Below, one piece after another: positions 1 through 56,759 of a stretch of 56,759 nt of DNA. The translations under genes were made by a program, and so were the position numbers. The stretch spans positions 1 to 56,759 of the forward strand of contig CAVYBU010000018.1 of assembly GCA_963766735.1 (NCBI GenBank), in the 5' to 3' direction. This stretch comes from an uncultured Chloroflexia bacterium (lineage in GTDB: Bacteria > Chloroflexota > Limnocylindria > Limnocylindrales > CSP1-4). The notes beneath the pieces are model-generated. The model searched no databases, had not been told where the DNA came from, and saw nothing but the letters and a program-made list of their open reading frames with translations. Numbering within the stretch: position 1 is the stretch's first letter; each line of letters starts with the position of its first letter.

Positions 1-4
1 GCAT

Positions 5-33
5 TTGACAGGATCGCCTCCAGCACGCATCCT
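5..33 (+). promoter_or_regulatory. sigma70-type promoter for the small Zn-ribbon gene
   Basis: TTGACA (5-10), 17-nt spacer, CATCCT (28-33); implies a ~160-nt 5' leader before ATG 201. Confidence 0.55.
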
Positions 34-200
34 TCACCCATAGCCCGATTGCACGCGGCCATCAGGTAGGCGCTCAACACGCGCAACCGTCGCCGCGCCG
101 GGTCCATCACATCGCCGCTCCGGCCACCGCATATCCGGCCGTTGGAGCAGCAGGCTCACCGTCCCAAACCGACGGAGCCCGGAAAGGAACTCACTCTCAC

Positions 201-389
201 ATGTTGTCTCGCGCCACCACGAGTGCCGTGGCGTACCGCGCCAGCTCGATGCGCCGCATGCGCCGCCGAGTCGTCGTCGCCAACCGGCCCTATTGCGCCA
301 CCAACGGCTGCACCAGCTTCCTCGTCACCGATGAGCTGGGCGGCGTCGCCTACTGCGAGATCTGCGGCTACTCGCGCAAGCTCAACTGA
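201..389 (+). CDS. small basic zinc-ribbon protein (62 aa)
   Basis: AAGGA SD upstream; Arg-rich N-terminus, then CxxxxC...CxxCGY; GC-rich third codon positions. Confidence 0.75.
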   Translation: MLSRATTSAVAYRASSMRRMRRRVVVANRPYCATNGCTSFLVTDELGGVAYCEICGYSRKLN

Positions 390-437
390 GCTTCCGCGGC
401 GAAGCGCCGCCCTCGCCCCTCCGGCCGGCCCCCTGGG

Positions 438-558
438 TCGGCCGTTTGATTCCCGGGCACCGGACGGTGCAATCCGGCTCGGCCGTTGATTCCCAGGCAT
501 GTGGGGTGCGATCCGGCTCGCGGCGCGCGACGCCAACCGGCTCGCGGCGCGCGACGCC
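438..558. repeat. nested intergenic tandem repeats
   Basis: two ~40-bp copies TCGGCCGTT(T)GATTCCC...GGTGC(A/G)ATCCGGC (438, 479); CCGGCTCGCGGCGCGCGACGCC twice (513, 537). Confidence 0.75.
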
Positions 559-637
559 GTGACGCGATCGGCCCCGACTCGCCATCATCGACGGTGACAC
601 CGAGCAGCCGGTCCGATCGGGCCGGGAAGGAGAACCG

Positions 638-2002
638 ATGACAGGCGGCAGGATCCTCGACCGGTCGCGGCTCGAGCAGCTCATGGCGGCCGAGATGGCG
701 ACGTTCGATCGGGCCAACCCGCGCTCGAAGGCGCTCTGGGAGCAGGCGAAGGGGTCGCTGCTCGACGGCGTCCCGATGAACTGGATGGTCAAGTGGGCGG
801 GCCCGTTTCCGCTGTTCGTCGACTCTGCAGCGGGCGCCCATTTCACCGACGTGGACGGCCACGAGTACGCGGACTTCTGCCTGGGCGACACGGGCGCGAT
901 GGCCGGGCACGGCCCCGAGGCGACGATCAAGGCGGTGGAGCGCCAGATGCGCCGCGGGATCACCCACATGCTGCCCACCGAGGACGCGGCCATCGCGGGC
1001 GACGAGCTGCGCCGCCGCTTCGGCCTCCGGTACTGGCAGTTCACCCTGACCGCCACGGATGCGAACCGGTTCGTCATCCGGCTCGCCCGCGAGGTCACGG
1101 GCAGGTCGAAGATCCTGGTCCACAACCACAACTACCACGGGTCCGTGGACGAGACCTTCGCGGTCATCGGGCCGGACGGCGGGATCGTCGAGCGGCGCGG
1201 GAACATCGGCAGGCCGGTGCCTCTCGACGAGACGACCCGCGTGGTGGAGATCAACGACCTCGAGGGCCTCGAGCGCGAGCTGGCGTACGGGGACGTCGCG
1301 GCCGTCCTGTTCGAGCCCGCGCTCACCAACGTGGGGATCGTCCTGCCGGACCCGGGCTATCACGAGGCCGTCCGGGAGCTGACCCGGATCCACGGGACGC
1401 TGCTCATCAACGACGAGACGCACACGATCTGCGCGGGGCCCGGCGGCTACACCGGCGTCCACGGGCTCACGCCGGACTTCCTCACGATCGGCAAGACCAT
1501 CGGGGGCGGGATCCCGGCCGGCGCCTACGGGTTCACGGAAGATCTGGCCGAGCGGATCCGGGCGGCGATCCCGTGGGACGACTGTGATGCCGGGGGCATC
1601 GGCGGGACGCTGGCCGGGAACGCGCTGTCCCTGGCGGCGATCCGGGCGACCCTGACCGAGGTCCTCACCGATGAGGCATTCGCCCGGATGATCTCGCTGG
1701 GCGAGCGTTTCGAGGCCGGAGTGGACTGGGTCCTGCGCACCCACGACGTGCCGTGGAACGTGACGCGCCTGGGAGCCCGGGTCGAGTACCACTTCATGCC
1801 GTCACCGCCCCGCAACGGGTCCGAGCAGTGGGCGCACGGCGACGCGGAGCTGGAGCGGTTCCTGCACCTATGGGCGATGAACCGGGGCGTGCTGATGACG
1901 CCCTTCCACAACATGTCGCTGATGTCACCCGCCACGACCGAGGCCGACGTGGACCTCCATACGCAGGTCTTCGGCGAGGCGATCGAGGCGCTGTTCGGGT
2001 AG
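638..2002 (+). CDS. class III PLP-dependent aminotransferase (GSA-aminomutase-like)
   Basis: DVDGHEYADF, YHGS, LLINDETHT, PDFLTIGKTIGGG (PLP Lys), GTLAGN; AAGGAG SD. Confidence 0.9.
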   Translation: MTGGRILDRSRLEQLMAAEMATFDRANPRSKALWEQAKGSLLDGVPMNWMVKWAGPFPLFVDSAAGAHFTDVDGHEYADFCLGDTGAMAGHGPEATIKAVERQMRRGITHMLPTEDAAIAGDELRRRFGLRYWQFTLTATDANRFVIRLAREVTGRSKILVHNHNYHGSVDETFAVIGPDGGIVERRGNIGRPVPLDETTRVVEINDLEGLERELAYGDVAAVLFEPALTNVGIVLPDPGYHEAVRELTRIHGTLLINDETHTICAGPGGYTGVHGLTPDFLTIGKTIGGGIPAGAYGFTEDLAERIRAAIPWDDCDAGGIGGTLAGNALSLAAIRATLTEVLTDEAFARMISLGERFEAGVDWVLRTHDVPWNVTRLGARVEYHFMPSPPRNGSEQWAHGDAELERFLHLWAMNRGVLMTPFHNMSLMSPATTEADVDLHTQVFGEAIEALFG

Positions 2003-2018
2003 GGAGACGCGGCTGCGC

Positions 2019-3483
2019 GTGGCGCCAGGGACGAAGACCGGCGAGGTTGATCGGCATGGCCAGGACATGGAGGCGCTCTACCAGGCGAGGTTGCGGCGGT
2101 ACGTCACTGCCCTCAACAACCGCAAGCCGGACCGCGTGCCGATCCGGCCGCTCGCGGCCGAGTTCACGGGCCGCCACGCGGGCTACACCTGCCAGCAGCT
2201 GACGCAGCACTATCCCGACGCCTTCGAGGCGATGATCCAGTGCAGCAGGGACTACGACTGGGACGCCGTCCCCGCGAGCATGGTCTACGTCTGGACGGGC
2301 ATCACGGATGCGGCAACGGTCACGTACTACGGCGTGCCGGGCGTGGACGTGCCACCGGACGCCGGCTTCCAGTATCGCGAGCCACCCGAGGACGCCTCGT
2401 TCATGCGCGAGGACGAGTACGACCGGCTGATCGACGATCCCGTCGCCTTCCTGTACGAGGTCTGGCTGCCCCGTGCAACCCGCAGCATCGCTGCGGCCGG
2501 CGAGCCCGTGACCTTCCGCCACAACGTGGCCCTGGTGTCGGCCGCGATGGCCATGACCGAGTACTTCAACGCCTTCGGACCGCATACCGACGCGGCTGCG
2601 CACCGAGGCGGCATGCCCGGCGCGATCGCCGGGATCTTCAAGGCCCCGTTCGACATCCTGGCCGACAAGCTGCGCGGCTACATCGGGCTGACGATGGACA
2701 TGCAGACGCAGCCGGACAAGGTGCTCAAGGCGTGCGAGGCCCTGATGCCCCACCTCTACTGGGTGGCGGCCATCGACGGCCGATCCCGCCTCACAGCTGC
2801 CGATCGGCTACTGGATGCACCGCGGCTGCGTGCCCTTCGTCCGGCCCGACCAGTTCGCCTCGCACTACTGGCCGACGGTGAAGCCGCTGATCGAGGAGCT
2901 GTGGCGAAACGGCCACCAGACGATGTTCTACGCCGAGGGCAACTGGGACGCGCACCTCGACGCGTTCCGCGAGCTGCCGGAGCGCAGCATCGTCTACCAC
3001 ATCGACCGCGGCAACCCGCTGCTGACGCATCTCAAGCTGCACGACAAGTTCGCGCTGAGCGGCGGCATCAGCAATGTGACGCTGGCCTTCGGCACACCCG
3101 AGCAGGTGCGCACCGAGGTGAGGACGCTGATCGAGACGGTGGGCCGGGACGGCGGCTTCATCATGGACGCCAGCGCGATCATGATGAACGACACGACACC
3201 CGAGAACATGCGGGCGATGGTCGAGGCGACGCGCGAGTTCGGTGACTACGCCGCGCCGGACATCCTGCCCGAACCGCTGCGCGTTGCCCCGGGATCGATC
3301 GAGGAGACGGCGGGACCGCGCGCGATCACCGGACGTCAGCCGGGTGTGACGGTCCCGTGGGACGAGCACAGGGCGGAGCTGACGGGGCCGATCCAGGGCA
3401 GCGAGGAGCTGGCCAAGCGCGTCTGGGAGGCGGCGGACGCCAACGGCGCGATGTTCATCTGGCAGATGCTGCTGTCGTTCTGA
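2019..3483 (+). CDS. uroporphyrinogen decarboxylase/MtaA-like TIM-barrel protein, frameshifted near 2771
   Basis: KPDRVP N-terminus, PFDILADKLRG, LSGGI...FGTPEQVR...GRDGGFI; removing one base near 2771 joins ORFs 2019 and 2815 (YWVAASTADPASQLPIGYWMHRG); start could be ATG 2067. Confidence 0.8.
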
Positions 3484-3543
3484 GGCAGACCGGCGCGGGC
3501 ATGCCCCGCGCGTACGGTGACGAGCCCTCGGGGTCGACCCGCG

Positions 3544-4435
3544 TCAGTCCTCGTCCTCGTCGGGCGACGGCACCTCGACGCCCAGCTCGGCCATCAGCCC
3601 CTGGATGTCCGGGTCCTCGAGCAGCTCGTCCAGGTCACGCACGTCGTCCATGCGCCTCGACCTGCTCCGGGATCAGCCGCTGGACGCGGACGCGGTACCC
3701 GGGCACGCGGCTCCGGAGCTCGGTGACTCGGGCGTCGCGCACCAGCGATCTGGCCGTGAACACGCCTTCGGCGCCAGCCGGTCCGGGACCAGGCCCGCGG
3801 GACGATCGAGCGCCACGGTCTCGATGACAGCGTGGAGCACGTCCGCGGACGCGGCACCCCACGACACCTCGCCAGTCTCAAGAATGAGCTCGACTGCCAC
3901 GGCGTGGACCACGGATCGGGGCCGTCCAGCCTGGCCGCCTCCAGGGCGTCGAGGAGCGTCGCCCGAGCCTCGAGCGCCTCCGGCGCTCACGTCACCCGGA
4001 TGCATCGGCGGCAGCGACTCCACCATGACGTCGACCTGGCGATGCACCCATTCGGGAGGCTCCGACGTCCTCTCCCAGCGGCGGCTCCATCAGCGCCTCG
4101 ACACGCGACCACACCGGGGCGGGCGTCCCCTCGGGCCACACGCCGGCCAGGGCGCGCCGCAGCCGCGGGTTGACGGCCGCCTCCGCCTCCACTGCCCCGA
4201 TCACGCGGTGCCCATGCTGTGCGACGTAGTCCTCGAGCGGCCCGGCCGCGATCAGGTCGAGTGCATCGTCCGGCGCCCGGCGGACGATCTCCAGGAGCAG
4301 CGGCCACGCGACGTCCGGCCGGTTCTCGATCAGCTCTTCCAGCACCAGCCAGGTCCAGTGGTTGTCGCCCGCCCAGCCGGCGCTCTGCGTGAGGTAGCCA
4401 TCGACGACAATCCGGGCAAGGGTGTCAGAACTCAT
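3544..4435 (-). pseudogene. DUF6869-like protein with C-terminal domain and acidic tail, broken by ~5 single-base indels (pseudogene or read error)
   Basis: N-terminal AWPLLLEIV...IAAGPLED motif; indels near 4062, 3981, 3912, 3780 and 3653 restore a continuous reading ending DLDELLEDPDIQGLMAELGVEVPSPDEDED*. Confidence 0.6.
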
Positions 4436-4495
4436 GGCCCCATGCTATCCCCGGTCGCGATCCTGCGACCAAGTCCCCCCGCGCGCACCCGGTGC

Positions 4496-5044
4496 CTACG
4501 GCCGGAGCCACCAACGGCGCTCGCGAACGTGCTCGCCGCCCAGCTCCTCGTCCACGTCCTCCTCGGGCGCAAAACCGCGGGCCGCGTAGAACGTCTCCCC
4601 GGCCGTGTTGCCCACCAGCACGTCTGCCGCGATCGGCATGCCCGGATGCGCGTCCAGGATCGCGTCAAGAAGCGCCGATCCAAGCCCCGCTCCCCGGAGC
4701 TCCGGGTCAGCGTAGAGCGCCACCAGCGTCACGCGTTCGGGCTCGATCGCGCTCTCCGCGAAGGCGGCCACCACGTCGCCCAGCATCGCCACCCACGTCT
4801 CGTGGCGCTCGATGCGGAGGCCCACGCGGTCCTCCGAGTAGGCGCGCTCGAGGAACCAGTCGATGGTCTCGGGGCGGAGAAGGTCGCGGTAGGTGTCACG
4901 CCACGCCGCGTGAGCGATCGCCCGGACGGCCGGGGCGTGGGACGGGGTGGCACGGCGCACGGCGATCCGGAGTTCGGCCACGTGATCGGACGGGGACGAG
5001 CGGTCGGGCTCGGGAAGGCTGTCGGTTCCGACGGGGACGGTCAC
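4496..5044 (-). CDS. GNAT N-acetyltransferase
   Basis: VRRATP...AWRDTY, LYADPELRGAGLGSALL, N...FYAARGF. Confidence 0.9.
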   Translation of the reverse strand: MTVPVGTDSLPEPDRSSPSDHVAELRIAVRRATPSHAPAVRAIAHAAWRDTYRDLLRPETIDWFLERAYSEDRVGLRIERHETWVAMLGDVVAAFAESAIEPERVTLVALYADPELRGAGLGSALLDAILDAHPGMPIAADVLVGNTAGETFYAARGFAPEEDVDEELGGEHVRERRWWLRP

Positions 5045-5058
5045 GCGCGGAGTGTACT

Positions 5059-5080
5059 AAGGCATCTTCAAGGCATCTTC
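5059..5080. repeat. perfect 11-bp tandem direct repeat next to the GNAT -10 box
   Basis: AAGGCATCTTC twice (5059-5069, 5070-5080). Confidence 0.7.
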
Positions 5081-5123
5081 CCGTCGACGCTACCAACGCG
5101 GACGCGTGCGGGCCTCGGCGTCC

Positions 5124-5621
5124 TCAATCGAGACACCGGAGGACCGAGCAGTCCGGTGCGCGGTCGGACAGCCAGAGCTCGTACAGCTGCTCGAAACCGT
5201 CGAATGCGTCCATGACCGGTTCGCCGTAGTAGTGCTCGCAGGTCGCATGGCCAATCGTGGACTCGCAGTGCTCGTGCGTCGCGACGTCGTACAGGCGCAC
5301 GAAGGCGGCCGTATCGTGTCGGTGGAAGGCGCGTCGATACCCGAGCTCGTGGTGCCGCAACTCGTACCGGTAGTCGATGCGTTCCCATCGGCCCCGGCCG
5401 GCCGGGCTCCAGCGCTCGAAAAGGTCGAGGACCACATCGCCGGTTCGAGGCGGCACAGGGAGGCGGGCCTCGAGGTCGATGACCAGGTTGCCGGTCGCCT
5501 CCCGGCCCATGTTGATCTGGTCACCGTCGTCCGGCGGCAGCACCGTGACCGCGTAGCGCTCGAGCCTCTCGACCAGGTCGGCGAGGTAGCGGAGCAGGTC
5601 GTCCGTTGAGGCGGCCGTCAC
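5124..5621 (-). CDS. hypothetical His/Cys-rich protein, candidate toxin (DUF6516-like by eye)
   Basis: 165 aa; GTG overlaps the upstream TGA (GTGA); pattern LDLFERW...YRYEL...RAFHRHD...THEHC. Confidence 0.7.
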   Translation of the reverse strand: MTAASTDDLLRYLADLVERLERYAVTVLPPDDGDQINMGREATGNLVIDLEARLPVPPRTGDVVLDLFERWSPAGRGRWERIDYRYELRHHELGYRRAFHRHDTAAFVRLYDVATHEHCESTIGHATCEHYYGEPVMDAFDGFEQLYELWLSDRAPDCSVLRCLD

Positions 5622-5884
5622 CGCCGGACGATCTCGCGCTGGGAGGGAAGCCCTTCGTCTGCGCCAACAACCACCTCGCGTCGGGCGGGCCCGATCGTGA
5701 CGCGCCGGCGCCTCGGACGGAACCCCTCTCGCCAGAGATCGAACGCTGCGATGGGGATCCGCGTGATCCGGGGCGACACCCGCAGGGCCGGCAGATCACC
5801 GCGATTGACCAGGTCGAGCACGGCGTCATCACTGATTCCCAGGATCTCGGCGACTTCCTTCGGCGTGTGGTACAGCCTTGCCAC
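5618..5884 (-). CDS. excisionase-like HTH_17 DNA-binding protein, candidate antitoxin
   Basis: MARLYHTPKEVAEILGISDDAVLDLVNRGDLPALRV...RIP; GAGG SD before GTG 5884; it is the real 3' end of the listed 620-aa ORF. Confidence 0.85.
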   Translation of the reverse strand: MARLYHTPKEVAEILGISDDAVLDLVNRGDLPALRVSPRITRIPIAAFDLWREGFRPRRRRVTIGPARREVVVGADEGLPSQREIVRR

Positions 5885-5901
5885 GTCATATGCCTCTATA
5901 T

Positions 5902-5940
5902 CGGTATCTTGCACGATACCGCTCAGACCGCTGTTGTCAA
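5902..5940 (-). promoter_or_regulatory. promoter with a palindromic operator overlapping the -10 box
   Basis: minus-strand TTGACA (5940-5935)-N16-TATCGT; perfect inverted repeat CGGTATC-N6-GATACCG (5902-5921). Confidence 0.7.
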
Positions 5941-6253
5941 CCCGGCGACGTCCCCGCCCTCCGCGCGCGGGCGGCCCTCGATCGAGCACGATGCGACATC
6001 GTCCATGGCGTCCGGCGGCGCCCTCGACGACAAGTCTGCGACTCGACGCTTGCCGGCCACTCACCCCGACAGCATCAGGCCAGACCCGGCCGGTGAAATA
6101 CCAGTACCCCGGAGGCCACCAGCCCCCTCCTGTCCACAGTTCCGGTGCGCTCCGGCACCAGAGAGGCGGCGCCGGAAGTCCCGTCCCACGTCGCTCCTCC
6201 CCCGACCCCCGTGACACACAAGCTGGCACGCCCCGCCCGTACGATGACCCGCG

Positions 6254-9200
6254 ATGCAGTTGATCGACGGGCGACCCGTCTTCGCCGCGACGGACCTGGT
6301 GGGCTTTCTGGCCTGCGGGCACCGGCTTGCCCTGGAGCGGGCGGCGATGCACGGCCTGGTCGCGAAGCCGGTCCGGAACGATCCCTCCATCGACCTCATC
6401 GCCAAGCGCGGCCTGGAGCACGAGCGGCGGTACCTGGACGACCTCCGCGTGGAGGGCCGGACGGTGGTGGAGATCGCGAAGGACGGCTCGGAGGTCGCTC
6501 CCCCCGGCGCCCCCGAAGCCGAGCCGGTCCCGTGGGACCCTGGCAGGGACCTGCGGGCCGCGGCGGCCGAGACCCTCCAGGCGATGCAGGGCGGCGCGGA
6601 CGTCATCTACCAGGCCACCTTCTTCGACGGGACCTGGCGCGGCCACGCGGACTTCCTGCTCCGCCGGGACCATGAGCCGGGCGAGGTCGACAGCGCCTTC
6701 GGGCCGTGGCACTACGAGGTGGCGGACACCAAGCTCGCGCGGCACGTCAAGGCCTCGGCCATCCTCCAGATCTGCTCGTACGTGGAGCAGCTGACGGTGA
6801 TCCAGGGCCGGCAGCCGGAGTTCCTGTACGTGGTGCTGGGCGGCAGCGCCCGCCCCACGGACCGCCGCCGCGTGGACGACTTCATGGCCTACTACCGCCG
6901 GGTGAAACGGGAGTTCGAGCAGGAGGTGGGCATCCGCGGCGACGGCGGCGCCGAGGTGGTCTACCCGCCGGCCGATAGCTACCCGGAGCCCGTGGAGCAC
7001 TGCGCGGTCTGCCGCTGGAGCCCACAGTGCCGCGCTCGGCGCCGGGCGGACGACGACCTGAGCCTGGTCGCGGGCGCCGCGTCCCGCCAGCGCAGCGCGC
7101 TCAAGGCCCGGGGCGTCGGGACCCGTCGTGGCCTCGCCGGCCTGGAGCTGCCGATGGCGCCCGCCCTCGAGAACGTGGGCAAGGAGGCCCTGACGCGCGT
7201 CCGCGAGCAGGCACGGATCCAGGCGCAATCGGAGGATGCCGGCCGGATCCTGTGGGAGCTGCTGCCGCTTGACCGCGGCGAGGACGGTGAGCCGATCCCG
7301 CTCCGCGGGTTCCTGGGCCTGCCCGAGCCCAGCGAGGGGGACCTGTTCCTGGACCTCGAGGGGGACCCGTTCGCGCTGGACGACGGGGTGGACTACCTGT
7401 TCGGGCTCCTGGAGCCGCGCCTGCCCGAGGACGACGCGCGCTGGGCGGATCCGTCCGGCGCGCCCACTCCCAGGTTCCACGCGATCTGGAGCCTGGACGG
7501 CGATGGCCGGGTCACCTGGGCGTCAGAGAAGGCCGCGTTCGAGGCGACCGTGGACCTGATCATGGACCGCTGGGCGCGTGACCCGGACATGCACGTCTAC
7601 CACTACGCCGCGTACGAGCGAACCGCGCTCGGGCGCCTGGCCCAGCGCCACGGCACCCGCGAGGAAGAGGTGGACCGCCTGCTCCGCGGCGAGGTGCTGG
7701 TGGACCTGTACCGCGTCGTGCGCCAGGGCCTGCGCGCGGGCGTGGAGAGCTACTCCATCAAGAGGATCGAGCCGCTCTATGCGCTCACCCGGGAGCAGGA
7801 CCTGAAGGACGCCGGCAGCAGCATCGTCGCGTTCGAGGAGTGGCTGGAGCTTGGCGCGGACACGCCGGTCGAGGACGCGGCGAAGATCCTGGACGGGATC
7901 GCCGCCTACAACCGGGACGACGTGGTGAGCAACTGGCGCCTCCGGGACTGGCTGGAGGAACGACGCCGGGACCTGGAGGAGCGCGAGGGCCGGACGCTTC
8001 CCCGCCCGACCGTGGATGACGGAGCGGCCTCGCAGGAGCTCACGGAGCGCGAGCAGCGCGTGGCCGAGCTGATGGAGCGCCTGACCGAAGGCGCCCCCGC
8101 GGATCCCTCGGATCGGGCGAAGGACCCGGACGCCGCGGGCCGCTGGCTCCTCGCCCAGCTGCTGGCCTGGCACCGCCGCGAGGACAAGTCGGCCTGGTGG
8201 CGCTTCTTCGAGCTGCTGCGCATGACCGACGAGGAGCTGCTCGAGGAGCGCGAACCCCTCGCCGGACTCGTCCCCATCGGCGAGCCGCGCGTCGAGAAGA
8301 AGTCTCTCGTCTACACGTTCTCGTTCCCGCCGCAGGACCACCGCGTGGACGTGGACAGCGACGTCGCGGATCCGGTCACGCGCGAGGGCGCGGGTGCCGT
8401 GGTTTCCGTGGACGAGGTGAACCGCCGGATCGAGATCAAGCGCGGTCCGAAGCTTGCCGGGACGCCGCTGCCGACCGCGCTGGTGCCCAACGGCGTGATC
8501 CCCACGACAGAGCTGGCGGAGAGCCTGCTGCGCACGGGCGAGCTGGTGGCGGAGAGCGGCCTGTCCGGCGGCTCTGCGCCGCCCGGGGTCCCGGACCTGG
8601 GTGCCGCTCGGGCGCTGCTGCTGCGAACGCCCCCGGGCGACGTCCCGGATGACGCCCTGGTCAGACCCGGCGAGGCGCCGCTCGCCGCCGCAGTCCGCCT
8701 CGCGCCGGACCTTGCGGGCCGGGTCCTCCCGATCCAGGGCCCGCCAGGCTCGGGCAAGACGTACACCGGCGCGCACATGATCGTGCGCCTGGCGATGGCC
8801 GGACAGCGGGTCGGGGTGGTCGCCAACAGCCACAAGGTCATCGGCAACCTGCTTCGCATGGTGGACGATGTCGCCCGCGCGCAGCTGAAGAGCGGCGAGA
8901 TCTCGCGCCTCCCGCGCATCGGCCAGAAGCCGAAGACGAACCAGCAGCCGACGTTCGCGGGCGCGGCGCCGCTCCCGGACAACGCCGCCGTCGCCCAGGC
9001 CCTCCACTCGGGCAGCTGCGAGGTCGTAGGCGCGGTCGCCTGGACCTGGTGCCGGTCCGAGATGGCCCTCCCTGAGCCCGTCCTGGACGTGCTGTTCGTG
9101 GACGAGGCCGGCCAGCTGAGCCTGGCCAACGTGCTCGCGTGTGCGCCGGCCGCCCGTGCGATCGTCCTGCTCGGCGACCCGCAGCAGCTGGACCAGCCCA

Positions 9201-9946
9201 CCCAGGGCAGCCATCCGCCGGGGGCCGAGCGGAGCGCGCTCGGCCACATCCTGGGCGACCGGGCCACGATCGAGCCGTCCGAGGGCCTGTTCCTGGGCGA
9301 GACGTGGCGGCTCCACCCGGACATCTGCGACTTCACCTCGGCCGCGTTCTACGAGGACCGGCTCCGGCCGGTCCCGGGGCTGGAGCGGCAGCGCGTCGAC
9401 CCGTCCGCACGGGGCGACGCCGGGGCCCCGCTCGGCGGGACGGGAATGCGGCACGTCCCCGTCGAGCATGAGGGCAACGCCACGGAATCGGTCGAGGAGG
9501 CGGCGGTCGTGGTGGACCTGGTCCGGGAGCTGCTGGACGGGGGCGCGACGTGGACGGACCGCCACGGGGACGAGCGACCGATGACGCTCCATGACATCGT
9601 CATCGTCGCCCCATACAACGCGCACGTCGCTGCCATCGAGAAGGCGTTCGCCGCCGCCGGCATGCGGGACCCGTTCGTCGGGACCGTGGACAAGTTCCAG
9701 GGCCAGGAGCGCCCGGTCAGCATCTACGCGATGGGCACCTCCTCGCCCGAGGACGCGCCGCGGGGCATCGAGTTCCTGTACTCGCTCAACCGCCTCAACG
9801 TGGCCACATCGCGGGCCCGTTGCGTCACGGCGGTGGTCTGCTCGCCCGCCCTGCTGCGGGTCGGCTGCCGGACGCCCCGCCAGATGCAGCTGGCGAACGG
9901 CCTGTGCCTGGCGGTCGAGGCGGCGGAGGCAGCGGGGAGGGCCTGA
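6254..9946 (+). CDS. TM0106-family RecB/Cas4-like nuclease + RNase H-like domain + SF1 helicase
   Basis: FLACGH and HCAVCRWSPQC Cys cluster; GHADFL...EVADTK nuclease; LFLDLEGDP...YHYAAYE...YNRDD; QGPPGSGKT, VDEAGQ, GDPQQL, TVDKFQGQE, NRLNVATSRA. Confidence 0.92.
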   Translation: MQLIDGRPVFAATDLVGFLACGHRLALERAAMHGLVAKPVRNDPSIDLIAKRGLEHERRYLDDLRVEGRTVVEIAKDGSEVAPPGAPEAEPVPWDPGRDLRAAAAETLQAMQGGADVIYQATFFDGTWRGHADFLLRRDHEPGEVDSAFGPWHYEVADTKLARHVKASAILQICSYVEQLTVIQGRQPEFLYVVLGGSARPTDRRRVDDFMAYYRRVKREFEQEVGIRGDGGAEVVYPPADSYPEPVEHCAVCRWSPQCRARRRADDDLSLVAGAASRQRSALKARGVGTRRGLAGLELPMAPALENVGKEALTRVREQARIQAQSEDAGRILWELLPLDRGEDGEPIPLRGFLGLPEPSEGDLFLDLEGDPFALDDGVDYLFGLLEPRLPEDDARWADPSGAPTPRFHAIWSLDGDGRVTWASEKAAFEATVDLIMDRWARDPDMHVYHYAAYERTALGRLAQRHGTREEEVDRLLRGEVLVDLYRVVRQGLRAGVESYSIKRIEPLYALTREQDLKDAGSSIVAFEEWLELGADTPVEDAAKILDGIAAYNRDDVVSNWRLRDWLEERRRDLEEREGRTLPRPTVDDGAASQELTEREQRVAELMERLTEGAPADPSDRAKDPDAAGRWLLAQLLAWHRREDKSAWWRFFELLRMTDEELLEEREPLAGLVPIGEPRVEKKSLVYTFSFPPQDHRVDVDSDVADPVTREGAGAVVSVDEVNRRIEIKRGPKLAGTPLPTALVPNGVIPTTELAESLLRTGELVAESGLSGGSAPPGVPDLGAARALLLRTPPGDVPDDALVRPGEAPLAAAVRLAPDLAGRVLPIQGPPGSGKTYTGAHMIVRLAMAGQRVGVVANSHKVIGNLLRMVDDVARAQLKSGEISRLPRIGQKPKTNQQPTFAGAAPLPDNAAVAQALHSGSCEVVGAVAWTWCRSEMALPEPVLDVLFVDEAGQLSLANVLACAPAARAIVLLGDPQQLDQPTQGSHPPGAERSALGHILGDRATIEPSEGLFLGETWRLHPDICDFTSAAFYEDRLRPVPGLERQRVDPSARGDAGAPLGGTGMRHVPVEHEGNATESVEEAAVVVDLVRELLDGGATWTDRHGDERPMTLHDIVIVAPYNAHVAAIEKAFAAAGMRDPFVGTVDKFQGQERPVSIYAMGTSSPEDAPRGIEFLYSLNRLNVATSRARCVTAVVCSPALLRVGCRTPRQMQLANGLCLAVEAAEAAGRA

Positions 9947-10002
9947 GCCGCGGTCAGGATGGGCGTCCGCGGACAGGCGGCGTGACATATCGTGGCTGGC
10001 GC

Positions 10003-11296
10003 ATGACCGCCGCACCCCTCTCGCCCGCCGCCCTCGAGGCCGCCCGTCGCCGATCCCGCAACACCCTCATCGCCGGGGTCGCGCTGGGGAGCACCGGGCA
10101 TATCGCCGCGGTGACGGTCGCGACGATCGTCGCCAAGGACCTGCTGGGAACCCAAACGTGGGCGGGCCTGCCGGGAGCCACCGTCGTTCTCGGGGCCGCC
10201 CTCGGCGCGGTGCTGCTGTCCGCGCTCATGGCCCGGAAGGGCCGTCGGTTCGGCCTCGTCACCGGCTACTCAGTGGGCGTCCTCGGCGCCCTGATTGCCA
10301 CCGCCGCCGTCATGACGCGCTCGTTCCCGCTCCTCCTGATCGGCACGGTGCTGATCGGCTTCGGCAACACCAGCAACCAGCTCTCGCGGTACACGGCCGC
10401 GGACATGGCCCCGCCCGAGAGACGTGCCTCCGCCATCGGCATCGTGGTGTGGGCGGCGACGATCGGCTCGGTCGTCGGGCCGTGGCTCGTCCCGATCGCC
10501 TCGGGCATGGCCGCGGATGCCGGGCTGCCGCCGCTCGCCGGTCCCTACCTCGTGCCGGTGGTGTTCGTCGGCCTGGCTGCCCTGCTCTCATTCGTCATGC
10601 TCCGCCCGGACCCGTACGACCTCGCCGACGAGTCCACCCGCGCCCACCCGGAGGCTGAGCCCGCGGTCATCCGCCCCGTCCGGGAGATCATCCGCCGGCC
10701 GGCCGTCGCGGCGGCGATCGTCGCGCTTGTCGTCAGCCAGTTCGTGATGGTCCTGATCATGACCATGACACCCCTCCATATGACCGAGCACGGCCACGAC
10801 CTGGGTGCCGTGGGCATCGTCCTGTCCGGGCACACGCTCGGGATGTTCGCGTTCTCGCCGCTATCGGGCTGGCTGTCGGACCGGTTCGGGCGAGTGCCGA
10901 CGATCTTCCTCGGCACTGCCGTGCTGGCGATCTCCTCCGTGATGGCCGCGGTCGCCCCGCCCGACGGCGGGTTCGTGCTGTTCCTGGCGCTGTTCCTGCT
11001 GGGCCTCGGCTGGAGCTTCGGCTTCGTGGCCGGCAGCGCGATGCTCTCGGAGAACCTCGAGATCCACGAGCGGACGAAGGTCCAGGGTGCCGCTGACGCG
11101 CTGATCTGGTCGTCGGCCGCCGCCGCGGCCCTGGGTTCCGGGTTGATCATGGCCGCCGTGGGCTACACCGCCCTCGGGGATCCTGGGCGCCGGTGCGGTG
11201 ATCATCCCGGTCGTCGTGCTGCGCTCACACGGGCGGTCCACCGCCCGCGCTGCAGCCGCGGCAGCAGAGGTCATCCCGGAGGTCCCGCCCCTCTAG
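10003..11296 (+). CDS. MFS transporter, frameshift in a G-run near 11178
   Basis: multiple TM helices, GWLSDRFGR; removing one G gives ALGILGAGAVII...PPL*. Confidence 0.85.
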
Positions 11297-11321
11297 GCGG
11301 CAGGCAGAGAGACAGCCCGAC

Positions 11322-11937
11322 ATGGCAGATCGCAGGCGTGGGATCCCGACCCCGCTGACGACCTCGGAGGTCGACCCACTGACGTGGGACCCGGACACGG
11401 TCTCAGGGTCGCACCATGACGCCGTCCTGTTTGCAGAGGTGGACTTCGCGGAGATCGAGGTCAAGGGCGCGTCGTTCAACGACTGCACCTTCCGCGGCAT
11501 CCGGTTCAACGCCTCGACCCACGAGGATGCCGCCTTCACGAACTGCACGTTCGTGGGCTGCAGCTTCTTCGACGTCAGCCTCACCCGGTGCAAGCTCGTC
11601 GGCAGCGTGTTCGACCGGTGCACGTTCGACCTGATGAGGGTCGAGGGCGGCGACTGGTCGCTGGTCGGCCTGCCGGGGGCGGACCTGCGCAGGGCCACGT
11701 TCCGGGGCGTCCGGCTGCGCGAGGCGGACCTCAGCGGAGTTCAGTTCGACGGGGCGTCCGTCAGGGATACGGACCTGTCGGGGACCCTGATGCGCGGGGC
11801 GTCGTTCCGAGGGCACGGACCTGCGGGGCAGCGACCTGTCGTCGCTCGACGTGCTGCAGAACGACGTCAGGGATGCCCTCATCGACGTCGAGCAGGCGAT
11901 GGTGCTCGTGACGACGATGGGCCTGCGGATCGGCTAG
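11322..11937 (+). CDS. pentapeptide repeat protein (MfpA/Qnr-like fold), frameshift near 11808
   Basis: ASFNDCTFRG/ADLRRATFRG repeats; corrected tail ASFEGTDLRGSDLSSLD...MGLRIG*. Confidence 0.85.
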
Positions 11938-12470
11938 GAACCGGTCTCGCCGGCCCTTCGCGCTGGCTCGCCGGCCCTTCGCGCGCTTGGGTCGAGGCGC
12001 CAGATGCGCTCGCCGTCCTCGACCTCATCGGTCGCCACCAGGCCGGCCCGCTCGGCGACCCGCGCCGAGGCGACGTGGTCGGGGTGGACGTGGGCGGTGA
12101 TCGTGGTCAGGCCGTGCGTCCCCAGCCACGCGACGATTGCCCGCGCAGCCTCCGTCGCGAACCCGCGACCCTGCCACGGCAGGCCGATGACCCAGGCGAT
12201 GTCCGCATCGTCGCCGCCACCCGTGATCGTGGACTGGACGAACCCCACCGCCTCGTCCGGATCGTGCGTGCGAACGATCCAGTTGCGCCACGCTTCCCGG
12301 CCGTCCGGCGACCATCCGATAGCCTGGCGCCGGTACCGGTCTCGAAGGTCATTGACCGACGGCGGACAACCCCCCGTGAAGGTGTACAGCCCCGGATCGC
12401 CAAGCACGTGGACCATCTCGGCGGCGTCCTTGATCCGCAACGGAACGAGGCGCAGGCGGGCGGTGGCCAG
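11934..12470 (-). CDS. RimJ/RimL-type GNAT acetyltransferase (start uncertain: CTG 12470 or TTG 12440)
   Basis: LATARLRLVPL, WQGRGFATEAA, HPDHVASARVAERAG; GGAGG 7 nt before CTG 12470. Confidence 0.8.
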   Translation of the reverse strand: MATARLRLVPLRIKDAAEMVHVLGDPGLYTFTGGCPPSVNDLRDRYRRQAIGWSPDGREAWRNWIVRTHDPDEAVGFVQSTITGGGDDADIAWVIGLPWQGRGFATEAARAIVAWLGTHGLTTITAHVHPDHVASARVAERAGLVATDEVEDGERIWRLDPSARRAGEPARRAGETGS

Positions 12471-12507
12471 GACCTCGCCTCCCGGGGCAGCGCCGCCTCG
12501 CGAGCGC

Positions 12508-13794
12508 TCAGGCGTGACCCGCCCCCAGCTCCTCCGCGACCCAGGCGGCCAGCACCCGGGCGCAGGCCTCCACCTCGGCCAGCGGCACGGACTCGTTGGC
12601 GCCGTGGGCCAGCCGCACGTCGCCCGGCCCGAAGATCACGCACGGCGTGTCGCCCTCGTTGACGAACAGCCGCATGTCCGCGCCGTACGGCACGCCGAGC
12701 GCCTGTGGGCGACGCCCCGTGACGGCCTTGATCGTGGCGATCAACCCGGCCGGCAGGGGATGATCGGCGGCGACACGAGCCGAGCCGAACCGGCCCCCGG
12801 TGATCTCGACGGTGGCCGGGTTGGCGGCGAGGAACGAGTCATCGGCACAGGCCGCCCGGATGCACGCGCGGAGCTCGTCGGCCGCCGCCTCCGGCGTCTG
12901 ACCCAGACGCACGCCGTACCGCCCCTCCGCCACCACGCGATCCATCACCGAGGACGCCCACTCCCCGCCCGCCACCTTGCCGACGATCGTCGGGTAGGGC
13001 AGGCCCAGCGCCGTCATCAACGGCTCGGTCTCATCGTGGTTCCGGCGCGTCTCGTCGGCCGCGAGCGCCCGCACGAGCGTCTGCAGGTTGTCGAGCGCGG
13101 ACACACCCTCCGTACGCCGGCTGGCGTGCGCGGCCCTGCCCGGGACCGTGAGCCGGAACGTGATCGCGCCCGCATGGGCGACGACGACGTCCAGCGAGGA
13201 CGGCTCCGGAATGACGCACAGGTCCCCGGTGACGCCGGCCCGGATCGCGGCGAGGGTCCCCTGGCCGCCGTCCTCCTCGCTGGGCACGAGGGCCACGATC
13301 AGCTCGCCCTTGAGCGAGTCCAGCGCCCCTGTGACCTGGAGCGCCCGAACCGCGCCGAAGATGGCCGCGATCCCGCCCTTCATGTCGCAGGAGCCGCGCC
13401 CGTACAGGCGGCCCTCCCGGATCTCACCGCCGAACGCATCACCGATCCAGGTCGCGGGATCGCCGATCGGGACGACGTCGACGTGGCCCGACAGCACGAG
13501 GCGGAAGGCCCCGGGCCGGCCCGCCCGCCCGATCACGATCGGGAGCTCGGTCCGCGCGACCTCCTCGCCCGGCCAATGCGGGTCCTGGCGGATCGCCGCC
13601 GGGTCGGGATGGAAGATCTCGACCGTCATCCCGAGCGCCTCGAGCCAGTCTGCGAGGCTGGCCTGGATCGCAGCCTCGTCACCGGTCACAGATCGCATCC
13701 GGACAAGCTCGGTGAGGTCGGCGGCGACCAGGTGCGCGTTGACGGCGTCGGCCGCGGCCTTCGCGGCAGCCGAGAGGCGGGGTCGCGGGGTCAT
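12508..13794 (-). CDS. ArgE/DapE-family M20 deacylase
   Basis: SGHVDVVP, GRGSCDMKGG, EEDGG, IPEP, FGPG...AHGANE. Confidence 0.9.
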   Translation of the reverse strand: MTPRPRLSAAAKAAADAVNAHLVAADLTELVRMRSVTGDEAAIQASLADWLEALGMTVEIFHPDPAAIRQDPHWPGEEVARTELPIVIGRAGRPGAFRLVLSGHVDVVPIGDPATWIGDAFGGEIREGRLYGRGSCDMKGGIAAIFGAVRALQVTGALDSLKGELIVALVPSEEDGGQGTLAAIRAGVTGDLCVIPEPSSLDVVVAHAGAITFRLTVPGRAAHASRRTEGVSALDNLQTLVRALAADETRRNHDETEPLMTALGLPYPTIVGKVAGGEWASSVMDRVVAEGRYGVRLGQTPEAAADELRACIRAACADDSFLAANPATVEITGGRFGSARVAADHPLPAGLIATIKAVTGRRPQALGVPYGADMRLFVNEGDTPCVIFGPGDVRLAHGANESVPLAEVEACARVLAAWVAEELGAGHA

Positions 13795-14660
13795 GCCCGC
13801 AGCACCGGGCGGGTCAGACAGGTGACCCCGCCCGAACCGTTCTCGCCCACCTCATGGAGCGGGATCGCGTGGACCTCGCAGCCGGCAGCCTCGAGCCGGC
13901 GGCGCGTGACGTCGTTCCCCTCCGCCGTGACCACCACCCCCGGTCGAACCGCCAGCACGTTGCAGCCGAGCGTCGAGTACTCCTCCTCCGGGACCTCCAC
14001 CAGGCGGATCCCGAGGTCCGCGAGAAGCTCGTACAGGCCAGCCGGAAGCAGCGGCAGGAACACCACGGCCACGTCGTCCGCCACCGGCGAGATCACCGAC
14101 AGCAGGTGCACGAGATCCGCGGGACCCTTCCAGTACGGGACGTCGAAGATGCGCGCCTCGCCACCGGCGATGGCTGCCAGCTGCCTCGCGCCGGATTCGT
14201 TCGTCCGCAGGCTGCGACCGATGCACAGCAGGTCCGGCCGGAGCCAGAACGTGTCGCCGCCCTCGAGCGTGCCGGGTGCCTCGATGCGCCCGAGCGTGGG
14301 GATTCCGCGCGCCCGAGTCCATGCCTCGAGGACCGCGGGCTCACCCTCACGGTTGGGCTTGCCGGGGCGGAGAGGGATGGCGCCACCGTCCGCGATGAGC
14401 ATGGGGTCGAAGACGTAGACGAGATCGGGGTCATCGGTCTCCGCGTCCAGCACGTGGACCGTGGAGCCGAGCCGCGCCAGGGTCTCCACCAGGCCGTCGT
14501 GCTCGCGGCGGGCGGCGTCGAGGTTCACGGGCCGGAGGAAGCCAACGGCCGGGTCCTCGAAGGCCCGCGAGAAGGCCGCGCCGGGTGCCTTCACCAGGAC
14601 CTCCCGAAGCGGCGCCGTCATGCTCTGGGCGCCCCAGGCGCGTTCGATCGTCTGTGTCAC
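13791..14660 (-). CDS. amidinotransferase / dimethylarginine dimethylaminohydrolase-family protein
   Basis: DLVYVFD, LEGGD, RTN, His in LVHL, C-terminal GGVTCLT catalytic Cys. Confidence 0.88.
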   Translation of the reverse strand: MTQTIERAWGAQSMTAPLREVLVKAPGAAFSRAFEDPAVGFLRPVNLDAARREHDGLVETLARLGSTVHVLDAETDDPDLVYVFDPMLIADGGAIPLRPGKPNREGEPAVLEAWTRARGIPTLGRIEAPGTLEGGDTFWLRPDLLCIGRSLRTNESGARQLAAIAGGEARIFDVPYWKGPADLVHLLSVISPVADDVAVVFLPLLPAGLYELLADLGIRLVEVPEEEYSTLGCNVLAVRPGVVVTAEGNDVTRRRLEAAGCEVHAIPLHEVGENGSGGVTCLTRPVLRA

Positions 14661-14735
14661 CCCGCGAGGATACCGGCCCGGGGCAGCCCGATGAGGCGTC
14701 TCGCGACCAACACGTGGGGCGTCGGGCCCGAGGGG

Positions 14736-15995
14736 TCAGGCCCCCGCGATCTCCCGCAGCTCGGCGAGCAGCCGGTCCACCTCGGCGGCGGTGTTGTAGT
14801 GGGTCAGGCCGATCCGGAGCACGCCCTCGGGCGCCAGACCCAGGCGCTCGATGAGGCCCATCGCGTAGAAGTCGCCCCACCAGGTGGCGATGCCGCGATC
14901 CCCCAGGATCGTGGATGCCGTCTCGGGCGTGACGCCCGCGATCGTCACGGCGGCGGTCGGCGTGCGATCGGCAAGTCGTGAGCGGTCCGTGATGCCCCAG
15001 ACCTTCACCCCGGGGATCGCCTCGAGGCCGTCCAGCAGGCGCCCGAACAACGGCATCTCGTAGGCGCGGATCGCGGCCATTCCCGCGTGCGCCTCCAGGC
15101 TTCGGCCGGTCATGCCCGGGAACCCCGCTCCGAACGGAACCCCGAACAGGCGCCCGATCTCGGCGATGTACTCGACCGCCGCGCGCGCACCGGCGATCCC
15201 CTCGAAGTTGCCCGTGCCCGTCTCGAACCGGTCCACCGCCGGCCGCAGCTTGTAGGTCGGGAGCGAGTCCAGCACGTCACGCCGCCCGTAGAGCACGCCA
15301 GCGTGCGGGCCGAAGAACTTGTACGACGAGCAGGCGAGGAAGTCCGTCCCGATCGCCTGGACGTCGATCGGCAGGTGGGGCGCCGCATGGACGGCATCCA
15401 CGTAGGTCAGGGCGCCGGCCTCGTGGGCGCGGCGGACCAGCTCCCCGACCGGGTTGATCGTGCCCACCGCGTTGGAGGCCCAGCCGAACGCGACCAGCTT
15501 CGGGCGCCCGTGGAGGAGGGTGTCGAAGTGCTCGATGTCGAGCGTCACGTCGTCCGGCCGGATGTCCACCGTCCGGACCGTGATGCCTCGATCCGCGGCG
15601 GCGCCATTCCACGGTCCCACGTTCGCCTCGTGGTCCAGGCCGCTCACGACGATCTCGTCGCCCGGCGCCATGGTTGCGGTGATCGACCGTGCCATGTGCA
15701 TGGTCAGCGTCGTCATGTTCGCGCCGAACTTGATCTCGGACGGGTCGGCGGCATTGAGGAAGTCCGCGAGCGCCTGGTGGGCATCGTCCACCACCTCGTC
15801 GCTGCGACGCGAGGTCAGGAACGTCCCTTCGTGGTTTGCGTTCGACTCACGGTAGTAGCGCGAGACGGCCTCGATCACCGTGTCCGGCACCTGCGTGCCT
15901 CCCGGGCCGTCGAACAGCGCGACGGGACGGCCGTCCTGCTCGATGGACAGGGCCGGGAAGCGGGCGCGCAGCGCCTCGACGTCGAACTCGGGCAT
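14736..15995 (-). CDS. cysteine desulfurase-like class V aminotransferase
   Basis: FDGPGGTQVP, DHEAN, YVDAVH, CSSYKFFGPH, FETGT. Confidence 0.9.
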   Translation of the reverse strand: MPEFDVEALRARFPALSIEQDGRPVALFDGPGGTQVPDTVIEAVSRYYRESNANHEGTFLTSRRSDEVVDDAHQALADFLNAADPSEIKFGANMTTLTMHMARSITATMAPGDEIVVSGLDHEANVGPWNGAAADRGITVRTVDIRPDDVTLDIEHFDTLLHGRPKLVAFGWASNAVGTINPVGELVRRAHEAGALTYVDAVHAAPHLPIDVQAIGTDFLACSSYKFFGPHAGVLYGRRDVLDSLPTYKLRPAVDRFETGTGNFEGIAGARAAVEYIAEIGRLFGVPFGAGFPGMTGRSLEAHAGMAAIRAYEMPLFGRLLDGLEAIPGVKVWGITDRSRLADRTPTAAVTIAGVTPETASTILGDRGIATWWGDFYAMGLIERLGLAPEGVLRIGLTHYNTAAEVDRLLAELREIAGA

Positions 15996-16164
15996 CGGGA
16001 TCCTCACGGTGCGTACGGGATGACGATGCTAGCGCGTGCGCGACGGCGGAGGGGCGACTCGGGCGGCGAACGGAACGGACCCGGGACAGCTGCACGCTCC
16101 GGCAGAGGACATCCCTGCCGAAGCGTGCCGCGTGCGATGGACCGCGTCGAGCGCGGCGGGGCGG

Positions 16165-16737
16165 TCAGGCTGCGGCTCGGGCCATCTCGGTCCCGGTGCC
16201 GGCGACAGCGACCTCCTGGACGGCGAGGTCGATCTCGAGCTTGATCTCCCTGCTCACCAGCCAGCCGCCCGCCTCGAGGCCGACATTCCAGGTCAGGCCC
16301 CAGTCCTCACGGTCAAGCTTCGCGGTCGCATGGAAGCCGGCGCGACGGGCGCCATCCATGGCGGTGAACAGGCCGAGGAACTCGGTGTCGAGCGTGACCG
16401 GCCGGGTGGTTCCTCTTATCGTCAGGTCACCGGTGACGGCGTAGTCGTCGCCGCCCTTGGGCACGACCGCGGTGGCGACGAAGGTGATCTCCGGGTGGTT
16501 CTCGACGTCGAAGAAATCCGCCGAGCGGAGGTGGCCGTCGCGCTGATCGACGCCCGTGTTGAGCGAGGCGGCGGCGATCGTGAAGGAGCCGGTCGAGGCG
16601 GTCGGGTTCTCGGGGTCCAGCTTGACGCTGCCTGACACCGTGCCGAACTTGCCGCGAACCGTGGTCACCATCATGTGCTTCGCGGCAAAGATGACGTCAG
16701 TGTGGGTCGGGTCGAGGTTCCAGGTCGTGGTGGCCAT
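16165..16737 (-). CDS. YceI-family lipid/polyisoprenoid-binding protein
   Basis: WNLDPTHT, RDGHLRSADFFD, GDLTIRG; GGAGG SD. Confidence 0.92.
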   Translation of the reverse strand: MATTTWNLDPTHTDVIFAAKHMMVTTVRGKFGTVSGSVKLDPENPTASTGSFTIAAASLNTGVDQRDGHLRSADFFDVENHPEITFVATAVVPKGGDDYAVTGDLTIRGTTRPVTLDTEFLGLFTAMDGARRAGFHATAKLDREDWGLTWNVGLEAGGWLVSREIKLEIDLAVQEVAVAGTGTEMARAAA

Positions 16738-16802
16738 TGGTGGTGCGTGCCTCCGGGAAGTCGCGGCGTCCGCCGGGCATTCGACCGGGCCTCCGCCGTT
16801 TG

Positions 16803-16847
16803 TAGTTGACTCTGCAACTATATCAGCGATCGTTGCCTTGTCAACTA
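16803..16847. promoter_or_regulatory. two MarR-type palindromic operators between yceI and marR
   Basis: TAGTTG-N6-CAACTA (16803-16820) and GTTG-N6-CAAC (16832-16845). Confidence 0.7.
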
Positions 16848-16874
16848 GTCCGCCGTCGGAGTAGGATAGGCGCC

Positions 16875-17426
16875 ATGACAACCGAGCTCGCCCCTGAAGC
16901 GTCGGCGGGCCGCCGCGACGCGACGGCTGCGCGCGCCCCGATCTCCCCCGCCGACCCGCGGCTTGGTGCCTGGAGAGCCCTCATCCAGGCGCACGCGCGC
17001 CTGTTCCGGCGGCTGGACGAGGAGCTGGAGTCCGCCCACGGCGTCTCGCTGGCGGAGTACGACGCGCTGCTTCAGCTCGCCAATGCCCCCGGCCGCCGCC
17101 TGCGAATGAGCGTCCTCGCAGAGCGGACCCTGCTCTCGCGGAGCGGCATCACGCGCCTCGTGGACCGCCTCGTGGCCAACGGCGCGGTCGAGCGGTCGGC
17201 CTGCCCGACGGACGCGCGTGGCGCGGAGGCTGTGCTGACCAGCGACGGCATGGACCGTCTCCGAACCGCCTCGGCGACCCATCTCGACGGCGTCGCCCGT
17301 TACTTCCTCGAGGTCGTCAGCGCCGAGGATCGAGCGGCAATCGAGCGCGGCATGGGAGCGGTGGTGACCGCGGTCGAGGACGCCGGGGCGAGCGCGTCCG
17401 TCTGCTCCGTGCCGGGCGAGGCCTGA
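16875..17426 (+). CDS. MarR-family transcriptional regulator
   Basis: LAEYDALLQL...RLRMSVLA...LSRSGITRLVDRL...DARG. Confidence 0.92.
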   Translation: MTTELAPEASAGRRDATAARAPISPADPRLGAWRALIQAHARLFRRLDEELESAHGVSLAEYDALLQLANAPGRRLRMSVLAERTLLSRSGITRLVDRLVANGAVERSACPTDARGAEAVLTSDGMDRLRTASATHLDGVARYFLEVVSAEDRAAIERGMGAVVTAVEDAGASASVCSVPGEA

Positions 17427-18175
17427 CGATCGACGCCCACCGCCCGCGCGGGCGGGTACTGGCGGGCACCAGCGGGTTCTCCTACGCGGGCTGGGCGCCG
17501 CGGTTCTACCCGTCCGGGACGCGAGATCGGGAGCGGCTCCCCCACTACGCGTCGCGCCTGCCCGCCTGCGAGCTGAACAACACCTTCTACGCGCGACCGA
17601 GCGCCGAGCGGATCCGCGCCTGGTGCGACGCGGTGCCGGCGTCCTTCCGGTTCGTCGTCAAGGCGCAGCGCGGCGCGAGCGTGCGGGCGCTGCACGGCGA
17701 CCCCCGCGAGTCCGTTCCCTGGCTCACCGAGTCGCTACCGGAGTTCGGGGAGCGCCTGGGCGCGGTGCTGTTCCGGATCGCGGGCGAGGTGGCCCGGAAC
17801 GACGACCGCCTGGGAGCCATGCTCGCAGCCTGGCCGCGCTCGATCCCGCTGGTGCTCGAGGCACAGCACGCCTCGTGGCAGGCGGACGAGACGTTCGCCG
17901 CGCTCCGGGCCGCCGGGGCCGTCCTGTGCGCCACCGATCTCGACGAGCAGCGAGAGGTGCCGGACATCCGGCGGACCGGACCGTTCCTGTACCTGCGGCT
18001 GCGGCGGACGGCCTACGACGATGCGGAGCTCGATGCCTGGGCGCGACGCCTGGTCCCGTTCCTCGACGATGGCCTGGACGCCTACGTCCTGTTCCGCCAC
18101 GACGATGACGGCACGAGCGCCGTCCACGCGGAGGGGTTCGCCGCCCGGGTCGACCGCGTGCGCGCCTCTGGCTGA
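17423..18175 (+). CDS. DUF72 (YecE-like) protein, inferred CTG start
   Basis: in-frame GTSGFSY...FYP, ELNNTFY upstream of listed start 17633; YLRLR; CTG overlaps the marR TGA. Confidence 0.85.
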   Translation: MTIDAHRPRGRVLAGTSGFSYAGWAPRFYPSGTRDRERLPHYASRLPACELNNTFYARPSAERIRAWCDAVPASFRFVVKAQRGASVRALHGDPRESVPWLTESLPEFGERLGAVLFRIAGEVARNDDRLGAMLAAWPRSIPLVLEAQHASWQADETFAALRAAGAVLCATDLDEQREVPDIRRTGPFLYLRLRRTAYDDAELDAWARRLVPFLDDGLDAYVLFRHDDDGTSAVHAEGFAARVDRVRASG

Positions 18176-18229
18176 GGATGGCGGCTCCACGCTCGAAGTG
18201 GCGGGACGCGCGCTACCCTGTCGGAACCG

Positions 18230-19543
18230 ATGACGATCATGAGCCTCCTCCGATCCCGCCGGATCCTCGCCACCATCGCGCTGGCGGCCCTCGTGGGCGC
18301 CTGCGCGGGACCTGACCCGACCGCTCCGGCTACCGCCCCGGCATCGCCGGCAGCGACCACTCCCGCCGCATCGTCCACGGCATCGCCGGGGGAACCCACA
18401 ACCCCGCCCGAGTCCGCGCCCGCGCCCTCGTCCTCCGCCGCGCCCGATCGCCCGGACCTGGCCGGTGTCCGGGTGGCGCTGGATACGGTGGCGTCGGGGC
18501 TGAGCGCCCCGCTCTGGGCCACGGCCGCCGGCGACGGCTCGGGCCGCCTGTTCGTCGCCGAGCAGGGTGGCCGCATCCGCGTCGTCCTCGACGGCGCCCT
18601 GCTCGCGACGCCGTTCGTCGACCTGTCCGGCCAGGTCCTCGCCGAGGGCGAGCGCGGCTTCCTGGGCGTCGCGTTCGCACCCGGCTTCGGCACCAGCGAG
18701 ACGCGCTTCTACGTCCACTATTCGAACCCTTCCGGCGACACGACGATCGCCGAGCTGCAGGCGACCCCCGGGGCGGATACCGCGGACACGGCCACCGAGC
18801 GGATCCTGCTCGTCGAGCCACAGCCGTACGCCAACCACAACGGAGGCTGGATCGGGTTCGACGCGGCCGGCATGCTGCTCATCGGGCTGGGTGACGGGGG
18901 CAGTGGCGGGGACCCGGAGAACCGTGCCTCCCGCCTCGACACCCTCCTGGGCAAGATCCTCCGCCTGGACGTGCTGGGTGGGGCGACGGGCGGCCTCGAG
19001 TACGGGATCCCGGCCGACAACCCGTTCCTCGGCCGCTCGGATGCCCGCCCGGAAATCCTCCACTACGGCCTCCGCAATCCGTTCCGGGCGAGCGTGGATC
19101 CGGCCACCGGGACGCTCTGGATCGGCGACGTCGGCCAGAACACGTGGGAGGAGGTCGACGCCGCCGGGACCGACGCGCGCGGGCTCGATTTCGGCTGGCG
19201 CCGCTGGGAGGGCCGCCACTGCTACGAGCCCGCGCAGGGCTGTGATCCGGCCGGCGTGACCCAGCCCGTGGCGGAGTACGGTCACGGCGCCGGCTGCAGC
19301 GTCACCGGCGGGGTCGTGTACCGGGGCAGCGCCATCCCCGCGCTCCGCGGCGCATACCTGTTCTCGGACTACTGCAGCGGGACGCTGTGGGCGATCGATG
19401 CGGGCCTCGACGCCCAGCAGGCCCCGGTCACCCTGCTCGAGACCGGCCGCTCGATCAGCTCGATCGGGGTGGATGAGGCCGGTGAGGTGGTCCTCACGGA
19501 TCTCGGGGGCGGCGAGGTTCTGCGGCTGGTTCCCGCCGGCTGA
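18230..19543 (+). CDS. PQQ-dependent sugar/sorbosone dehydrogenase-family lipoprotein
   Basis: lipobox LVGAC, P/A/S linker, GERGFLG, NHNGG, GDGG, YGLRNP, GDVGQ. Confidence 0.9.
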   Translation: MTIMSLLRSRRILATIALAALVGACAGPDPTAPATAPASPAATTPAASSTASPGEPTTPPESAPAPSSSAAPDRPDLAGVRVALDTVASGLSAPLWATAAGDGSGRLFVAEQGGRIRVVLDGALLATPFVDLSGQVLAEGERGFLGVAFAPGFGTSETRFYVHYSNPSGDTTIAELQATPGADTADTATERILLVEPQPYANHNGGWIGFDAAGMLLIGLGDGGSGGDPENRASRLDTLLGKILRLDVLGGATGGLEYGIPADNPFLGRSDARPEILHYGLRNPFRASVDPATGTLWIGDVGQNTWEEVDAAGTDARGLDFGWRRWEGRHCYEPAQGCDPAGVTQPVAEYGHGAGCSVTGGVVYRGSAIPALRGAYLFSDYCSGTLWAIDAGLDAQQAPVTLLETGRSISSIGVDEAGEVVLTDLGGGEVLRLVPAG

Positions 19544-19596
19544 CGCTCGACCGGCCCGTCCGGCCAGGGCGGCACCGCGCCCAGACCGGGACGCCC

Positions 19597-20493
19597 TCAG
19601 GCGACAGCGCTCGCGTCCGTGGCCGCCGCAGCTCGCGCCGCGGGCGGTGAGACAGGCCGCAGGAAGAGCGCGAGCGTCACGACGACATACACAACCCACA
19701 CGACGACCGTCGCGACCTCCGGTCTCGAGGAGTACCCGAGCAGGGCGCGGAGGAACTGCCCCGCGACCAGCGGCAGGCCGTCCGGCGCACCCTCGATGGC
19801 CTTGTGGGGCAGAACCGACGAGACGTCGAACGCGGGCCCGGTCCCGACCGTGATCCAGCCGATCTCGATGAACTCGTGGACCGCACCCGAGAGGAGGCCC
19901 GCGGCAATGAAGATCAGCCCGATCCCGGTCCAGCGGAAGAACGTCCGCAGGTTGACGCGGCGCGCCCCGCGGTAGAGGCCGGCGCCGAGCAGCGCGGCGC
20001 TCACGAGGCCGACGACCGCACCGGCCATGACGCCTGTCGCGGCGCCCTCGGCCGAGGTGGCGAGGCCCACCAGGAACAGCGCCGTCTCGAGGCCCTCGCG
20101 GATGACCGCGGTGAAGGCGAGGATCACCAGACCCAGCACGGTCCCCTCGGACAGCGCCCGGTCCAGCGCGGCCTGCAGCTCGCCCTTGACCAAAGCCGCC
20201 TGGCGACGCATCCAGAACAGCATCCAGGTCACGACCGACGCCGCGAGCAGCATCGTCAGGCCCTCGAAGATCTGTTCGTACGGCTCCTCCAGCCCGCCGA
20301 CCGTCAGGTACAGCGCGAGACCCGCGAGCAGGCTGAGCAGCACGGCTGCGCCGGTCCCCAGCCAGATCCACCCGAAGTACCGGCGGTTCCCGGTCCGGGC
20401 GAGGTAGGCGAGGATGATGCTGACAATCAGCGCCGCCTCGACGCCCTCGCGAAGGCCGGTGAGCAGGCCGCTGGTGAAGGATCCCAAGTCCAC
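19597..20493 (-). CDS. FTR1/EfeU-family iron permease
   Basis: two REGxE motifs (LREGVEA, IREGLET); multiple TM helices. Confidence 0.92.
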   Translation of the reverse strand: MDLGSFTSGLLTGLREGVEAALIVSIILAYLARTGNRRYFGWIWLGTGAAVLLSLLAGLALYLTVGGLEEPYEQIFEGLTMLLAASVVTWMLFWMRRQAALVKGELQAALDRALSEGTVLGLVILAFTAVIREGLETALFLVGLATSAEGAATGVMAGAVVGLVSAALLGAGLYRGARRVNLRTFFRWTGIGLIFIAAGLLSGAVHEFIEIGWITVGTGPAFDVSSVLPHKAIEGAPDGLPLVAGQFLRALLGYSSRPEVATVVVWVVYVVVTLALFLRPVSPPAARAAAATDASAVA

Positions 20494-20689
20494 GTCTGGC
20501 TCCTGTGGAACGCCGGTGCGGGGCGCGGGGACGCCCGGCTGGTCGGAGCGTGAATGACTGGGATCGTAATTCGCTCGTCAACAAGCGTCAAGCGCGCTTG
20601 ATATCCAAATACAGGGTTCCCTGTAGGCCGAGGCGCCCGTGGCGGCCCGATCCCCCGTGGATCGGCACCGGTGGCCGCTCAGCGCCCAG

Positions 20690-23371
20690 CTACGCGACCA
20701 GCGGGTCTCCACCGTCCGGGTCGATACCCAGCTCGCGGATCGCCGCCGCGGCCGCCGCGGGATCGTACGCACCGGACCGGGCGAGGCCGGACAGCGCGGC
20801 CCCCGCGATGCTCGGCGGGTCGATCTCGAAGTGGGCCCGCAACGCCTCGCGGGTGTCGCTCCGGCCGAACCCGTCGGTCCCCAGCACCAGGTACGGCGCG
20901 GGCACCCACGGGGCAACCATGTCCGGCAGCGTCTTGACCCAGTCCGTGGCCACGATCACCGGACCGCCATCGGGTCCCAGCACCTGGGCGACGTACGGCA
21001 CCCGGGGCGCCTTGTCCGGGTTGAGCCGGTTCCAGCGCTCCACCTGGAGCGCGTCGTGGCGGAGCTGCTGGAAGGACGTGGCGGAGTAGATCTCGGCCGC
21101 GATCCCGAACTGCTCGGCGAGGAGATCTCGGGCGGCGATCACCTGCTGCATGATCGAGCCCGATCCCACGAGGCGGACGCGCCCCCTTGCGTCCGGGACC
21201 TCGGGCGCCGCCGCGAACCGGTACAGGCCGCGGACGATCCCGTCGCCGATACCATCCGGCCTGGCCGGCTGCGGGTAGTTCTCGTTGTAGACGGTGACGT
21301 AGTAGAAGACATCCTCGCCGTCCCCGTACATCCGCTCGATGCCGTCACGGATGACCGCCGCCAGCTCGTAGGCGAACGCCGGGTCGTATGCCCGGACCAC
21401 CGGCACGGTGGAGGCCAGGACGTGGGTATGGCCGTCGTCGTGCTGGAGGCCCTCTCCGGCGAGCGTCGTTCGCCCGGCGGTGGCCCCGATCATGAAGCCG
21501 CGGCCGCGCTGATCGCCGAACGCCCACACCTGGTCGCCGGTCCGCTGGAACCCGAACATCGAGTAGAAGATGTAGAAGGGGATCATCGGCTCGCCGTGGG
21601 TCGCGTACGACGTCCCGGCCGCCTGGAACGAGGCCATGGATCCTGCCTCGTTGATCCCCTCCTCCAGGACCTGGCCGTCGATCGATTCGCGGTAGGACAG
21701 CAGCAGGTCCGAGTCCACCGGATCGTATCGCTGGCCCTGGGCGGCGTAGATGCCGACCTCCTTGAACAGCGGGTCGAGGCCGAAGGTGCGCGCCTCGTCC
21801 GGGACGATGGGCACGATGCGCCGCCCGATCTCCGGCTCCCGGATCAGGTTGCGGAGGAGGCGCGCGAACACCATCGTCGTGGACACGGCTGTGGAGCTGC
21901 CGGCGGCGAACTCGCCGTCCACCTCGGGCGACGGGGCCGGGAGCCGGTTGGAGCGGACGACGCGGCGCGGCACGGGCCCGCCGAGGGCTGCGCGGCGCTC
22001 CCGCATGTAGCGCACCTCGTCCGAATCGGGACCCGGGTGATAGTACGGGGCCTCGTCCGTGATCTGGGCGTCGGGGATCGGGAGCTCCAGGCGATCGCGG
22101 AAGACGCGCAGCTCGTCCTCGCGCAGCTTCTTGGCCTGGTGGGTGATGTTGCGGGCCTCGACGCCGCGGCCCAGGGTCCAGCCCTTGACGGTCTTGGCGA
22201 GGATCACCGTCGGCGCGCCCCGGAACTCGGTCGCCGCCTTGTAGGCCGCATACACCTTGCGGTAGTCGTGCCCGCCGCGTCGCAGGTGCAGGAGGTCGTC
22301 GTCCGAGAGATGCTCCACCAGCCGGCGGAGGCGCGGATCCGGGCCGAAGAACTTCTCGCGCACGTACTCGCCGGTGGAGACCGAGTACTTCTGGAACTCG
22401 CCGTCCACCGTGGTGTTCATCTTCTCGACCAGGGCGCCATCCACGTCGCGCGCGAGGAGATCGTCCCACTCGCGGCCCCAGACGACCTTGACCACGTTCC
22501 AGCCGGCGCCCCGGAAGTGGCCCTCGAGCTCCTGGATGATCTTGCCGTTGCCGCGCACGGGGCCGTCCAGGCGCTGCAGGTTGCAGTTGACGACGAAGGT
22601 CAGGTTGTCCAGCCCGTCGCGGGCCGCGAGCGAGATCCCGGACATGGACTCCGGCTCGTCCATCTCGCCGTCACCGAGGTAGGCCCAGACCCGCTGCTGC
22701 GAGGTGTCCCGGATGCCACGGTTGTGCAGATAGCGGTTGAACCTCGCCTGGTAGACCGCCGCCAGGGGGCCGAGGCCCATCGACACCGTGGGGAACTCCC
22801 AGAAGTCCGGCATCAGGCGCGGATGCGGGTAGGAGCTGAGGCCCTGGCCGCCGGTCTCGCGCCGGTAGTGGTCGAGGTCGGTCTCGGACAGGCGTCCCTC
22901 GAGGAAGGCGCGGGCGTAGATGCCGGGCGCGGCGTGACCCTGGAAGAAGACCTGGTCCCCGCCGCCGGGATGGTCCTTGCCCAGGAAGAAGTGGTTGAAG
23001 CCCACCTCGTACAGGGTGGCCGCCGACGCGTAGGTCGACATGTGGCCGCCGATGCCCGGGAAGCGGACGTTCGCGCGCAGGACCATGGCCACGGCGTTCC
23101 AGCGGATCAGCCGGCGGATGCGGCGCTCCAGCTGCTCGTCGCCGGGGAAGTACGGCTCCTGCTCGGGGCTGATCGTGTTGATGTACCGGGTCTGGGTCAG
23201 GCTGGGGACGCCGATCTGGCGCTGTCGGGCCCGCTTGAGGAGCTTGAACATCAGGAACCGGGCGCGGTTCTCGCCGGCCTGGTCGAGGACCTGGTCGAGC
23301 GAGTCGAGCCACTCGCGGGTCTCGGCCTCGTCGATGTCGGGCAGATGCTGCTTGAAGTCGTCGATGTACAT
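20690..23371 (-). CDS. aceE: pyruvate dehydrogenase E1, homodimeric AceE type
   Basis: DIDEAETREWLDS, GGHMSTYAS, GDGEMDEPE, NCNLQRLDGPVRGNGK, YSMFGFQR, GEGLQH; GGAG SD before ATG 23371. Confidence 0.96.
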   Translation of the reverse strand: MYIDDFKQHLPDIDEAETREWLDSLDQVLDQAGENRARFLMFKLLKRARQRQIGVPSLTQTRYINTISPEQEPYFPGDEQLERRIRRLIRWNAVAMVLRANVRFPGIGGHMSTYASAATLYEVGFNHFFLGKDHPGGGDQVFFQGHAAPGIYARAFLEGRLSETDLDHYRRETGGQGLSSYPHPRLMPDFWEFPTVSMGLGPLAAVYQARFNRYLHNRGIRDTSQQRVWAYLGDGEMDEPESMSGISLAARDGLDNLTFVVNCNLQRLDGPVRGNGKIIQELEGHFRGAGWNVVKVVWGREWDDLLARDVDGALVEKMNTTVDGEFQKYSVSTGEYVREKFFGPDPRLRRLVEHLSDDDLLHLRRGGHDYRKVYAAYKAATEFRGAPTVILAKTVKGWTLGRGVEARNITHQAKKLREDELRVFRDRLELPIPDAQITDEAPYYHPGPDSDEVRYMRERRAALGGPVPRRVVRSNRLPAPSPEVDGEFAAGSSTAVSTTMVFARLLRNLIREPEIGRRIVPIVPDEARTFGLDPLFKEVGIYAAQGQRYDPVDSDLLLSYRESIDGQVLEEGINEAGSMASFQAAGTSYATHGEPMIPFYIFYSMFGFQRTGDQVWAFGDQRGRGFMIGATAGRTTLAGEGLQHDDGHTHVLASTVPVVRAYDPAFAYELAAVIRDGIERMYGDGEDVFYYVTVYNENYPQPARPDGIGDGIVRGLYRFAAAPEVPDARGRVRLVGSGSIMQQVIAARDLLAEQFGIAAEIYSATSFQQLRHDALQVERWNRLNPDKAPRVPYVAQVLGPDGGPVIVATDWVKTLPDMVAPWVPAPYLVLGTDGFGRSDTREALRAHFEIDPPSIAGAALSGLARSGAYDPAAAAAAIRELGIDPDGGDPLVA

Positions 23372-23555
23372 CGTGGCTCCGTGGACGCGGGGAACTGTCG
23401 CCCGGGCGGCGCCAAGGGTAGCCCCGATGACCACGGGACGCGGGTACGGGAGGGTTGCGATTGGGCGGTTTCGCACGGGGCGGGGGGTTCGTGCGGTGCG
23501 GGAGGGTCGGCTGCGCACGCGCGACGAACCCGGCCCGGCGCGGTAGGGTACGGCC

Positions 23556-24095
23556 ATGATCCGCCGTCTGCTGCTCCTCGCCGCCGTCATCGCGCTCAAG
23601 GCCTGGCTAGTGGAACGGTGGCTCGCCGGCCGCCGCGGAACCGGGGTGCCGGAGCCGCTCCACATGCTGACGATCGTCGACGCATCGCCCGAGGAGACCT
23701 GGGACGTCCTCGCGGACATCCCGCTCCAGCCGGAATGGATGCACGAGATGAAGGAGGTCCGGATGAGCACGCCCGGGCCCGCCCGCGTGGGCTCGAGGGG
23801 CGAGGCGACCGTGCGCATCTTCGGGATCGGGGTGACGGACCCCGTGGAGGTGACCGCGTTCGAGCCCCCCACGCGGTTTGCCATCCGGCACGAGGGCGTG
23901 TTCTCGGGCGAGGGCACCATCACCCTCGAGCCTGGTGCGGCGCGCACGACCACGATCGTGCGCTGGGACGAGACGCTGGTCCCGCCCCTGCTCCCGGAGC
24001 TCGGCACGCTGGTGCTGGCGCCCATCCTCCGTTCGATCTTCCAGGCGGATCTCCATCGCCTGAAGCGGCTGGTCGAGACCGGTTCCGCCGACTGA
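23556..24095 (+). CDS. SRPBCC (START-like) family protein with N-terminal hydrophobic segment
   Basis: VDASPEETWDVLADI...PEW, VTAFEPP, C-terminal helix DLHRLKRLVE. Confidence 0.8.
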   Translation: MIRRLLLLAAVIALKAWLVERWLAGRRGTGVPEPLHMLTIVDASPEETWDVLADIPLQPEWMHEMKEVRMSTPGPARVGSRGEATVRIFGIGVTDPVEVTAFEPPTRFAIRHEGVFSGEGTITLEPGAARTTTIVRWDETLVPPLLPELGTLVLAPILRSIFQADLHRLKRLVETGSAD

Positions 24096-24103
24096 GAAGG
24101 GCG

Positions 24104-25001
24104 ATGCAGCTCCATCTCGTCGACGCCACCTACGAACTCTTCCGCGCCCATTTCTCGCCGCGCCCACCGGTCCGGGGGCGCGACGGCATCGTCCTGTCCG
24201 GGGTCAGCGGCCTCGTGGAGCAACTGTGCTTCCTGGTTCGCAACCAGGGCGCGACGCATGTCGGATGCGCCACGGATCACGTGGTCCGCTCCTTCCGCAA
24301 CGACCTCTACCCGGACTACAAGTCCGAGGCGGGCATGGATCCGGCGATCCTCGCCCAGTTTCCCATCGCGGAGGCGGCCATCGAGGCGTTGGGCTTCGCC
24401 CTCTGGCCGATGGTCGAGCACGAGGCTGATGACGCGATCGCCGCTGCGGCCGAGCGATTTGCCGCCGATGATCGCGTCGAGCGCATCCTCATCTGCTCGG
24501 CGGACAAGGACATGGCGCAGTGCGTCCGCGGCGAGCGCGTCGTGCTCTGGGACCGCCGTCGGGACGTGATCTACGACGATGCCGGCGTCCGCGCGAAGTG
24601 GGGCGTGCCGCCCGCCAGCGTCCCGGACCGCCTGGCCCTCGTTGGCGACGCGTCGGACGGGTTCCCGGGCCTGCCGGGTTGGGGGGACAAGTCCGCGTCC
24701 GCCGTGCTGGCGCGCTACGGGCACCTCGAGGGGATCCCGGCTCATGCGAGCGAGTGGGACCTTCGCGGCCTGCGGAACCCGGTCGGTCTCGCGACCACGC
24801 TCCGCGAGCGGATGGACGAGGCGCTGCTCTACCGGGACCTCGCGCGCCTGCGCACGACCGCGGACGGCGTGCCGATCCCGCAGCATCGACGTCGACGAGC
24901 TCCGCTGGGACGGTGCCGACCGCGCCCGGTGGGAGGCATTCTGCGACGAGTGGGGGCTCCCGAGGCTGCGGGCGCGGCCGCCCCGCTGGCGCGAGGCCTA
25001 G
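24104..25001 (+). CDS. stand-alone 5'-3' exonuclease / flap endonuclease, frameshift near 24885
   Basis: HLVDATYELFRAHF, FRNDLYPDYK, EADDAIA, SADKD, LVGDASDGFPGLPGWGDKSA; tail DVDELRWDG...WREA* is in another frame. Confidence 0.88.
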
Positions 25002-25046
25002 CAGAACGGGCGCCGGGCGGCGCCGAAGGCGACGCGGGTCCCGGAC

Positions 25047-25895
25047 CTAGGCCGCAGGCTCCCGCGACAGGCGGAGCAGCTCGGCGTGGTGTGGTGCCGG
25101 CGCCGCCACGCACCCGAACATCCTCGTCGCGCGCGCGACGTCGAACCAGGGGCCGCCGTTCGCGTCCGTCACCACGGCTCCCGCCCGCTCCGCGATCAGG
25201 CCGGCCGCCGCGATATCCCACGCCGACATCCCACCCGACTGGACGTACCCGTCGAAGCGGCCGTGAGCGACGTAGGCCATCGCCAGCGCGGCGGAGCCCA
25301 TGTTCCGCGCCACGCGCACGGCGTGCCGCACGGCGCGAGCGCGGGTGGTCACGGACCGCCCGCCCAGCGCCATCGCGATCACGTAGTCGTCCAGGCGCTC
25401 CTTCACGGAGGCGCGGATGACCGTGTCGTTGAGCATCGCCGGGCCATCCGCGGTCGCCCAGAAGGTCTCCCCGCGCATCGGGTCGTGGACCGCGCCAGCC
25501 GACGGACGCCCGTCAATCACCAGCCCGATCGATACGCAGAAGTGCGGGAGCCCGTTCGCGTAGTTCACCGTGCCGTCCAGCGGGTCGATGACCCACGTCC
25601 TCCCGTGGGCGAGGCTCCGCACTGCCGACTCGACGCCGCCCTTGTGCTCGCCCGACTCCTCGGCCAGGATCCCGTCGCCGGGGAAGCGGTCCCGGATCGC
25701 GTCCATGATCAGCGCCTCGGACAGGTGGTCCACCTCGGTGACCACGTCCTTGGCGGACTTGTAGTCGATCTGCCCCACCCGCTCGTACCGGTCGAGCAGG
25801 ATCAGGCCGGCCCGTTCTGCGATCTCCCGGGCGAACGCGGCGTCCGCGGCGAAACGGTCCGGCGTGCTCCCCGTGTCCCCCACCGCGGCGGTCAC
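25047..25895 (-). CDS. inositol monophosphatase-family protein
   Basis: DVVTEVD, AEE, WVIDPLDGTVNY, WDIAAAGLI; GTGA overlap with upstream gene. Confidence 0.92.
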   Translation of the reverse strand: MTAAVGDTGSTPDRFAADAAFAREIAERAGLILLDRYERVGQIDYKSAKDVVTEVDHLSEALIMDAIRDRFPGDGILAEESGEHKGGVESAVRSLAHGRTWVIDPLDGTVNYANGLPHFCVSIGLVIDGRPSAGAVHDPMRGETFWATADGPAMLNDTVIRASVKERLDDYVIAMALGGRSVTTRARAVRHAVRVARNMGSAALAMAYVAHGRFDGYVQSGGMSAWDIAAAGLIAERAGAVVTDANGGPWFDVARATRMFGCVAAPAPHHAELLRLSREPAA

Positions 25896-26422
25896 GACTC
25901 GCAGTCCGCGTTGAGCGGCTTGGGCTCGGTGCCCAGCGAGCCCACCAGGACGTCGAACACGACCGTGGACCCGGGCTCCACGCGCGGGCTCTCGACGTAC
26001 GCCGCCTCGGGCCCGATGCCGCCGCGCGACGGGTCGTCGATCCGGCAGGTGGTGCTGCCCGCGGCCGTTCCGCCGTTGGTGACGCTGACCGTCACCTTGA
26101 GACCGGCCGCGTCCGCGACCACGTTGACGACCTCGGAGCGGAACGGGCCGATGCCGCTGATGCTGAGGCTGGCGACGACGGCCATGATCAGCACCGCCAC
26201 CACGATGCCGACGAACACCGTCCCGTGCGCCTGCGATGCCGAGGGTGCCCGCAGGCCCAGCGGGTTGCACCGCTCGCACATGGACTCGGCGAGCGGGATC
26301 CGGGCGCCGCATCGGACGCAGCCATGTGTGAGCACGGGCGTGGCGGGATCGGATGATGCGCGATCGGCGCCGGGCTCGGTCGGGGCGGGCTCGGTGGCGG
26401 CCGGGGTGGCCGGGGACGTCAT
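25892..26422 (-). CDS. hypothetical membrane protein with CxxC-CxxC zinc ribbon
   Basis: CVRC...CERC, one TM helix, beta-rich C-terminal domain with two Cys. Confidence 0.7.
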   Translation of the reverse strand: MTSPATPAATEPAPTEPGADRASSDPATPVLTHGCVRCGARIPLAESMCERCNPLGLRAPSASQAHGTVFVGIVVAVLIMAVVASLSISGIGPFRSEVVNVVADAAGLKVTVSVTNGGTAAGSTTCRIDDPSRGGIGPEAAYVESPRVEPGSTVVFDVLVGSLGTEPKPLNADCES

Positions 26423-26435
26423 CGGCAGCCGACCC

Positions 26436-27284
26436 CTACAGGCCCGTCTCGAAGATGCGGATGTCTGCCGGACCCGCGGCGTGACCGTCGCCCCGCGTGA
26501 ACCGGAGCGCTTCCTTCGCACCCAGCGCGTCGAGATCGGCCGGGAACCGTCCGACCATGTCCAGGACGACCTTGCGGATCCGATCGGCGTTCTGCTCGAA
26601 CACGGCCAGCACGTCGTGGGCGGTGACGGCCTGGGTCCCAGCGAGCACGCCCGCATCGTAGTCGGTGATCAGCGCGATGTTGACCACCGCCATGCCCAGC
26701 TCACGGCACAGGTACGCCTCGGGGTACTGGGTCATGTTGATGACCTCCCAGCCCGCGTCGCTGAACCACTTCGACTCGGCCTTGGTCGAGAACCGCGGGC
26801 CCTGGATCACGACCACCGTCCCGCCGTCGTGGACGGTGATGCCATGCTCGCGGATGACCTCGAGGGCGATCCCGCGCAGTACCGGGTCGTAGGTCTCGGC
26901 GGAGGAGACGTGCGACGAGATCGGCCCGTCGAAGAAGGTGTCGGCGCGACCGGTCGTCCGGTCCACGAACTGGTCGCTGACCACGAAGTGCCCGGGCTCC
27001 ACGTGGAGCTGGAGCGATCCCGCGGCGCAGGGGCTGATGACGGCCTTCACGCCCAACGAGCGCATCGCCCATACGTTGGCGCGGTAGTTGACCTTGTGGG
27101 GTGGGATCGAGTGGCTGCGGCCGTGGCGCGGCAGGAACGCGACCTTGCGGCCGGCGACCGTCGCCAGGAAGAAGCTGTCCGACGGCGGGCCGTACGGGGT
27201 ATCGATCTTCGCCTCCTGCACGTTCTCGAGCAGGGAGTAGAAGCCCGAGCCTCCGAAGACGCCGATCTCCGCCAAGTCCGCCAC
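26436..27284 (-). CDS. mtnP: S-methyl-5'-thioadenosine phosphorylase
   Basis: GVFGGSG, TPYG, FLPRHG, NYRAN, GPRFSTKAES, NMT..PEA, TDYD; AAGGAGG SD. Confidence 0.92.
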   Translation of the reverse strand: MADLAEIGVFGGSGFYSLLENVQEAKIDTPYGPPSDSFFLATVAGRKVAFLPRHGRSHSIPPHKVNYRANVWAMRSLGVKAVISPCAAGSLQLHVEPGHFVVSDQFVDRTTGRADTFFDGPISSHVSSAETYDPVLRGIALEVIREHGITVHDGGTVVVIQGPRFSTKAESKWFSDAGWEVINMTQYPEAYLCRELGMAVVNIALITDYDAGVLAGTQAVTAHDVLAVFEQNADRIRKVVLDMVGRFPADLDALGAKEALRFTRGDGHAAGPADIRIFETGL

Positions 27285-27400
27285 TGGTCCAAACCTCCTT
27301 CGTCGAATGCCGCGGGCATTCTCGCACGTGTGCCGCGACCCTTACGATGACGCCCACGGAACCGGCCGGCCGGCCGGGCACGGAACGGGAGTCCTGCGTC

Positions 27401-27760
27401 ATGACCCTCGACCTGGGTGGCTGGAATGCCTTCGGGATCGTCGCCGCGCTCGCGATCGCCGCGGGCAGCATCCTGCTCGTCGCCTACGCCGTCCGTCGGG
27501 GCCTCGTCCACCGGGACCTGGACGGAACGATCGCAACCGCGGGCGCCGAAGGGACGGCACCTCCCGCCGCGGGCAGCCCGGCTGCTCCGTCGCGCACCCT
27601 GGGCCTCGCGGGGGTGACGCTCCTCGTCGCCGGGATCGCGCTCGCGCTGGTCGGCTTCGCCACCAGCCCTGCCGATCCGGCCGCAACCGGCCCCGGCAAG
27701 GCGCCGGCCGACTGCGCCCAGTCCTGGGACGGTTGCCCGCAGGCGACACCCAACCCGTAG
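27401..27760 (+). CDS. hypothetical two-TM membrane protein
   Basis: GGGAG SD; two hydrophobic helices; C-terminal DCAQSWDGCP. Confidence 0.65.
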   Translation: MTLDLGGWNAFGIVAALAIAAGSILLVAYAVRRGLVHRDLDGTIATAGAEGTAPPAAGSPAAPSRTLGLAGVTLLVAGIALALVGFATSPADPAATGPGKAPADCAQSWDGCPQATPNP

Positions 27761-27788
27761 CGGCGCGCCTCGGGGCTACCATGACCCC

Positions 27789-28220
27789 ATGCCCCAGCCT
27801 TCTGCCACCCTGTCCGCCGCCGCCCGCGCCTTCCTGGCGGCCCCCCGTTTCGCATCCGTCGCCACGGCCGACGACGACGGCGCCCCCCGCCAGACAGTCG
27901 TCTGGTATCGCGTCCAGCCCGACGGCCGGATCCTGCTCAACGGACGGCTCCCCAGGCGCTGGTGTGCCAACCTCCTGCGCGAGCCGCGGGTATCGATCTC
28001 GGTCATCGACAGCGACAGCGGCTACCGCTGGCTGGGCCTCACGGGGGTCGTGGACGAGGTGGTCGACGACGTGGAGCCCGCGCGAGATCACATCGTTCAG
28101 CTTGCCCAGCGCTACCACCCCGAGGGCCCGAGCGAGTCGCTGATCGCTGAGTTCCGTTCCCAGCCACGGATCACGTACCTCATCCGGATCACGGGCGCCC
28201 ACGACCACCTGGAGGACTGA
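27789..28220 (+). CDS. PPOX-class (pyridoxamine 5'-phosphate oxidase-like) F420-dependent oxidoreductase
   Basis: FASVAT..DDGAP..TVVWY, NLLREPRVS; F420 context. Confidence 0.85.
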   Translation: MPQPSATLSAAARAFLAAPRFASVATADDDGAPRQTVVWYRVQPDGRILLNGRLPRRWCANLLREPRVSISVIDSDSGYRWLGLTGVVDEVVDDVEPARDHIVQLAQRYHPEGPSESLIAEFRSQPRITYLIRITGAHDHLED

Positions 28221-28224
28221 GGCA

Positions 28225-29157
28225 ATGACCGAGACCAAGATCGGGATCCTGCTCTGGCCCCAGACGGCCTCATGGCCTGCGACCCGGGACGCCGCGGTCC
28301 GCGCGGAGCAGGCCGGTGCCTCCAGCCTCTGGACGTGGGACCACCTCCTCTCGATCGTCGGCCCGTCGGAGGGACCGATCCTCGAGGGCTGGTCGATCCT
28401 CGCCGGCTGGGCCCAGGTGACCGAGAAGGCGTCGCTCGGCCTGATGGTCGGCGCCAACACGTTCCGCAACCCGGGGCTCACCGCCAAGCTGGCGACCACG
28501 CTCGACCACCTCTCCGGGGGTCGGGCCGTCCTCGGCGTCGGCGGGGCCTGGTTCGAGCGCGAGCACGAGGCCTTCGGGATCGATTTCGGGTCCGGCTTCG
28601 GCGAGCGCCTGGACCGCATGGACGAGTCTGTGATGCTCCTTCGCCGTCTGCTCGACGGCGAGACGGTCACCCACGATGGGCCGGTCTATCCGATGAAGGA
28701 CGCGCTGGTCCAGCCCCGGCCGATCCAGCCCCGGCTCCCGATCATGATCGGCGGATCGGGACCAAAGAAGACCCTCCGGACGCTGGCCCGCTACGGCGAC
28801 CAGTGGAACGCCATGGACAGCCCGGCGAAGATGGCCGAGAGCGACGCAATCCTCCGCGAGCATTGCGCCGCGGTCGGTCGGGACCAGGCCGAGATCGAGC
28901 GCACGACCACCGTGGACATCGTCATCCGCGACTCGCACGACGCCGCGATGGCGGCGTACCGGGCCCGGCTCGCACTCACGGGCGAGGAGTACGACGAGAC
29001 GTGGAACATGTTCCTGGGGACGCCTGCCGAGATCGCTGACGGCCTGCAGCCGATCCTGGATATTGGCTTCCGGCACATCCTCGTCGAGTCGCCGGCGCCC
29101 TACGACCTCGAGACGATCGACCGGATCGGCGAGGTCCTCGCGCTTCTGAACGGGTGA
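28225..29157 (+). CDS. LLM-class F420-dependent oxidoreductase
   Basis: WTWDHL, TLDHLSGGRAVLGVGGAW, PIMIGGSG. Confidence 0.9.
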   Translation: MTETKIGILLWPQTASWPATRDAAVRAEQAGASSLWTWDHLLSIVGPSEGPILEGWSILAGWAQVTEKASLGLMVGANTFRNPGLTAKLATTLDHLSGGRAVLGVGGAWFEREHEAFGIDFGSGFGERLDRMDESVMLLRRLLDGETVTHDGPVYPMKDALVQPRPIQPRLPIMIGGSGPKKTLRTLARYGDQWNAMDSPAKMAESDAILREHCAAVGRDQAEIERTTTVDIVIRDSHDAAMAAYRARLALTGEEYDETWNMFLGTPAEIADGLQPILDIGFRHILVESPAPYDLETIDRIGEVLALLNG

Positions 29158-29161
29158 CGAG

Positions 29162-30127
29162 GTGACCGGTTCGCGCGTCGTCGCGCTCGCCGGAGGGGTG
29201 GGCGGGGCGAAGCTGGCCGAGGGGCTCCAGGCGTGCGCCGGCGACCGGCTGGCCGTCGTCGTCAACACCGGCGACGACTGCGTCCGGCACGGCCTGCTGG
29301 TCATGCCGGACCACGACACGGTGCTCTACACCCTGGCCGGGATCGAGCAGGTCGCGTGGGGCTGGGGCATCGAGGGCGACACGCACACCGTGATGGCGCA
29401 GCTGGGCGCGCTCGGCGAGGAGACGTGGTTCTCCCTCGGCGACCGGGACCTGGCCCTGCACATCGCCCGCACCGCGAGAGTCCGCGCCGGGGCGCGGGTC
29501 ACGGAGGCCTGCCTCGCGGCGCAGGCGTCGCTCGGGATCGCGGGGCGGATCCTGCCGATGACCGATGCGTCCGTCGCCACCGAGGTCCGCACGGCCGAGG
29601 GCTGGCTGGAGTTCCAGGAGTACTTCGTCCACCAGCGGCAGGCGCCGGAGGTGCTGGAGCTGCGGTTCGCCGGGATCGAGGATGCGGCGCCCACGCCGGA
29701 GGTGCTGGCCTCGGTCGCCGCGGCCGAGGCAGTGGTGATCTGCCCGTCGAACCCCCTGGTCTCCGTGGGGCCGATCCTGGGCGTGCCGGGGATGCGCGAG
29801 GCGGTGCTCGCGGCGCGGGCGCGGGGCGTCCCCGTGGTGGCCGTCAGCCCGATCATCGGGGGCAAGGCGCTGAAGGGGCCGGCGGACCGGATGCTCGCCT
29901 CGCTGGGGTTCGAGTCGTCCGCGCTGGGCGTGGCGCGGCTCTACGCGGACCTGTGCGACGTCTTCGTGCTGGACACGGTGGACGCGGGGTTGGCCGAGTC
30001 CGTGGCCGGGCTGGGCATGCGCACGCTCGTCACCGACACGATCATGACCGACGACGCGTCGCGGACCCGCCTCGCGGCGGAGGTTCTTGCTGCCGCCGGC
30101 GTGCTCGGGGCGATCACCTTTGGCTGA
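29162..30127 (+). CDS. cofD: 2-phospho-L-lactate transferase
   Basis: LAGGVGGAKL, VNTGDD, LGDRDLA, FQEYFV, PSNPLVS, KGPAD. Confidence 0.95.
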   Translation: MTGSRVVALAGGVGGAKLAEGLQACAGDRLAVVVNTGDDCVRHGLLVMPDHDTVLYTLAGIEQVAWGWGIEGDTHTVMAQLGALGEETWFSLGDRDLALHIARTARVRAGARVTEACLAAQASLGIAGRILPMTDASVATEVRTAEGWLEFQEYFVHQRQAPEVLELRFAGIEDAAPTPEVLASVAAAEAVVICPSNPLVSVGPILGVPGMREAVLAARARGVPVVAVSPIIGGKALKGPADRMLASLGFESSALGVARLYADLCDVFVLDTVDAGLAESVAGLGMRTLVTDTIMTDDASRTRLAAEVLAAAGVLGAITFG

Positions 30128-30201
30128 GCCACTGGAGCGGGCCCGTGTCCGGCACCATCGCGGGTGACGGGCCATGGCCCGCCGCGCGATAGCATCGTGA
30201 T

Positions 30202-30822
30202 GTGAGAGAAGCCGTCTCGACCACCGTCGTCATCCCTGTCCGGTCGCTCGAGGGCGCCAAGTCACGCCTGGGCGCAGTGCTGGACGCCGAGGAGCGCCGC
30301 GATCTCGTCGAGCGGCTGCTCATCGACACGGTGGTCGCGGCGCTCGCCACGCCCGGCGTCGTTGACGTCCTGGTCGTCTCGCCCGATCCAGAGGTCCTCG
30401 CGGTGGCCTCGACCGCCGGAGCCCGGACCCTTACGCAGCGGTCGCGTGGCCTCAACACGGCCCTCCAGGAGGCGCGGGCGGAGGTCGGAGCGGACCGGGT
30501 CCTCGTCCTGCCAGCCGACCTGCCGACCGTGACCCCGAGCGACATCGCGCAGATCCTGGCCGCCGGCGATGCTGCCGGGCGTCCCAGCGTCGTGCTGGCA
30601 CCGGACCGCCACGGCCGCGGCACGAACGCCCTGCTGCTGGACCCTCCCGATGCCATCGATCCCGCGTTCGGAGGCGACAGCCGGGCGGGGCACGCGTGGC
30701 TGGCGTCGTCTGCGGACATCGCGTTCGTGGAGGTGGCGGGGCTCCTCGAGCTGGACCTGGACACGCCGGACGACCTGCTGCTCGCCGAGGCCCTGCGCCG
30801 GGAGGGTGTCCGTGCCTCGTGA
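30202..30822 (+). CDS. cofC: 2-phospho-L-lactate/PEP guanylyltransferase
   Basis: IPVR...AKSRL, GLN, PADLP, GTNALL, FG, DLDTPDDL. Confidence 0.93.
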   Translation: MREAVSTTVVIPVRSLEGAKSRLGAVLDAEERRDLVERLLIDTVVAALATPGVVDVLVVSPDPEVLAVASTAGARTLTQRSRGLNTALQEARAEVGADRVLVLPADLPTVTPSDIAQILAAGDAAGRPSVVLAPDRHGRGTNALLLDPPDAIDPAFGGDSRAGHAWLASSADIAFVEVAGLLELDLDTPDDLLLAEALRREGVRAS

Positions 30823-31588
30823 CATCGGTCGAGTGGAAGTCATTGCCCTCGCCGGCCTCCCGGAGATCGAGCCCGGCGACGATCTCGGGGCGATGATCGG
30901 CGACGCGATTGAGGGAACGACCGGAGTGCTTCCGCTCGAGGTCGGCGACGTCCTGGTCGTGACGCAGAAGATCGTGTCCAAGGCCGAAGGCGCCGTCGTG
31001 GACCTGCGGACGATCACGCCGCGCCCGGAGGCCGTCGCCTGGGCCGAGGCATGGGACCGGGACGCCCGCCAGGTCGAGGTCGTCCTGCGGGAGGCCCGGC
31101 GCATCGTCCGCATGGAGCGCGGGGTCCTGATCACGGAGACGCACCACGGGTTCGTGTGCGCCAACGGCGGCGTCGACGCATCGAACGTCGGACCGGCCAC
31201 GGGCGACGTGGTCACCCTGCTGCCCCGCGACCCGGACGCCTCGGCAGCGCGGATCCGGGCGGCAATCGCAGACCGGTTCGGCAGGGACGTCGCGGTCGTG
31301 ATCTCGGACAGCTTCGGCCGGCCCTGGCGCTGGGGCATCGTGGACGTGGCTCTCGGCGTGTCCGGGCTCCTGCCGCTGGAGGACCTGCGCGGAACCCCGG
31401 ACGCAGATGGACGAGTGATGCATTCGACCGTCCGCGCCGTCGCGGACGAGCTCGCCTCCGCCGCGGAGCTGGCACTGGGCAAGACGGCCGGACGGCCGGT
31501 CGCGCTCGTGCGCGGCGCTCATCCCTTCCCGGGCGAGGGTTCGGGCCGCGAGGTGATGATCCCGGAGGCCAACGACCTCTTCCGCTGA
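30812..31588 (+). CDS. cofE: coenzyme F420-0:L-glutamate ligase (short form)
   Basis: GLPEIEPGDDL, TQKIVSKAEG, CANGGVDASN, DSFGRPWR, C-terminal DLFR; GGAGG SD. Confidence 0.93.
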   Translation: MPRDIGRVEVIALAGLPEIEPGDDLGAMIGDAIEGTTGVLPLEVGDVLVVTQKIVSKAEGAVVDLRTITPRPEAVAWAEAWDRDARQVEVVLREARRIVRMERGVLITETHHGFVCANGGVDASNVGPATGDVVTLLPRDPDASAARIRAAIADRFGRDVAVVISDSFGRPWRWGIVDVALGVSGLLPLEDLRGTPDADGRVMHSTVRAVADELASAAELALGKTAGRPVALVRGAHPFPGEGSGREVMIPEANDLFR

Positions 31589-31662
31589 CCTGCAACCCGC
31601 CGGCGCGGTCGCCACACCCGGCCAGGGCGCCCGACGCACAGATGGGCGCCGAATCGCCAGTG

Positions 31663-31757
31663 GGCGGCGACTCGCGGAGCGCGGCGACGCGGGCCCGGAG
31701 CGCGGCAAGGGCCAGGTGCGCGGCGACGCGGGCCGGAGCGCGGCGACCCGGCCCGGA
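31663..31757. repeat. degenerate ~20-bp tandem repeat
   Basis: four to five copies of a GCGCGGCGACGCGGGCC(C)GGA-like unit. Confidence 0.65.
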
Positions 31758-31768
31758 GGTCCTGCCGC

Positions 31769-31913
31769 ATACCAGCGCGACTGGTGTTCGTCACCGAGGG
31801 GCGCAGGATCAGGGGCCTCCCGCGCGCGATCTCCGCACGGATCCGCCGAATCGAAGGGCCACCCTGCGTCCGCAGGTGCCGAAAACGCGGACGACCACCA
31901 GCTCCGTTGGTAG
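31769..31913. repeat. REPIN/MITE-like palindromic element
   Basis: ends ATACCAGCGCGACTGGTGTTCGTC and (reverse complement) CTACCAACGGAGCTGGTGGTCGTC match 18/24; each end is a small hairpin; internal complementary blocks. Confidence 0.55.
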
Positions 31914-31993
31914 ACGACACAAACTGGCGGCGGGCGCCCGGTGCGCGGCGATGGCCACCGCAGCGGACTGGCGACGGGCGCTACCCTCAGCGC

Positions 31994-32892
31994 ATGAAGG
32001 TCGGACTGCAGCTCTCCTCGTTCACCTGGCCCGGGGGGCCCGAGGCCATCGGCCCCACCCTCGCCCGCACCGTGCGCGCCGCCGACGACGCCGGGTTCGA
32101 CTCCATCTGGGTCATGGACCACTTCTTCCAGATCCGCGCGGTCGGGCGCGCGGAAGAGCCGATGCTGGAGGGCTGGACGGCGCTCGGGTTCATGGCCGCG
32201 CACTCGACGCGCGCCCGGCTGGGGCTGATGGTCGGCGGCGTCCACTACCGGCTCCCCGGCCTGTGGGTCAAGGCGGCCACCACGCTGGACGTGCTCTCGG
32301 GCGGGCGGGCCTGGCTGGGCATCGGCGCGGCCTGGAACGAGGAGGAGTCGCGCGGCCTCGGGTTCCCGTTCCCACCCCTGGGCGAGCGGTTCGAGATGCT
32401 GGAGGAGACCCTGCGCATCGCGCACGGCATGTGGTCGGGCGAGCGCGGCTCCGAGGCGGTCTTCGAGGGCGACCACTACCGGGCGGGCCGGCTCCTGAAC
32501 TCGCCGCAGTCCATCTCGCGGCCCCGACCCCCGATCATGATCGGAGGCGGCGGGGAGAGGAAGACGCTGCGCCTGGTCGCGCAGTATGCGGACGCCTGCA
32601 ACGTGTTCGGCGGCCCGGAGACGATCCACCACAAGTACGAGGTGCTTCGCGAGCACTGCGCCGCAGTCGGCCGCGACCCGGACGAGATCGAGCGGTCAAC
32701 GCTCCAGGCGGTGAAGCTGGCCATCGACGGCGGAGCGGGCGAGAGCCCGCAACAGGTGGTGGACCGGTTCGGCGAGCTCTCCGACGCCGGCGCCCAGCAC
32801 GTGATCTTCTCGGTGCGCGACGCCTGGGACCCGCGGGTCATGGAGATCCTGGCCGGGACGTGCTGCCCGTGCTGGGGAAGCTGGGCCAGTAA
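31994..32892 (+). CDS. LLM-class F420-dependent oxidoreductase, frameshift near 32852
   Basis: WVMDHFFQI, EPMLEGW, TLDVLSGGRAWLGIGAAW, IGGGGERKTLRLVAQYAD; corrected end EILGRDVLPVLGKLGQ*. Confidence 0.9.
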
Positions 32893-32973
32893 GGGCACCC
32901 GACCGCCCGCCAGTTGGGCCAGTATGGGCACCCGACCGCCCGCCAGCTGGGCCAGCAAGGGAATCCGACCGTC
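32881..32973. repeat. 33-bp tandem triplication spanning the LLM stop codon
   Basis: CTGGGCCAGTAAGGGCACCCGACCGCCCGCCAG at 32881 and 32914, partial degenerate copy at 32947. Confidence 0.85.
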
Positions 32974-33034
32974 GGACCGTGCAACCGCCTGACTCCAGGC
33001 CATGGCGGTGCCCGTGATCGCGGGCTTCCGGCGG

Positions 33035-34351
33035 TCAGCCCGCCAGCCGGGCGCGCCGCACGTTCGGGACGAGCGCGAACCCGGCGCCGGCCACCACGAG
33101 CCCCAGGCCCATGACCGTGAGCGTCGCCCCACCTCCGATCGTGTCCAGGGCGATCCCGGCAGCGAGCGAACCCACCGGCATCAGCCCCACGGAGAGCGTC
33201 CGTGCGGTCGCGCCGACACGCCCCAGCAGGGCATCCGGGGAGAGCAACGTTCTCAGGGACAGGTACGCGATGAGCACGTACGCGTTGAAGATCCCAGCCA
33301 GGAGGGCGGCCGCCACGACAACCGCGATCGGCGTCCCCACCGACACGATCAGGGTGACGCCCAGGCCGACCGAGCCCGCGAGCATGACCAGCCCAACCGG
33401 CTTCGGAGCGATCCGGGCGGCGACGAGCGACCCACCGAGGGATCCCACGGCGAACGCCGACAGCACGACGCCGACGACCGCCGTCCCGAGGCCGAGGCTG
33501 ATCGTGATGTAGAAGATGAGGACGCTGGTCAGGCCGGCCGAGATCACGGAGGTCGTCGTCCAGAGCGCGATGACGGACCGCAGCGTGGGCTGACGGACCA
33601 CGAACGCGATTCCCTCCCGGACATCGGCCACGATGTGCGTCCGCTCCGTCCGTGCCTCGGGCCGCAGCGACCGCCGCACGAAGACCAGGCTGACAGCCGA
33701 TATCGCGAACGTGGCGGCGTCAAGGGCGATGGTCGGCCCGGGCCCGATGGCCACCGCAAGCAGACCCGCCAGCGCCGGTCCCACGATCCAGCCCACCGTC
33801 CACGCGGCCTCGAGCACGCCGTTGGCGCGTGGGACCTGTTCCCGACCCACGAGGCCGGGCACGGCCGCCGTGAAGGCCGCCAGCCAGAGCACCCGCAGCA
33901 CGTTGAGCGGGAACGCCACGCCGATGACGACGGCGAGCGTCGGGCCGCCGAGCCACACCGACAGTGGCACCAGCGCCGTGAGCACCGCCCGACCCAGGTC
34001 CGCGCCGAACATCATCCGGCGGCGGTCCCAGCGGTCCGCGTAGGCCCCGGCGGGCAGGCCGACCACGAGGTCCGGCAGCGTCGAGAGCACACCCACGATG
34101 CCCATCGCGATGCCGGAGCCGGTCAGGGCGAGGACCAGGAGGGGCATGGCCGTGTTGGTGATGGCATCGCCGAAGGAGCTGACGCCCTGGCCCAGCAGCA
34201 CGACCATGAAGTCGCGGTTCCGGCGCATCGAGACCGGCGCGGGGGCGAGCTCGGCTGCGGGTGCCAGGTGGACCGGGGTTTCCTCCGCACCGAGCGGACC
34301 GGCGGACAGGTCCGGGCGGTGGGAGGGGGGATCGTCGGGAACTGCGGGCAC
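33035..34351 (-). CDS. MFS transporter (H+ antiporter/efflux-like)
   Basis: RNRDF...GQGVSSFGD, GAYADRWDRRR, LLGRV; multiple TM helices. Confidence 0.9.
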   Translation of the reverse strand: MPAVPDDPPSHRPDLSAGPLGAEETPVHLAPAAELAPAPVSMRRNRDFMVVLLGQGVSSFGDAITNTAMPLLVLALTGSGIAMGIVGVLSTLPDLVVGLPAGAYADRWDRRRMMFGADLGRAVLTALVPLSVWLGGPTLAVVIGVAFPLNVLRVLWLAAFTAAVPGLVGREQVPRANGVLEAAWTVGWIVGPALAGLLAVAIGPGPTIALDAATFAISAVSLVFVRRSLRPEARTERTHIVADVREGIAFVVRQPTLRSVIALWTTTSVISAGLTSVLIFYITISLGLGTAVVGVVLSAFAVGSLGGSLVAARIAPKPVGLVMLAGSVGLGVTLIVSVGTPIAVVVAAALLAGIFNAYVLIAYLSLRTLLSPDALLGRVGATARTLSVGLMPVGSLAAGIALDTIGGGATLTVMGLGLVVAGAGFALVPNVRRARLAG

Positions 34352-34399
34352 GGCACGCAGGGTACGCGGGATGCGGGAGCGTGCGGGCGATGCGCGGTT

Positions 34400-34416
34400 A
34401 TACCCCCAGGGGGTAT
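34400..34416. promoter_or_regulatory. CsoR/CstR/RcnR-family-type operator
   Basis: perfect palindrome ATACCCCC-A-GGGGGTAT in the -35 zone of an extended -10 (TGcTACATT, 34427-34435) upstream of trxB. Confidence 0.7.
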
Positions 34417-34476
34417 CTGTCCGACGTGCTACATTTGCGCCAGGACAAGCCCTCCAACAGGACCGAGAATCGCCCC

Positions 34477-35619
34477 ATGACCGACGACACCAGCCGCGAC
34501 GCGGCCCCCAGCCCGCCCGCCAGCGTCAAGATCAACTTCGGCACCCAGGGAACGGGCGGATCCGGCTCCAGCCCCTCCGCGCCGATCTCGATGATCGGCG
34601 GCGATGCGCAGGCGGCCCAGCCGCTGGCTGGGGGTGCGAACGTCGCAGCCGACGATGAGGGCCGCACCGAGTCAAAGGTCCTGATCATCGGCTCCGGGCC
34701 GGCCGGGCTCACCGCGGCCATCTACGCGGCGCGTGCGAACCTTGAGCCAATCGTGATCGCGGGCTCCGCGCCGGGCGGCCAGCTGATGCTGACCAGCGAG
34801 GTCGAGAACTACCCGGGCTTCCCCGAGGGCATCGAGGGCCCGGACCTGATGGCCCGGTTCCGAGCCCAGGCCGAGCGGTTCGAGACGCGCTTCGTGGACG
34901 TGGACGTGGACCGGGTGGACCTCTCCTCCCGGCCGTTCCGGGTCTGGGCGAGGGGCGTCGAGTACCGCGGCGAGACGTTGATCCTCGCCACGGGCGCCTC
35001 GGCAATCTGGCTCAACATCGAGAGCGAGCAGCGGCTCCGCGGCAAGGGCGTCTCCGCCTGCGCCACCTGCGACGGGTTCTTCTTCAAGGGTCGCGAGATC
35101 GCCGTCGTGGGCGGCGGGGACTCCGCCATGGAGGAGGCCAACTACCTCACCCGGTTCGCCAGCAAGGTCCACCTCCTCCACCGCAGGGACGGCTTCCGCG
35201 CGTCGAAGATCATGATCGACCGCACGTACGGCAACCCGAAGATCGAGGTCCACACGAACACCACCATCGCCGAGGTCCTGGGCGAGTCGAAGGTCGAGGG
35301 CCTCCGGCTGCACGACACGCGTGACGGGAGCGAGCGCGAGGTCCCGATGGAGGGCCTGTTCATCGCGATCGGCCACAAGCCCAACACGGACGTGTTCCGC
35401 GACTGGCTCGACACCGACGAGAAGGGCTACCTGGAGGCCCACGAGCACACCTACAGCCAGATCCCCGGCGTGTTCATCGCGGGTGACGTCCAGGATCACC
35501 GCTACCGCCAGGCGATCACCGCCGCCGGCGACGGTGCACGCGCCGCCATCGACGCCGAGCGCTGGCTCGAGGAGGCCGGGCCCGTGGAGGCCGCCGCCGA
35601 AGCGAAGGTGCCGGGCTGA
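34477..35619 (+). CDS. trxB: thioredoxin-disulfide reductase with long N-terminal extension
   Basis: IIGSGPAG, GGQL, VENYPG, SACATCDG, VVGGGDSA, GVFIAGDV, YRQAITAAG. Confidence 0.95.
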   Translation: MTDDTSRDAAPSPPASVKINFGTQGTGGSGSSPSAPISMIGGDAQAAQPLAGGANVAADDEGRTESKVLIIGSGPAGLTAAIYAARANLEPIVIAGSAPGGQLMLTSEVENYPGFPEGIEGPDLMARFRAQAERFETRFVDVDVDRVDLSSRPFRVWARGVEYRGETLILATGASAIWLNIESEQRLRGKGVSACATCDGFFFKGREIAVVGGGDSAMEEANYLTRFASKVHLLHRRDGFRASKIMIDRTYGNPKIEVHTNTTIAEVLGESKVEGLRLHDTRDGSEREVPMEGLFIAIGHKPNTDVFRDWLDTDEKGYLEAHEHTYSQIPGVFIAGDVQDHRYRQAITAAGDGARAAIDAERWLEEAGPVEAAAEAKVPG

Positions 35620-37598
35620 GCGGCGGCCGCCGCGGGGGCGGTGGCGGCCGCCTCACCCCTCCGTCCGACGACTTCGTCCGCGTTCCGCCCGAACGCCGGG
35701 CACGAACGGCCCGCCGCATCGCCGGGTTCTTCCGGCCGTATCGCTTCCAGGTCGTCGTGGTCCTGGTCGCCATCATCGCGACCAGCCTCATCGGCCTCGT
35801 CAACCCGTACCTGCTCAAGCTGCTGATCGACGACGTCATCGTCGGGGAGCAGTACGACAAGCTCAACCTCTACGTCGCGCTGATGATCCTGCTGCCGATC
35901 GTGACCGGGCTGATCGGGGTGGGACAGTCGTACCTCAACAACCTCATCGGCCAGAGCGTCATGCAGGACCTGCGGAACGCGCTCTACGCCCACCTCCAGC
36001 GCATGCCGCTCCGGTTCTTCACGGCCACGCGCACGGGCGAGATCCAGTCGCGGCTGACAAACGATGTCGGCGGCGTGCAGGCGGTGGTCACCGATACGGC
36101 CGCCTCGATCACGTCCAACGTGGCCGTCGCGCTCTCGACGATGGTCGCGATGTTGCTCCTGAACTGGCAGCTCACGATGCTCAGCCTCGGGATGCTGCCG
36201 TTCTTCCTCTACCTCACCTACCGCGTCGGGAAGGTGAGGCGCGAGGTCAGCGGCGAGACCCAGAAGCGCCTGGCCGAGATGAGCGCCGTCACCGAGGAGA
36301 CCCTGTCGGTCTCGGGGATCCTGCTGGGCAAGACGTTCGGCGCCCAGGAGCGCTCGGTGGTGCGGTTCCAGACGCTGAACCTGGCGCTGGCCAAGCTGCA
36401 GATCCGCCAGGCGATGGTCGGACGCTGGTTCTTCGCGATCATCGGCACGATCTTCTCGATCATGCCCGCGTTCGTGTACTGGCTGGCCGGCATGATGGCC
36501 TCGAACGGCGATCCGTCCGCGCCCACGGCGGGCGACATCGTGGCGTTCACCACGCTGCAGAGCCGGCTCTTCTTCCCGATGGGCCAGCTGCTCAACGTGC
36601 AGGTGGAGATCCAGGGGTCGCTCGCGCTGTTCGATCGGATCTTCGAGTACCTGGACCTGGATCCGGAGATCAGGGACGCGCCCGGCGCCGTGGAGCTGGA
36701 GCCGACGGCCGTGATGGGGGCCGTGGCGTTCGAGGGGGTGTCGTTCCGGTATCCCGCCGATCCTCCGAGGGCTGCGGTCGCGACGGATGGCGACCTGGGC
36801 GATGACTCCCTGGCCGTCGAGGACGATGTGGGGGTCGAAGCCGATGCGGTGGACGAGATCGCGGAGGTGTACCCGGTCACGACATCGCCCTTCGGGCTGG
36901 AGGACGTCTCGTTCGAGGCACGGCCGGGCGAGCTGGTGGCGCTCGTGGGACCCTCGGGCGCGGGCAAGACCACGACCACCTACCTCATCCCCCGCCTGTA
37001 CGACGTGGCGGACGGACGCGTGACCGTCGATGGGCACGATGTCCGGGAGGTCACGCTGGCGTCGCTCGGGCGGCTCATCGGCTTCGTGACCCAGGAGACG
37101 TACCTGTTCCACGCGTCCATCCGCGAGAACCTGCTGTTCGCCCGACCCGACGCGACAGACGAGCAGCTGGAGACGGCGACGCGGGCGGCGGCGATGCACG
37201 AGCGGATCACGGAGCTGCCCGACGGCCTGGACACGATCGTGGGCGAGCGCGGCTACAAGCTCTCGGGCGGCGAGAAGCAGCGGATCGCGATCGCCCGGGT
37301 GCTGCTCAAGGACCCGCGGATCCTGATCCTGGACGAGGCGACGTCCTCGCTGGACACCGTCTCCGAGCGGCTGATCCAGGCGGCGCTGGCACGGCTGACC
37401 GAGGGGCGCACGACGATCGCGATCGCGCACCGCCTGTCGACGATCCTGCGGGCGGACCGGATCCTGGTGTTCGACAAGGGGCGGATCGCGGAACGCGGCA
37501 CGCACCGGGAGCTGCTGGCGGCGGGCGGGCTGTACGCGCGTCTCTACCACGAGCAGTTCGAGGCGGAGGCGGCGGCGCTCGCGGACCTCGGCGCCTAG
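35616..37598 (+). CDS. ABC exporter (TMD + NBD half transporter), inferred CTG start
   Basis: elbow helix RRIAGFFRPYR upstream of listed start 35757; GPSGAGKT, LSGGEKQR, LILDEATS, IAHRLST. Confidence 0.92.
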   Translation: MSGGRRGGGGGRLTPPSDDFVRVPPERRARTARRIAGFFRPYRFQVVVVLVAIIATSLIGLVNPYLLKLLIDDVIVGEQYDKLNLYVALMILLPIVTGLIGVGQSYLNNLIGQSVMQDLRNALYAHLQRMPLRFFTATRTGEIQSRLTNDVGGVQAVVTDTAASITSNVAVALSTMVAMLLLNWQLTMLSLGMLPFFLYLTYRVGKVRREVSGETQKRLAEMSAVTEETLSVSGILLGKTFGAQERSVVRFQTLNLALAKLQIRQAMVGRWFFAIIGTIFSIMPAFVYWLAGMMASNGDPSAPTAGDIVAFTTLQSRLFFPMGQLLNVQVEIQGSLALFDRIFEYLDLDPEIRDAPGAVELEPTAVMGAVAFEGVSFRYPADPPRAAVATDGDLGDDSLAVEDDVGVEADAVDEIAEVYPVTTSPFGLEDVSFEARPGELVALVGPSGAGKTTTTYLIPRLYDVADGRVTVDGHDVREVTLASLGRLIGFVTQETYLFHASIRENLLFARPDATDEQLETATRAAAMHERITELPDGLDTIVGERGYKLSGGEKQRIAIARVLLKDPRILILDEATSSLDTVSERLIQAALARLTEGRTTIAIAHRLSTILRADRILVFDKGRIAERGTHRELLAAGGLYARLYHEQFEAEAAALADLGA

Positions 37599-37697
37599 GG
37601 CCAGGACCCGGCCGCACCCACTACAATCAACGTCTGCTCGCGGGTCCGGACTCGTTTCAACATGGCCTGAGCGCGGGCCGGAGACGCTGACAGTCGT

Positions 37698-38495
37698 ATG
37701 GTCACCATCATCGCCCACCGGGGCGCCCGGAGCCTCGCACCGGAGAACACCCTCGCCGCGGCCCGCAAGGCGCACGAGGCTGGCGCCGATCTGTGGGAGA
37801 CGGACGTCGCGGTCAGTGCAGACGATCAGCTCGTCCTGATGCACGACGACGCGATGATGCGGACGACCGACGTCGCCGACAGGTTCCCGGACCGCGTTCC
37901 CGCGCCGTTCTCGACCTACACCCTGGCCGAGATCCGATCGCTCGACGCCGGGGCCTGGTTCGAACGCGACGATCCGTTTGAACAGGTCGCCGCCGGCGCG
38001 GTCGAGCGCAGCGAGCTGTCCGCCTATGTCGGCGAGAAGGTCCCAACCGTTCGCGAAGCCTTCGAGCTGACGCTCGAGCTGGACTGGTTCCTCAACCTCG
38101 AGCTCAAGGCCCAGCCCAGACCCAAGGATTCCTTCGACGTGGTCGGCGCCGTCCTCGCGCTGGCAGACGACGTTGGGATCGGACCCGAGCATCTCCTGTT
38201 CTCGTCGGCCAGGCACGAATGGCTGAAGGACCTGAAGCACCGCAGGCCCGAGTTCGAGGTCCAGGCCATCCTGGGCCTGTTCCCCCAGGACCCGATCGAC
38301 TTCAGCGACCCGTTCTTCGACACGTTCAATCCCCGGATCACGCGGATCTCGATCGACCAGATCGAACGACAGCTCGCCCGTGGGACCAGGATCAACCCCT
38401 TCGCCGTCAACGATCACGAGACCATCTCCCGGCTCATCGAGATCGGCATCACCGGTCTCATCACGGACTTCCCGCAGCGGGTAACACAGACATGA
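37698..38495 (+). CDS. glycerophosphodiester phosphodiesterase-family protein
   Basis: IAHRGA...PENT, ETDV, MHD, NLELK, ITDFP. Confidence 0.92.
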   Translation: MVTIIAHRGARSLAPENTLAAARKAHEAGADLWETDVAVSADDQLVLMHDDAMMRTTDVADRFPDRVPAPFSTYTLAEIRSLDAGAWFERDDPFEQVAAGAVERSELSAYVGEKVPTVREAFELTLELDWFLNLELKAQPRPKDSFDVVGAVLALADDVGIGPEHLLFSSARHEWLKDLKHRRPEFEVQAILGLFPQDPIDFSDPFFDTFNPRITRISIDQIERQLARGTRINPFAVNDHETISRLIEIGITGLITDFPQRVTQT

Positions 38496-39361
38496 CTTCT
38501 CCCACCACCAGGGCGCCGCACCGGCTCTGCATCGTCAACTGCTATCCGGCGGCCAGCCGCGAGAACTTCGACCGGTCCAACGTCGGTCACCCCCACGACC
38601 TGTTCCAGGACTTCCTGCGGAGGGAAGCCCCCAACGCAACCATCGAGGTCGTCTACGTCGCAGACCCCGACTTCACGCTGCCACCCGGCAAGTCGATCGA
38701 CGACTTCGACGGGTTCATCTGGACGGGATCGGACCTCACCGTCTATCACACGGACGACCCCAGGGTTGCCGCGCAGATCGCCTTCGCGCGAGCGCTCGTG
38801 CAGGCAGGGGCGGCCAGCTGGGGGAGCTGCTGGGGTCTCCAGCTCGCGTCGGTCGTGGCCGGAGGCGAGGTGGCCGCGAACCCTCTCGGCCGCGAGTGGG
38901 GTCTTGCTCGCGACATCCAGCTGACCGACGCCGGGCGAAGCTCGCCGATGCTGGCGGGCAAGCCCGCGGTGTTCGATGCGTTCATCATGCATCTTGATGT
39001 GGTGACGCGCCTGCCTGAAGGCACACCAAGTCTTGCCACCAACACCCACTCACCCATCCAGGCCGCCGTCATCGAGGACGGAGCCGCCGCGTTCTGGAGC
39101 ACCCAGTACCACCCCGAGTACAACCTGTACGAGATGGCGCGCCTGATCGCGGCGAGGGCCAAGGCCCTGGTGCGGGAGGGCCATTTCGCTGATGAAGCGG
39201 CCGTGGCGACCTACGCAGCCAGGATGATGGAGCTCTCCGCCAACCCGGATTCGCAGGAGCTGCGAACGGAGCTCGACATCGGCGACGACATCATCGACCC
39301 GCAGATCCGGGAGCTCGAGCTGCGCAACTGGCTGCGGTTCATCGACTCACGGACCGGGTAG
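38492..39361 (+). CDS. type 1 glutamine amidotransferase-like protein
   Basis: WTGS, GSCWGLQ (Cys), QYHPE (His-Glu); ATGA overlap with GDPD. Confidence 0.88.
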   Translation: MTSPTTRAPHRLCIVNCYPAASRENFDRSNVGHPHDLFQDFLRREAPNATIEVVYVADPDFTLPPGKSIDDFDGFIWTGSDLTVYHTDDPRVAAQIAFARALVQAGAASWGSCWGLQLASVVAGGEVAANPLGREWGLARDIQLTDAGRSSPMLAGKPAVFDAFIMHLDVVTRLPEGTPSLATNTHSPIQAAVIEDGAAAFWSTQYHPEYNLYEMARLIAARAKALVREGHFADEAAVATYAARMMELSANPDSQELRTELDIGDDIIDPQIRELELRNWLRFIDSRTG

Positions 39362-39478
39362 AGGGAACGTCCGTCCGGCCCGCGTGTGTCCGGGCGACCG
39401 TGACCGGACGCGAGGATCGGGGCGGGGTGACCAACTGAGCGAGCCCGGCGGTCCTCCAGCTCAACCACATCCCCCGTA

Positions 39479-39517
39479 GTTGCATGACTATGCATCATCC
39501 ATGTATAGTCATTCCAT
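39479..39517 (+). promoter_or_regulatory. tandem ARG boxes overlapping the arg promoter
   Basis: TGCATGACTATGCA (39481) and TGTATAGTCATTCC (39502), 21 bp apart; TTGCAT-N18-TATAGT promoter; argR in the operon. Confidence 0.88.
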
Positions 39518-39584
39518 GACCACACCCCATCCGGTCTCCGACCCTTCGAGCCTGCCGCCTGCGAGCGGCCGGGCGCGCCCGTGA
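39516..39584 (+). CDS. putative leaderless 22-aa leader peptide coupled to argC
   Basis: ATG 6 nt after TATAGT; MTTPHPVSDPSSLPPASGRARP*; TGA overlaps the argC GTG. Confidence 0.5.
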   Translation: MTTPHPVSDPSSLPPASGRARP

Positions 39585-40693
39585 GCGCGGACTCGAGGGG
39601 TGCGGCGCCGGCGGTCGAGCGCGGCGCGCGCGCCCTCGCGGGGGACCCCGTCCGTGTCGCCATCGTCGGCGCCACCGGGTACGTCGGCGCAGAGCTGATC
39701 CGGCTCCTGGCGCTGCACCCCCACGCGGTGATCACCGGCCTCGTGGGCCGGGAGCGCAAGGGTGATCCCCTCGCGGGAATCCACCCGCACCTGGCCACCC
39801 GGGACCTGCAGGTCCACGACCACGTCCCCGAGGATGCCGAGGCCGTGTTCCTCGCGCTCCCCCACGGCGTGGCCGCCGCGCGCATCGACGAGTGGACGGG
39901 TCCCGGCATGACCGTCATCGACCTGGGGCCGGATTTCCGGTTCCGGGATGCCGCGGACTACCGCACCTGGTACCACGCCGACCATCCACGCCCCGACCTC
40001 CTTGAGGACGCCGTCTATGGCCTGCCGGAACTGCACCGCGCGGAGCTGGCGGCGATCGGCACGAAGCCGGGCGCCATCGTCGGCTCGCCGGGCTGCTACG
40101 CCACCACGACGATCCTCGCCGTCGCCCCTCTCGCCCGTGCGGGCCTGATCGCGGATGTCGTGGTCGACGCCAAGAGCGGCGTCTCGGGTGCGGGCCGGGA
40201 CCCCAAGGCGGACCTCCACTTCGGCGAGGTCAACGAGAGCGTCAAGGCGTACGGCATCTTCACGCACCGCCACATCGGCGAGATCGAGCAGGAGCTGGCC
40301 GGCCAGTCCCCTGCCCCGGACGCCAACCCGGGCGCGCACGGGATCGACTTCCTGCCGCACCTGGTCCCGATGACGCGCGGCATCCTCTCCGCCTGCCACG
40401 TCCGCACCACGCGCCCCGTGACGCAGGCCGAGCTGGACGATCTGTACGCGGCCACCTATGGCGACGAGCCGTTCATCACGGTCTCGCCCACGGCCCCCGC
40501 CACCAAGCACGTCCTGGGCAGCAACGAGTTCCGCGTCTTCTGCCGCCTTGACGAGCGGACCGGCCGCGTGCTTGCGATCGGCGTGCTCGACAACCTGGTG
40601 AAAGGCGCCGCCGGCCAGGCGATCCAGGCCTTCAACGTCGTCCACGGGCTGCCCGAGCCCGCCGGCCTCCTCCAGCTTCCCCTGGCGCCCTGA
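39581..40693 (+). CDS. argC: N-acetyl-gamma-glutamyl-phosphate reductase
   Basis: VGATGYVG, FLALPHG, YGLPE, PGCY, SGVSGAG, DNLVKGAAGQA. Confidence 0.96.
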   Translation: MSADSRGAAPAVERGARALAGDPVRVAIVGATGYVGAELIRLLALHPHAVITGLVGRERKGDPLAGIHPHLATRDLQVHDHVPEDAEAVFLALPHGVAAARIDEWTGPGMTVIDLGPDFRFRDAADYRTWYHADHPRPDLLEDAVYGLPELHRAELAAIGTKPGAIVGSPGCYATTTILAVAPLARAGLIADVVVDAKSGVSGAGRDPKADLHFGEVNESVKAYGIFTHRHIGEIEQELAGQSPAPDANPGAHGIDFLPHLVPMTRGILSACHVRTTRPVTQAELDDLYAATYGDEPFITVSPTAPATKHVLGSNEFRVFCRLDERTGRVLAIGVLDNLVKGAAGQAIQAFNVVHGLPEPAGLLQLPLAP

Positions 40694-40736
40694 CGCGCCC
40701 ACCTCGACTCCCCCACTCCCACCTCGAGGCCCGCCG

Positions 40737-42116
40737 ATGCCCAACCCGCCCGACTCCCTGCTCGCACCGCTTCCCACCGACCTGCCGCCGGTCGAGCGCG
40801 TCTCGCGCATGCCCGCCGGGTTCTCGGCGGCCGGCACCACCGCCGGGATCAAGCCGTCCGGCCGTCCTGACTTCGCGCTCCTCGTCGCGGACGACGGTCC
40901 CGTCCCCACGGCGGCGGTCTTCACCCCGAACCGCTTCGCGGCCGCCCCGGTCCTGCTCTCGCGCGCCAACCTGCGAGCCACCGGCGGCGGGGAGGTGATG
41001 GCCGGGTATGCGCGGGCGATCATCGCCACTTCCGGCAGCGCCAACGCCGCCACCGGGCAGGACGGCGACGCGGACCAGGCGGCCATCGGCGTGGCGGTCG
41101 CCACGGCCCTGGGCGCGGTACCGGAGCAGGTCCTCCACCTCTCGACCGGCATCATTGGCACGCGGCTGCCGGTGGACAAGGTCAGGGCGACCGTCGCCCA
41201 CGTTGCGGCAGGCGGGTTGTCGGCGACGGACGAGGCGCTGTCAGCCGCCGCGGTCTCGCTCCGCACGACAGACTCCACGACGAAGATGGCGACCGTTCGG
41301 GTTGCCCTTCCGGCGGCCGGCGGCGGCGACCCGGTGATGGTCACGGTCTCCGGAATCTGCAAGGGCGTCGGGATGATCCACCCGCGCATGGCCACGATGC
41401 TGGCAGTGATCCTCACGGACGCGACGGCGGATCCGGCCACCCTTCGGACGCTGCTCCGCGCATCGGCTGCCCGGACGTGGAACCAGCTGTCCGTGGACGG
41501 CGACACCAGCACCAACGACACGGTCTTCGTGCTCGCCTCCGGTGCGGCGGGCGCCGCCGACGCGGCGACGAACACCGAGGCGCGCGAGGCACTCTCAACT
41601 GCGATCGAAGCCGTCGCGCGGGACATCGCCAGCCAGCAGGCCCGCGACGGAGAGGGCGCCACGGCGCTCATCACCTGCCAGGTCTCGGGGGCAGCGGACG
41701 ATGCCGATGCCCGGGCGATCGCCCGGGCGGTGATCTCGTCGTCGCTGGTCAAGGCAGCCGTCCACGGCAAGGACGCCAACTGGGGCAGGATCGCCGGCGC
41801 AGCGGGCAACGCGCTCGTCGCGGAGGCGGCCGTCCTCGAGGCGGCCGGGCTGTCCAGAGAGGAGGCGGCCGTTCGGGCGTTCCAGCCGGCCGCCGTGGAC
41901 CCGGCCCGGATGCGGATCGCGATCGCCGGCCACCTCGCCTACGACGGGGCGCTGGGCGGTCCGACCGGCGTGGACAAGGCCGCGGCCCGCCTGTCGATGA
42001 TGGCCGAGGAGGTGCTCATCCGGGTGGACGTCGGGCTCGGCAGCGGCACGGGCGAGGCCTTCGGCTGTCCCCTGACAGAGGCCTACGTCAAGGAGAATGC
42101 GGAGTACACCACGTGA
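40737..42116 (+). CDS. argJ: ornithine acetyltransferase / N-acetylglutamate synthase
   Basis: SGSANAATG, STGIIG, KGVGMIHPRMATML, DGDTSTND, DGEGA, NWGRI, ENAEYTT. Confidence 0.95.
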   Translation: MPNPPDSLLAPLPTDLPPVERVSRMPAGFSAAGTTAGIKPSGRPDFALLVADDGPVPTAAVFTPNRFAAAPVLLSRANLRATGGGEVMAGYARAIIATSGSANAATGQDGDADQAAIGVAVATALGAVPEQVLHLSTGIIGTRLPVDKVRATVAHVAAGGLSATDEALSAAAVSLRTTDSTTKMATVRVALPAAGGGDPVMVTVSGICKGVGMIHPRMATMLAVILTDATADPATLRTLLRASAARTWNQLSVDGDTSTNDTVFVLASGAAGAADAATNTEAREALSTAIEAVARDIASQQARDGEGATALITCQVSGAADDADARAIARAVISSSLVKAAVHGKDANWGRIAGAAGNALVAEAAVLEAAGLSREEAAVRAFQPAAVDPARMRIAIAGHLAYDGALGGPTGVDKAAARLSMMAEEVLIRVDVGLGSGTGEAFGCPLTEAYVKENAEYTT

Positions 42117-42895
42117 GCGAGATCGTCGTCGTCAAGCTCGGCGGCACGACGCTCGCGGACCAGCGGCACCTCCTGGCGGAGGTGGCAGCCGTGGCCCGCA
42201 CGCGCCCGATCGTCCTCGTCCACGGCGGCGGCAAGCGCATGACCGAGTGGCTGGAGCGCCTGGGGGTCCAGTCGCGCTTCGTGAACGGGTTGCGGGTCAC
42301 GGACCCGGCGGCCCTCGAGGTGGCCGCGGCGGTCCTCCGGGGTGTCGTCAACAGCGAGCTGGTCACCACGCTGAGGGACGAGGGCTGCGACGCCGTCGGC
42401 CTCTCGGGCGTGGATGGCGGGCTGCTCATCGGACGCCGCGTCCCGGATGTCGGCCTCGTCGCGACCGTCACGGGCGTGCGCCGCGACCTCATCGATTCGC
42501 TGCTGGTGACCGGGCAGGTTGCGGTGGTCGCGCCGCTGGCCCGCGACCAGGACGGCGTCGTGTGCAACGTGAACGCGGACGACGCCGCGTCCGGGCTCGC
42601 GGCGGGGCTGGGCGCCCGGCAACTCGTGCTCCTGACCGACGTCGACGGTGTCCGCGACGCGACAGGCCAGAAGCTGGACTCCCTCACGATCGCGGAGGCT
42701 GAGGCGCTCATCGCCGACGGCACGATCAGCGGCGGCATGGTGCCCAAGGTGAAGGCAGCCCTCGCGGCACTCGCCTGGGACGGCGCCGAGGCGATCATTG
42801 CGGACGCCGCGGCCCCCGATGCGCTGGTCCGGTCGCTCGCCGATCCGACCTTCGGGACGCGCGTCTCGGCCCACGCCCACGGCGCGTCGGGCTGA
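42113..42895 (+). CDS. argB: acetylglutamate kinase
   Basis: VVKLGG, VHGGG, GLRVT, NVNAD, LTDVDG, GGMVPK; GTGA overlap with argJ. Confidence 0.95.
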   Translation: MSEIVVVKLGGTTLADQRHLLAEVAAVARTRPIVLVHGGGKRMTEWLERLGVQSRFVNGLRVTDPAALEVAAAVLRGVVNSELVTTLRDEGCDAVGLSGVDGGLLIGRRVPDVGLVATVTGVRRDLIDSLLVTGQVAVVAPLARDQDGVVCNVNADDAASGLAAGLGARQLVLLTDVDGVRDATGQKLDSLTIAEAEALIADGTISGGMVPKVKAALAALAWDGAEAIIADAAAPDALVRSLADPTFGTRVSAHAHGASG

Positions 42896-42899
42896 CGTG

Positions 42900-43388
42900 A
42901 TGCTGGTGAAGCGTGAGCGCCACGCCGCGATCCTGCGGCTGGTGACGGCCGGTCCGATCGCCAGCCAGGGCGACCTCGTCACCGAGCTGTCCGCCCTCGG
43001 TTTCGAGGTGACCCAGGCCACGGTGAGCCGCGACGTCGCGGAGCTCGGCCTCGCCAAGGTGATGCGAGGCGATCGCTCGATCTATGTCGTTCCCGAGGCC
43101 CTGGGCGCGGCGCAGAGACCGCCGTCGGACGAGCGGCTGCGGCGCATCCTGGCCGATATCCCGGTCACGGTGGGACGCAGCGGTCTGATCCTGGTCCTGG
43201 AGGGCCAGCCCGGTACCGCGAGCGTCGTCGCCCAGGCGATCGACGAGTCCACGCTCACCGAGCAGGTGGGCACGGTCGCAGGTGACAACACGCTCATCGT
43301 CCTGTTCCCGGACGAACCGGCGCTCGTGCGCTGGCTCGACCGGTTCCTTGCGATCCAGGCGCCGGCGCAGCCGGCGGTTCTCAGTTGA
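42900..43388 (+). CDS. argR: arginine repressor
   Basis: SQGDL, VTQATVSRD, PG.A, GTVAGDNT. Confidence 0.95.
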   Translation: MLVKRERHAAILRLVTAGPIASQGDLVTELSALGFEVTQATVSRDVAELGLAKVMRGDRSIYVVPEALGAAQRPPSDERLRRILADIPVTVGRSGLILVLEGQPGTASVVAQAIDESTLTEQVGTVAGDNTLIVLFPDEPALVRWLDRFLAIQAPAQPAVLS

Positions 43389-43413
43389 GCCCAGATAAGG
43401 AGGACCCGTTCCG

Positions 43414-44679
43414 ATGAAGAAGGTCGTGCTCGCCTACTCCGGTGGACTCGATACGTCCGTTGCCGTCGCATGGCTCAGGGAGAAGTACGGCGTCGACGTG
43501 GTGACCCTCACCGTCGACGTCGGCGGCGGGTCCATCAGGGAGGGCGTGGAGGTTCGCGCGATCAAGGCTGGAGCCTCGCGCGCCTATGTCGTGGACGCGC
43601 GCGAGACCTTTGTCCAGCAGTACGTGTGGCGTGCGCTCCAGGCCAACGCCATCTACCAGGGCGCCTACCCGCTGGCCACCGCGCTCGCCCGTCCGCTGCT
43701 CGCCCAGCTGCTGGTGGAGGTTGCCCACAAGGAGGGCGCGGACGCCGTCGCCCACGGCTGCACCGGCAAGGGCAACGACCAGGTCCGCTTCGACGTCGCC
43801 GTCCACGCGCTCGATCCCGGCCTCGAGGTCGTGGCGCCGATGCGCGTCGGCATGGGCCTGACCCGCGAACAGTCGATCGACTACGCGAACGAGCGCGGCA
43901 TCGAGCTGCCGATCACGAAGTCGTCGCCGTACTCCATCGACGTCAACCTCTGGGGCCGCTCCTGCGAGACCGGCGTCCTCGAGGATCCCTGGGTGACCCC
44001 GCCGGCCGACGCGTACGCGTGGACGGTGGCGCCGTCCGATGCGCCCGACCCCGTCGACGTCGTCATCGGCTTCGAGGGCGGCCTCCCGGTCTCCCTGGAC
44101 GGCGAGGTCCTGGGGTCCGTCGAGCTGGTGGAGCGCCTGCACGACCTGGGTGGCAAGCACGGCGTCGGCCGGATCGACCACGTCGAGGACCGCCTGGTCG
44201 GCATCAAGAGCCGCGAGATCTACGAGGCCCCAGCGGCGACGATCCTGCACACGGCCCATCGCGCCCTCGAAGGCATGGTCCTGTCCAAGGAGCAGCTGCG
44301 GTTCAACCGCCTCGTGGCCGATGAGCTGGCCCAGATCATCTACGACGGCCTCTGGTTCAGCGCCCTCTCGCGTGACCTGCGGGCGTACGCGATGTCGACC
44401 CAGCGCGTGGTGTCGGGCGACGTGCGCATGCGGCTGGACCACGGCCAGGCCTCGGTCGTCGGGCGGCGCTCGCCGCTCTCGCTCTACGACAAGAACCTGG
44501 CCACGTACGACGAGGGCGATGCCTTCGACCACGCGTCGGCCGTCGGGTTCATCGAGATCTTCGGGCTGCCGCTCCGCGTGGAGGCGGCTCGCCACGGGGC
44601 AGTGGGCGAGCACCATGGCGCCGCATGGACGTGGACGGACCCGCTCCTCGCAGACCTGCCGTCCACGATCACCGGCTGA
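43414..44679 (+). CDS. argG: argininosuccinate synthase
   Basis: LAYSGGLDTS, AHGCTGKGNDQVRF, EDRLVGIKSREIYE; AAGGAGG SD. Confidence 0.97.
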   Translation: MKKVVLAYSGGLDTSVAVAWLREKYGVDVVTLTVDVGGGSIREGVEVRAIKAGASRAYVVDARETFVQQYVWRALQANAIYQGAYPLATALARPLLAQLLVEVAHKEGADAVAHGCTGKGNDQVRFDVAVHALDPGLEVVAPMRVGMGLTREQSIDYANERGIELPITKSSPYSIDVNLWGRSCETGVLEDPWVTPPADAYAWTVAPSDAPDPVDVVIGFEGGLPVSLDGEVLGSVELVERLHDLGGKHGVGRIDHVEDRLVGIKSREIYEAPAATILHTAHRALEGMVLSKEQLRFNRLVADELAQIIYDGLWFSALSRDLRAYAMSTQRVVSGDVRMRLDHGQASVVGRRSPLSLYDKNLATYDEGDAFDHASAVGFIEIFGLPLRVEAARHGAVGEHHGAAWTWTDPLLADLPSTITG

Positions 44680-44793
44680 CCGGGCACCCAGGGCCGAGCA
44701 TCGCGACCGGGGCCGGGCGACCCGTCCCCGGTCGGTCGATCGCGCGCGCGCCAGGCGTGCACGGGATTGCCGCGATCACGTAGGGTTGCGCTC

Positions 44794-46095
44794 GTGCCCG
44801 ATACCCCGAAGCAGGTCGCGCCGTCCCGCCGCGGCCTGGCACCCACGCCCACCGCGGCCTCGACCCCCGCTGGCGCCGCCGCGCGACTTGCGCAGCTCGC
44901 GTTCCTGCACGAGTTCGCGCAGCTGGCCACCGAGGCCCGCGACTGGGACGAGCTCATGCGCACCCTGGTGGACCGGACGACGGTCGCGCTCGGGGTGGAG
45001 GTGTGCTCCTTCTACCTTCTGGACCGCGACGGCGCCCGCCTGACCCTGGCCGCAACCAACGGACTGGATCCCGAGCAGGTCGGGCATGTCAGCCTGGCCC
45101 TCGGCGAGGGCATCACCGGGCGCGCGGCCGCCGGACGCATGGCCGTTTCCACGCCCGACGTCACGACGGACGAGCGCTTCAGCTGGGTCCGTGGCTTCGA
45201 CATCCACGACCTTCACGCGATGCTCTCGATGCCGCTCGTGTGGAACGAGCGGGTCGTGGGCGTGCTCAACGTCCAGGCGACGGCCGTCCGGGACTTCAGC
45301 CCGGACGATATCGAGTTCATGGGCACGATCGCCGCGCTGCTGGCCGGCATCGTGGAGAAGGGGCGGATGCAGGCCGAGGCCGAGGCACAGCTTGACCGGC
45401 TCTCGCAGCTGGACGCGGCCCGGGCCGAGCTCCTGGCCGTGGTCACCCATGAGCTTCGGACGCCGCTCGCGGTGGTGCGCGCCTACGTTGACCTGCTCGC
45501 GGACGCGGCGGCGGCGAACGCCGATGGCCCGGGCGGCATGGTGGCGGAGAACTGGCGGGCCAGTGCCACCGACCAGGTCACCCGCCTGGACCGGCTGGTG
45601 GACTCGATCCTTGCCTCGGTCCGCGGCGAGGGCCTGACCGGGCTCCGCAGGGACCCGTTCGACGTGGTGGGCGCCGTGGACGAGACGGTTGGAACGCTCG
45701 CGCTCCTGCTCCGGACGCGGGCGGTCCGGTGGACACCGCCAACGGGCGGACCGATGGTCGCCCGCGGGGACAGGGCCCGGTTCCGCCAGGTCCTGGAGCA
45801 CCTGCTCGACAACGAGGCCAAGTACGCACCCCCCGAGGAGGCCGTGTCGCTCGGCATCTGGCGAACCGCGGACGAGCTGCAGGTCTACATCACCGATGAC
45901 GGCCCGGGTGTCCCAATCGGGGACTGGGAGGCGGTCTTCGAACCCTACGTCCGCGTGGACCAGGCACGCTCCCGGGGCTCCGGGATCGGGTTGTTCGCCG
46001 CACGGCGCCTGATGGAGGCGATGGGCGGCCGCGTCTGGATCGAGAAGAACGGTTTCGGCGGATCACGCTTCATGGTGGCGCTGCCGATCGCCTGA
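44794..46095 (+). CDS. cytoplasmic GAF-domain sensor histidine kinase
   Basis: GAF (VCSFYL...LAATNGL...GEGITG...GVLNVQ); THELRTPL; N-box LLDNEAKY; DDGPG; GSGIGL. Confidence 0.9.
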   Translation: MPDTPKQVAPSRRGLAPTPTAASTPAGAAARLAQLAFLHEFAQLATEARDWDELMRTLVDRTTVALGVEVCSFYLLDRDGARLTLAATNGLDPEQVGHVSLALGEGITGRAAAGRMAVSTPDVTTDERFSWVRGFDIHDLHAMLSMPLVWNERVVGVLNVQATAVRDFSPDDIEFMGTIAALLAGIVEKGRMQAEAEAQLDRLSQLDAARAELLAVVTHELRTPLAVVRAYVDLLADAAAANADGPGGMVAENWRASATDQVTRLDRLVDSILASVRGEGLTGLRRDPFDVVGAVDETVGTLALLLRTRAVRWTPPTGGPMVARGDRARFRQVLEHLLDNEAKYAPPEEAVSLGIWRTADELQVYITDDGPGVPIGDWEAVFEPYVRVDQARSRGSGIGLFAARRLMEAMGGRVWIEKNGFGGSRFMVALPIA

Positions 46096-46161
46096 CGGCG
46101 GTGAGCTCCGGGCCTGCCGCAGCTGATGTGGACGGGTTTGGACAACCGCCCCGCCGCCGGT

Positions 46162-47346
46162 TCAGCGCCAGAGCGACTCGTACGGATGCTCGCCCACGAG
46201 CAGGCGGCCCTCGGCGAACCGCTCCAGGCCGAACGGCGTGATGTCCACCATCGACGGCCGCCCGTCCAGGATCCATTCGGCCAGGCTGGCCCCGATCGCC
46301 GGCGCTGTCTTGAAGCCCGAGCCGGAGAACCCGCACTGGAGCCAGAAGCCCTCGGGGCCGGCGGGACCCAGGATCGCCCGCTGGTCCGGCGTCATGCCGT
46401 CCTGCCCTCCGTGGGCGGACCGGAAGTCGCCGTCGACCATCCACGGCACCCTGGCGCAGAGACGCTCGATGGTCGGCTCGAGGATGCCCGGGTCGAAGCC
46501 GACCAGAGGGCGATCCGGTGAGCCACCGATCTCGTTGGCGGTCTCGAGACCCACGAGGAGCAGGTCCCGGCCCTCGGGCCGGAAGTAGACGGCGCCCGCA
46601 TGGTCGAGGACGATCGGGATCTCCGACGGACGCTCGAGTGGGAGACCGAAATAGGCCGTGTCGTGGCGCCAGGCCTGCACCGGGATCTCCACCCCTGCCA
46701 TCAGCGCCAGCTCCCCCGCCCACGCTCCTGCAGCGTCCACCACGACCGGTGCGTCGAGACGGCCCCGTTCGGTGTCGATCCCCACGACGCGGTCGCCGTC
46801 CAGCCGGACGCCCGTGACCCGCACGCCACCGGCATACGTGGCTCCCGCCCGGCGGGCGGCGGCCAGGAGCCCGGCGGCCGTCCCTGTCGGATCCGCATAC
46901 CCCGACTCCGGCTCATAGGCCGCCACCTCGACGTCGTCCACGACCATGCCGGGCACGATCCGCGCGGTCTCGTCCGGCCCCACGACGCTGGTCCGGATGC
47001 CGAGGCGCTGCTGGGCGGCCACGTTGGCGCGCAGCGCGTCGGAGAACTGTGGCGGGACGAGCTGCATGAACCCGGTCCGAACGAACCCGGGATCGCCGTC
47101 CCCCACCCGATCGGTCCAGTCAAGGAAGTACGGGAAGGACGCCCAGGCGAGCTCGGCCTCCAGGGCGAGGTCGTAGTGCATGCGGACGAAACCCGACGAT
47201 TGCCCGGTGGCGCCGGCGCCGATCGCCGAGCGCTCGACCACCGCCACGGACACGCCGCGGCGGGCGAGGTGGAACGCCAGGCTCGCTCCCTGGACGCCCG
47301 CCCCGACCACGATCACGTCGGCCGTGCGGACCGGCAGCCCGGTCAC
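46162..47346 (-). CDS. FAD-dependent amine oxidoreductase (sarcosine oxidase beta / DAO family)
   Basis: VVGAGVQG, GATGQSSG, DAAGAW, TPD, GFSGSGFK. Confidence 0.9.
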   Translation of the reverse strand: MTGLPVRTADVIVVGAGVQGASLAFHLARRGVSVAVVERSAIGAGATGQSSGFVRMHYDLALEAELAWASFPYFLDWTDRVGDGDPGFVRTGFMQLVPPQFSDALRANVAAQQRLGIRTSVVGPDETARIVPGMVVDDVEVAAYEPESGYADPTGTAAGLLAAARRAGATYAGGVRVTGVRLDGDRVVGIDTERGRLDAPVVVDAAGAWAGELALMAGVEIPVQAWRHDTAYFGLPLERPSEIPIVLDHAGAVYFRPEGRDLLLVGLETANEIGGSPDRPLVGFDPGILEPTIERLCARVPWMVDGDFRSAHGGQDGMTPDQRAILGPAGPEGFWLQCGFSGSGFKTAPAIGASLAEWILDGRPSMVDITPFGLERFAEGRLLVGEHPYESLWR

Positions 47347-47374
47347 GCGCGTCCCCCTGCGTCGGCCGCGTCCC

Positions 47375-48502
47375 TCATCGACCGGTCACCGTTCCCATCC
47401 CCACCGTGGTGGCTGCCGATGCGGCCGCGCGCAGGTGCGCGTACCCGGGCTTCACGACCTCGTTGATCAGGCGGAGCCGCTCGTCGAAGGGGGCGAACGC
47501 GGACTTGAGCGCGTTGATCGTCAGCCACTCCATCTCGCCGAGACCGAGGCCAAAGGCGGCATCGAGCGCCGCGAACTCGGAGCTGAGCGAGACGCCGCTC
47601 ATCAGCCGGTTGTCGGTGTTGACCGTGACCCGGAACCGCAACCGGCGGAGCAGGTCGAAGGGGTGGGTCTCGATCGAGGCAACCGCGCCGCTGTGGACGT
47701 TTGACGACGGGCACAGCTCCAGCGGCACGCGCCGGTCGCGGACGAACGTGGCCAGCCGCCCCAGCGCCACGGTGCCATCGTCCTGGACAGTGATGTCGTC
47801 CACGATCCGCACGCCGTGACCCAGCCGCTCCGCACCGCACAGCTGGATCGCCTCCCAGATCGACGGCAGCCCGAACGATTCGCCGGCGTGGATCGTGATG
47901 TGGAAGTTCTCGCGCCGGACGTGCTCGAACGCGTCGAGGTGGCGCGTGGGCCGGTACCCCGTCTCGGGGCCCGCGATGTCGAAGCCGACGACGCCCGCAT
48001 CCCGCCACCGGATCGCGAGCTCCGCGATCTCCATCGATCGGGCGGCCTGGCGCATGGCCGTCACGATGGCCCGGACCACGATCGGGCGGCCGACCGCCGC
48101 GGCCCGGTCCATGCCGATGCGGAACCCCTCGAGGTTGGCCTCCACGACCTCGTCCAGGGTCAGGCCTCGCTCCACGGAGAGCTCCGGGGCATACCTGACC
48201 TCGGCGTAGGCGACGCCGTCCGCCGCCAGGTCCTCCGCGCATTCCGCGGCAACGCGCACGATCGCGTCACGCTCCTGCATGACGCCCACGGTGTGCTGGA
48301 ACGTCTCCAGGTAGAGCTCGAGCGACTTGCGGTCCGCGCCCCGGCGGAACCAGGCGCCGAGCTCATCCGCGTCCTCGGTGGGGAGGTCGCGGTAGCCGGA
48401 CTCCCGGGCAAGCTCCACGATGGTCGCGGGCCGGAGGCCGCCGTCGAGGTGGTCGTGGAGCAGCGCCTTCGGGGCCTGGCGGATGGTGTCGAGCGAGAGC
48501 AT
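47375..48502 (-). CDS. add: adenosine deaminase
   Basis: [37 protein letters not shown]. Confidence 0.92.
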
Positions 48503-48540
48503 CTGGGTCCTCCTGGCCTTCGGTGGCGGTCAGTGTGGCG

Positions 48541-49959
48541 TCAGCCGCCGAGGCGCGCCTGTGCCGCCGCCAGCGCCGCCGCAACCCGGGTCGGCGCCGT
48601 CCCGCCGGCGACGTCCGCGGACGCGAGCGAGCCCTCGATCGTGGCCGCCGCGCGCAGCGCCGCCGCGATCCCCTTCTTCCTGGCGAGCTTCCGGGCCAGC
48701 GGATCGTCACTGCCGTCGAGGGCGGCCCGGAACGCCTCGTCCGGGAGCGCGGCGAGCGTCGCGATGCCCTCGGCCTCGGCGCCGCCGACCAGCCCGCCGA
48801 CGATGTGGTGGGCGGCCCGGAATGGGACGCCGCGCCGGACGAGCTCGTCGGCGAGGGCGGTGGCGGTGGTATAGCCCTCCTCCGCGGCGGCGCGCATCCG
48901 GACACGGTCGATGACGAGCGTCTCGATGAGGCCGGCCATGACGCCCAGCGAGGCATCCAGGGTGGCGACGGCGGCGAAGAACGCCGGCTTGTCCTCCTGG
49001 AGATCCCGCTGGTAGGCGAGCGGCAGCCCCTTGATCAGCGTGAGGATTCCCGCAACCGCGCCGATGACGCCGGCGGTCCGGCCGCGGACGAGCTCCGCGG
49101 GATCCGGGTTCTTCTTGTTGGGCATCATCGAGGAGCCCGTGGAGAAGGCGTCGGCGACGCGCACGAACCCGAAGCGCGGGTTCGACCACAAGGTGATCTC
49201 CTCCGCAAGGCGGCTGAGGTGGACCATCGAGAGGGCGATCGCCGCCATCACCTCCACCACGAAGTCCCGATCCGAGGTGGCGTCCAGCGAGTTGGCCGTG
49301 ACGCCGTCGAAGCCGAGCTCTGCGGCGGTCGTCGCCCGGTCCAGCGGGAAGCCGGCACCGGCGAGCGCCCCGGCGCCCAGGGGCGAGATGTTGACGCGGC
49401 GACGGGCATCCGCCAGGCGCCCGCGGTCCCGCTCCAGCATCTCGACGTAGGCGAGGAGATGGTGCGCGAGGAGGATCGGCTGGGCCGGCTGCATGTGGGT
49501 GGTGCCAGGCAGGACGGCGTCGCCCTCGCGCTCCGCGAGGTCCACCAGCGCCATCTCGAGGCCGACCATGCCGGCATCCAGCCGTCCGATTGCCCGGCGC
49601 GTCCAGAGGCGCAGGTCCGTGGCGACCTGGTCGTTCCGGGAACGCCCGGTGTGGAGCTTCCCGCCGACGATCCCGACCCGCTCCGTGAGCATGGTCTCGA
49701 GGTTCATGTGGACGTCTTCCAGGGCCGGGTCCCACACGACCGCGCCCGAGACGACGTCATCGCGCAGCGAGACGAGGCCCCGCTCGAGATGCTCCGCCTC
49801 CTCCGCCGTGACGAGGTCCGCACGGGCGAGGCCGCGCACGTGCGCGATCGAGCCCGCGATATCGTCGAGCGCGAGCTCAGCGTCCACCTCGATCGAGCGC
49901 GTGAAGTCCGCCATCCGCGCGTCCGGCCCATCGCCGAACCTGCCGCCCCAGAGCCGCAT
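48541..49959 (-). CDS. argH: argininosuccinate lyase
   Basis: LWGGRF, EDVH, HTGRSRNDQ, GSSMMPNKKNPD, DLQEDK. Confidence 0.97.
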   Translation of the reverse strand: MRLWGGRFGDGPDARMADFTRSIEVDAELALDDIAGSIAHVRGLARADLVTAEEAEHLERGLVSLRDDVVSGAVVWDPALEDVHMNLETMLTERVGIVGGKLHTGRSRNDQVATDLRLWTRRAIGRLDAGMVGLEMALVDLAEREGDAVLPGTTHMQPAQPILLAHHLLAYVEMLERDRGRLADARRRVNISPLGAGALAGAGFPLDRATTAAELGFDGVTANSLDATSDRDFVVEVMAAIALSMVHLSRLAEEITLWSNPRFGFVRVADAFSTGSSMMPNKKNPDPAELVRGRTAGVIGAVAGILTLIKGLPLAYQRDLQEDKPAFFAAVATLDASLGVMAGLIETLVIDRVRMRAAAEEGYTTATALADELVRRGVPFRAAHHIVGGLVGGAEAEGIATLAALPDEAFRAALDGSDDPLARKLARKKGIAAALRAAATIEGSLASADVAGGTAPTRVAAALAAAQARLGG

Positions 49960-50033
49960 GGGTGCCTCCTGTCGGGTGAGGCTCCATCGTACCCCGCGCC
50001 GGGCTGGACACCGGGTGGTCCGCCGGGGTCCCC

Positions 50034-51080
50034 TCAGCCGAGGGCGTCTCGCAGCCGCGCTGCCGCCTCCTCGGGGGTCAGGTCGCGCTGGGGCTCGGAC
50101 AGCAGCTCGTAACCGACCATGAACTTGCGCACGGTCGCCCGGAGCAGCGGCGGATAGAAGTGCCCGTGAACCTGCCAGTGGTCCGTGGCCGCGCCGCCGA
50201 ACGGCGCCTGGTGCCAGCCCATGGAGAACGGGAACGGGCGCCGGAAGAGGGCGTCGTAGCGACGGTTCACGTCCCGCAGCGCAGAGGCGAGCCCGTCACG
50301 TGCGGCATCGTCCAGATCGGCCAGTCGGGCGGCCGGGCTGGTCGGCACCAGCATCGTCTCGAACGGCCACGCGGCCCAGAACGGCACCAGCGTCAGCCAG
50401 CCATCGGCGTCGCGGATCACGCGCGGCCCGCCGCGCTCCGCCTCGGCGTAATCGGCCACCAGCCTCCGACCGGTCGAGGCCAGGTGGCGCTTCTGCTCGG
50501 CGTCCTCTCGCTCGGCCTCCACGGGCAGCGCGTCACCGGACCAGATCTGGCCATGCGGGTGCGGGTTGCTGGCGCCCATCGCCTCGCCGCGGTTCTCGAA
50601 GACCTGGACCCATCGGAAACGGCTGCCGAGCTCCGTGGTCTGCTCCGCCCAGACGTCGATCACGCGTCGGATCGAGGCCGCATCCATCCCGGCCAGCGTG
50701 ATGTCGTGGCGCGGCGAGAAGCACACGACGCGGCAGGTGCCCCGCGTCCCCTCGGCACGGAACAGGCCGCCACCAACGCGGGCGTCGGAGGTGTCCGGCC
50801 GGAGGGCCGCAAAGTCGTTGGTGAACACGAAGGTGGAGGCGTAGTCCGGGTTGAGGTCGCCCGTGACGCGGGTGTTCCGGGGGCAGAGGTAGCAGTCCGG
50901 GTCGTGGGCGGGGCGCTCCTCGGGCGGTTCGGGTTCCTCGGCACCCAGCCAGGGGCGCTTCGTCCTGCCGGCGGAGACCAGGACCCACTCGCCGGTCAGC
51001 GCGTTGAGGCGCCGGTGGGGCTCGGCCTCGAGCATCTCGAGGGCGTCATCGTCCGGGCGCGAGGCGCGCTCAGCGGGCAC
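50034..51080 (-). CDS. galT: galactose-1-phosphate uridylyltransferase
   Basis: PHRRLN, CYLCP, FTNDFAAL, FENRG..MGASNPHPHGQ, RKFMVGYE. Confidence 0.95.
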   Translation of the reverse strand: MPAERASRPDDDALEMLEAEPHRRLNALTGEWVLVSAGRTKRPWLGAEEPEPPEERPAHDPDCYLCPRNTRVTGDLNPDYASTFVFTNDFAALRPDTSDARVGGGLFRAEGTRGTCRVVCFSPRHDITLAGMDAASIRRVIDVWAEQTTELGSRFRWVQVFENRGEAMGASNPHPHGQIWSGDALPVEAEREDAEQKRHLASTGRRLVADYAEAERGGPRVIRDADGWLTLVPFWAAWPFETMLVPTSPAARLADLDDAARDGLASALRDVNRRYDALFRRPFPFSMGWHQAPFGGAATDHWQVHGHFYPPLLRATVRKFMVGYELLSEPQRDLTPEEAAARLRDALG

Positions 51081-51891
51081 CGTTCACCTCGACCAGCACG
51101 AGCTCGCCGACGGCCTCCCGCGCCGCTGCCTGGGCCGCCGGGTCCAGCCCGGCGTCGGAGATGAGGATGTCCGCCTGGTCGAGCCGAGCGATCGATGCGA
51201 TGCCGATCACCCCCCACTTGGCGTGGTCGGCGACGACGACGAGGCGGCGACCCGCCTCGATGAGGGCAACGTCGGTCTCGGCCTCCAGCAGGTTGGGGCA
51301 GGTGAAGCCCGCCCTCGTTTCCATGCCATGCACGCCCATGAACACCATGTCGAGGTGGACGGTCCGAAGCTGGGCGACCGCGAACGAGCCGACCAGCGCC
51401 TCCGACGGCGTCCGGACGCCGCCGGTCAGGATCACCGTCTGGTCATGCCGGTGGGATCGATCGAGCACGTCGGCCACCCGGATCGAGTTGGTGACGACCG
51501 TGAGGCCCGGGATGTCGGTGAGACGACCCGCCAGCGCGTGCGTGGTCGTGCCCCCCGATAGCGCGATCGCCATGCCAGGTTCGACGAGGCGCGCGGCGGC
51601 GGCGGCGATCGCCGACTTCTCCGCCAGCTGCAGCGTCGATTTTGCGGAGAATCCGGGCTCGTACAGCGCCAGGGGGGAGGCCGTCGCGCCTCCATGCACC
51701 TTGACCAGCAGGCCCCGTTCGTCAAGGGTCTCGAGATCGCGCCGGATCGTCATGTCCGATACGCCGAGATCCCGCACGAGGTCGGCCACGCGGACGGCGC
51801 CGTGCTCGCGCACACGCTCGAGGATCAGCTCCTGGCGCTGGTGCGCGAAGAGAATGCGACCTCCGTCGGGACCCGGATCGATCTCGCTCAT
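51070..51891 (-). CDS. DeoR/GlpR-family transcriptional regulator
   Basis: RQELIL...VSDMTIRRDL...VHGGA, GGTTT, VVTNS, ADHAKW. Confidence 0.93.
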   Translation of the reverse strand: MSEIDPGPDGGRILFAHQRQELILERVREHGAVRVADLVRDLGVSDMTIRRDLETLDERGLLVKVHGGATASPLALYEPGFSAKSTLQLAEKSAIAAAAARLVEPGMAIALSGGTTTHALAGRLTDIPGLTVVTNSIRVADVLDRSHRHDQTVILTGGVRTPSEALVGSFAVAQLRTVHLDMVFMGVHGMETRAGFTCPNLLEAETDVALIEAGRRLVVVADHAKWGVIGIASIARLDQADILISDAGLDPAAQAAAREAVGELVLVEVNGAR

Positions 51892-52081
51892 GCTGGGCAA
51901 CGTGACTGCGACCTCTTGGAGTGGGTCGCGCTGAGGGTGCACGATCGGCGACATAAAGTCAACAGATCCACACAGGTTTCTGCACTCGTACCGATTTGGA
52001 TCTTGACATCGGCCGTCCGGTATGGGCAGACTGCGCAAGAACCTGTTTGATTCTGTCACAGGTCTGCTTGGAGGAGTCTCT

Positions 52082-53428
52082 ATGGCAACAGGCATTGCCA
52101 TGCGATACCGGGTGCTGGCCGGAGTGGCCGCGCTCGGGATCCTGGTATCCGCATGCTCGAGCGGTTCGACGAGCACACCGGCCCCTGGGGCCACGGCGGC
52201 ACCTGCGGCCACGGCGGCACCTGCGGCCACCGATGCGCCGCCGGCAAGCCTGGGCGAGACGTCGCTGGGCTCGAACGAGAGCGACGAGAACCCGAAGGCG
52301 GCTGTCCACGCCATCGCGGAGTTCTGCCAGCAGCAAGCCGGCATCACGGTCAACGTCAAGGACAACGACCACAACACGTTCCAGAACTCGATCAGCTCGT
52401 ACCTGCAGGGCACGCCTGATGACATCGTCAAGTGGTTCGCGGGCAACCGCGTCCGGTTCTTCGCGAACCAGGGCCTGCTGTCGCCGCTCGACGACGTGTG
52501 GGCCGAGATCGAGCAGTACCAGACGCCGGGCCTCCGCGCCGCCTCAACCGGCACGGACGGCAAGACGTACTTCGTCCCCGTCTACAACTACCCCTGGGTG
52601 GTCCTCTACCGGAAGAGCGTCTTCGCGGAGAAGGGCTACGAGATCCCCAAGACCATTGAGGAATTCACCGCCCTCGGCGACAAGATGAAGACCGATGGCC
52701 TGGTCCCGCTCGCGTTCGGCGACCAGGACGGCTGGCCGGCGATGGGCACCTTCGACATCCTGAACATGCGCATGAACGGGTACGACTTCCACATCGGCCT
52801 GATGGAGGGCCGCGAGAAGTGGACCGACCCGCGGGTCAAGGCGGTCTTCGAGAAGTGGGCGGAGCTGCTCCCCTACTTCCAGGAGGGCGCTCCCGGCCGC
52901 ACGTGGCAGGATGCCGCGAAGGCCGCCCTGGTCGACGGGACGGCAGCCATGTACTTCCTCGGCACGTTCGCGATCGAGCAGGCCGGTGACAACGCCAGTG
53001 ATGTCGGGTTCTTTCCGTTCCCGACGCTCGGCACCGAGTTCGACGGCGAGAACGCCATGGACGCCCCGATCGACGGGTTCATGATGATCGCCAACCCCAA
53101 GAACCCCGATGCGGCCAAGGCGTTCCTCAAGTGCGTCGGGTCGCCCGAGGCCCAGGTCGTCTACGTCACCAGCCCGGGCATCGGCAGCACCGCCGTCTCC
53201 CCGATGGCGGACACCAGCGGCTACACCGAGATCCAGAAGGCCAATGCCGAGGTTGTCAAGGGCGCCGGCAAGATCGCCCAGTTCCTTGACCGTGACGCGC
53301 GCGCCGACTTCGCCGGACCGTCCGGCATGCAGGGCTTCCTGATCAGCTTCCTGTCCAACCCCAGCCTGGACCTCGACCAGTACCTCGGCGAGATCCAGAC
53401 CTACTACGACTCGCTTCCCCCGGAATGA
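52082..53428 (+). CDS. sugar ABC transporter substrate-binding lipoprotein
   Basis: GGAGG SD; lipobox VSAC; ATAAPA linker; DGKTYFVP, YRKSVF. Confidence 0.92.
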   Translation: MATGIAMRYRVLAGVAALGILVSACSSGSTSTPAPGATAAPAATAAPAATDAPPASLGETSLGSNESDENPKAAVHAIAEFCQQQAGITVNVKDNDHNTFQNSISSYLQGTPDDIVKWFAGNRVRFFANQGLLSPLDDVWAEIEQYQTPGLRAASTGTDGKTYFVPVYNYPWVVLYRKSVFAEKGYEIPKTIEEFTALGDKMKTDGLVPLAFGDQDGWPAMGTFDILNMRMNGYDFHIGLMEGREKWTDPRVKAVFEKWAELLPYFQEGAPGRTWQDAAKAALVDGTAAMYFLGTFAIEQAGDNASDVGFFPFPTLGTEFDGENAMDAPIDGFMMIANPKNPDAAKAFLKCVGSPEAQVVYVTSPGIGSTAVSPMADTSGYTEIQKANAEVVKGAGKIAQFLDRDARADFAGPSGMQGFLISFLSNPSLDLDQYLGEIQTYYDSLPPE

Positions 53429-53466
53429 GTCGAACCTAGAGCGACTCGAGCTGGAGTGGCCCGAAC

Positions 53467-54441
53467 ATGAGCAGCCAAGTCGCTCAAGTAGAAGGCGCCA
53501 CCCCGCGGGCTTCGGCCGGCGGGGTGGCGCCTCCACGCCGCGGGGGCAAGCGCTACAGCCTCCTCACGCGCCGCGACCGGATCACCCTGTGGGTGATGGC
53601 TGGGATTCCGACCCTCCTGGTGATCCTGTTCGTCCTGATCCCGCTGGGCGCCTCGATCGTGCTCTCGTTCACCGACTGGAACGGCATCGGCGGCCTTGAC
53701 CGGATCCGTTTCATCGGCTTCAAGAACTACACGGACCTATTCACGATCTACAAGCCGTTCTGGGCGGCCGTCTCCCACAACGTGATCTGGCTGATCTTCT
53801 TCCTGATCATCGCCACGCCGCTGGGCATGTTCCTCGCCGTCCTGCTGGACAAGAACATCCGGGGTACGCGGGTCTACCAGAGCGCCCTGTACATGCCCGT
53901 GGTCCTGTCGCTGGCGATCGTGGGCTTCATCTGGATCCTGATCTATGCACCGGAGCAGGGCCTGCTCAACAACCTGCTGGGACGCACCGCGCAGGGCAAC
54001 CAGATCTCGTGGCTGGGCAATCCGAGCATCAACCTGTGGGCGGTCCTCGTCGCCGCGACGTGGCGCCAGGTGGGCTACGTGATGGTCCTGTACCTGGCCG
54101 GTCTCAAGGGCGTCGACCCATCGCTCCGCGAGGCCGCTGCGATCGACGGCGCGAGCGAGCGGCAGACGTTCTTCCGCGTCGTGTTCCCCGTGATGAAGCC
54201 GATCAACATCGTGATCCTCGTCATCACCGTGATCGAATTGCTCCGAGCCTTCGACATCGTCTTCATCATCAACAAGGGCCTCAACGGTCTGGAGTTGATG
54301 TCCACGCTGGTGACCAACAACATCATCGGTGAGACAAGCCGGATCGGGTTCGGGTCGGCGATCGCCGTGGTCCTGCTCGTCGTCGCGGTCGGGCCGATCA
54401 TCTTCTACCTGGTCCGGGCCCTGCGGGAGGACATCCAGTGA
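53467..54441 (+). CDS. sugar ABC transporter permease
   Basis: SFTDWNG, YLAGLK...LREAAAIDGAS (EAA loop). Confidence 0.93.
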   Translation: MSSQVAQVEGATPRASAGGVAPPRRGGKRYSLLTRRDRITLWVMAGIPTLLVILFVLIPLGASIVLSFTDWNGIGGLDRIRFIGFKNYTDLFTIYKPFWAAVSHNVIWLIFFLIIATPLGMFLAVLLDKNIRGTRVYQSALYMPVVLSLAIVGFIWILIYAPEQGLLNNLLGRTAQGNQISWLGNPSINLWAVLVAATWRQVGYVMVLYLAGLKGVDPSLREAAAIDGASERQTFFRVVFPVMKPINIVILVITVIELLRAFDIVFIINKGLNGLELMSTLVTNNIIGETSRIGFGSAIAVVLLVVAVGPIIFYLVRALREDIQ

Positions 54442-55364
54442 CCGGGATTGCCGTCCAGGGCTCCGCCGCCACCACCGCCTCGGCGTCCGGCAACGTCCGC
54501 CGGCAGAAGAAGATCAAGCGCTATGCCCTGCACGCGTTCCTGATCGTCATCAGCCTCATCTTCCTGCTGCCGCTGGCGTGGGCGGTCTACACCTCGCTTC
54601 GCCCCTACGCGGATACCGGGGGGGACCCCCGGGGCTACGTCTCGTTCGGAGGCGCCTACAACCTGGACAACTACATCCAGGCCTGGACCCAGGGGGAGAT
54701 GGTCAAGTTCTTCATCAACACGATGATCATCGTGGTGCCCGCGGTGATCCTCGTGCTGCTGCTCGCCTCGATGATGGCGTTCACCGTGTCGCGGTACAGC
54801 TGGCGCCTGAACCTGGCTCTCCTGATGCTGTTCACGGCCGCGAACCTGCTCCCGCCGCAGGTGCTCATCACCCCGTTGTTCCGGATGTTCCTCGCCTTGC
54901 CCCTGCCGGAGTTCCTGAGCGACAACGGCGTGGTCTACGACCAGTATGTCGGGATCATCCTGATCAACGTCGCCTTCCAGCTGGGGTTCTGCACCTTCGT
55001 GCTGAGCAACTATATGAAGACGCTGCCCAAGGAGCTCAACGAAGCGGCCACGATGGACGGCGCCTCGGTCTGGAAGACGTACTGGAACGTGATCCTGCCG
55101 CTCACCCGCCCGGCCCTCGCGGCCCTGGCGACGCTCCAGGTGACCTGGATCTACAACGACTTCTTCTGGGCCCTGATCCTGATGTTCACCAACGACAAGC
55201 GCCCGATCACGAGCGCCCTGAACCAGCTCAAGGGCGAGTTCTTCCAGAACAACAACCTGATCGCGGCCGGCGCGATCATGGTCGCGATCCCCACATTGAT
55301 CGTGTTCTTCGCGCTCCAGAAGCAATTCGTCAGCGGCCTGACCCTCGGCTCGACCAAGGGCTAG
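54438..55364 (+). CDS. sugar ABC transporter permease
   Basis: LPKELNEAATMDGAS, YNDFFW, QKQFVSGLTLG; GTGA overlap. Confidence 0.93.
   Translation: MTGIAVQGSAATTASASGNVRRQKKIKRYALHAFLIVISLIFLLPLAWAVYTSLRPYADTGGDPRGYVSFGGAYNLDNYIQAWTQGEMVKFFINTMIIVVPAVILVLLLASMMAFTVSRYSWRLNLALLMLFTAANLLPPQVLITPLFRMFLALPLPEFLSDNGVVYDQYVGIILINVAFQLGFCTFVLSNYMKTLPKELNEAATMDGASVWKTYWNVILPLTRPALAALATLQVTWIYNDFFWALILMFTNDKRPITSALNQLKGEFFQNNNLIAAGAIMVAIPTLIVFFALQKQFVSGLTLGSTKG

Positions 55365-56759
<1,395 letters not shown>

Follow-up and report, generated by a model that had tools for sequence, protein, structure and literature searches.

Between positions 5,124 and 5,940 of the window (the whole stretch of 56,759 nucleotides analyzed here, from an uncultured Chloroflexia bacterium), the minus strand carries a cassette of two small coupled genes behind one promoter, with the DNA-binding gene first. 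This cassette is real, conserved, and accessory. Judging from sequence comparisons and a structure model, we consider it likely to be a type II toxin-antitoxin (TA) module, in which a divergent toxin of the TumE superfamily would be held in check by an excisionase-like antitoxin. Its features are as follows.

5045..6253, no strand: variable slot holding the cassette, with approximate ends, flanked by a GNAT gene on one side and by the TM0106 helicase-nuclease gene on the other (from congener comparison and loose contig ends in run X2)
5124..5621, minus strand: gene for the 165-aa His/Cys partner, a predicted divergent TumE-fold toxin (homologues, model, invariant His core, TumE links)
5618..5884, minus strand: gene for the 88-aa excisionase/BldC-type HTH_17 protein, predicted antitoxin and repressor (PF12728, TIGR01764, PDB relatives 4j2n and 6ama, conservation)
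5893..5897, minus strand: Shine-Dalgarno-like AGAGG, 8 nt ahead of the GTG start; a GAGG-like signal recurs in relatives
5902..5921, no strand: candidate operator dyad, which overlaps the -10 box and the probable transcription start
5913..5918, minus strand: -10 box TATCGT (T, A, and T in 33/33 close loci, last T in 32/33; positions 4 and 5 variable)
5928..5931, minus strand: putative third half-site of the operator, GCGG, within the promoter spacer, placed as a direct repeat 9 bp ahead of the left arm
5935..5940, minus strand: -35 box TTGACA (T31, T32, G33, A30, and C33 of 33 close loci)

Two coupled coding genes and an excisionase-like first product

A previous sequence-only reading had described the 88-aa HTH_17 gene as hidden at the end of a spurious 620-aa open reading frame (ORF). 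The Pfam match and the antisense shadow agree with this description, as the HTH_17 gene forms the tail of that ORF and the upstream part of the ORF is antisense to the TM0106 helicase-nuclease gene. The partner start overlaps the HTH_17 stop by GTGA, and the coupling to a 165-aa protein that had been read there is present in the sequence. Comparison with seven relatives gave differences of 82/76/262 over the three codon positions for the HTH_17 gene and 242/233/458 for the partner gene, both of which are coding patterns. One metatranscriptome contig of 218 nt, 99% identical, covers the gene junction (5556-5771), and a 20-kb control stretch gave short pieces only, among the matches listed, in the same expression look-up; as this is one contig from one study, we do not count it as evidence.

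The 88-aa protein matches PF12728 (HTH_17) with an E value of 2.2e-9 and 37.9 bits against a cut-off of 27, as well as TIGR01764 (31.5 bits against a cut-off of 28.8), and shows faint Pfam matches to YdaS_toxin (E, 0.03) and Phage_Cox (E, 0.26). The sequence-related PDB structures for its HTH head are 6ama and 4j2n, which we take to be BldC/Xis-type proteins. The protein is basic (pI 11.2). For the basic and probably flexible tail assigned to it earlier, “flexible” undersells a conserved segment: P57, R59, R60, V62, I64, G74, E77, and P80, eight tail residues in total, are kept in at least 90% of 31 close rows. Such conservation suggests that the tail probably binds the partner protein. Among the 11 longer or odd homologues inspected, no natural fusion between the HTH_17 protein and the partner was present.

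A symmetric operator over the -10 box

The arrangement TTGACA-N16-TATCGT is the sole promoter-like site in positions 4500 to 6500 (one found, compared to 0.1 in shuffled sequences) and is of the σ70 type. The palindrome CGGTATC-N6-GATACCG that had been read over its -10 box was confirmed: the dyad at 5902-5921 has perfect 7-bp arms with 6 nt between them, pairs at 9/10 positions overall, and occurs as an exact pattern only once in the 3.6-Mb genome. The CGG of the left arm directly adjoins a TAT-n-n-T box in all 33 close loci examined, where the -35 box hardly varies. With 17 loci excluded for want of a clear promoter, symmetry about the end of the -10 box exceeded that of shuffled sequences (p < 0.05) in 29/33 close loci but in just 7/23 distant loci with a clear promoter, a weak showing that counts against the TA reading. 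In some loci (e.g., L034) both arms have changed together. What the earlier reading of the operator missed is the third, direct half-site at 5931-5928, whose C is kept in 33/33 and whose last G is kept in 30/33 close loci. From this arrangement we infer that the HTH_17 protein would repress the shared promoter, so that the cassette is probably autoregulated. A role of the palindrome as an RNA hairpin was considered and rejected, because the left arm sits within the -10 box, upstream of the expected transcription start.

The two genes travel together and decay asymmetrically

A gene neighborhood survey, suggested earlier as a check, supports a strict pairing with HTH_17. A homologue of the HTH_17 gene lies directly upstream of the partner in 35 of 41 close loci; of the six unpaired loci, two start at a contig end, and the other four are 5'-truncated partner fragments. 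Class-wide, 47 of 49 partner ORFs, down to about 20% identity, are preceded by an HTH_17 gene, with the two unpaired ORFs being one of the truncated fragments of the close set and a locus in which the HTH gene is cut by the contig end (six loci belong to both sets). The two ORFs overlap by 4 nt in 43 of the 64 pairs with both ORFs defined, with 11 further loci lacking a partner ORF by the rule used. Pairwise identities of the two proteins correlate with a rho of 0.82 (65 pairs; kin are not independent), as is expected for joint inheritance and not proof of contact.

The cassette is patchily distributed. Of 251 genomes in the window’s class, 43 carry the partner, as do 3 of 8 congeners, and a sample of 301 actinobacterial genomes gave one close member and five weak matches; named records of the partner come mostly from metagenome genomes of Candidatus Limnocylindrales or Chloroflexota. 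The interpretation given by the sequence-only reading is partly supported: the analysis bears out a two-gene, TA-like architecture with autoregulation, the strict pairing, the missing link to an integrase, and a remote likeness to TumE, while the toxin role of the partner is a prediction. Multiple copies also occur: the closest relative has a second, divergent cassette on the opposite strand at a distance of about 1.1 kb (L001:845-1599, minus strand), and genome G149 carries four copies.

A reverse search detected the HTH subfamily in 45 of 251 class genomes, 41 of them in common with the partner. Nine of its HTH matches had not yet been linked to a partner, and these comprised two with a partner (one frameshifted), one with a partner remnant, four without a partner, one with another downstream gene, and one at a contig end. 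Intact-looking lone HTH genes are found at L176, L178, L181, and L182, whereas all five partner copies that lack an HTH gene and lie away from contig ends are 5'-truncated. If the partner is a toxin, lone HTH genes should survive and lone partners should be truncated, as is the case here, albeit with small numbers and in genomes that contain assembly errors. At L179 (689-1375, plus strand), an HTH of the same subfamily precedes an unrelated ORF, nucleotidyltransferase-like by eye and without a Pfam match, in a possible partner swap.

A variable slot with TA-rich surroundings

In the congener G207, the GNAT and TM0106 genes lie 157 bp apart without the cassette; a different small gene occupies the slot in G162, and G354 has neither cassette nor helicase. 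Contigs from run X2 part from the window at about 4989 and 6209 (loose ends). One neighbor of the slot, a RecB-like nuclease-helicase of the TM0106 family (6254-9946, plus strand), is patchy itself, being found in 3 of 5 congeners with this query, and in G354 the flanking genes are joined directly; hence, the whole region is a variable slot. Between the cassette and the GNAT gene, a perfect 11-bp tandem repeat (5059-5080) adjoins a probable GNAT -10 box. Elsewhere in the window, a uroporphyrinogen-decarboxylase-like gene (2019-3483, plus strand) is split over two overlapping frames with Pfam URO-D pieces in both, reflecting a frameshift or an assembly error, and the frame of a pentapeptide-repeat gene (11322-12662, plus strand) turns to nonsense past about 170 aa, which suggests another frameshift.

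No third gene is common to the 41 close loci. TA, defense, or insertion sequence neighbors (E ≤ 1e-8) were found at 10 of 40 close loci compared to 0 of 40 random loci (Fisher p, 0.001), based on 117 of 225 cluster representatives for the close loci (picked by hand, mostly the nearest) and on 120 of 156 called genes for the random loci, which were evenly chosen from seven genomes. The neighbors include Gp49, DUF5615, DUF2442, and minimal nucleotidyltransferases, which we take to be TA associated. At 11 of 43 distant loci, a PIN, HipA-like, PemK, AbiEii, ParE, or BrnT gene lies no more than about 1.5 kb away, in a survey of 109 of the 123 called genes. One distant subfamily (L095, L097, L100, L101, and L105 to L107), whose upstream repeat differs, is repeatedly found amid group 1 glycosyltransferase genes.

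The sequence-only reading had noted that no integrase is nearby to explain an excisionase. Indeed, no tyrosine integrase (PF00589) is encoded on this contig, and none occurs among the 117 neighbors of the 40 close loci; a single one was found among the 43 distant loci (L092). A search of viral contigs with one pattern returned no relative, and tRNA genes are present in 5 of 60 loci.

An acidic partner with an invariant histidine core

Among 370 candidates, 262 were partner homologues, and a search of 50%-identity representatives gave 80 matches, one of which is a spurious repeat protein. The partner has no match in Pfam, NCBIfam, PADLOC, or the PDB: any PADLOC family is matched by at most one of 67 members (best E, 0.0015), and the sequence search of the PDB returned no relative of the partner and none of TumE. 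Its structure model (pLDDT 94) consists of an N-terminal helix, an antiparallel sheet, a C-terminal helix, and a Cys-bearing tail. Foldseek found no fold match for it in the PDB (best E, 0.31), there was none in BFVD (best E, 0.04), and the best PDB neighbor in VIA-align (Z 7.2, rmsd 4.9, 117 residues aligned) is no fold match either; this lack of matches does not show a new fold.

Three histidines (H100, H102, and H116) are invariant in 67 diverse partner sequences, and E69, Y84, R96, H118, C119, H130, and C158 are kept in at least 90% of them. All motifs and the four cysteines that had been read in the protein (119, 128, 158, and 163) are present, but only two of the four cysteines are family-wide, as C128 and C163 are restricted to closer subfamilies (0 of 23 distant rows). 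Metal sites are predicted here from conservation and strand alternation. With a pI of 4.9, the partner is acidic (median of its family, 5.3), and TumE is mildly acidic too (median pI, 6.1). An acidic partner with a basic HTH protein is the reverse of many RNase TA pairs and speaks against the TA reading.

A remote resemblance to TumE

The partner had been called loosely DUF6516/TumE-like by eye. A family-level match was not found: none of 72 and none of 42 partner members match PF20126 (TumE) even at an E value of ≤1, so that the partner is not a member of the TumE family as defined. What stands is a remote resemblance, for which several lines of evidence, weak but concordant and below family thresholds, come from profile links, element order, and structural neighbors. 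A direct comparison of the partner and TumE by hhalign gave an E value of 4.6e-4 and a probability of 33%; across comparisons these probabilities are low (2 to 33%), and those for a 12-sequence TumE alignment are negligible. A bridging actinobacterial family (L111 to L115) is the best profile match to the partner (hhalign E, 2.4e-5) and also aligns with TumE (E, 2.6e-4), with A-Y-H-W placed on R-Y-D-N and H-x-H on H-x-H. In four comparisons, 0, 1, 0, and 0 of 60 block-shuffled controls scored at or above the observed score. When the TumE HMM was run on 7608 ORFs, five true TumE matches came first, and the 14 further matches (best E, 0.03) had 11 members of the partner family and one of the bridging family among them.

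At the level of models, the secondary-structure elements of TumE follow the same order as those of the partner, and the highest-ranked PDB neighbor is the same for both models, which have four of their first five and 15 of their first 50 neighbors in common, all with matches at background Z. Atlas clusters with 11% and 29% TumE members were retrieved at 0.92 and 0.90, with recognition scores under the reliable range. Of the TumE motif R-Y/W-D-N...H-x-H, the partner has the H-x-H, while R-Y-D-N is replaced by A-F-H-x-H; as its catalytic-looking motif is thus unlike that of TumE, the activity may differ as well. Taken together, the partner is predicted to be a remote TumE homologue with a divergent TumE fold.

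Alternative explanations

The cassette might instead encode a harmless metal- or redox-binding protein whose expression is merely controlled by the HTH_17 protein, or which modulates it. We regard such a nontoxic pair of regulator and enzyme or sensor as unlikely. The His/Cys-rich invariant core would suit it, as would the acidity of the partner and a TumE link that stays under threshold; however, no conserved target or pathway gene lies nearby, TA neighbors are enriched, no intact partner without an HTH gene was seen, and the nearest detectable relatives of the partner are a toxin family. Operon, operator, decay, and neighborhood would fit equally well if the partner is toxic and the HTH_17 protein counters it through repression or an action on the same target, as in type IV-like TA systems that form no stable complex, and the different, nucleotidyltransferase-looking ORF downstream of the L179 HTH also speaks for this. 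The possibility appears quite improbable to us: direct contact is suggested by the conserved basic tail that follows the DNA-binding head and by the complementary charge on the partner, and TumE-TumA complexes were modeled with high confidence (PMC10584680).

Could the roles be reversed, with the basic excisionase-like protein as a toxic DNA binder and the acidic partner as its antidote? The charge pattern and the faint YdaS_toxin and Phage_Cox matches point in this direction, yet it is the HTH genes that persist intact-looking without a partner (the four lone loci named above), with the reverse not seen, and the enzyme-like invariant residues are found in the partner and not in the HTH_17 protein. 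We therefore consider a reversal very unlikely. The last alternative, an excisionase and a cargo gene left behind by a prophage or integrative element, draws on the TIGR01764 match, on the one integrase at a distant locus, and on the few loci with tRNA genes. We give it hardly any weight, as it is largely refuted by the lack of integrases on the contig and among the close-locus neighbors, by the lack of viral relatives in a search with one pattern, and by the cassette’s own promoter and operator, which are kept in many unrelated contexts.

Proposed mechanism and implications

For the type II TA module that we favor, the following mechanism can be proposed. The HTH head would bind GCGGTA half-sites over the -10 box and thereby block the polymerase, whereas the conserved Arg-rich tail would bind the acidic partner, and the HTH_17 protein would neutralize it. 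In the partner, His100, His102, His116, and His118 together with Glu69, Tyr84, and Arg96 may form the active site, which would probably be metal dependent, while Cys119, Cys158, and His130 probably hold a structural zinc. Once free, the toxin would stop growth, and the example of TumE points to translation as the most likely target. More speculatively, and with considerable doubt, the partner might represent a metalloenzyme branch of the TumE superfamily, with a four-His catalytic metal center and a Cys/His zinc switch, such that the toxin would be gated both by an excisionase-like antitoxin polymerizing on a three-site operator and by the metal or redox state.

If the TA assignment is true, roughly every sixth genome sampled from an abundant uncultured class carries an uncatalogued TA family, and the TumE superfamily, whose catalytic mechanism is unproven (PMC10584680), gains a variant with invariant His and Cys residues as targets for mutagenesis. 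The cassette would also make it possible to test cleanly whether “excisionase” genes remote from integrases often encode antitoxins. Should the metalloenzyme version be right, it would expose TumE chemistry, and Xis/BldC-type proteins would join the validated antitoxin classes. As new TA pairings are found regularly, the surprise is moderate.

Comparison with known systems

We found no description of an HTH_17 protein paired with a TumE-like protein in the open literature. For TumE-TumA (DUF6516, PF20126), the pairing is absent from the text of PMC10584680 and from its six searchable supplement files, besides which there is one picture-only file. TumE proteins have been validated as toxins that inhibit translation; the antitoxins encoded upstream of them are diverse, and an RNase activity is unproven (PMC10584680). 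The cassette resembles these systems in being a two-gene operon with the putative toxin downstream and in the diversity of antitoxins that is tolerated, and the models suggest a common plan of two helices on a roughly seven-stranded antiparallel sheet, with the same element order and equivalent Glu, Tyr, and H-x-H positions. Unlike TumE, the partner lacks a Pfam match, has R-A-F-H-x-H in place of R-Y-D-N, and carries an extra invariant Cys pair and a C-terminal CxxL; moreover, its family members are 145 to 165 aa long compared to about 120 to 150 aa in TumE.

A precedent for the antitoxin side is given by truncated MerR-type HTH proteins, which were predicted to be the antitoxins of PIN toxins (Makarova 2009, PMC2701414). 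The cassette shares with these pairs an HTH of this type as predicted antitoxin; the toxin there is a PIN nuclease and the extra segment of the antitoxin is N-terminal, in contrast to the non-PIN partner and C-terminal basic tail seen here. The BldC/Xis-type winged-HTH proteins (6ama and 4j2n) have a sequence-related head. BldC binds direct repeats head to tail (PMC5859096), and the direct half-site 9 bp upstream would fit this mode of binding. The cassette differs from them in that its main site is an inverted repeat and in that the HTH protein is coupled to one partner gene, instead of being a global regulator or a recombination factor.

The bridging family is an unnamed actinobacterial two-gene family without a Pfam match (e.g., L111:1249-1797, plus strand, with the upstream gene ending at 1229). 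Like the partner, its second gene, which bridges the partner and TumE, is part of a tight pair and has a Y-x-Y...A-F/Y-H-W-H...H-x-H core, but it lacks the Cys pair, and the gene upstream resembles TumE-linked antitoxins by eye instead of HTH_17. It is probably another uncatalogued TA pair of the TumE superfamily; at L111, an integrase adjoins the pair.
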